From: Sphaerodactylus townsendi
Lineage: Eukaryota
Assembly (NCBI RefSeq): GCF_021028975.2
Contig: NC_059438.1
Coordinates: 26,040,001-26,104,000 of the forward strand
Direction: 5' to 3'
DNA: 64,000 nucleotides
Part shown: positions 1 through 64,000 of the stretch, in pieces
Position numbering within the stretch: position 1 is the stretch's first letter
How the letters are laid out: the number at the start of each line of letters is the position of its first letter
Notes under the pieces: model-generated
What the model saw: only the letters and a program-made list of their open reading frames with translations
Database searches by the model: none
What the model was told of the DNA's origin: nothing
Made by a program: the position numbers and the translations under genes

Positions 1-320
1 CTTCCTCTTGCCCAGTAGAATTTAGGAATTTGCTTCATTTTTCTGCCTGCATAGCAGTTATTGACTTTAGTGTAGTACTGTTTAGTGTAGTACCTTGGAA
101 GTACCTTAAAATTGCCTTCTGTTGAAGTTATTAAAATTCATGCATGCCTTTAGAATAAGTGCAAATGTAGCCAGAGCATGTCGTGCTTTGCCTTGCATTA
201 GTTTAAATCAAAGGGCTACAGTGTGGCCTTCCGCAGCTAGAGGAAAGGATGTCTTGACCTTGTGGCTGCCTAAGGTGTGAGGACCTCCTCACGCACCTGT
301 GCCTGTCTGTGCTTTTCCAG

Positions 321-5331
<5,011 letters not shown>

Positions 5332-6238
5332 GCTCTGGCCCCACCCTCCTCACACCCCGCCTGTTTGATCGAAGGGACTCTGGGCAGGGCACTGTGACTC
5401 TGGGCCTCCCCCCTTCCCACTGCCCCACGCTGTGGGGAGCTGACGAGAGCCGCTGCTGCAGAGCAGGAGGACTTGCCTTTCTCACCTGGAAGCGTCACTC
5501 TTCAGACACCGGCTCTCTTTTCTGTTTTCACTGGGCTGCGGGGCCGTCCCTGCCTCTGAAGCCACGGAGAGGGAGAGGAGGGGCACGTGGCACCAGGGAG
5601 CAGCTGTCTTCTCTCCAGTGGGTGGGGTGGGGTGTGTGTGTGAGGTGGGCCTCGGGTTGGTTGGCTCCTTGCTAGCTGGGTTACTGTCTTCAGGCACTTT
5701 CATGTTGGAAACTTATTCCGAGGATGCTGATGATCCTTTTTCTTTGGGTCCCCTGATGTTGGGGGCCTTTTCTACGCTTGACTGCACACCCCACTAGGTA
5801 GGGTAGTGGCTTGGATCTCAGAAGGGGGCGAGTGTGGGTCGGCGGGGTCTGCTCTTCTGGACAAATCCTCCTTGGAGAAGTTGGGGCTGAAGGTGAGCAG
5901 GACCCCCCGAGCCTTGGCTGCTGTCCCACTCCCAACGGACCAGGGTGGACAAGATGGACGATTCCAGCCAATGGTTCTTCAGCGCGTCCCACTCCTGGAG
6001 TCTGGCCCTTCGTTGCCAGCTGTGGTAGGTGGGTGGGATGGAAATGCTTGTTGCTAGGTGAGGTGCTTAGAGATGGCGAGGGGGCACACCCTTTGCCTGC
6101 AGGAAGACTCATCGCCAGATTTCGCTGCACAGTCGCTTCCCCCCTTGGCCCTTTTCATTTCCTGTCTGAGTCCTGGATTCCATTTGAATTCGTTCTCCTC
6201 CTGGGACGTTTGTGTTGTATCTGTAATATTGGCACTGA

Positions 6239-6244
6239 AATAAA
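6239..6244 (+). terminator. Candidate AP1G1 polyadenylation signal
   Basis: AATAAA about 0.9 kb after the stop codon, preceded by a U-rich stretch. Confidence 0.55.
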
Positions 6245-6934
6245 GACCATGCGGTTGAACAAGACATCCTGCTTCCGGACTTGCAGGCCTGGGGTGCCCA
6301 AACTGCCCTTTCTGTGGGAGAGTGATCAGTGTCAGGGTGTGTGGGATGGCACCCTCCCACTCTCACAACAACCCTTTGAGGTAGGTTAGAATGAGAGAGG
6401 GGAACTGGCCTACCACAGTCCCCCAGTGAACGTGATGGCTGAGTGCACAACCTTTGCCCCCCCCCCACCTAAAAAATGGCTATGAATCCCTGAGGAAGGG
6501 AGACATTTTTACCACGGAGGGTTCGGTTCTTGAGGCCCGCATGGGATCACTTCCAGGGGCTGACTGGATGGCAGGGTTGGGTGTGTGAGAGAGCTCTTGC
6601 TTCTTAAAACAGTTGCCTTAAAATGAGGGCAGCTGGCTGGCTGAAGGGTCTGGGATTTTCCTGGGTTGGGCCTTCTCCAAGGCAGGGGCACCCCAACGGC
6701 AGGTGTTGGGCATGGCCTTACTTTCAGTGGAGGCATTTGGTAAAGAAGTCTTCACAGGGGAGGGTCAATTCCTGGCAATATCTCAGTAAGGAAAAAAAAG
6801 ATCAGGTGGTTGGCCTGAAAAAGGCCTTTCTGTGCTTGAGACACTACTGGGGAGCCTAAGCCACTTGGCCGCGTTGGGTTCTGGTTGCTGCATTTTTAAA
6901 AAATCCCACATAGTTGGGAAAAGTCCAGGAGGTT

Positions 6935-7285
6935 AGAGCATCTTCCCTTTTTCTCTTTCCTAAAATTCCATAACTCCGGGGTTAAAACCTCGCGAAGTTT
7001 CACGAGCAGCAGATTCCAGATGGACAAAAGGACAGGACTTCCTTATTCAAGGCATGATTAAATCATGAAATTCACTGCCAATGGATATAGTGATGACCAC
7101 AAGTGAAGATGACATTAAATAGGGATTTTAAGAGATGGTTGGAAGACTGTGGTGACTTAGAGGGAGCCTGTATATCTTGAGGAGGTCTCTGTGAAGCCCA
7201 GTGCTTGGAGGAAGCCCTGGGGAAGGCCTGGGCACCTGGGCAGACGGTCAGCTGCTGCGTGAAACAGACAGGAGCTGGCGGGGCT
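6935..7285 (+). mobile_element. Degraded CR1 LINE 3' fragment
   Basis: Resembles the CR1 3' end seen more intact at 46071-46569 (agattccagatggacaaaagg..., atgattaaa...gaaattcactgcca, gtgatgaccaca). Confidence 0.5.
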
Positions 7286-8153
7286 CCTCTGATCTTACTT
7301 GCGTTAGTCCTTCTCTTTTGCCTTTCTCCTAGGGTGGTTTGCATGCTGTGAATTGTAAAGTCTCCATAGGAGTGAAAAGAATCCATCCCATGGTTGAATT
7401 AAAAATTCAGACAGAGCTAAAGAAGAGCACAGGGGAGGGAGCTCGAGGGCAACCATCTGCACAGTTCTGGCTGGATCAGGCTGAGCATGCTCAGACCCCT
7501 CCGGCTCTGAGGCATCCCAGCCCTGCAGGGCCTGCCCACATCTCACCTGGGCTCCACGTCAAAGGAGATGAGCTCACTCAGATAATTTAGGAGGGGGGGG
7601 GGAGTACAGGCTTTGCCTGTAGCTGCCACAGCCCTTTCCGTTGCTCTCGCTGCCTGAACTGGAAAGTGGTGCTGAGCACTGCACTTGTGGAACTTTGGCC
7701 TCGGAGTGTCCCTTTCCCTCGGTGCCTCTGGGTGCAGACGTTGTTGGCACTGGGCCTGCAGGGCTGCTTTTTAAGGGTCGCAAATATTTTGAGGGCCCAG
7801 GCTGCAGCCTTCTGAAAGGCAGGGTGGAATCCTCTGCCAGCTCGTTCTCCTGCTGCATCAATTACCGGGTATCGTCATGGCATTCATGTAGCTTTTCTAC
7901 AGGACGTGGGAGCTCCGAAGAATCTGACTCAGGGAAGGGCAGAACAGGGGACGGCAGGCAGAACTTTCCTGGGATTTATTTTTGTCACTGTCGGCCTCAG
8001 GTGCCATACCTTTTTCAGGGAAATGATGATTGATGTGGGACTCAATATGCCACTTCCTCCTGGATCTTTTTTTGTAGAGGGAGGCTTCACCGGGGACTTC
8101 GTGATTGCCGCGCCCCCCCCCCCCCTTCTGATTCCTTTTAGGGCGCAACAATA

Positions 8154-8393
8154 GTCTCTAAGCACCAGCTTTGCCAAAAACACTGACGGTTGCAATGTTA
8201 GACACAGCACTTTGATCGAAGAGCACTGATAGTGCTCTGGAAGGCTATCGGCAGCACTTTCGCTTTTGGGGGGGGGGGCAAAAGCATAAGTGCCACTGAT
8301 AGCCTTCCAGAGCACTATCAGTGCTCTTCGATCAAAGTGCTGTGTCTAACATTGCAACCGTCAGTGTTTTTGGCAAAGCTGGTGCTTAGAGAC
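8154..8393. repeat. 240-bp palindrome with two perfectly complementary 96-bp arms and a poly-G loop
   Basis: 8154-8249 is the exact reverse complement of 8298-8393. Pairing continues imperfectly to a G10 loop at 8269-8278. Confidence 0.95.
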
Positions 8394-10212
8394 GATCCTC
8401 GTGCCCTTGGAGAAGCAGGTCCTCTTTGGCACAGAGAGTCACGCACGACTGGCTTCTGGCGGAGTGCACCAGCCCACACTCTTCCCCCCACCCTCAAAAA
8501 AAGGCATAAGCAGGGCTGCCTCTGGCCAGAGTGCTGTACTAGGATCCAGAAGGCCCAGGATCAGATCCCCACTGGGCCCTGGAAGCTTGCTAGGTGACCT
8601 TGAGCCAGGCACACAGACTCAATCTAATCTACCTCCCAGGTCTGTTGTGGAGGAGAGAACCATGCGAGCCACTGTGGGCCTTCATTGTGAGGGGGGAGGA
8701 AGGTGGAAAGTATAAGTGAAATAAATATGTTGGGCTTTTTTTTAAAAAAAGGTGTGTAAACACCAGGGTTTTCCTGTTGGGGGAGCTTCTGTGGACAACA
8801 AACAGCCCACTGATCCAAGTGGTGGATGCACAGAACAAGGTGACGAAGGTAAAAAGCGTTCTCAGCAGCATACTGGATCAGGCAAGAATGCTATTTGACA
8901 CAGTGGCTGACAAGATGCTCTGGGGAGGCCGTGAAGTCCAGTGTGAGCTGTTGGATGGAAATGTTGTTGTTCAGGCTCTACTGTTGATGTTTTCTTCACC
9001 ACCTAGAGGAAACCCACATACACACAGTGCATCTGCAGAAGTAGGCTCTGGTCCACAAAAGCGCCTGCTGGCATGAAAACTTTTTAGCCTGTAACATGTC
9101 CCAAGGTGGGAGGATGCTGCTTTCCCTCTGGCAAAGTGCCACCAGCCTTGGTGTTTGCGTGCTGGAAAAGATTGGCAGTTGTCCTCTTCTGCTGGGATTT
9201 GCAGACTTTTGTATGCGGGATTGAGGAGGCAGCTTGTTAAGCTTTTGGGGCAACTTTTTAAGCCCCTGTGGCATTACAGTGGCCCGCCCACCAGCATGTC
9301 AGGTTGTGAAAACTTTCCCAGTTCAATGTGTTGTTTGAGATGTTGCAGGCCTTTTGTGGTTTTACAGATGCTGGAAGAGGAGTGGTTTTTCTTTGGCTGC
9401 AAGGAGTGGTGACTTTTCACATGTTAAATAATTGCACGGAGATATTTACTGTGTCCCCTCTCAGTCTGCTGTGCCTTTTGTGCCTGCTCTGTGCATTCAC
9501 CCTGCAGAAGAAATCCTCCTGCACGTGACCACTAAGGCTGAATTAGATCCTCTCTTCCAATCTGCCTAAATCACCTGCTCAAGAAAGGTAACCTGAGGAG
9601 ACAGCCAGGGGACCCAGAGGAAGCAGTGCTTTTTCTCCCCCAAATGGCAATGTCCCATTCTCTCCCCTCCCAGCCCCTTGAGCTGGCACTCGGAAGAAAA
9701 AGGCCCGCACAGAAACAACAGGAGGGGCCTCTTGCCAGTGATGGGCAGGGCTGGGCCTTTATTTAGGTGTGTGTGCTTTGCTTTTCTCCCCGGCCACTGG
9801 CATCACACTGCCTCTTTCTGTCGTCTGGCCTTTGAGTCACTGCAGCACAAGGCCTTGTGAGCCTCTCCAAACACACCCTTTGGTGTGTGGTGACCCTCAA
9901 GGGTCCTCGTGCCTTTCCCTAAGCGGTTGGTCTTGTGCACACTCACAGCTGTTCTCTAAGGGCCAAGGAGATGGACAAAGGAGATTGGAGAAAACAGGGG
10001 GCACTCCTTCAGCGAGCGAGTCCGAAATCCGGACTGTCCGTGCAGGAGCTCTTCTCCATGTCCTGTTTCTGTGGCTCCAGAGGCGTGCGTTCCCTACCGA
10101 AGATGGCCGTCTCTGTGGAACCACCCTTGTCTTGGAAGGGGAACTCAGCAGCAGCCTGTGAGCGGACTGGAGTGGGGGTTCGAAATCAAGTCACTCACCT
10201 GTGGAGCTAGAC

Positions 10213-10451
10213 CAGACCTGGGCATTATACGGCCCGCGGGCCACATGCGGCCCGCCGGATGACCCTGACTGGCCCCCCTGCTGTGCTGGGAAGCGAGACA
10301 CCTTTGAAAGCCCCGCAGAAGCCAGTTGCCTTGGCTGCCGGCTTCTGCGGGGCTTTCAAAAGCGCCTCGCCCCCCTGCCTTTTGGCCTGGCCCTCCACAA
10401 TATTTTCTGTTTCTTATGCGGCCCCATGGAAAAAATAATTGCCCACCCCTG
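10213..10451. mobile_element. hAT (Charlie-like) MITE
   Basis: Termini CAGACCTGGGCA...TGCCCACCCCTG, typical cggcccgcgggccacatgcggccc subterminal motif, 8-bp TSD AGCTAGAC / AGCTGGAC (1 mismatch). Confidence 0.75.
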
Positions 10452-10523
10452 AGCTGGACAGTAGTTGGCTAATTGGCTGGTTTTGAGCACACTGTCTGCC
10501 AAGAACCTGGCTGAGATAGTAAT

Positions 10524-10529
10524 TTTATT
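10524..10529 (-). terminator. Candidate MARVELD3 polyadenylation signal
   Basis: AATAAA on the minus strand about 350 nt after the MARVELD3 stop. Confidence 0.55.
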
Positions 10530-10599
10530 GCTAGGCGCAATGCAGAGTACTGTATTTTTCCGTACAGGTATATATGATGTACAGAGGAAAGCTGCGTGA

Positions 10600-12180
10600 T
10601 GCCCGTTACCTCGCCCCCCTGGCAGGGTTGAGGCGATGTGCCTCCCCTGCCCCCCACAAAACCGTCGGCAGCCGGAAAGGGAGGGGCGTTTCCCTATAAA
10701 TGGGCCTTCCGCCTGGAAGCAGGGCCAGCAGGACGCCGCCACAGGCGCTGGCATCGCGAGTCCAAAGCAGGGAGCTCGACGCCAGGACAGCGCAATGCTC
10801 TGCGGGGGGCGGGGGCCGTCCCGTCCAGCTGACCGCACGTGCTCCCTCCCTCCCTCCCGCCCCGCCGCAGGCCGGCGCTAGAGGTCGTCGAGGCGCTTGG
10901 CTGGGAGCCGCTGCTGCGCGACCAGGGCGCGGAAGGCGCGGAGGGCCAGGACGGCGCTGGCGCAGCAGGCGAGGGCGGCCCCTCCGGCGAGCAGCCCCGC
11001 CGCCACCTCGGCCCCGTGCAGGCGGCAGTCGAAGCCGGCGTGGCCCTTGCTGCGGTAGAGGCGCTGGCGCTCCTGGCACAGCGGGGAGGCGTAGGCCTCG
11101 CCCAGGTGCCCGTAGTAGAAGAGCAGGGCCGGCACCAGGGCCAGCGCGGCGGCCGCGTCCAGGCAGGCTTCGGGCAGCAGCAGCCAGGCCGGGCAGCGCC
11201 CCAGGAGCCCCGCCGCTGCCAGACCCAGGCCGGCCCAGGCCAGCAGCGCGCCGCCCACCGCCATGGCGCCCTGGGCCGGGGGCCGCTGCAGCCGGTGGAG
11301 CTCGGCGTCCAGCCGCTGCGCCTTGGCCCCGTCCGCCCCGTCGGCGAAGCCGCTGTAGGCGCCTCCGTAGGGGTAGTAGTACGCGCTGCCCAGGCTGAAG
11401 AGGCCCGTGTAGCCGCCGGGCCCGCCGAAGGAGACGGAGCCGCAGGCGATCAGCAGCACGCCCAGCAGGCCCTGGATCAGCCGGCAGCACCCTGGGGGGA
11501 GGGGGAGGGGGCCGTCAGTCGAGCCCTTCTTCGGTGCGCGGCCCGGCCAGGAGGGCTCCCGCTCAGCCCCCTCCCGCAGGCTGGCGGTCCGGAGGGCCCA
11601 GCTCCAACCCCCGCCCGGCCACCGCAGGTCCGGCTGGCAGTCACCCAGCAGCCGGAGCGCCTGGCCAGCCGGCCTCTGCCCTTTCCGAGACCGGCGAGGG
11701 GCGGGAGCAAAGGCCACCCCGGTTCCCCGCCGGCCCCCGCGAGCTGGAACCGCCCCCTGGCCGCAGCCGTCCACCCTCGGTCGTCGCCCCGCCGCCTCTC
11801 ACCTCGGGCCGTGCACAGCCAGCCGCAGCGCGCACGGCTCAGGAGCGGCTCGTCCGAAGGGGCGGCCCGACTGCAAGGAACGAGAAGTGCGCGGGTCAAG
11901 GCCGGGCCAGGCGAAGGGGGCCGCGCGTGGCCGCCCCCCAATCCTCCCCCCAACCCAACCCAACCCACCTGACCGCCCGGGCCTCGGCCATGAGGGGCGC
12001 CCTTCGAGCGGCGGAAGGGCCGGGGCGGAGTCGCACTTCGTACCTGCTTCCCGGGGCGTCATCCGCCCGAGCTTGCGCCGGCCACCTGGGCTGGGAGGAG
12101 GGCTGGGAAGGCGGCGCCCGTCTCACTCAAGGTCCGTCTGGGGGGTGCGCGGCGGCTGCGAGGCCGTGGACCCGTATTTT
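10600..12180. promoter_or_regulatory. CpG island covering the whole MARVELD3 gene and its promoter
   Basis: Very high GC and dense CpG, with a GC box (ggggcggag) near 12022. Confidence 0.8.
10878..11991 (-). CDS. MARVELD3: MARVEL domain-containing protein 3 (tight junction), predicted 234 aa
   Basis: Exons 11991-11969 (ATG...GTC AG|gtgggt), 11870-11803 (…RARCGWLCTAR, compare human HKCKYLCTGR) and 11491-10878 (GCCRLIQGLLGVLLIACGSVSF..GGYTG..YYYPYGGAYSGF..CQERQRLYRSKG..C.LHGAE). Phases 2/1 match; total 705 nt. The first-exon assignment is less certain than exons 2-3. Confidence 0.9.
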
Positions 12181-13937
12181 GTCAAAACAGTGGGATCAGA
12201 GGGCCTTAAACCTTATAACTGCTCTGTCCAGGATCTTGAGATGTATTCAGCAAAAAAATCTGTTCAAGATATACTAGACACCTCTCCAAATTTTTAGCAA
12301 AGGAATGAGTACAGTTTCTAAAGTGTACCAAAGCAGCACCCCCTGGTTCTTTGAAGTACCTTTTCCATTACTGATCCTCTCCCTGTCCTAATTCTTCTCT
12401 CCCCTCCCTCCCCCCCCCAAAAAAAAGGCCAGTTTTCACAATTCTTCCCCGTTATTGGCAAAGAAAAGCCTGTGGAGGTTGGGGTTTTATTTGAGATCAA
12501 ATAATAGTGGTAATAATATTATTATGTTCTGGGAAAGACACGAGCTGCAATTCCAACTAGGGAAGAGAAAGGGGAGAAAAAAGAGAGAGTGAAGGATGAA
12601 AAGAAAGAAAGAGATAAATGAAAAGAGAAAAGGAAGATAAATTAAAAAGTGGAGGGAAATCAACTGTGCAAAACATCAGGGCAACCAACAGCAAAACCAG
12701 CCAACTGCCTTCAAGGGGCCCCTCAAAGAAACAAGGAATCTATCATCCTTTCCCTGCACACAATCAGCCAGCTTTAAGTAAACTTATCACACCATTAAGA
12801 AAGAGGCAGTGCTCTGGGCCACCTTTTGCGTCAGGGATGGGGATTAACTCAAAAGGTCAGCAACTGAATCTCGGAATTGTATCACAAGCTACACCCGTTC
12901 TCACACAGCTGCAAACTGATCAGCCAAGGGTTCAACAGAACCCTCTTCCCCATTCGTGTGCATGTACCTCACCCTTGCACATTTCCTTTGTGTTAATCTC
13001 TGACCAGATGCGTGGACTTGGAACTTGAGTACTGGATGAAAGGGATAGTCCACACGCATTGGCCTCTCGTGTACGTGTGCGCACAGGAGGAGAGAGGGAC
13101 AGGGCTCTGTTAACCTCAAGCAAAGCCATCTGTATGTGTTTATGTGACGGGTGGATGGATCATGCTACTAACATGCACACACCTCCAAGATCCTTTCGTT
13201 AAAATTCTGTTTTAATGGACTTCAACCCTCATTAACATCGGAAGACAAACACATGAGACATCATAGCACTTACAAGGCCATGTGACAGGCCTCACACCAG
13301 TAATTATGTCAACATGGGGTGCCACAATGCAACATACATTGTGTGATCAACGTCCAAAGCAAAATGACACCCTTTGAAGGCGTCAGGGTGTAATTCTGCT
13401 TAGAATTGCCCTGTCAGTGATTCTCCAGCAGGAAGGAGAGGAAGAAAGAGGGATTGGTAAAAAGAGAGAAAGAGGGAGAGAAAGACCCCAGCAGAGACAC
13501 ACTCAGTCCTGCCCCTACGCAGAGGAGAACTGGCGCTTTCCTTCTCCCCCAGCCCCCACTCACCAGCTCTGCCCTCACCCAGCAGGGGGCTGACTCTCAG
13601 CAGGAGGAGGAGGAGGTGCCCCCTGACCACTTGCCAGAATCCCGCCTCAGCACCAGACTGCACCATCCCATGCCTCCATCAGCCAGGCCGGCAGCATCTG
13701 ACAGAGTATGCCCTTGCTCCCTTGCCCAACACAAGGGCCGTGCTCCTGCCACCTTCTTGGCCTGTGGAAAGGGACGGTCTGTGGCCCAGTGCACCTCGTA
13801 CATCCCTGGGGGGTTGCCACCCATGGGCATAAGGAGAGGGCAGGTGCTCAAACACACTCCCCATGTGATCAAGCCAAGTGGCGCCAGGGGCTCAAGCACC
13901 CTCTGCCCCCCTTCACTACTCATTTAAATTTTGTATC

Positions 13938-14335
13938 ATTGTATTGCCGAAGACTTTCACGGCTGGATTCAACTGGTTGTGGTGGGTTTTCCGAGCTGTG
14001 TGGCCGTGGTCTGGTGGATCTTGTTCCTAACTGCAGGGAATGCAAATGCGAATCACTCCCTGGGCTGAAAAGCCCCACCTGCGATACTATTCTATCAACC
14101 ACACCTTTGCATAGCCAGTTCCACCCAAATTTACTGATTGGTTCCCCACTTGGGGACATGACAACTTTATACCCCACTAAAACATTCCCATTCTCACTGG
14201 ACACCGTGTGTAGCAGACTTCCCTCTGTGATACACCTCTGAAGAGGCCAGCCACAGATGCAGGCGAAACGTTAGGAACAAGATCCACTAGACCACGGCCC
14301 CACAGCCTGGAAAACCCACCACAACCAGTTGAATC
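13938..14335. mobile_element. Penelope-like element fragment with inverted terminal arrangement and hammerhead motif
   Basis: 13966-14030 is the reverse complement of 14271-14335 (imperfect). Same family as 51762-51937 and 63385-63575. Contains CTGAAGA...GAAACGTT. Confidence 0.75.
14235..14275 (+). ncRNA. Minimal type I hammerhead ribozyme motif (Penelope-associated)
   Basis: cct-CTGAAGA-g-GCC(agccacagatgca)GGC-GAAAC-GTT-agg: conserved core boxes, 3-bp helix II, palindromic ACGT helix III and cct/agg helix I. Confidence 0.6.
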
Positions 14336-14689
14336 ATTGATTTTTGAGGATGCTTATTTTAAACTCCGTCTCTCTCTGAGGCTAACCAGTGGTCAATTAA
14401 AATGGACCCTCCGTGCCATTACCAGAGTGAAAAGACTTGCATACAGCACTGGAAGATAAAATCCCAGCTCTTACCTCAATTAATTGAGGACTTTAGAACT
14501 CTATCAGTATTTGAATAAATAGAATATAGATTGCACATAGACTTGCTTTTAGACATTTGGAAACCATTTATAGGAATTTATATCTAGATCCATTACCACT
14601 GTTATTCTATTTTTGGTTTACGTATATTCTTCTTAAGTTTCTTCTTTGTTTCCTTTCTGTTCTTTTTTGAAAGAAACAAAAATTTTTAA

Positions 14690-14870
14690 AGAAGTCTTGC
14701 AAACTGAGGGTCATGACTTGCTTGACTGATTCAGTCCATCTTATTTTCTACTGCCTTCTAATTTTCCCGTGTATTATTCTCCCATTATTGTCTTCTCATC
14801 ATGTGACCAAGTACTGACAGCCTCAATTGAGTCCGTGTAGCTTCTAGAGAGAGTTCAGACTTGAGCTTTG
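14690..14870 (-). mobile_element. RTE/BovB-type LINE 3' fragment
   Basis: Minus-strand translation ELSLEATRTQLRLSVLGHMMRRQ resembles the RTE ORF C-terminus (SLEA..LKL.L.YFGHIMRR). Confidence 0.6.
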
Positions 14871-15015
14871 CAGGAACCACACCTAGTGTATCCCTGACAA
14901 GCAGGTATCCTGCCGTTACATGAAGAAACCGCTGCTTCCCCAGTGTTGAGCACACCTCTCTGTTAGGAAGTTCTTCCTCAAATTTAGTCAAAACCTCCTT
15001 TGCTGTAGTTTATAC

Positions 15016-15308
15016 TAGGCTGATCAGCCGTCCCGCTTTTGGTGGGACCGGCCCGCCTTTGGACAATTTGTCCCGCGTCCCGCGGGTTCTACAAATTGTC
15101 CCGATTGTGGGGAGGCTGCTGCACTGCCTTGGGGGCACAAGGCAGTGCGGCAGCCTCCCGTGCGCCCGGCCGCAGGAGCGCATGGCCTTCTGGGGCTTGC
15201 GGTTTGCCACTCTGTCACAGGGCGGCAAACAGCGAGCCCCAGAAGCCTGTGCGCTGCTGTGGCCGCCTCCCCGTCCCGGATCACAAAGGTGACCATCTGG
15301 TCACCTTA
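15016..15308. mobile_element. hAT MITE (TAGGGTGACCA-type termini)
   Basis: Termini TAGGCTGATCAG...CTGGTCACCTTA, repeated GTCCCG motifs, internal hairpin and a perfect 8-bp TSD GTTTATAC (15008-15015, 15309-15316). Confidence 0.85.
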
Positions 15309-15860
15309 GTTTATACCCATCAGCCCAAATTGTCCCATCCAACACAACTGGAAGCATCTGCCACATTTTCCACAAGCCGCCCCTTCAGGTGTCCAGAAAG
15401 GACTATCGTGCCTTTACTCAGAGGAGTTAAAAGGGTTTTTCTGCCAAAGTGAAAGTTTTCCTACAGCTAAATTGGTGGGACTCTGTGCATCCGTACAATG
15501 TTAACCACCCGTTCTTTTTTCCTTTGAACACAGATGTTGTTGGACTTGCCAGAATCTTTGAAACAGCTGCTGGAGAGAACCTTAATGGAGCCCAGCCCCT
15601 GGCTCTGCAGACGTGGCACGATCCCCACACAAGCATGTCGTCATGTTTTAACACAAGCGCTGCTTTGGGAGTGTTGTCTCTTTTACTTAGAAGAATGTTA
15701 TGGGGCCTCTGCCTAAGGCAGCTTACAATTTTTGAAAAATTAAATACATTAATTAAAATCCAGAATTACCAAAGCAAAACAAAAAACTCCAGCCTAACGT
15801 AAAAGCACAGACCATGAAAGCACAGACCATGGCCCATGTCTATGCTGATGGCATTGCTGC

Positions 15861-15980
15861 AAATTTTATACTGGAAATTAGTAATTTTAACTGTATTTCT
15901 TAACCTTGTTTTGTTTTAAAATTTTGTCCTGTTTTATATGCCAATAAAGGCTTGTGTGTGTGTGAACACACAAGGGAAGG
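15861..15980 (+). mobile_element. Short 5'-truncated LINE tail flanked by an 18-bp direct repeat
   Basis: TGCTGATGGCATTGCTGC at 15843-15860 and 15981-15998 flanks an AT-rich piece ending ATGCCAATAAAGGCTT(GT)n. Confidence 0.55.
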
Positions 15981-16418
15981 TGCTGATGGCATTGCTGCTA
16001 TCCACTTGGTAAAATAAGGTTTGCAAGTAAGAGCCAAAATTGGGGTGACACAGAGGACCGAGCTCTGGAAGCCTATAATACTGATGGGAACAGAAAAAGT
16101 TTACTGGGGGTGGGAGATAGGTGGGTTTTTTGGAGCGGGTGGGTGGGTGGGTGGACTCATCAAGGCTGTGGTGCCATACTGTTCTGTGGGGTAACAGACG
16201 GTCATCGTTTGGAGATCTGCTGTAATTCCAGCAGAAGTCCAGGTCCCACCTGGGCCCTGACCATTGTAACTGAGTGGCAGTACTGGATGGGTCCCTCCAG
16301 GCTGGTTCTCTCTAAGGTCTGGGCCCCTCTGGTTTATTGAGGAGGGAGTCAGAAAGGAAAGCCTTATTTCTCTTGCCTTCAGTTCTAGTCTTGGCAAGCC
16401 CTGGGGCCCAGCTGCTCT

Positions 16419-16462
16419 TCCCCTCCCCTCCCCTCCCCTCCCCTCCCCTCCCCTCCCCTCCC
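16419..16462. repeat. (CCCCT)n microsatellite
   Basis: About 8 tandem pentamers. Confidence 0.9.
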
Positions 16463-17529
16463 GCTCACCGCCTGTTGTTTGCAGAGCACTCTGTGGCATC
16501 AAGGCCGTAGAGGCGGTAGAGAGGGCAGAGGCCAAGTGCAGCAGAACATGCAAGAGGTTGAGTTTATGAAGTCACACATCAAACATCAGTGATGCAACAA
16601 CCCAATATTGACTTTGGCTTTAAATGGGGGGGGGGGGAGCATTCCTCAAATGAGGGGAAGAGGCAGTGGTGCGATTCAGCAGGTTTGCACCACTTTGGCA
16701 GAACCAGTTGTTAAAGTGGTGCTTGTAAACAACCACTTGTTAAATTATTCGAGTCCCACCACTGGGAAGAGGCCTCTTGCCTGCCTGTCTTCATCACTGC
16801 ACAACATGCCCTGGGGAATGTCCTGAAATGCAAAGGTTGTCCAGCAGGAAGCAAGGATGGCGCTCTCTCTCTCTCTCTCTCTCTCTGCCAGACAAGACAG
16901 CAAGTGTGTCTTGGATGAGGACCAGAAGGTAGACCTCCACCTTGCCTGTTATCAGTGCCCCGTGACGGCTGCCAGGGAGAGTGGGCCAGGATGTCTTGTG
17001 GCATCACAGAGGCAGAAGCGAGAGGGAGATGCCAGGAGCGAGCATTGCACAGACGATAGAAAGCCACGAAGGCAGCAGGCCAGGGTCCTTCAGGATCACA
17101 GGGCTGGGAGAAGCACCAAGGAGCTCTGGAGTATGCCGCCCGGCTCTTTCCCAAAGGCTGCAGGCACCAGCTAGGAAGGCAAAGAATTGCAGCTTGAGGA
17201 CCTGCTCTCTGGTGCCAGGCAGGGCCTGCCTCGCTGCCCCTGCCCCCCCCCCCGCACCCCCTCTGCTCTTCCGGTATTGGCAGCAGCACAATGAAGCCTG
17301 GGTCAGAGGCAGCCTCTCCACTGGGCCTGGCAGAGGGAAGTACACCGACTGCACCAGGCCCTGCCAGAAGGTGCTGTGCTTGGACAGGGCCTGGCGGCTC
17401 CAGAGGTGCACCAGAGGGCAATGTTTCTGGGCAGGTGGACAATGGTTCTGGGGAGCAGGGTCAGAGGAGGAAGCAGGCGCTGAAGTCTGTCAGGCGCTGG
17501 GAGTCCCCTCTTCTTACCTATTTCCCTAT

Positions 17530-17810
17530 AGCCTGTGTGGTTAAGAGCAGTGGGCTCTAATCTGGAGAACTGGATTTGATTTCCTGGTCCACCACATGAG
17601 TGGAGAACTCTACTCTGGTGAACTAGGTTTGTTTCCTTTGGCCTTCCACATTAAGCCTGCTGGGTGACCTTGGACCACTTCTCTTGGAACTCTCTCAGCC
17701 CCATCTACCTCACAGGGTGTCTGTTGTGCGGAGAGGAAGGGCAGGAGTTTCCAAGCTGCTTTGAGACTCTTTACAGTTGAGAAAAGCGGGTTATAAATCC
17801 AGACCCCTCC
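17530..17810 (+). mobile_element. Squamate tRNA-derived SINE (Squam3-like)
   Basis: gtggttaagagcagtgggctctaatctggagaac...gctgggtgaccttgg...ctctctcagcccca.ctacctcacagggtg...ttataaatcca, shared with other copies in the window. Confidence 0.75.
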
Positions 17811-17892
17811 TCTACAGGGGCTGGGGGGGCCTGATTCCAACCAGGCGGCATTGCAAGGGAGGGGGCCTCGTCTTCCCACTCTGAAATGCCCT

Positions 17893-18943
17893 TGTTACCG
17901 CTGTTTCTCAGGTAACAATATGTGATTTCAGCTCAGCAATGTAATGAGGCGCAGGAAGCCGGCGTTCTTCAAAGCAAAGGATTTTATTTGGAGGTGAGGG
18001 TCACAGCTCAGGCAGGAGAAATCGCACCTTGCAAACAAGCGCAAGAACTTTTATTTACAAACATCAAAGGGGGCAAAGGGGCAGGTGAAAGGGGCAGGTA
18101 AGGGGGCAAGTCCCTTACCGAACACCAATAAGGAAACATCAATACAAAAGAAAGATACAATTACAACTTTTGTGAATGGGATTACGAAATCCCACTGTCA
18201 AGCGTCTTCCCACGAAATCCTGCAATGGTGCTGAAGGGAGAGCGGATAAGGTCCATTCAGAGAATCTGGGTGGGCCTGCTAACGCACCCAGCTATCTGCG
18301 TTATCAGATGGCTGTTTCCTTCAGTTGTGACCTGAGGCTCCCGCGCCTCAGCTCCACAACAAAAGGGGAGTTCAAACTGTCCAATGGTGGTCTCGACACG
18401 TTCTCCAACGGCTGGAACCTCTGGGTGCTGCTATCAGTTTTCATTTGCAAAACCAAAGGGGGTCTTTGTCTTTGCTAAGGAGTCAGCTGGGTATTGGTCT
18501 AAGCTGCATTCCAGGGCTAACTTCCTTGTCCCTTCATATCAGCTTCTACAGGCTACTGCTTTTACTAACAAACACAAATGTCCAAAATAACATTTCTAAA
18601 CTTAAACATTAGGGAAACCTTAAAGAAAAAACACATATACTTATAGGTGAAAATCTCCTAAATTAACAATAACAAAAACCTTAAACTAGCTGGAGACACT
18701 AGTTAAAATATAATCTTAAACAGCAGGCAAATCATAAATTCAACACAAAAGGGGCTTTATATCCAAGAAGGGGCAAAGGCAAGATGGAAATCATATGATA
18801 CTGGCACAATCACATATATACATTCTTTGTGAGCCTCGTGGAGGCTTCTGAACCACACAAGTCTCTGCGTCCTGACATGGAGCCGGTGTAGCCATGTAAC
18901 TTGACTCAAGAAAATATTTTGGCTATTTTCTTGGGCGGTAACA
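17893..18943 (-). mobile_element. Solo LTR (ERV or Ty3/Gypsy type), 1051 bp
   Basis: Termini TGTTACCGC...GCGGTAACA (9-bp inverted, TG..CA), perfect 4-bp TSD CCCT on both sides, minus-strand AATAAA near 17983, and composition distinct from the flanks. Confidence 0.8.
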
Positions 18944-19811
18944 CCCTCAGGGAGTTTGCATTTCCCAGTGACAGCGTACAGGTAGCTGCATCAGTGGGTA
19001 TGTCTGCCCCACGTGGAGGAAGCCGTCGTGGCCCCCAGCTTGTTCAGTGGCCTCGAGGTCTCTCCAACAAGCAGCCAAAGGATCTAGGACTGGGCCAGCA
19101 ACCTGAGGGCCAAAATGGGACACCCAGCAACACCACCCAGGGGATGGCTATCACAGTGTCCTTCAGCATACAGGTGTGTGTGCGTGTGCATGCATGCGTG
19201 TGTGTGAGAGAGAGACCTGTAGATACAGGCAGGCAAGATTGAGTTGTCAGTAGAAGAGACCAGAGAAGCCACAGATGGACATAGCACGGCTAGGACAAAA
19301 ACGATCCATGGAAGGGGTGGGGGAGAGAGAGCCTCCTTCCCTTGACTGCTCTGCCAGCCTCCTTTGCCTGTTGCGGCCTTCTCAGAAGCTGGGGTAGCCC
19401 CAATCAGAGCCCCAGAAACACATCTGGACATTCAAGGCAGATGTTTGCACCTGCAGACAGGCCTCCCTGCCTCCCCCCCCCCGTGTTATGTAACACATGC
19501 TGCCACTTGACCCAGAGTCCCACCTGCGCCTGTTGGAAGCACCCCTCCCTGGGGGAGAGGCAAAGGCATGTGATTGCATCACCTGAGCAGACGGGGAGGG
19601 GATGACGTGTTGCCAGGTGGACTGCGAAGTGGGGCGGGGCGGGGGATGTGCTCAAGGCCATGTCCCTTCTGTCGGGGTCGCAGGGCCTCGTGCCTGCCAG
19701 GCCGTTCTGGCACCAGCATGAGGTGTCCCTGCTGAGGAAAGATATGGCGAGGAGGCCTGGGCCGGGGGCGGGGAGGTCGGCATGTAGCCATGGGGTTTGT
19801 GAGGCACTGAA

Positions 19812-20092
19812 GAAGAGCAGGCTTTTATGCCTGGCTTTTCTCAACTGTAATGAATCTCAAAGAGGCTTACAACTTCTTCCCTTACCCCCTGCCAATAGGC
19901 ACCCTGTGAGGTAGGCAGCGCTGAGAGAGTTCAGAGAGAACCGTCACTAGCCCAAGGTCACCCAGTAGGTTTTGTGGGGAGGAGCAGGGAATCAACCTGG
20001 TTCACCAGATGAGAATTCGCCGGCCACGTGGAGCAGTGGGGAATGAAACCCAGTTCTCCGGATTGGAGTCAGCCTCTCTTAATCTCTACACT
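19812..20092 (-). mobile_element. Squam3-like SINE
   Basis: Reverse complement of the same SINE consensus (ctagcccaaggtcacccag, gggaatgaaacccagttctccggattggagtc). Confidence 0.7.
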
Positions 20093-23000
20093 ACCTGAGG
20101 CCCTGGGGAACCGCCTGAGGCTCTCCGAGCACCTCACGGGCAAAATCAGGCCGACCACAAAGCAGACAGTCATCCTATGGCCTTGGTTCATGGGTCAGTT
20201 CTCTGTGCCAAGATGCTACGGTGCCACAAAGGGCGGCAGCAGCAGCCTCAGCCGAAGTCTATCTGCACTGGGCACCAGGGCCACATGCCTCCGGCTGTGC
20301 ATCGGCTGTGATGGCTGCTTAGTCCTCCCTCCATGCTGGGAAGGATCCTGCCCAGTGGCAGGGCTGGGGAAGGGTAGGCTGATTGACAGCTGAAGCAAGG
20401 CCCCGCCCCTTCTGGCTGGGATGCGCCTGTGCGCTTGTATGCAGAGGAGAGGACGTTTGGAACTTTGCTGTGTGGACTTGCGGGTGACGACTGGGTGCAG
20501 GGATTGCGTCAGGAGTGACCACTGGGCCCTGTGAGGTTTCTGTTGTAGCCCACTGGAACCTACACAGAAGGGCATTGCGCACCTTTCTGGAGAACAGCCA
20601 AGGGCAGGGTTGGAGCTGCCTTTTTAAGAAGGGGGCAAAAGTACAAACTTTTAAAACCGGGACCCGTGTCATGCTTGGCTTTGTCAAAGGCCACAACCAG
20701 ACTTGCCCCCTCATCTGAGAGGCTTTGCCTTCTCCAAAGAGACGGATTTTACACACTGGGAAAGGGGGCGGGCCGGGGGGGCAACGGGTGTGTGGTGTGC
20801 CATCAAGTCACTTCTGCTTCATGACCCCCAAAACAGCCTCTTGTGACCAGCCTTGCTCAGGTCATGCAAACTGAATCCATCCATCTCATGGTGGTTTTCC
20901 TGTTTACCTTCTTCTGTCTTCAACCTTTCCAAGTATCACTGCTTTTTCCAGAGAGTCTTTTTCAGTGACTGTAGCTTCAGTCTAGTGATTTTAGCTCCTA
21001 GCAGCATTGCTACCAGACAAAGCTTTCCTTGGACTGTACTTTATCAGAAGGATGCGAAGAAGCAAGAGATGCGTTTCCAATGTCAACAGTATAAGCGCTA
21101 TATTTTTTTAAAAATGTCCAGGAAAAGACTAGGTCAAAAAACATTCTCCTTGGGTTGGGTCTTTGTGTGTGCTGCAGGAACAGTCAAACATTATAGATGG
21201 ATAAAAGAATGTAGAAGTGTAATTAACATCATTTTATTCTACCACTTAAAAGAGCTGTTGAATACATGTGTATGATATACGGGGGGGGGGGTCATTTTGC
21301 CCTTCTGCTCTTCAAAGTAATCCAGATCTGGCTCTGGCCAAGGGTTCTGCTGAGGTTGCTGGAAGAGATTTATTGCTGCTCGGGGTACCGGAAGCCTGGC
21401 TGGCCCTGGAGACGCTCACCCCTGGGGGCTTCCAGGCAATGGGGGGCTTCCAGGGCCCAGCCAGGGGTGACGCAGAGCCTTTTTCTGAGAGAGTTAATGT
21501 GCAAGCAGGATTTGCCCCAGATGTTTGGAGGCAGTCCTGGCTCGGGCTGGGAGCGCAGCCCTCCCCATCAGCCAATGGCTAAAGGCCACCAGCAAACACC
21601 CAGTTCTTGGCTGGAACCCGGTGGGGGGATGCTGCCAGCTGCTGTCTGCCTGTCAGGCATAAAAGGCTTCCAGACAGCATCTGGGCTCTCCGCTGTTCCA
21701 CGTGTGGAATACCTCCTCCGCATCACAGGGACGACTGCAGAAGCGGGCAGGCCAACAGGCGTGCCAGAGCCTCCGTCTCCCTTGTGCTGGGCAGCATCTA
21801 CTGTTCGAGTTTTATCAGGTAAGGCGCTTGGTGTGCTGAGAAGTCAACATGGGTGAAACGGGACCACACGGGTTGCCCTGAGCTCTTGATGAAGGAAGGG
21901 AAGGGCAGATGTGAGGGATGCATGGAGTGAGGAGGTACGTGGGGGGGGGGGGGTTGCGCATCTCAGCTTTTGCAGACTCCTGGCGTGTGAGCATCTGATG
22001 GATCCCTGGGAGGGGGGAACAAATGCACAGTCAGTCCAGGAGCTCCGGGTGGTACACTGCTCACAGAACCACAGAGCTGGAAGGGACCCCAAGGGCCATC
22101 AAGTTCAACCCCCAGCCACGCAGGAATGCATAATCAAGGCTCATTTGTGGCAGATGCACATGGCATGCCTTTTTCTGGGTCTCCCACCTGTAGTATAGGC
22201 AATGCCAGGTGGGGGAAAGCATTTGCAGCTGCCTCTTCCAGAGGATTGCCCAGGGTAGGGGATCAGTCTTGTCCCTTCCAAGTGGCAGGAGTGCTCCAGA
22301 GTCGGGGGCCGAGCAAAGACTTGGCCAGTTCCTGCTCAGCCTGAGATTCCATCTCACTAGAGTTGCCCCAGCCCAGCCCAGCCGGTAGGTGCTCTGCTAC
22401 TGAGCTGCAGCCCCTCCTCAGCACTGGGGCGTGGGGGTGGGGTGGGGGAGGCTGCTTTGAGCTCCCAGAACAAGGGGCTGTGACTCAGCTGCCTGTGGCA
22501 GAGTGGAGATGTTGCCGGGGCTGGAACTTGCGACTCCAAGGCAGCCATACCTGCAGTGGCCCGGAGCGGCCAATGACGGTGGGCAGGGCTGGCCCTAGAG
22601 GCAGAGGTGGTGCTTTGGAGCCTGGAGGAACTGAGATGCCAGTGGATGGATGGGGACATGTTTAGAGACTCATCTTTGAACCCACACTGTGCTGTGGAAG
22701 CTGGCTGGGTGACCCAGGGCCAGTCACATGCTCTCATCCTATCCTACCTTACAAGGTTGTTGTGAGGCTAAAAGGGAAGGCAGGAGAACAATGTAAGCCG
22801 CCCTGGGTCCCCAAAGCAGAGAAAAGGCAGAAAAGGAATAAACACATATTTTGAGTCCAGCACCACCACGTTGGAGGACAAGGAAATTCTCAGGATAGAA
22901 GCTTCTGAGAAGGGAGCTCGGACTCTTGAGAGTTTGGACCTTGCAGATCTTGCTGGCCTTCGAGGTACTTCTGGACTTGAGCTCCTCTACTGCAGGGCAG

Positions 23001-23635
23001 CATCGCATGGCTTCCCTCTGGCACAAAATCCACACGAGAGCTCTGGTTCCCCGTGGGCTGCAGACGGCTCTTGTTCTGAGCCCTTTGCTTTCTCCATTCA
23101 CTTTGCCCTGCAGGTTTCCCCCGGCTGCTTCCCACGCTGTTTGCTCTGCCTGTGTTGAGAGATGAAACATTGTGTGTGTGTGTGTGTGCGTGCGCACATG
23201 CACATCTGGCGACCAAGTGCTTGCAGGCTGCACACATGTCTCTGTTCAGTGCTGTTTTCCTGATATGCACACCAAAAATGGAGGCTACTGATTAAAGCCA
23301 GTTATCTGTCCTGAGTCACACTGTCCCAGGCGTCCAAAGAACAACCAGAATAATATGATTCTTTGACACTCCAAACCCTGACAATGTCTGGTACATTAAA
23401 GGGTTTCAAAAACAGTATTTATTTTGTCAAATTATTTTCCTTTGTTCTGAACTGTTCTGAACAAGTTAATGTTATGTTTAAAGGTAAAATACTTTTAAAA
23501 ATTGCTTTAAGGAATTATCTCAATCTCTTTGAGGCTCTTCTTCTAGGGGTTCAAAGTACAGTTTAATATGTTATCTCAGTTTCATAGGGTAGTCATGATG
23601 GCCTGCAGTGGAAGGCCTACGTTCAAACCCAGTAC

Positions 23636-23756
23636 CAGGGATCTGCAACCTGTGGCTCTCCAGATGTTCATGAACTACAATTCCCATCAGCCTGGCAAGG
23701 ACTAATGGGAATTGTAGTTCATGAACATCTGGAGAGCCGCAGGTTGCAGATCCTTG
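23636..23756. mobile_element. Short palindromic hAT MITE
   Basis: cagggatctgcaacctgtggctctccagatgttcatgaactacaattcccat and its reverse complement. A related deleted copy lies at 50906-50996 with TSD CCCTAGGC. Confidence 0.75.
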
Positions 23757-23804
23757 CAGTAGCCCCTTAAAGACCAACAAGGTTTTGGGGCTATGAGCAG
23801 AGTG

Positions 23805-24365
23805 ATCAAAAAGTACCACAGAGGGCAACCAAGATGATGAGGGGGCTGGAGCCCCTTCGGGCCCTATCAGGGAAGGCGGAAGAGTCTGGAACTTTTCTGG
23901 TTAGAAAAGGGGCCACTAGAGGAGGACATGATGGAGGTTTATAAATTATGCCCAGGGCAGAGAGAACCGTCAGACAGAACTTTTTCTCCCTTTCCCAAAA
24001 TGCTGGCACTCAAGCACCGTAGATTCAGGACAGCCAAAAAGAAGTACTTCTGTATAGACCGAGTAATTAAAATGTGAAATTTGCTGACAGGGGATGTAAT
24101 GATGGCCCCAGGGCGTAGATGGTTTAGACAGATTCACAGAGGACAGGGCTATCAGTGGCAGCAGCCGTGGTGACTAAAGGGAACCTCCACATTCAGGGGC
24201 AGTCAACCTTTGAACCCCAGTGCCAGGAGGCAACGTCAGGGAAAGGCCTCAGCCTCGATGCTCTGCTGTTGGTCCCCAGGAGCTGGTTTGCCACTGTGTG
24301 TGCAAGAGACAGGATGCTGGACTCGATGGACTTGGTTAATCCAGCAGGACCCTTATGGTGTTCGT
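23805..24365 (+). mobile_element. Degraded CR1 LINE 3' fragment
   Basis: agagggcaaccaagatgatgagggggctggag...ggaggtttataaattatg...taattaaaatgtgaaatt..., typical of CR1 ORF2 end and 3' UTR. Confidence 0.65.
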
Positions 24366-25240
24366 AGGAATAGGGATGGAGATGGCAGTCAGAAGGTGGG
24401 AGGGGTGTTGTAAAGAGCGCCCGTAAAGGATGCAAAGGTACAGGTGCTCACTGCAATCAGCTTGGGCAGTGCAAAGGGGGAACGTTTGTGTGGCAGAAAA
24501 TTAGCATCAGTAGTGAGGTAAGAAACCTACATCCGTATTCAGCCCTGGATTAGTGAATGAACTCAAGCTTCAAGGGGAGATTGCAAGTTCAGGTGACTGC
24601 TGAACTTGAGTTCATTCACAAATTCAGAACATTGGACTCAGGGATCTGGCTTCCCCCTTGTGTCTGCCGAAGGGAGCTTTGGCTCTCGTGGGGGGGACGG
24701 CGGGTGGGGGGGCCCTCTGCGGCTGAGCATCGGCTTGGTGTGCAGAAAGGCCCAGATTCTCCCCTCTTGCTTGCAAATGTGCTCTTGCCATGCCCGCCCC
24801 CCCCCTCATCTGACTGCAGCCACCTGCAGAAATACAGCAGCTGCAAGAGAACCGCAGCTGGGGGAAGATGGGCCTCAGCACTCCTGTGGCCTTCCTTCCA
24901 CCCTGTGGGCTCCAGTATGAGAACCACATGACTTCATGGGGCAGTCAACCGCAGCGTTATGGGGCGATTTGAAGACATGGAGGCTGTGGGGGAGGGGAGG
25001 GTGCAGGTGGCCACTCCCTGGGCACTGAGGTGGCAAACAGAAAAAGGGGCGGGTAGATACCACCCATCATGCCTGATACAAAGTTCTTGTGTCATCCTCA
25101 CCTGAGGACTTCATTGTGTGTAAATGGATCCTCGTACGGGACCGTGCCTCCGGAGCTGTGGGCAGGTGCTTGCTGGAGGATCTCTGCCCACCTTCTGTTG
25201 GCACTTCTAGCTCAGGTGCATCTGCTTTGCCTTTCCAGAG

Positions 25241-28200
25241 ATGGACTCGTACCTGATCCAGGTGAAGGGGAAGCCCTCCCTCCCCTCCCTCCGGGATGTC
25301 CACCTCAGCCTCCAGGGGAAGAGCCCATCCTCAGGCCCAGTGAAAGGCCGCAAACCCCACTGGGCAGTCAGGGCCTCCGAAATGTCTAAAAGGACCTTCA
25401 ACCCCATCCGTGCCATTGTGGACAGCATGAAAGTGGCTCCCAATCCCGAGAAACCCCTCATCTCCCTCTCCATAGGTAAGCTGGGTGGAGGCCAGGGTGC
25501 GCAGTAGGGGCTGAGCGGCTCTCCCACCACCGCTGAGACCTCCCTTCCCCTTCCTCGTTTCTCCACAGGGGACCCGACGGTGTTTGGAAACCTCCCTACA
25601 GATGAGGAGGTTGTGCAGGCGATGAAGGATGCCCTCGACACAGGAAACTACAATGGCTACGCCCCTTCTGTGGGTACGTGAGCCTCTTGACAGAGCACAG
25701 GGCCCCTTCCTGCGTCCTCCTGCTGGGCAGGTGGGCTTCTGCCCCCGGCTTCAGAGAGAGAAGCAGTGTGGGCCAGTCTCAGTGGCAGGATTGTGCCCTC
25801 GTGTGCTCAAGAGGGCCACGTGCCCAAAGCATCACTGCCCCCCACCTCAAGCTCTGCCCAAAGGAAAAGGGAGTCAGACCAGTCACAAGACCCAGAGGAA
25901 GGCCGGGCAGAGCCTGCGGGCTGCCAGTGGAGGAGGGCAGGGAGGGAGTCACCTGATCTTAGTTGGAATTTGGCAGCCTCCAGGACAGAGCTCCGGAGAG
26001 TTGAGCAAGGGCCCAAATGCACCCTGTTCACCCTCCTCTCATCCTCCCCCCGCCCAGGTTACCAGTCTTGCCGGGACGTGGTTGCCAAGTATTACAGCTG
26101 CCCAGAAGCTCCTCTAGAAGCTCAGGTAACAGAGCCTGTTGTCGTTGCTGTGTGTCTGTGAGGAACCCTCCCACAGACAAATCTGCCTGCCTGCTCCTAT
26201 TCTTTTCCAGGGCACCAAAGCTCAGCAGGGGGCTTCGGGCAGCCTTTGCTGTTGCCAGCCTTTGCAGTCTGCCCCCCCCCCCCACTCCAAATGTGACAGC
26301 GCAGCAGATGCCTGCCTGCTTGCTTGCTTGCCTGCTGCTGGCGTCACTGAGTTCACAGTTGCCTGCTCTCTTCTTGGCAGGATGTCATTCTGACCAGCGG
26401 CTGCAGCCAAGCCATTGAACTGGCCCTTGCTGTGCTGGCCAACCCCGGGCAGAACATCCTGGTGCCGCGCCCTGGCTTCTCCCTGTACAAAACCCTGGCT
26501 CTGTCCCTGGGCATCGAGGTGAAGTTCTACAACCTCTTGGTAAGATGTGGCACGGCTAGGTTCAGAAAGCATCCCCCCTCCCCTGCTGCCCCCCCCCCAC
26601 AGGCAGGCTCTTTCCCCTCTTCTCCAGGAGATAGTTAGAAGGACAGACAGACAGACGGGGGAGTGGCAGAGGCCATGCAGGCACTACCCAGGGGCTGGTT
26701 TGCAAAGCCTGGGAAAGTGTGTTCCGCTCACCAGGACCTCTCTTGAGCCCCAGGGCGATGCCCAGTCTCAAATTCAGTCGATTCAGGCAGTTTCCTGTGG
26801 CAGGCCCAAGCAGAGCGCCCTCCTGACCCTCCCCTGACCTTCTTCTTCCTCATGCCAGCCAGAGAAGTCCTGGGAAGCCGACCTCAAGCAGATGGAGTCA
26901 TTGGTGGATGACAAGACGGCGTGCCTGATTGTGAACAACCCCTCCAACCCTTGCGGCTCCATCTTCAGCAAAAGCCACCTCCAGAAGATTGTGGCAGGTG
27001 GGCCCCACAGGCTGGTCGGGTGGGTGGGTGGGTCGCTGCCTGGCTCAGCTTTGAGAAGCAAGACAGAGACGCTGCGCCCCCAGCCATGGCTCTGCGAGTG
27101 GAGACCTCTTCGATCTTGCTCTGCCGCGGGGGTTTTGGACAGCCCCACTTCTCCTGGGGGGCCACAGGACAGTTCTGCGCATTCCCCAGGAGCTGCCCCA
27201 GAGAGGGCATGAGGGAGAGTGCCTCCTCGTGCCCTTCGCTCAGGTGTTTGTGGTCCTGAGGCTGAGGGGCAGCTGTGAGGGGAACTCGGGGGGCGGGGGG
27301 GGGGGCTGAAGGTGGTCTCCTCCTCCTGGCTCAGGCCACTGAACGGGTTCCTGCTTTGTCTGTCTTGCCCAGTGGCCTCCAGGCAGTGCATCCCCATCTT
27401 GGCCGATGAGATCTATGCAGAGATGGTGAGTGACACTCGCCGGAGGCCGCGAGGTCTTCCGATGTGTTCTATGGTGGCTGGGGGAGGGCCGTCTCCTGGG
27501 GCGTGAGTGTGAGGTGGCTGGCGTCACCCTAGCCTGGCCTTGAGGAGCACGCCGAACGCCGGCTGCTGCAGAGCCTTTCAGATGCAGGGTTTGGCCTTGG
27601 AAGGGAACTTGTTTGTCACACTTTCTGCTTTACAGTTCGGAGAAAGCTGGTTATTTTATTTATTTCATTTCATTTGTAGGCTGCCCTTCCCCTTGCAGGC
27701 TCAGGGTGGCTTCCGGCATCCAATAAATACAATAAATTAAACATGATAAAACCAAAAATGTGCTCTAACCATAAAACACATCTAGATGGCAGCTAAAATT
27801 CTCATAAGCTAAATACAAGATGTTCCTATTATCATATAGAGGGAAATAGGAGGGGAAGAGGGGTGGGTCGGAGGGGTGGCAAGACGTCGCTTCCTCTGTC
27901 TGGCAGGCCCTGAAGAATTGCACCGAGTCCCACCTTTCCCCTGGTACTGAGTGAGCTCCCTCGGTCTCTGTTTCCAGGTGTTTGAGGACTGCAAGTATGA
28001 GGCCCTGGCCACAGTCAGCCCCCAGGTGCCTGTCCTCTCCTGCGGAGGCCTGGCCAAGCGGTGGCTGGTGCCAGGCTGGAGGATGGGCTGGATCCTCATT
28101 CATGATCGCAGAGATATCTTTGGGAAAGAGGTGAGTGTGTGGGAAATGCACCAGCGGGGGTGCGGTGGGGGAAGCAACAGGCAGGCTGCTTTGGGCCCAG

Positions 28201-30781
28201 GCCAAGAAGCCCTGTCATGTGGATGGGAGCCTTGCACCTGAGTGTGGTCCTTGAAGCTCTTGAGGCTGTTCCCAAAGTAGGCCTCCCCAAACCAGCAGCC
28301 ATGCTGAGGTCCTCTTTTAGCTCCCTGCCAGCAGGTAGGAAAGTGTTTCCTGTCCGTCTTCTGGGTACTGGGGACAAAGGCTCTTCCTGGGACCCTTGGA
28401 GGGCAAGGGATGGGCTACTCTCACCTGCCCTTTGCTCCCTCCCCACTGACCAGTCACCTGTGTCTGGTTCAGATCCGAGATGGGCTGCTCAGGCTGAGCC
28501 AAAGGATCCTGGGACCGTGCACTGTTGTGCAGGGAGCCCTCGGAGGCATCCTCCGCCGGACATCCTCTGAATTCTACCACAACACCCTCAGCTTCCTCAA
28601 GGTACGTCCCGTCACTTTTCAAGGCCCAGGAGTGGTCTCTGTCCACAAAGTGCTTCTTGCTTGCATTGCTTGGTCTCTGCAGGCTGGAAGAGAGGTGAGA
28701 AAGTGAGAAATTCAGGCCCTAGTTACAGTGTTGTGGGGCTGGCCGAAGAATGCCCGTGGCTGCCTGCAGGGCACCATGCTCTTCCGTGGCAGTTCTGCTC
28801 ATGAATAAGCACGGAGAGTGTCTGTTTGGGCTGTGGTTCATGACAGGAGCCATCAATAGACATGTGATGTGGAAAGTCAACAAAGTCTACACAGCGATTC
28901 CGCCACTGGTGCTTCGGCAGGCTAGGGCAGAAGGCCCAAGTAGTTCAGTAGTTCATTGCAATGGCAGGTGGCCAGGCTTGGGTTCCCCCATCCACTGATG
29001 AGTGGGGTGACTCGTGGTCAATGAATGCCGGCACCCTTTCCTTGCCCTGCTTCCACCAGGTTGGAGTTTCCTCAGGGGAGTGGCTGGGCGTCCAATCTGA
29101 GCCGTTCTGCTTTATCTTCTCTTTTCAGTCCAATGCTGACCTCTGTTATACTGCGCTGTCTGCTGTGTGTGGCCTGAACCCCGTCCAGCCCTCGGGGGCC
29201 ATGTATCTCATGGTGAGTGGAGGACCAGATCTTGGTGGGGCCCTCCCCCTGCTCGCAGGCTTCCCCACTCACCCCTTGTACCTTCCACACCTAAGGAGTC
29301 CCTGTGGGTTCATTCCTTGCCCATGGGATGCCTGTAGAACAAGCCCTTCCCTCCTGCAGATGGTGGGAGCTCCCTAAGCCAATCACAAGTCACCATTTGA
29401 GTGAGACTCAATCCTTTACTCAAAAGTAATCTTATTATATCTTAACAGAGACTCTCAATCAAAGCACTTTGTGCATCAGAACACTTAACAGTGACCACAA
29501 TTGTAACAATTCTAACTCTAGACACTTTCCCAATATATAATGGGTTACGTTCACATTTCATCACGTATACAACATCTGCTGAGTTACAGCTAGAGAAATG
29601 TATAATGTCTCTTTATATGCTTTTTTAATATTCAAAACCTTTCCTTTTCACAGTAAACTTACAGATAGAACAGGAACCACATTTAAACATCTACATCCAT
29701 TAAAGTTAGAATTCTGGAGCACTTATCATGCATCAGAAATCACATGTTAGAGGCTCCATTAGTACCACATTAGTACCATTATTAGAAATATTATGATAGA
29801 GTAACAGCATTGTTGTAAATGTTAAGTGTTTTGATGTTAAAAGTGCATGGTGTGAGAGACTGTACTGTTAAGAGACAATAAGATTACTTTTGAGTAAAGG
29901 ATTGAGTTTCACTTAAATGGATATTTGATTTGTTTTGAGTGTTTGGTAGAGCTGGTGATTTGAGATCACACGTTGGGGGTGCCTTTGTGGATGTAGGACA
30001 TTTTTCGCAACTGTTCCTGGCTTGTGTAGTGCCGAGCTCAACCTGTCCTCTGTGCTGCTGCAGGTGGGGATTCAGATGGAGCATTTCCCTGAGTTTGAGA
30101 ATGACGTGGAGTTCACCGAGCGCCTGATTGCTGAACAATCCGTCTTCTGCCTGCCTGCTGCGGTGAGTTGCTTTCCGAGAGCCCAGGAGGGCAAACAGTG
30201 CAGCTCGCTGCCTCCTGTCTGAGTCCTGCTTCAGCTCTCTAACCCACAGGGCCCTTCAGCCCATTTTGCTGCCACCTGAGGAGAATGGGAGGGGGGCAAG
30301 CACCGCCCTTGCAGCTTCCACCGCAGACCCCATCCCAGTCTTTTTTTCAGTCAGCTTCCCTGTTCCAGACCTTTGCTGGGCACCAGCAGGCACAGTGAGC
30401 CGGCCGGCCAGCCCTGTCACACTGAAAGGAACTACAAAGACATTTTAGAACAAGGCTGGAATTGCCCCCCCCCCTCCCAGAAGGCTGGGGTGCAGCTGCC
30501 TGCCCATCAGCAACAAATGTGACAGGAACTCCAGCAGCCACGTGGCCACACTGTGCTGTGGTCCCACAGTCTGCTGCTCTGGTTCTTGGGCCTGCACGAG
30601 CAGAAGCTCAACTCTTCCCTCCTGCTTCTCCCCGCAGTGCTTTGAGTATCCCAGTTTCTTCCGGGTGGTGCTCAGTGTTCCCGAGGACATGATGGCAGAG
30701 GCTTGCCAACGCATCCGGCAGTTTTGTGAGCAGCATTATCAGGATGGAGAGGGGTGCCAGGAGCCGGAATGTGACAAGTAG
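25241..30781 (+). CDS. TAT: Tyrosine aminotransferase, 455 aa, 11 coding exons
   Basis: Exons 25241-25475, 25569-25673, 26058-26125, 26381-26539, 26859-26997, 27373-27425, 27978-28130, 28473-28601, 29129-29212, 30064-30162, 30638-30781 (1368 nt, all GT-AG). Motifs [32 protein letters not shown]-lysine motif [18 protein letters not shown] and C-terminal ECDK*. Confidence 0.98.
29380..29931. mobile_element. AT-rich foldback element in TAT intron (29213-30063)
   Basis: ccatttgagtgagactcaatcctttactcaaaagtaatcttatt (29393-29436) pairs with 29877-29920 with 2 mismatches. Weaker pairing extends inward. AT-rich against GC-rich flanks. Confidence 0.7.
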
Positions 30782-33700
30782 GCACGGGCGCCTCCGCCCC
30801 TCCACCTGCAGTCGAGTCGTGCAACAGAGGGGGCAGCCGCCGCCCCACACTCAGCCTAGCTTATCCAGCTGCAGCTTCAGAGGGCCTGTGGGGCCCCCCG
30901 TCCAGACCGAGCCCTGGACACAACACAGAGCTGGAGCAAAACCCTCAGAGACACTCCTTCCCCCCGGCGGGCCGCTTGGCAGGGCTCCAGGCATGCCGGA
31001 GGGCAGTGGCAGGGGGCCTTCTTGGCATTCTCTGCAGGGGTGTGACGGCTGCCTGATCGGCCCTGGCCACTGGCGTGCAAATGAGTGCCACAGCAGGTCT
31101 AATACCTGGCTTGAGAGGCAGCCTGTTCCTTCCTGTGCCTGTTTGCGGTTCCTAAGTTATTGTTCCTTTTGTATGAGTAAATGGCAGACCTTGTGCTGAG
31201 ATTTGACTCTGTTTCCTTGGGGGGGGGGGAGAGAGTACAGGGGAGGTCCTGAGAACTTGCAAACGAGGGCCCCCCACACACATTTGCTATCCTCAGTAAG
31301 AGAAGCCCCGGCCTGAGAGAGCGCCCCAGGACGCTCCATTTGAGTGGGAAGAATCCCCGCAGGAGGAAAGGCAGCCCCTCCACCTCACGTGCCAGCCAGG
31401 CACAGTGGACATCCAAGACCTCTGCTGAATCAGGTCCATTTAGACTGGCACTCTGTTTTATGTAGGAATGCCAGGGTGCTGATATGTCGGGCGATGCCAC
31501 TTCTGCCCCCACTGGTCTCCCACCAGCCATGGAGGCGAGGGCGGGCGGGCGGGAAGCCCAGCAGCAGAGTGCTCACCTGAAGTGGGCAGAAGGTTTGCCT
31601 AATGTGGCCAACCAGAAGATGCCCTGCAGTGCCCACTGCCAGGACACAGAGGGTAAAGGGGAGACCAAGTCCGCGGCCTCCTCCCCTTTAGTATTTTGGT
31701 AAGCTTCTGCCATCTTCTCTCTAAACTATCACCCCACCCCACACACGCAGTCACAGAGGGAAAGTGCTCCAGGCCCTTGAGCACTTGGGTGGTCCATTTC
31801 CATACCATTTCTCAGCTCTGCGATGGCCCTTTTGAGAAGGTAATCACTGTTCTTGGACCGAAAGGGACCTCCCCCTCCCTTCAGACCTGTGGGTGTTATC
31901 ATATAAATAATTCCAATCAGGAGGGGGGTGGGCAGTTTCACTGCCCCTTCAGGGGCCTGAAGGAACATGGTTAGCCTTCTAGCTGTTTTCAGTATTTACT
32001 TGCTGCCTTCCGCCTGTCAAGGTGGCATCCCACATACTTTAAAACATAGCACAGTAAAATACCAACAGTGCTATATCACCCGATGAAACAGCAACAGAAG
32101 AGACTAATTAGGCACAGGAAAATTGGAACTTTTCCTTCAACAGGGCATCCCACCAGAGGCCATCTGGATAGCTATGGGGAGGGAAGCCCACAGATGAGGC
32201 GTCACCCACTTAATCTCTGACAGTGGGAGCATCTTGAGAGCACCTCTGCCGGGGGGTTTCTCAAGACAGCAGACCCTTCCGGGACACTCTGATCCAAACT
32301 AGGTCCAAACTGGCAGTCTGCCCAGTGCCTGGAAACAAACCGGCACTCACCTGGAGTGTTCCTGATCCAGGGACCCTCTGACTTGTTCCACGGGGTCGTC
32401 TGCTTGTTCTGAACAGCCATGTCTCAAGTGCACGCCTTTCCCAGTGGGGAGGCTGATGCTGAACAAACGACAGGAACTTCATGAACCAACGGCTGGGCCT
32501 CATCCACAGAGGGGAGAGCGAGGCCACGCAGCAGTGGCCCAACGTTAGTCTCTTGGTTGATGATACGTTCACCAGTCTTGTCTTGTCTGAGTTCCAGTGT
32601 CTCTCTCTCTCCTATTCCGGAGTCCAGCCTTCATAGACCGGACCATAACAGGCAATCCGTTACCCAGAATGCTGGTGGCTGCGCTTTTGAGAGTGGGGAG
32701 AATTGCTTAATGAGAGGCTGGATGACCTTACAAGATCTTTTCCACCTATGTATAAGTTAAGTTTTTCTCCTCCGAAATCGGAAGGAGGCAGGAGTAGAAG
32801 TTTTAACAAGTTTTGTTAAGAAAAGCAAATTAATAAAAATACAAGCACACAAATGGTTAAAGCACACAAAGAAATCACACAGTTTTAGGGTACTGATAGT
32901 GTTGGGGACAAATCTGGAATAGATTAGGGTTTTGTGGGGGAAGGCTATAATTACCCTATCCTGACGAATGGCTCCAGAAAGCAGAGTTCAATGCCTGCAC
33001 TGAGCTTCAAGGAGACAGGGTGGAGGCAGGTGGCCTGCAGCGGGATGGATGCATTGAACACTGACTGCAGAGTGGATGGCTATTTTATAGGGAAGACAGA
33101 CCCTCTGGACATGCTAAGAGAGCTTAATCTTTCTGGACAAAGGAGGGACACTTAATACGCTGGCACTTGGCTTAATGTTCTAATCCTGGGGGTGCCCATA
33201 GTTAGCCTTTTGGCTTGAAGCTGATTTAATTACAACTTTGGGACAATGCCAAACGTAAATGATGATGGTCTTGGAAGAAGTTAGAAACTAGAAGATGAGA
33301 TTAGTATTTTGAGCAGGAACTCTTGGTGAAATCCTTGCTTCCTTTGTCTCACGGAGGCACGCGAGTCAGGGCTGAACTGCTTTGTAGGCTGAAAGCGACT
33401 GCCTTTTCCTAATCTCTTTAAGCAAGTTATTTTGCAAAGCTTGTGTTGGCGAGGACAAGTCCAGGCAGGTGTTTTTGTCCTTATGGGTGACACTGAGCTA
33501 ATGCAGAGTATGGCATCCATCTTGGCACTGTATTGCTAGGCCACCCTACTAGGTTGGCAGGAAAAGCAGACCCCCCCCCCCCCCCCGTGTCTGCCTGGTA
33601 ACAAAAGGACCAAGAAGTGAAGTTCAATTCAAGGGGACAGAATTCTTACCTGCCTCCTCTTTGCAAAGCAGGTTCAAATGGACTGGGGGAAGAGGCGACG

Positions 33701-34671
33701 TTCAGCTGATTTTCCTGGCAGCAAAGTGCTTGGTGACTCCATGAATATTGCAAGAGGGATCTGGTTCTTTCATGGGGACAGTGGACACTGGGATGCTTGC
33801 AAGAGAGCCACATCTTGCTGGGAGCCTGGTGGCTCTTTGCCTACAGCCCCCTTGCCTGACTGATGCTTTTCAGCTCAGCAGGAGAGAGGGTTACACTATG
33901 ATTAGCCCAAGGCGAGGATGCCGTTTAAGGAAACCTCTGTTGTTTGGGATCAGAGAGAATGGAGACTGCACCGGCATGAAGAAGGGGAGGGGGAGAGCAC
34001 AGTGAGCACAGAGACGCCTCCATGCATGTGGGCCCGAGCAGGCCGATGTCTGACCTGGCCGTCTCTCTCTCTCTCTCTCTCTAGGGCAGGCAGGACAGGC
34101 ACAAAATGGGGTGGACGTTGGTTTTGCTCCATTCAGGGTTTCCCTCCATTACAGTCAAAGCATCAGAATGCTTGAAAGACACGATGTTACAAACATTACC
34201 AACAAAAACACCAAGTTGTTGCCCCAGCGACTGGAGCGGCTGGGGAGCATCATGACAGTAGCATGCTTGTGGGTGTTGCACTCTGCATCCATTCGTTATT
34301 AAAGTGAGCTGAGCTCAGCTCACCCTTTCGGGGATGTGGGTGTCAGGACCCGTCTTTCGCATCAGAGGAAGGAAGGCTGTTTGGGTGAAAAGGAGCCCCT
34401 GAGGGATCCCCATTACATCCAAGGCTGCTTGCAGCCCAGGATCTCCAGGGGAAGGCCTTGCCCTGGCCTGCCCTCTCTGCCACTCAAAAGCCAAGGGTAC
34501 GGGCGCATCAGGAACCCCTCCGGAAGGTCCTTTCCTTCTGCCTCAACCTTCCCCTCTGCCCCCGGCCCCCAGGAACCAAGGTGGCAGAAAGTCAGAGCCA
34601 AATCCTGCACCAAAAAGAGCAGCAGGGCCATGCCTGGCAGCCCAAGGCATTCTACCTGCCCCCTGGATTGA

Positions 34672-34980
34672 GGAGGAAGGCTCAGCTCTCTGGATCGGAT
34701 ATCTGAAGGGATGCCATTTTGGTGAGGGAGCAGGCTTCTTTTCTGCTGCCTCAGAAACTAGGACATGGAACAATGGATTCAAGGTGCAGGAAAAGAGATT
34801 CCACCTAACCGTCAGGGGGCTGTTCAACAGTGGAATTCGCTGCCTCGTCGTGTGGTGGAGTCTCCTTTGAAGGTTTTTAAGCAGAAGCTGGCTGGCCATC
34901 TGTCAAGGGTGCTTTGATTGTGTCTGGCAGGGGGTTGGATTTGATGACCCTTGTGGTGTCTTCCCACTCTATGATTCTAG
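34672..34980 (+). mobile_element. CR1 LINE 3' fragment
   Basis: tatctgaagggatgccat...caatggattcaag...gattccacctaa...cttcccactctatgattcta CR1 tail. Confidence 0.7.
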
Positions 34981-35679
34981 GATCAGCTCCTAACTTTGGC
35001 CCCACAATAGGGTGTAACCGTCATCTCCTTTGAGCCAGAGCTTGAGCAGTAGCAGGTCAGACAGGACCCCGAACAGGGGCTTTGCCAGAGCTCCAGGCTC
35101 TGCTCCCATCTTGCGGGGCTCCCATTCTGTCTGGGCTCCAGCTCTGGAGAAGATTTCAGCTTGCTCAGGTTGGCTGCCGCCATGTGACCCTCATGCCCCC
35201 ATAGCTGGCTGGATATGCAGAGAGCAAGTGAAGGAAGCCCAGCGTCCTCTCGGGCTCCTTGAAGAGTCCGGTCCAAGCAGCTCCTGGAACAATGTGACCA
35301 ACGCACCAATTCTTCTTGTACAAAATGAGTACTGGCCACAGCTCTCCTAAACATCCTGGAGGATTCTGGTTCAGCTTAAGCAGTTCAGGAGGAGGCAACA
35401 TTACAGGGGTGAGGGAAGGGGAGTCAGATTTGTGCCAGAACTCCCTCCCTCATCACGCAGAACTACAGCAGGGTGGAGGAATGTCTGGAAAGGCCACCTC
35501 AGGTCTGGATGAGTCGCATGTGACTTCACCTGAGAATGAGGCTACAGTCGAGTTGGGACCAGAGGCAGGGAGTTTAGCGGGGGGGGGGGGGGCTGATGGC
35601 CACCAAACCCCTGATGCACTTGAGAAACAGACAAGACCAGCTTTCCCTGAACAGACAAGGCAGAGGGTCACTATCCACT

Positions 35680-36530
35680 CACCATAAGCCGCGGGGTCAC
35701 CTCTTTAAAAGCCACGGGGGTCCTGGACGCTCCCCACATCTCCGGCGCTCACTGCGCGGCTGCCAGGGATTTACCTCTCTCCCGCCTCCTGGCTGCGCGG
35801 CAAATTAGCTCCGCTAAAAAGAGCAACTTTTTAAAAAAACCCGCGGGTGCCGCGGGGTTGTGGGGAACCTCGGCTGTTTGCGCGCGGCTGATTCGCTGTG
35901 ACGCGCAGCTCACGGCCAATCAGGGAACAGGGAGCGCCATCTTGTTAAGTGGGGGTGTCCCCGTCTAAAAGTGCGCGTAGTGATGACGTAGACACGTGTC
36001 GACATCCAGTCGAAGTCACGTCTTCACGTCTCAACTTGTTCAAAGCCCGTGCCGAGCAAATGGAAAATGTCGGCGCCGAGCGAATGAGGAAGTACAAGAG
36101 GCGTGCGTGCGAGCTGGCTTCTGCTTTCACTTCCAAACACTGCTGATGACGTGTCTCCACAGAAAGCGCAGCCAACGATTTACTGCTGACGTCAGCATGT
36201 GCCGACGTCTTAATAGAGGGCTGTTAGCGCCTCTTTGATGACGTTCGCACTCACGCTCGTGCGAACCTATCATAAACAACCTCTTCCCAGCCAATCACAC
36301 TGGAGACCCGCCCTCGGCTGGCCGCCACTTTCTCGTAACTCATGACGCACACGTTCGACGGCCAATCGGAGCGCTCCATTCCCCTCATTGCAACGGAACT
36401 CCCGCTCTTTGCTGCCCGCGTTATTTCAAGAATTGCAAACGTGTGGGGAACAAATGTCTCCGTGGTCAGAAGCCACGGAGGCTTTTCATTGCGGGGTCGC
36501 AGCGGCGTTGCAGTTTAGTGAGGTAAGTGG
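35680..36530. promoter_or_regulatory. Orphan CpG island / putative bidirectional promoter
   Basis: CpG-dense. Perfect CRE TGACGTCA at 36187-36194 plus several TGACG half-sites, CCAAT boxes at 35916, 36291 and 36362, YY1-like GCCATCTT at 35936. Strong splice donors point outward on both strands (plus: GAG|gtaagt 36522; minus: ATG|gtgagt 35683). Confidence 0.7.
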
Positions 36531-37734
36531 GTAGTGGCCCTCTACAAGCCTGAAAAAAGGTTCAGGTTTGCTGCAGATATACTTGAAATCTTGTTTCTCA
36601 ACATTGGGCTGGGCTGGAGGCTTGAAATGCTCCAAAACTGTAGAAGCAGCACCAGAAATGACTTTAAGAAATGAATGCCCCAAGTGGCCATGGCTAGGCG
36701 CCACTACGCTACTTTCAGGGAAAGGCGGAAGGAAGGAGGGTCCTTCTCCAAGGCTGTTTGGGCTTTTGAGGGAGACCAGGGCCAGGCCTGGCAGCAGCCA
36801 CGAAGTGATTCACCCGACTCCCTCAGTCCTGGCTGCTTTCTACTTTGCAGCAGCGTCCACCTTATGAAAGCCGGAGGTTCAGAATGGGATCTGGAAATCC
36901 CAGGAGCATATCACCACTGATCCACGGAAGTTCACGGGATCCCTCTGGACCAGCCACATGACCTGGCTAACCTTCCCCACACGATAAAACAGAGGAAAGG
37001 AGACTAATGCAAAAACATTTTGACACCCCATTGTGGAGAAATAGAATGGATAAATGAAGATCAACGTAGCCAAAGAGGAAACAGGTAAAAGTTAGGTTGC
37101 TTGGTGGGTGAGAAGGAGAGAAAGACACACAGAAAGCTGGTCATTTGGAGATTGCCAGGAAAGAGAAAATAGTTTGGAAAGGGATACGGCCCAGGGAAAG
37201 GTAGGTTTACTGGTGGTTGGGAAGGAGAGAAGAAAGCAGGAAGGAGAGAGAGGCTATCGCGACTGCAAAGGAAGGGAAAGAGAAATAGTGGGAAAGGGGA
37301 AAATGAGATGCCCTCCACTAATTCTTGCAAGCCCCCCCCCCCCCCCCGCTCAAACACTCTGGCCTCCCCCTGCCCTCCCCCTCCACTCGGAGAAAGGCAG
37401 CCCAGGAGTCCAGCCTTGCAGGAGCCATGCTGTGCTGGCACTCGATCCTCCTGGGTGGGGTCTGGCTGCTCTCCAGGCTCACAGCAGGAGGATGGTGTTT
37501 GAGAGAGACGGATGTTTCCCAAGTGGGCAGGACAGACAGAAAGACAGATGGACAGCTAGATGCTCCCAGGACAAAATTATGCCCAGACTTGCTGTCTGCA
37601 GGTGCCTCGCTGGGTGGTGCTCTCAGCCTCAGGGGCTGCCAGTTAGGACCCTGGGGGATACTAGCCCCCGCCCCCGTCTTCCAAATCACCAGCTGCTACC
37701 CAGGAGGTCTCCCACGGTGCCACAGACATGCTCC

Positions 37735-38038
37735 AGAGCAGCAGTGGCGTAGTGGCTAAGAGCAGGTGCACTCTGATTTGGAGGAACGGGGTTTGATTCC
37801 CATCTCTGCCACTTGAGTTGCAGAGGCTTATCTGGGGAATTCAGATTAACCTGCGCACACCCACACAGGCCAGCTGGGTGACCTTGGGCTAGTCACAGCT
37901 TCTCGGAGCTCTCTCAGCCCCACCCACCTCACAGGTGTTTGTTGTGAGGGGGGAGGGGCAAGGAGATTGTAAGCCCCTTTGAGTCTTCTACAGGAGAGAA
38001 AGGGGGGGATATAAATCCAAACTCTTCTTCTCTTCTTC
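37735..38038 (+). mobile_element. Squam3-like SINE, full length
   Basis: Highly similar to the copy at 53542-53838, with a tRNA-like head and (CTT)n tail. Confidence 0.85.
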
Positions 38039-41000
38039 CATAGGCCAATGGTGGTGCAGCTGGGTGGAATGGGGAAAGAGAAGCTTAGACTGTGGACCTG
38101 CCTCCTTTCTCAGGGCACAGCTGTCCCCACTCCAAGGTGCTGCCATCCCCAAGGAGCAAGAAGGACCATGCCAACCAGACCCGTTCAGTGGTGTGTGTTT
38201 CTGCACCAGCTCAGAGCCACAATGAGCATTTACAAATCATCTGGCAGCAACTTGAGGAGAAAGAGCCCCACGAGCGAAGCAGGCGGGAACTCTGCCCACC
38301 CACTCGACTTTCTGGGCCTCCTGAGCAGCACCCGCTCTTGGCTGTGCTTCTGGCATCCCTCCGTCCACCCAACCCTGAGCACCTCGCCACTGTGTTCCTC
38401 TGGACTGGCGGACTGGCCAGCGTGGGCTTCAGGGTCTTGCTGGTGCTGCTTGGCTCACGGCCATTCTTCCTCAAGGCCACTGACTGGCTCTTCCTCAAGG
38501 GGGAGTCTTGTCCAGCTCACCCGTCCCTCCCCGCCTCCCACGGGGCCCTGGCTGGAGCTCAGGGAAGGCTGCCTTTCCTCCTGGCAGTAGCCTCAGCACT
38601 CCCATCTGCCACTCCCATCCCAGCTCCCAGCAGGACAGGCTCTTGTGGGCCGAGGCAGGCAGTCCAAGGGGGTAGAGCTGAACACAGCAGGTAAGGCTGG
38701 GGTGTGTGTGTGTGTGTGAGAGAGAGAGACTGTCATACCTGCACCTGAATTTGCTGCTGGAAGGAGACAGTGAATCACATTACCGGGCAGAAACTGCCCA
38801 CCCCACAGAGGAAGTGGATAGCCGTGCTAGAGCTTGCCGTCTGTTCTGTGTTGGGGGCTGGGAAGGCATGGCACAGCTTGTGATCTTTGCTTTGGCATTA
38901 CTTGTGCTGGGTTTCCTGGAGGGGAGGGAGCATTATTTAGTGTGGGCTGAAACAGGGTTTCTTTTCTGCCCCCTCAGAAGGAGAAGGGCAGTTTCTAAGA
39001 GCAGGCTGTGCGTGGTCGCAGATGCAGCTCCCAGTGAGGGAGGGGTCCCAGGTGAACTTCATGGCTACCTGGGAACTGGAACCCTTGTTTCCAGCATTCT
39101 AACCATTACATCACACTCTCCAATTCGGCTTGTGCTGGCACATAAAGTCCTAGATTTCTCTGTCCCTCACAACAGTGACCTCATTACCTGGAACCAAACA
39201 TGACAGAAAGGACTTGGCTGGTGCCCAGTGTGCGCAGTGGGCCCCCAGAAGGAATGCCAAAGGCCAGTGTGTTGCATGCAATCCTCCTAAATGTACCCAT
39301 ATAAAAGTTGCCTCACCTGGACTGTGAAAGTGACGTCTTCATTTTTTTGCCCAGGGGTGGGGGGCACCAACTGACACAGCAGCGGCCCGTGACCCTTGAC
39401 CTGGCAGCTCCCCCCAGGCCAGGTCCTGCTCTCCTAATTGAAAGAGGTTGGCGTGGTTGCGACTTACAATGAATGGAGAGGACCTCCGAATCGGACAGCA
39501 TTTGGGGCAACAGGAACCAGGTTTTGAGCCCTGCCTGGAGGGCCAGTATCGGCTTCTGGGAGGCAGCCTGGGAAACCTAGGCTGTTTTTTGGGCCACCTA
39601 CATTTCTGATTTCCCTTTATAATAAAATTTCGAACGTTTTTTTGAATATACGCTTGTATGACATCACCCGCTGCCTACTTGTTCCCATGTTCACTCAAGC
39701 TTTTCATCTGTTGCTCCTTATAGCAGAAAATTACCAAAAGCTGCCCAGCCATCCAGAGAGGCAGAAAGACGTGGCCACGGCTCCTGGAAGCCCAGTGGAT
39801 GGCAGCAGAGGGTCACCTGAGCCCTCGGCTAGGTCAGGCGAGGTAGCCTGAGTGGGAGTAAAAACACTCTGCACAGCCACTCACCCTATCCCAACGGGGA
39901 GGCACCAGGGCCATGCCTTGACCAGCTGAACAACACTGCAGGGTGTTCTAGGCACTAGGGCGCTCCCTGTGAGGGAGAGCCCCAGTTTCTTGCTGGCATT
40001 TCTTGGGATGGACTGTGCATGTGTTGAGCGGCCTTCTGTCCACGTGTCCAGGAGTTTTGGCTTGGGGGACACTTTTATATTGCTGCTGCAATATAAAGGC
40101 TGCGAGCTTCCTGGCCTCCCTTTTCATTTGCACTTTTGGAACTGAGAGCAAGGCCTCAGTGAAGAGGCTTTCCTGTCTTCCAAGAAGTTTACTATTGGTC
40201 TGACTTACTGCCCAAGGAGCTCCATGCGCTGAATTTCATCCCAGTCATCCAGTGAACTTACATTTGGCACTTGGCAAGATCTAGCACCTCTGCCAAGATG
40301 GCCTCCTTTCCATCATGGCACTCCCAAGGGTTCTGTTGCGTTGCAGTTGAAGGGAAGCTGCGTGCTCAGGCTGGCTCCTCCGGGGCCCACTGCAGGCCGT
40401 CCTGAGGCTTCCGCATCGCTTGCAATGTCAGAAGGGATGAAGCCGGTTTCTTGCTGTGAGGTGTGGCACAGGAGAATCAACAAGAGGAATAAATCCTCCC
40501 TTGAATGATCTCATCTTAAAGACAGGGCCAGTTAGAAGGAGACAGTTCTCCGACAAATGCAGCTGATAGGCTACTGCATGACCAGACGTTTGGCACTAGC
40601 AAAGCGGCCCCACCTGGAAAAAGAGGCTTAGAAATGCAAACATCTTGGGGGACACTGGGGCATTCTGCCAGATCTGTATCTCGTAGCAGAAGAGGGAGCA
40701 CTTTTTTAGAATTACACAGAACTCTTCACCAGCCTTGAATGGAAAGATACGAATGACTGCAACAGAGGTTCATGGTTGAGTTCTTCTTTTGCAGAGAAAG
40801 TCTGTGGTGGCTGGATGGGAGCTTTAGGGGGAACAGAGCAATAAGCTTTAAAGGCAAGAGCCTCGGGGACTCCCAGAGGAGAGACCCAGAGAAGGAGGGG
40901 CACGGGCAATGGACTTTGCCCTTCCTTGTGGCACATGAGAGGAGCAAACGAAAAGCTCTCGCCATTAGCTGCTCCCCAAGTCTGGCAGGCAGTGCCTTCT

Positions 41001-41289
41001 TCCACCCCCACCCCCGACTCTGCTGTTGGCTCCCATCAGGCACCAGAATGGGGGGGCGGGAGAGCTGGCAGAGCCAGAAGCACCTGCGAATGAGGAGCAG
41101 CAGCAGCAGCAGCTGAGCGCTCTCAAACACAGAAGTTGTTGAGCAAGATGGCACTCTGTGCTGCTAGAACTCAGGAATCAATTCCAGGGCTTGTGGTAGC
41201 AGCAGAGATGGAAGCCCTGACAGCAGAAGAATCTCAAATGCAAGAAAGACAGAGTGGGGAGGAGGACAGCGGGATAAAAAGAAATGGCA

Positions 41290-41780
41290 CTGGAAGGAAA
41301 AGGAAAGGGCCAGTCATCTGGGTCTCCTGCTGAGTCATCAGTCCGGGCCTGACTCCTTGGCCTCAGAGGCGTGTTGCTTGCCAGGGAAGAAAACCAAAGA
41401 TGTGGTAAACCAGATCCCAGAACTGGTCAACTCTACAGATCGTTGTCTATTTGTGATGGTCCACGTGGGAACCAACGACACAACTGTGGATGCGTTCGCA
41501 AGCATTAAGAACACAAGAACAAGCCAGCTGGATCAGTCCAGAATCCCTCTAGTCCAGCTCTCTGCTACTCACAGTGGCCCACCAGGTGCCTTTGGGAGCT
41601 CATTAAGGCTGCTAGGAATGTCTCAAGAGGAAGCTGAGGGGACTGGGGGCATGGGTGGGGGGGTCCCCCGGAGGACGGGGAATGCAAGGGGGTCAGAAGA
41701 TGCTGGGGGTGAACTGCTGGCTGTGCCGGCAGAAGGAATTTGGATTCTGAGACTACGGACACAGTTATGACAACCTATCT
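41290..41780 (+). mobile_element. CR1 ORF1 (SGNH esterase-like) remnant interrupted by an inverted CR1 tail piece
   Basis: Translation CCLPGKKTKDVVNQIPELVNSTDRCLFVMVHVGTND matches the CR1 ORF1 motif pattern. 41505-41600 is the reverse complement of the tail at 46470-46566. Confidence 0.6.
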
Positions 41781-42764
41781 GCACGCGATGAACTATCAAA
41801 GTCAGGGAAGCAATGGTGCATTTATGGGGTGGGACACAGAGGGCTGTCACCCTAGGCACCAGTTACATGTATCACATGGGTATGCATTTGGCTGCCCCCC
41901 CCCCCCCCCCCCGGAGCAAAGAGCTGCATTTGGCTGCCTGCCGTGCTGCCCCCTCCTCCTGGGCGAGTGTCCTCGCTCACCAGCCTCAGCTGCCATCCGG
42001 GCTGCCTGCCTCTGCCGGCCACTAGCCAGCCGCTTCTTCACTGAACTCAGAGGCAGACCACACCCCTGCCAAGCTGCTACGGTTCGTGGCAGAAGCCCTC
42101 CTCACCTGTGCATCCAACTCACCGTTATGCTGCACCCCACCTGTGAGCCCAGCCTCCAGCCAGCAGCCCCCAAGCTCAGGGGAGAGGCACGCAGGCAGAC
42201 ACCAGAGCCCCCACCCCCACCCCCTCAGCTGGATGCAGGATAACACTGCTTGGAAGCAGGCTGCAAAACCCATTGAAGTCTACATGGTGGATCAGGCTGC
42301 CTCCTTCCCCGGGAAGCAGAAAGATTTCTGGCAGCAGTTCACAGACTCTGCTTGCAACTCTCCCCACCCCCAGCAGGTCCACATGTGAACTCCCCCCCTC
42401 AGTCCAGAGGAGCCTCCCTGCCCACTTTATCTCCCCTGTAGACCCACTTTTCATCGACCTTTAGATCCCACCACTCTTTGTTCTCTCCACTGAATGAAAG
42501 AAGCCTCCATCCCACCCCCGGCCGGCACTCCCTTTCCAGCAGTTGAAGAAAGCTTTAAAGAAACACCTCCCCTTTTAGACCAAGGAAACACATGATGAGG
42601 GCAGGAAGGAAGATGGGGGGTAGGAGGGAAGAATATCTCTAACCCCCCCTCCCAGCGTTGCACATCACCCCGGTGTAAATTCTGCCTCCTCGCAAGAAGG
42701 CGTGGGGGACTGGTTGGAGAACCCCACCGAAAGGGGAAGTTGTCAGTAGCATTTTATGTGAATG

Positions 42765-43620
42765 GGGGGCTCATTTCTGGGTCTGGTACTTTTCAATATG
42801 TTATCAATGATCTGCATGAGGGTGTCAAATTTAATTTGCTAACTAAATTTGCAACTGATACCAAATTGGAAAGAACACTCCAGAAGATATAGAATTCAAT
42901 GTGATCTCGACACATGGTAAGATGTGAACAGGATGCAATCCAATGAAGTGTTCTACATGTGCGTAACAAAAATGAGGAACATGGATACTAGTTGGGGGTC
43001 ACACTGCTGAGAAGCAGTACGGCGCATGAGATTTTGGGGGTAAGGGTGGATAGTTAAAGATGAGCAGCCAGTGTGATGCAGCGACAAAAACGGCTAACCA
43101 GATCTTGGGGTGTATCCGCAGAGGCATAATGTGTCATAGATCCATTGAACACTGCATTGGGCAGGCTGTACGTGGAGTCGTGTGTACAGTTCTGGAGGCC
43201 TCGCTTTGAAAAGGATGTGGACAGAATGGAGCAGGTGCAGAGGAGAGCCACGGGGATGCTCAGGGGCCTGCAGACCAAGCTCTGTGGGGAAAGGCTGAGG
43301 GACTTGGAAGTGTCTAGTCTGAAGCGAAGTGGGGACAGGATCACATCCTTTAAGTATTTGAAGAGTTGTCACTGAGAGGAGGGCAGGGAGCTGTTCCTGT
43401 TGGCAATGAAGGATAGAATTCACAATAAATTGCGGGCAGAAAGGCACAGCTTTGATATCAGGGGGAAAATTACAGTAAGAGTTGACTACCTGGAGAGTAG
43501 TCAATCTTTTAGCAGCAGCTCGACAAACACTTGTCAGAGGTGCTGTAGCAGACCAATCCTGCATTGAGCAGGTGATTGGACTAGACCGCCTGCATGGGCC
43601 CTTCCAACTCTATGGCTCTG
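42765..43620 (+). mobile_element. CR1 LINE 3' fragment ending just before the CHST4 splice acceptor
   Basis: Translation LYVESCVQFWRPRFEKDVDRMEQVQRRATGMLRGL matches CR1 ORF2. Tail gggcccttccaactctatg. Confidence 0.85.
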
Positions 43621-43649
43621 TTCTCTTCCTCTTCCCCTCCCAGGCTGCC

Positions 43650-44816
43650 ATGCTGAAGCTACATCGGCTGAAAATCCCTGTGATCCTGGCACTGCAAGCA
43701 GCTGCTCTCATCTACTTCTTTCAGCTCCACACCTGGAACAGCGCCCAGAAGGAGCCGCCAGCCCAGACGCATGTCCTCCTCGTCTCCTCCTGGAGGTCTG
43801 GGTCCTCCTTTGTGGGCCAGCTCTTCAGCCAGCATCCAGACGTCTTCTACTTGATGGAGCCGGCCTGGCACGTGTGGGCAGCTATGCACCAGAGTAATGC
43901 CAAGGTGCTACAGATGGCGGTTCGGGACCTCATCCGGTCCGTCTTCAAGTGCGACATGTCAGTGTTCGATGCTTACATGTCTGAGCAGAGGAACCAGACA
44001 GGGCTCTTCCAGTGGGAGGCCAGCCGGGCCCTGTGCTCCCCTCCGGCCTGTGACCTTTTCCAGCGCAGTGACATCATCTCCAAACGCGCCTGCAAGACCC
44101 TCTGTGGCAAGTACCCTTTCCTCAAGGTCGCCGTGGCTTGCAAGACATACAGCCACGTGGTCCTGAAGGAGGTCCGGCTCTTTAACCTTCGGGCACTCTA
44201 CCCTCTCTTTGCTGACCCCTCCTTGAACCTGAAGGTCATCCACTTGGTCCGGGACCCCAGGGCTGTCTTCCGCTCCCGGGAGCACACAGCAGGCGAGCTG
44301 GCCCAGGACAGCGCCATTGTGGTGGGGCACCACAGTCAGCTGCCGGAAACGAAGCCTTACGCTGTGATGCGCGAAATCTGCAAAAGCCACATCGAGATCT
44401 ACACTCAGGGCAGCTGTGCCCTTTCCGGCCTCCTCGAGGGCCGCTACCTGTTAGTGCGTTACGAAGATATCGTCCGGGATCCTCTGGCCACGGTTGTCCA
44501 ACTGTACAGATTTGCCGGGCTCCGCTTCACTCGCCGCCTCAAGACCTGGGTGCACAACATCACCCACGGGGAGGGTCTTGGTACACAGGCCTTTGACGTT
44601 GGGTCCCGGGATGCAGTGAATGTGTCCCAGGCCTGGAGGAAGACCCTTCCTTACCCCAAAGTGGCAAAGCTGCAGGAGGCATGCAAGGACGCCATGGAGG
44701 TATTGGGCTACAGGCTGGTAAGTTCTAAGGAAGAACAGAGCAATATATCACTGAACCTCTTACATGCTCAGAAGTCCCTTACCAGGCTGGGGGAAAAGCT
44801 GAGCCAATGCAGATAG
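43650..44816 (+). CDS. CHST4: Carbohydrate (GlcNAc-6-O) sulfotransferase 4, 388 aa, single coding exon
   Basis: Acceptor cttcccctcccag|GCTGCCATG, N-terminal TM segment, 5'-PSB SSWRSGSSFVGQLF..HPDVFYLMEPAWHVW and 3'-PB HLVRDPRAVFRSRE. RAVFRSRE, FQWEASR, RYLLVRYED and the position next to TAT favour CHST4 over CHST5/6. Confidence 0.9.
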   Translation: MLKLHRLKIPVILALQAAALIYFFQLHTWNSAQKEPPAQTHVLLVSSWRSGSSFVGQLFSQHPDVFYLMEPAWHVWAAMHQSNAKVLQMAVRDLIRSVFKCDMSVFDAYMSEQRNQTGLFQWEASRALCSPPACDLFQRSDIISKRACKTLCGKYPFLKVAVACKTYSHVVLKEVRLFNLRALYPLFADPSLNLKVIHLVRDPRAVFRSREHTAGELAQDSAIVVGHHSQLPETKPYAVMREICKSHIEIYTQGSCALSGLLEGRYLLVRYEDIVRDPLATVVQLYRFAGLRFTRRLKTWVHNITHGEGLGTQAFDVGSRDAVNVSQAWRKTLPYPKVAKLQEACKDAMEVLGYRLVSSKEEQSNISLNLLHAQKSLTRLGEKLSQCR

Positions 44817-46070
44817 AGGTCTCAGAGCCAGGATATGCCATGCAGGGCTCTTCTGTGGGCAAGAATCAAGTAGATCATGAACTCAGTCCACACACTGTTC
44901 CTGTGCTGAAAATATTGTGGGATGCCACTCCTGGGCCAGTCAGCCTCAACCCTGTAAAACTGAGGTGTGTGATTCCCTCAGCTGAACACAACCGTTACTG
45001 TCTGTTTGGCAAACAAGGTGGTTTGCGTCACATCTAACCTACAGATCAAACAAGGACATTTAGTGCACATACTCTGTGTTTAATTCTGTAATTACTTTGA
45101 ACTGCCCTGGGCACTCTTCAGGAGGGAAAAGAGGATAAAATGAGTTTAAACCACGATGAACAAGCTTGAGGCAAAGCTCCTCACTTGCAAGTCAGGAAGA
45201 CTGTCGTTCCTGGTGACGATGTGCAGGTGACAGACAGGTCCTCTGAAATTGCCTGCACAAGGCAAACAAAGTGGTTTCATTCATTAGCTGAGACTAAGGT
45301 GGGAGAGCCAGGCTCCTGACACCGGTCACTGACAGGGTCCTGGCAACAGAACCCCCCAGCAACAAATACGTTGCTTGCCTACCCCAAGTTGACCCTCCCA
45401 CACAAGGAAGTGCATCGGGGCACCCCATGCCAAGATGGCTACTATGCCTTGTCTTCAAAGCCTGAACGCAATCGGGGGGAGGGCAGGGATGCTGGGTCTT
45501 TAGTTCCCTGAACTATTGCTTGATGCTGCTGAAAAGTACAAGAGTGCAAACATGCTGATCAGAGTTGTGCGGGAGGATATCTCAACACATAATAACTTCA
45601 AAGGGTTCTCATGATCCGCGATATGACTGGAACACATCTTTGCATTAACCAGGGCGACTGGATGGCTACTGTGTGATGTCTCAATGGACTAGATAGTCTG
45701 ATCCAGCAGGAGTGCTCTTCTGCTCTTCACTAGACTTCACAAGGGCAGGCTCTCTTGTTCCCTACATCCTACAAAAGTAGAAGAGTTATTTTTGTCCCGA
45801 GATGCACTCCCTTCCCCTCGACATCTATAGTACCTGAGAGGAACTCACTGGGGAATATGTGAGAGCCGTCACTGAACGAGCACAGTGTAGGTCCTGCCAC
45901 TCCTAAGCCAGGCTCCAGTGTACACCCGGTTCTGTCACACAGAAATTCTCACCAGGTTGGCTAATTCCCAACCCTGTGAGGCACAGGGAAGGAAGCAGGG
46001 CTAACCCGCCTGCTCACCCAGCCTCAGCTAAGGAAGTCCCACCGGGACCCTCTCACACAAGGATGCAGGA

Positions 46071-46569
46071 CTCTTTAATTTGGAGAGGAGACGTCTGAGC
46101 GGGGATATGATCGAAGTCTATAAAATTATGCATGGGGTAGAAAATGTTGACAGAGAGAAATTTCTCTCTCTCACAATACTAGAACCAGGGGGCATTCATT
46201 GAAAATGCTGGGGGGAAGAATTAGGACTAATAAAAGGAAACACTTCTCTTCACGCAACGTGTGATTGGTGTTTGGAATATGCTGCCACAGGAGGTGGTGA
46301 TGGCCACTCACCTGGACAGCTTTAAAAGGGGCTTGGACAGATTTATGGAGGAGAAGTCGATTTATGGCTACCAATCTTGATCCTCTTTGATCTGAGATTG
46401 CAAATGCCTTAACAGTCCAGGTGCTTGGGAGCAGCAGCAGCAGAAGGCCATTGCTTTCCCATCCTGCCTGTGAGCTCCCCAAGGCACCTGGTGGGCCACT
46501 GCGAGTAGCAGAGAGCTGGACTAGATGGACTCTGGTCTGATCCAGCTGGCTTGTTCTTATGTTCTTATG
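46071..46569 (+). mobile_element. Young CR1 LINE 3' end
   Basis: ctctttaatttggagaggagacgtctgagcggggatatgatcgaagtctataaaattatgcatgg..., ending in a (TTCTTATG)2 tail. Confidence 0.85.
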
Positions 46570-49500
46570 AAGAAACACCCTGAGAAATGGGGCAAGAGGA
46601 CACACACACTTGGATAAGAGAAAAACATACAGCAAATGTTCCAGGCATTTTCCCAACCGCTTACTGGGGGAACGTACTCAGTAGGACACAGAATGGAGGC
46701 AGGTTTAAACCCTGCTAAGGGGGAGGGATTTTATGCACGTGTGCTCAATTAAGTAGCTTGTGTCTGGCCCTGCCACACCTGGGCAGGGTGATTTGAATCT
46801 GGGTTTCTCCAGACCAACATTCCACCAATAGAAGACACCAGCTTTATAGGACAGAAAGAATCCACAGGCAGGAGCAGAATCCATTTGTGGCAGGAGGAAA
46901 GATATTATAAAAACAGATACCCCACCTTTGCTCATCAGTATAGAAGTGTTCCCTCCACCCCCGTCCCTCACACAAAATAGTCCTTCCCCCCACTCCTGCC
47001 TGTATACGTCCTGCTGACTGAGACTTTCATCACACAATAGGCGAAATGAGCTCCATTTTAAAATTAAATAAATCTGCTAGTTTTTTGGATGCACGTTACT
47101 TCTTTTTGCATAAACTATCTGAGCAAATGAATTCCTCTTCTTTTCAACAAAGGAGCTCCTGATCCTGCCTTAATCTGTTTATGCATGAACTATCATGTGT
47201 AAGAGCCCAAGACAATTAACCTGCTTTGGCAGATACAGCTCCCATTCATCTCAAAAGTCTAAGTCTCTTTAATCCACCTACAGCGAACTGGCCAGATCAA
47301 ATAGTCAGAATCCCTGGATAAGAGATCATATTTCAAACAAAGCTTGAAAAACCTGTACAAACAAATCCTCACCCCTAGCACCCAGTAATGTTTCTTCTTC
47401 CATAATCTTCCTACAGCATTGCTAGGAGGGAACTATGAGGATGCTGAGATACACCAGAATGGAGGCTAATTCTGAACTCTCGTAAATAGTTGTTTCGATT
47501 TTTGTTTCGGTTGTTCTCTTGCAAATGTTTTTTTCCCAGTTTTTTGATTTGGTCAAGGAAGAGCAGTTATTGTTATAAGCAGAGTGTCCACCAAGTGATA
47601 TGAGGAAAGGATGCCTTGTCCTCAGCTGGCGTTGGTGGTCAATAAAACACTTGTGGATAAAATTGTACCATGGAAGTTGGACAGATCCTAATTTGCAGTG
47701 TGATGTAGACAAGCACACATCATCAGGGTGACGACACATTCAACGTCAGCAGCATTTTGATATCCAACTCTGTTTACAACTTCATTAATCTCCCCCCCCC
47801 CACCCCCCAGCATCTATACTTAACTTCCTCAGATAGCCTCTGTCTTTTCATCATAGTTGTTCCAAATCAACTCCGGGGTGACATTCAGCTCCTTTTTGCC
47901 CGGCCTGAGCAGAGCTGCAACCTCAGCCGAGGAGTAGCTGAAGTCATTCATTCGCTGAGCAAGAGAACGCAACACTGGCCATGAGGCTCAATTGCCTGCC
48001 TGTTCTTGCCGGGGAGGACTCCCCCCCTTGTCACCCAAGCTGGATCCAGGCAGGCTTAATTAGCTGTTATGAGGTTCCAGGAGGGTAACCCCGATATCTT
48101 GTAGCCTGTGTATACCAGGATGAGTCTCAGTAAGGATATCCCAAAATAAAAGGAGCACGGCAGAAGCTATTGTAAACAGATACAAACAACTTTAGCGTAT
48201 CCAAATTAAGATAAAAATGTAAAAAACATGCACTATACACCCTAGAACCAATGATCCCAAGAGCACACATGCACTTGTGAGGGATCAGGCCTTATGAGAT
48301 GTGGAAGGGAAGATGCTGGGAGGTTTCAGGGAGGGGGCAGACAACCTTCGCTCCAAGGGCTTGAGGTGGATGTCTGAGCAGCAGAGTGAGGAGCTGGCAA
48401 AGCAAGCAGAAAAGCTCAGTGAACTGGAGTGGGGGTTCTCAGAGGGAAACTAGAGCTCTGACCACCAGAGATCTGGACTGGAGGTCTGAGGAACAGTTTG
48501 CTGAGTGAGTGAGTGAGTGGGGAGGTCTTTGTTTAGGGACGCAAGGTTCCAGTGGGGATCTGACCATCCAGACTTTGGGCTGGGCCAAGAGACAAAGCTT
48601 GAATCCTACGGGCAGTTTTAAAGTTCCTTGCTGTCACACTGGTGGGGAAATAACCTGACTATTGTAAGCCAGATCTGCACAAAGACCTGGATGAAGCAAA
48701 AATGACCAGTGAGATCAAGGGGGGAGGGCAACGGGCAGCACAATCCGGAGTGCTGCCGGCTGCCTCATGGCTGACCACTGGTGGAGCTAATGCAGCCCTC
48801 GGCTGCTCCATGCAGGGTTTCGTTAGTGCGTGACTGACAGGAACTGTGCCAGAGTCCTCAGCAACTGTGCTGCTGCATCCCAGCTGGGTGTTGCACTGGC
48901 TGAGCCGTGACTGACACGACAGGCAGGACTTCTCAGGGGCTGGCAAGAGCAGAGACCCCACCCCCACACTTGCCAGAGCCAAGGGAAAGGGAAGGGCAGG
49001 GCCAGGGGTCCAGGTTCCATGTCTGTGATGTACCTCCCCCCGCCCCCTGAAAGGAACTGGGCTGGATCAACAGTCGCTGGACAGCTGGCAGAGTGGCCGA
49101 GGGCCCGGCAAGCCCTTCTGTGGAGATCCCAAGCAGGCCCTCGGCTGAAGGGGCACAAAGGCTGCCCTCCCCTTGGCAGGGGCTCAGGGTCACAGCAGGG
49201 AGGGTCTGTCCAGTGACAGTGTCCTCTGCTCACCAGCGGGAGCATCTAGCAGCAGCTCAGCCACGCGGCCGAGGGGACTGCTGGCCACTCCTACCAGCAG
49301 TGGGGCAGGAGCCATTGGAGGGCTTAAGATGTGGGGGGGATGCAGAGATGCCCTCAGCTGCCCGAGGACTGCAATGAGTTTCCTTCCGCTCCTGGCACTC
49401 TCACTCCACTTCTGGAGCAACTCCTCCACGCCCAGAGTCTGTCCTCTGAAAGCCATTACGCACTCATTGCAACTTCTGGGTGCAGTTATGAATGGCCACG

Positions 49501-51056
49501 GCATCCAACACAGCCCTTTTGCATTCCAGGCTGCCAGTACATCCGATGGGCATTCCAGCTTCCCCCATCGCTCCCAGCAGACGAGGCTGTCAGTCGTTCA
49601 CCCCGGTTGTCCTTTGTGACATCTGTGGGGGCCCCTGGTGCCTCCACAGCAAACCTCTAGCCACCCTCACTCAGTTGCCACCCCAGGTTCCCTGCAAAGG
49701 CTCTGAGCCACCCCCACCCCCACACACCGGCTGCAGCATCTCACCCAGCTATCCACCCCTTCCAAAGACATCAAGTTTGCCTGCTGCACTGACTCCTCCC
49801 CAAAGCTAGGTGTTGACTCCAGTGACCCCCCTGGCCCCTCAGTGGCCCCTTCCTGGATGTCTCCCCTCGGTGGCAGAGCCCTTCTTACTCCATTAAAAGC
49901 CCACCTTTCTCCCTTGAGGGGGCCAGCATGGCGGACACCCTTCCCCTGTCCTGCTTCATGCTCACAGCCAGCCCGAGGGGCAGGCCAGGCTGAGAGTCGG
50001 CAAATGGCCCAAGGCCAACCAGCCACCTTTCATGGGACAAGCAGGGATCTGGGTCTGAGTTCTGCACTGTAACCACCACAGTGTCTCATTCACCTGCTAG
50101 ACCACCCCAGGTTGGCCCACCCCTTCTCCACCCAGCAGCTAGTCAGGTGAGTGGCGGGGGGTGTCAGGTGGGAGGTCAGCCTCGGAGGTGGCTGCTGGGC
50201 CCTGCTATGTTTGGCAGACGACCGTGATGGGGGGCTTGCGGCACCTGCACCGTCCCCCGTGAGCCCTTGGCAGCCCTCAGCGGGAGTCACAGATGTGGTG
50301 GGATGGCGCTTCTGATGTGACAGACAGACAATTGTGGCACAAGGCAGACTTTATTGAATGGCAAACCTTGGAGAGGTCTGAAGACTCTGTCACCTCCCAG
50401 TAGCCACGGGGCAAAAACCACCTGGAAAGGTGTGGTCCACCTGGCAAGGTGTGCGCGCAAGTGAACTGGAGACACGGGTGAAATTTGGAGAGGCTGGTGG
50501 GATAACAGCCAGAGGCAGGCTGGGATAACAGACTGAGCGGCATGTGTGTGTACATGTGTGTGGCGGAGAAAATAGTTTGGCAGATCACGACACCTTGCCC
50601 GTTTCTCCTGCAAGGAGTCTAAAAACGGCTTACAAACTCCTCCCCTTCCCCACAAGAGACACCTTGTGAGGTAGGCATGGCTGAGAGAGTTCTGTGAGAA
50701 CTGTGGCTAGCCCAAGGTCACCCAGCAAGCTGCATGTGGAGGAGCTGGGAAGTATCCAAATGTGGGCATCAAACCATGTGCCAATGCTGTAAATTTAATG
50801 TTCACCAAGAGTTCAGCCAGCCACAGTTGGCTGACTACTGAGTTGAACGAATGGGAAACATCACATTCTAGATTCTGGGGCATGTATAATCGAGAGCCCC
50901 TAGGCCAGTGGTGGCGAACCAATTGGCCATGCTGGCAGGGGGTGATGGGAATTGTAGTCCATGAACATCTGGAGTGCTATAGGTTTGCCACCATGGCCCT
51001 AGGCTGTAGAGATTGAAAACCAGCTGTGACTCAGTTCTGGGAACAGACTTGAGCAG

Positions 51057-51062
51057 TTTATT
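51057..51062 (-). terminator. Candidate TERF2IP polyadenylation signal
   Basis: AATAAA on the minus strand about 210 nt after the stop. Confidence 0.55.
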
Positions 51063-51268
51063 GCCAATTCAAAAATCACCAAACTGCTACAACCGTGATT
51101 TCAGTCAGCAGTACTATCTGCCACAACAGTCATTTCAGGCAAAACAGAGATTAGGATGCAAGTCCTTGGCCTTGGCATCAGGCGTGGCGTGCCTCTGTTA
51201 CCGCAAACTGCCCACGGCCTCCACAAAGGAAAATGTGCACCAAAAAGGAGCGCTGAACACAACACAAA

Positions 51269-53109
51269 CTAATTCTTCCTGAAAGCCACCCGCCTGTTCA
51301 CGTTCTCTTTTCCATACTTGGCTATAAGCTGGCTTCTGAGTTGATTGTCACCTGTCAGCAAGTCTAAGTCATCCTGTCTGGTCCAAAGAGGGGGCCGGTC
51401 CTTGGAATGTGGGCCACTCCGCAGGCAACGGGCCACTGCTGCGACCTCCCCGCTGGTTTTCAAAAAAGCTTGAGCCACAGTTTCCAGGTCCACCCCACAC
51501 TCTTCCATGAAGCGCTTCATGTCTTCCAGGGCCGCCTGCTCAGAAGAGGGCGCTGCAGGCGGGTCTCCTCCCAGGGGCTCATTCTGAAGTGCAGCAGGAC
51601 CTTCTGGAGACATCAGCTTTGCCCCCTGGGTTCTGGAACTGGGGAACGTTTCTTCAGACGTTGCAGGCGATTTCAGCAGTGTCTCTCCCGAAGGGCTCTC
51701 ACTTTCCCACTAGAAGCGGCCAGAGGAAGAACATTGCAGGATGAGCATCTCCAACAGGCTGATGTATTGTCGAAGGCTTTCACAGCCGGATTCAACCGGT
51801 TGTTGTGGGCTTTCCGGGCTGTGTGGCCGTGGTCTGGTAGATCTTGTTCCTAATGTTTTGCCTGCCTCTGTGGCTGGCATCTTCAGAGGGGTATCATGGA
51901 GAGGTCCCACACAGCCCGGAAAACCCTCAACAACCAGTCCAACAGGCTGCTTCTTGATGGGGTTCAGAACGGTTCTCCCTAGAACATGCTGTGCAGAGAA
52001 CCACATTCGCAATGGCCAAAACAGACACCTAGCTACCATGGCCAGGCTCTAAAAGGGAAGATCTGGCCAGCACTCACTTTTCTTTGGACAGCCGGCTCGC
52101 TTGGCCAGGCCAGGAGCTGCAGGAACAGGAACAGCAGGGCTTTTAAGCATACCAAAGAGGTCTATAATGGACGCTCACTCAAACATCAAACACAAAAGCA
52201 GAACAAGCAAACTGATTACGCACTCAGGCGTCAGTACCTCATTGCTCTCAAATTCTTGATTTGCCAGCTGGAAAATGCTGGGAGCCTTTGATCCTTTTGT
52301 CATGTGCCTTGAGTCCTTTTGCTGGGGTTCACCCATTGCTTTCTTTCTCTGTGATGCCGCTTTAAAGAGAGAAAAAGACGTCGAGCTTCAGTCACCACTC
52401 TCATGTCTTGGACAGTAACTGTTAAGAGCTGAGTCCGGTAGCACCAAAAATCCCTGCCGGTCCCTAAGACTCTGATCTAACCACTCTCGTGCTGCAATTA
52501 AACAACCTTATGCCTTGCAACAGTGGAGCAGAAGTCACCAGGTGCTCTGGAAACCTTGCCCAGCGGATGGACTCCTGCACAGCTAAACGAATTGGCTGTG
52601 GCATTCTCTATATGACAACCATGGTTGGCGGTATGTCAGACTAACTGTGGGAGACACAAACTGCCAGCCCGTAAGCTTACAGGCTGACCTTGTGCCATTC
52701 GCAGTCTCAGACTAAACCAGCTTACAGGGTTGTTGTCAGGATGATGGGCAGCATTTGGGTCCCCAGTGGGCCGAGTACACACGAAGTAGCTACATAAATG
52801 CATTTCTTGCAATGACACGTGCAATGGGACAGGCTGGCCTGGCTGGGGAAGCTCCTCGCACGAACCCCGCGAATGGGCGTTTCGCCAGAAAGAACGAGCG
52901 TCGGAAAGAAACGACAGGAGGCACAACACTGCAGGGCGGGGCGGGCAGCGGAGGAAGGGACGGCCGGGAAGAAAAGGAGCCGAGGACGGGGGCCCAGCGC
53001 TGCAGCCGGAGGGAAGGAGGCGGGGAGGCGGGCCGGGCTTACGGGGACGACGCTCCCGCCGCAGGACGTCCAGCGCCGGCCACGCGGAACAGAGAGCCGC
53101 TGCGCGCAT
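51269..53109 (-). CDS. TERF2IP: Telomeric repeat-binding factor 2-interacting protein (RAP1), N-terminally truncated form (209 aa from exon-1 ATG or 179 aa from exon-2 ATG)
   Basis: Exon 3, 51709-51269, encodes the RCT domain (DLETVAQAFLKTSGEV..PLWTRQDDLDL..LIAKYGKENVNRRVAFRKN*). Exon 2, 52359-52238 (…IFQLANQEFESNE, phase 1 in, phase 0 out). Candidate exon 1, 53109-53043 (67 nt, C|gtaagc, phase 1). Head-to-head with KARS1 as in other vertebrates. Confidence 0.85.
51762..51937 (-). mobile_element. Penelope-like fragment in TERF2IP intron 2 with degenerate hammerhead core
   Basis: Same family as 13938-14335. Flanked by a 12-bp direct repeat TCCAACAGGCTG (51750-51761, 51938-51949). Minus strand reads CTGAAGATGCC...GGCAAAACATT. 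Confidence 0.75.
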
Positions 53110-53226
53110 GCTCAGAGCTCCTCCCGCCCGCGGCTCGCGCTCCAGCGGCGACAGCTACTGCTGCGCAGGCGCAGTGATGGGGAGCGGAACACGCTTCCGC
53201 TTCCGGAACTGTCTGCGGCCGGCAAG

Positions 53227-53235
<9 letters not shown>
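53043..53235. promoter_or_regulatory. TERF2IP-KARS1 bidirectional CpG-island promoter
   Basis: NRF1-like TGCGCAGGCGCA at 53162-53173, tandem ETS/GABP CTTCCGCTTCCGG at 53194-53206, YY1-like CAAGATGGCGGC over the KARS1 ATG. Confidence 0.8.
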
Positions 53236-62943
<9,708 letters not shown>

Positions 62944-63019
62944 CCCACAGAGAAAGGAAGGAGGAGGGAGGAAGCTGGAGACTCCTGGGGCCGGACTCTG
63001 TCATGTTTTCCCAGTCATC

Positions 63020-63025
63020 AATAAA
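63020..63025 (+). terminator. KARS1 polyadenylation signal
   Basis: AATAAA 77 nt after the stop, followed by a U-rich tract. Confidence 0.75.
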
Positions 63026-63384
63026 GGAGCTTTTTGGCCTTTTTTTTGGAAGACTTGTCCTCAGGTTATTATCAATATAGCTGATTTTCAACTAACACAA
63101 ATCTGGCTGGAGTCCCTGTGAGGAACTATAAATAATGTAAATACTTAAAGCCAGAGATTGGGGCTGAGCAAAAATCAAATTGAAACCTCAGTAGAAGTAT
63201 AGAAGGATAAAAAACCCTCAAACAGTAGGATCAGTGCCTGTACCTTTAAGAAATAAATGCTCTTAGTGGACCCTTGCTGGTTGGTGGTGACCCCAACACT
63301 ATTAGGAGCCTTTCAGGCCTTGGACTCTGTCAGCAAAGCGGGACTGGAGGGAGAAGAGGGGCTCTTTCCGAGGCTGTTTTGGGC

Positions 63385-63575
63385 TTGGGGGGCTGTGTGG
63401 TTTCCAGGCTGTTTGGCCGTCTTCTAGCAGCATTTTCTCCTGCATCTGGCTGGCAGCATCTTCAGAGGATCTGATGGTAGTAAAGCAAGTGGAGTACATA
63501 CTTTACTGCCACCAGACCCTCCGAAGATGCTGCTAGCACACGGCCATACAGCCCAGAAACCGCAGAAGACCCCAG
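63385..63575. mobile_element. Penelope-like fragment with inverted ends
   Basis: ggctgt.tggccgt.ttctagcagc..gcatcttcagagg and its partial inverse cctccgaagatgctgctagcacacggccatacagcc. Confidence 0.6.
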
Positions 63576-64000
63576 AGATGCGGGCGGTGAGTCTGGTGTC
63601 ATGCCTTTTCTGCACTCTGCGCCTACCCATGGCCACTTACCAAGGCGTTTTCAGCCCCATCAGTTTGCCAAACGGTGGTGGGGGGGGCGGGGAGCAGAGG
63701 CAAGGAAAAAGGCCATTAACTTAATTGTTTCCGGGTTCCGTGACTTCCACAGGGGCAGCCAGTGGGAAGCAGGGGGGTGTAGTGGTTAGAGGTTCAGGAT
63801 AGGTCTGGCAGACCCAGGTGGGCCGCCCTGCTCTGCTTTGACAGTCGGGGGGGTGAGGGGTGAGCCCGGGGAGTAGCTGTTGGGTCTCTCCTGGGGGCGG
63901 GGGAGGAGGAGGTCCAGAAGAAGGGGGCGATGGAAAAGTTTCTCTGGGGGGGGGGGGCGGTAAAGCCCAGGATATGGGACCCATCTGAAGAGCTGTGGGG

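Follow-up and report, generated by a model that had tools for sequence, protein, structure and literature searches.

The TERF2IP locus of the gecko Sphaerodactylus townsendi raises the question of whether RAP1, called the most conserved subunit of shelterin, exists in these animals as a protein reduced to its C-terminal RCT module, as the original prediction proposed, or whether its N-terminal BRCT domain (PF16589) and central Myb domain (PF08914) have been displaced or dropped from the assembly. It has been shown that RCT binds the RAP1-binding motif of TRF2, BRCT the vWA of KU70 and Myb the DNA beside DNA-PK, and in the same 2025 study deletion of BRCT or Myb abolished the block of LIG4 recruitment (PMC12221994). 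Binding of Epc1 (TIP60/p400) depends on RCT as well, and the mouse substitution I312R frees RAP1 from TRF2 (PMC8973845). The partners of RCT are bound chiefly via its helices 1 and 2 (PMC8653790). The literature was searched for a description of domain loss in gecko RAP1 and none was found.

In the window, by which we mean the whole stretch of 64,000 nt analysed here, TERF2IP is located on the minus strand, head-to-head with KARS1. The coding part of KARS1 exon 1 (53227..53301, plus strand), recognized by translation, begins with the ATG at 53227 and ends at the donor gtgagt. Exon 3 of TERF2IP (51269..51709, minus strand) is preceded by the AG acceptor ttctag, comprises 146 codons and ends with TAG; it encodes a disordered linker of ~65 codons followed by an RCT of ~90 codons and the stop, an assignment based on Pfam, PDB, AlphaFold2, Foldseek and dN/dS. 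Intron 2 (51710..52237, minus strand, 528 nt, with GT..AG boundaries) contains a high-copy repeat at ~51712-51939, where the contig depth is in the millions. Exon 2 (52238..52359, minus strand, 122 nt), identified by translation and by conservation among geckos, lies between the acceptor aaag and the donor gtactg and reads ASQRKKAMGEPQQKDSRHMTKGSKAPSIFQLANQEFESNE; its own ATG (52336-52334) has the strong Kozak context GCAATGG, precedes the motif GSKAPSIFQLANQEFESNE and reads in phase with exon 3. Upstream extends intron 1 (52360..53042, minus strand, 683 nt), the expected site of the exon for BRCT and Myb, which is empty as judged by HMM and tblastn searches, short-read contigs and collinearity with Gekko kuhli. 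The short first exon (53043..53109, minus strand, 67 nt) runs from the ATG at 53109 to the C before the donor gtaagc and is the first exon of XP_048371871.1; it may be a 5' UTR or may encode an N-terminal extension of 22 residues that is not conserved. The distance from exon 2 to the KARS1 ATG is exactly 867 nt.

Both short forms are already modelled in RefSeq: XP_048371871.1 (isoform X1, 209 aa) is the exact three-exon model with ATG 53109, and XP_048371873.1 (isoform X2, 179 aa), 100% identical in the exon-3 protein search, is the product started at the exon-2 ATG. The original prediction was therefore correct in all coordinates as regards the intact, in-phase exons 2 and 3 ending in RCT, the 867-nt interval, the in-frame splicing of the 67-nt exon and the ATG of exon 2. 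Gene order speaks for orthology as well, with KARS1 head-to-head on one side and a sulfotransferase gene (43650-44849, 80% identity to its G. japonicus neighbour) downstream of TERF2IP on the other. The same order was found in eight other squamate loci, and a KARS-type gene lies upstream of TERF2IP in every squamate locus retrieved. The gene is thus a TERF2IP (RAP1) ortholog and encodes a natural truncated form of a known protein.

The last ~90 residues of exon 3 match Pfam Rap1_C (PF11626) with an E value of 9.6e-12 (cutoff 24.2 bits) and the RCT of human RAP1 in the RAP1-TRF2 crystal structure PDB 3K6G with an E value of 9e-20 (residues 11-97 of 111). AlphaFold2, supplied with an alignment of 31 sequences, returned six helices at residues 89-178 with pLDDT of ~90, along with a short helix at residues 21-30 and a disordered linker. 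The top PDB matches of this model in Foldseek were chains A and B of 3K6G (probability 1.00, 44-46% identity), at a TM score of only 0.43-0.45, a moderate value that perhaps reflects the crystal form being wrapped around TRF2. The six-helix bundle of RCT is present by all four approaches. Yeast Rap1 RCTs appeared as weak matches at ranks 3-7; the budding-yeast module (3OWT, 4BJT, 3CZ6) is likewise devoted to protein recruitment, but its structural match is weak and its identity to the gecko RCT is ~20%, and yeast Rap1 differs in binding DNA itself via Myb domains.

Searches for the N-terminal half of the protein gave a different picture. Pfam applied to the ORFs of the 867-nt interval detected neither BRCT nor Myb. 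When 10 full-length RAP1 proteins (lizard, tuatara, turtle, bird and mammal) were used in tblastn, exons 2 and 3 were matched and no match to BRCT/Myb was obtained. An HMM for BRCT plus Myb, built from the exon-1 part of 32 full-length RAP1 proteins and run on six frames, produced a best E value of 4.4 over the whole 64-kb window, whereas the positive controls gave 1e-84 in Zootoca and 3e-72 in another squamate contig. By ORF Pfam, tblastn and the 64-kb HMM alike, both domains are missing from the S. townsendi locus, in agreement with the earlier claim that no frame for them lies upstream of exon 2. The faint resemblance of the out-of-frame peptide ARSGSLFRV to the BRCT start proved to be at chance level, as 60-80 of 300 shuffled sequences score equally high. 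A tblastn match of bird RAP1 (aa 87-147) to 53048-52875 (E 7e-4) was rejected on the same grounds: 80 of 300 shuffles attained its Smith-Waterman score of 37, other full-length RAP1 proteins fall short of the shuffle mean at this place and the HMM is blank there. Both this match and ARSGSLFRV are compositional noise from a Pro/Ala-rich frame. Downstream of the gene, a GC-rich stretch at 48.8-50.4 kb was considered as a displaced exon; it holds no RAP1-like ORF.

Sauropsid assemblies often miss GC-rich first exons, and the interval and promoter form an island with a GC content of 0.70-0.76. An exon 1 with BRCT and Myb might thus have been dropped or collapsed during assembly. Logan contigs of four public runs, which are genomic and show repeat depths in the millions, were aligned to 50800-54200. 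For one run (X1) a single gapless contig of 1662 nt covers 51910-53571 with zero differences, and its depth (22.7) is comparable with that of its neighbours (19.5 and 24.1). Another sample (run X3) contributed contigs over 51910-53032 and 53034-53525; their differences are two substitutions, the deletion of 1 nt at 52988 and the insertion of 10 nt at 53505. The low-depth run X5 left 52839-53057 uncovered, which may be counted in favour of dropout. At least one of the short-read individuals is independent of the assembled one, and consequently a dropped or collapsed GC-rich exon is excluded for practical purposes; contigs of two individuals, made independently of the assembly, connect exon 2 with KARS1 exon 1 across the promoter, and so cover the interval 52360-53226 singled out for a check of raw reads, at normal depth and with no or few differences. 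The only run of Ns in the window is at 61604-61759. Gap-free assemblies of Heteronotia and G. kuhli display the same short architecture, collinear with that of S. townsendi. The truncation is genuine, and an assembly artefact is hardly credible.

The truncated state is not peculiar to S. townsendi. A word-based search with the 209-aa protein brought up proteins with Rap1_C as the sole domain in Euleptes europaea (174 aa), Gekko japonicus (185 aa), G. kuhli (208 aa) and Heteronotia binoei (179 aa), and precomputed Pfam assignments list PF11626 alone in all five gecko proteins, which sample Sphaerodactylidae and Gekkonidae; the truncation is common to the two families. The proposed survey of geckos, other squamates and tuatara accordingly yielded RCT-only RAP1 in five geckos and a full-length protein in tuatara. 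All three further gecko loci retrieved as DNA are arranged head-to-head with a KARS-type gene, and the BRCT/Myb HMM was blank within 10 kb on either side of each; the Heteronotia and G. kuhli loci contain no N gaps, and that of G. japonicus is gapped near the promoter. The DNA of S. townsendi and G. kuhli is collinear from promoter to exon 2 in three blocks, i.e. KARS1 exon 1 with the promoter up to ATG 53109, an intronic block and a stretch of 350 nt that ends in exon 2. The two end blocks are separated by 5.7 kb in Heteronotia. In the maximum-likelihood tree of the exon-3-equivalent region the geckos form a clade with support 100/99, divided into Sphaerodactylus plus Euleptes and Heteronotia plus Gekko, so the gene tree follows the species tree and orthology by descent is supported. 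Between the two families dS in exon 3 amounts to 0.6-0.7, which indicates that the truncated state has been kept for long; the split of Gekkonidae and Sphaerodactylidae dates back ~100 million years. The loss of BRCT and Myb would most probably predate this divergence and the short gene would be correspondingly old.

A shared short locus might also result if the gene had been split or relocated, with BRCT and Myb encoded elsewhere in gecko genomes or in a distant exon spliced to 52359. In favour of such an arrangement, the acceptor of exon 2 is still good and the frame is open on the upstream side of the ATG, although a promoter-proximal exon 1 accounts for the retained acceptor. The two domains are absent from the 64 kb and from 10 kb around three other gecko loci, and the upstream side is occupied by KARS1 on the other strand. 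RefSeq pipelines produced only short models in three species. When a protein collection that includes four gecko proteomes was searched with the BRCT+Myb half of Zootoca RAP1, gecko proteins were missing from the best 120 of 257 matches (proteins of 207-660 aa), a restriction that leaves the split gene some room; the best squamate entries among these 120 came from lacertids, Pogona, two Logan proteins and tuatara. The two Logan proteins, which carry BRCT and Myb, were considered as possible gecko proteins. One of them is encoded by a complete three-exon TERF2IP on a 5.5-kb contig; the exon 3 of this gene shares 46-53% identity with that of geckos and groups apart from the gecko clade, so that it belongs to another squamate and is no gecko paralogue. 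A split or relocated gene is improbable, and BRCT and Myb are presumably absent from gecko genomes as a whole, to judge from the protein databases.

The next problem is how the shortened gene is expressed. The block 53110..53226 appears to be a bidirectional KARS1/TERF2IP core promoter, recognized by its conservation among geckos and a GC content of 0.70-0.76, with two CCGGAAG (ETS-like) boxes. The conserved elements that S. townsendi shares with G. kuhli and Heteronotia are the reverse of the KARS1 ATG, TTCCGGAAGCGGAAGCG and GAGCATGCGCGCAGC, in keeping with the proposal that the promoter shared with KARS1 has been preserved. The ATG at 53109 sits inside the conserved motif GAGCATGCGCGCAGC; GCATGCGC is presumably an NRF1-type promoter element. 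Conservation ends right after ATGCGCGCAGC, and the peptides then diverge (MRAAALCSAW... versus MRAAGPRGPH...). The exon-2 ATG, with A/G at -3 and G at +4, is kept together with the exon-2 and exon-3 acceptors in the four geckos for which DNA is available; the aligned codon in Zootoca is AAG (Lys). The upstream ATG lies in a promoter motif and the peptide that follows is unconserved, which makes the exon-2 ATG the likelier start. The main product could instead be the 209-residue isoform started at ATG 53109, with a new functional N-terminal peptide: this ATG is conserved in three geckos with a purine at -3 and is in frame in the models of S. townsendi and G. kuhli. The common frame is, however, weak evidence, as gene predictors prefer in-frame donors; a conserved promoter-type palindrome surrounds the ATG, the peptides beyond MRAA are unrelated between species, and the models of Heteronotia, G. 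japonicus and Euleptes begin in exon 2. We regard the 209-residue form as unlikely to be the main product. ATG 53109 has more likely been kept for its DNA sequence than for starting translation, which most likely begins at the exon-2 ATG to give a product of ~179 residues; RefSeq models and conservation are the basis for placing the exon 1-exon 2 junction, the start of transcription and the start codon.

Mouse Rap1 knock-outs are viable, and the short gecko gene might accordingly be a decaying remnant, a transcribed pseudogene that yields no functional protein. The dN/dS values, calculated by the Nei-Gojobori method on exon 3 alone, allow this to be judged. In the linker they reach 0.6-1.0 among geckos, i.e. 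near neutrality, and the longest branch among geckos is that of S. townsendi, whose helices 1-2 carry three substitutions of their own (F to C, A to E and T to A), as might be expected of decay. For RCT, in contrast, dN/dS among geckos is 0.19-0.27, close to the 0.08-0.22 of full-length lineages, and the comparison of S. townsendi with G. japonicus gives 22.5/203 non-synonymous against 25.5/61 synonymous differences (Fisher p ~4e-7). Five geckos from two families have kept an intact frame, and the start codon, its Kozak context, the splice sites and the exon-2 motif GSKAPxIFQLANQEFE are all conserved, the motif being identical at 16-17 of 19 positions among geckos and recognisable out to birds. 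The gecko RCT is under purifying selection, and a pseudogene is highly improbable. Together with the contigs of two individuals and the same architecture at the orthologous locus of four other geckos, this selection bears out the view of the domain deletion as natural.

The reading that accounts best for these observations is given, as a whole, a probability of about 0.8. The exon-1 coding part of ancestral TERF2IP, with BRCT and Myb, would have been lost entirely before the Gekkonidae/Sphaerodactylidae split. The short gene would still be driven by the bidirectional KARS1 promoter, and its short, probably non-coding first exon would be spliced to exon 2, where translation would start. The predicted product of ~179 residues would consist of the short conserved helix (IFQLANQEFE), the disordered linker and the intact six-helix RCT. 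Through RCT the protein would dock on the RAP1-binding motif of TRF2, and further RCT partners, e.g. Epc1 of TIP60/p400, might be bound as well; it would be unable to make the BRCT-KU70 and Myb-DNA contacts that block LIG4 recruitment to DNA-PK.

The predicted retention of TRF2 binding is indirectly supported by helices 1-2, which in geckos read DMKRFMEEFGVDLATVTQAFLK and hardly differ from the same helices in full-length squamate RAP1. The residue aligned to the second Ile of human 'KII' is Met in S. townsendi and Met or Ile throughout squamates; we take this Ile to be human I318 / mouse I312. To judge from the sequence, gecko RAP1 is probably a TRF2-docked, perhaps TIP60/p400-binding adaptor making no contact with KU or DNA, and its DNA-PK function would have been lost.

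Compared with canonical vertebrate RAP1 (human, 399 aa; 3K6G for RCT-TRF2, and 8RD4), the gecko protein is encoded at the same KARS1-linked locus by the same last two exons, its RCT matches 3K6G over 88 residues and the exon-2 signature FxxAxxEFE is conserved. It differs in having neither BRCT nor Myb, in its internal Met start and in its length of 179-209 aa against ~380-400 aa. A functional parallel is provided by engineered RAP1 variants devoid of BRCT or Myb (PMC12221994, PMC8973845), in which the RCT-TRF2 interaction survives the loss, as would be expected of the gecko protein. In vitro either deletion ends KU binding and the LIG4 block, and RCT is needed for TRF2 and Epc1. The engineered mutants are laboratory alleles, while in geckos both domains were deleted naturally, and the resulting form is fixed in a clade, where selection maintains it. 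The domains lost in geckos are exactly those that bind KU70 and DNA against LIG4 end joining (PMC12221994), and gecko RAP1 may be viewed as a natural separation-of-function allele in which RCT alone is kept under purifying selection. This implies that selection retains the roles of RCT, i.e. TRF2 docking or stabilisation and possibly TIP60/p400 binding (PMC8973845), and it raises the question of how telomeres are protected from classical end joining in geckos and, apparently, in some snakes and iguanians.

Other squamate loci display further variants. In Thamnophis elegans and Phrynosoma platyrhinos the exon with FxxAxxEFE starts 267 nt from the KARS1 ATG and no exon lies upstream of it; the sequence between is gap-free, and BRCT/Myb were not found within 10 kb on either side. 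In Varanus BRCT is kept, and a broken remnant of Myb comes after it in a separate piece of frame (E 2.5e-4). In Hemicordylus BRCT is kept and Myb is absent. Lacertids, Pogona and tuatara have full-length RAP1.

Thamnophis, Phrynosoma, Varanus and Hemicordylus resemble geckos in the erosion of the N-terminus at a KARS1-linked locus with RCT kept. They differ from them in that the exon-2-like exon of Thamnophis and Phrynosoma abuts the promoter, whereas Varanus and Hemicordylus keep BRCT. In the squamate tree the full-length lacertids and Pogona separate the truncated lineages from geckos; with full-length lineages lying between truncated ones, the N-terminus of RAP1 has apparently been eroded several times independently. 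We incline, with modest conviction, to the view that squamates have repeatedly stripped RAP1 towards an RCT-only adaptor, with complete loss of BRCT and Myb in Gekkota, Thamnophis and Phrynosoma and Myb lost or broken in Varanus and Hemicordylus; RCT and the exon-2 motif would then form the selectively indispensable core, and the DNA-PK 'circuit breaker' would be dispensable or replaced. For annotators this means that short squamate TERF2IP models are not necessarily fragments. BRCT and Myb have been stated to occur 'in all metazoans' (PMC8653790), a statement to which the squamate truncations constitute exceptions.

The 3′-side synteny of TERF2IP was confirmed, because a single-exon carbohydrate sulfotransferase gene on the forward strand of the window (43650-44849) matches the gene located downstream of Gekko japonicus TERF2IP with 80% identity over 402 amino acids. 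The RCT domain of the S. townsendi protein carries three private substitutions in helices 1-2 (window 51400-51520; residues 103-112 of the RefSeq protein P0001): EEF to EEC, DLATV to DLETV and VTQAF to VAQAF. At these three sites all other geckos and the full-length squamate proteins are identical, and the terminal branch of S. townsendi (0.37) is the longest among the geckos.

A compact complete TERF2IP encoding BRCT, Myb and RCT was identified on a squamate genomic contig from Logan (L008, run SRR31946008, 487-2829), which is placed outside the gecko clade. In Varanus komodoensis (L006:10001-10843) an intact BRCT is followed by a Myb remnant, a separate frame piece corresponding to HMM positions 137-180 (E 2.5e-4) that is spliced out in the gene model, and in Hemicordylus capensis (L007:10001-10839) BRCT is present and Myb is absent entirely. 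Both species may represent true Myb losses; an assembly indel is a possible alternative source of the Myb state of V. komodoensis.

TERF2IP of the garter snake Thamnophis elegans consists of two exons only (L004:10001-10054 and 10258-10752, within the region L004:9640-10800), with 267 nt between its start and the KARS1 ATG; no BRCT or Myb was detected within 10 kb on either side by the HMM built from full-length RAP1 proteins. The garter-snake RCT forms a very long branch (1.38). At its extreme end an A-run carries a frameshift that distinguishes the T. elegans model from that of T. sirtalis (P0011). Among iguanians, Phrynosoma platyrhinos TERF2IP (L010:9700-10140) begins in the exon-2-like exon, the one carrying the FxxAxxEFE motif, at 267 nt from KARS1 and preceded by the motif GCGCATGCGC, and the same search of 10 kb on either side revealed neither BRCT nor Myb. 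The TERF2IP protein of another iguanian, Pogona, is full-length (396 amino acids).

Contig depth marked three high-copy interspersed repeats in the window (53540-53840, 50914-51027 and 51712-51939): summed over contigs, it reaches millions in each of the four short-read runs. The first repeat lies within KARS1 intron 1 and resembles a squamate SINE of tRNA origin. In the second S. townsendi individual (run X3), TERF2IP intron 1 lacks 1 nt at 52988 and KARS1 intron 1 has 10 nt inserted at 53505, TCTTCTCTTC; both are ordinary polymorphisms.
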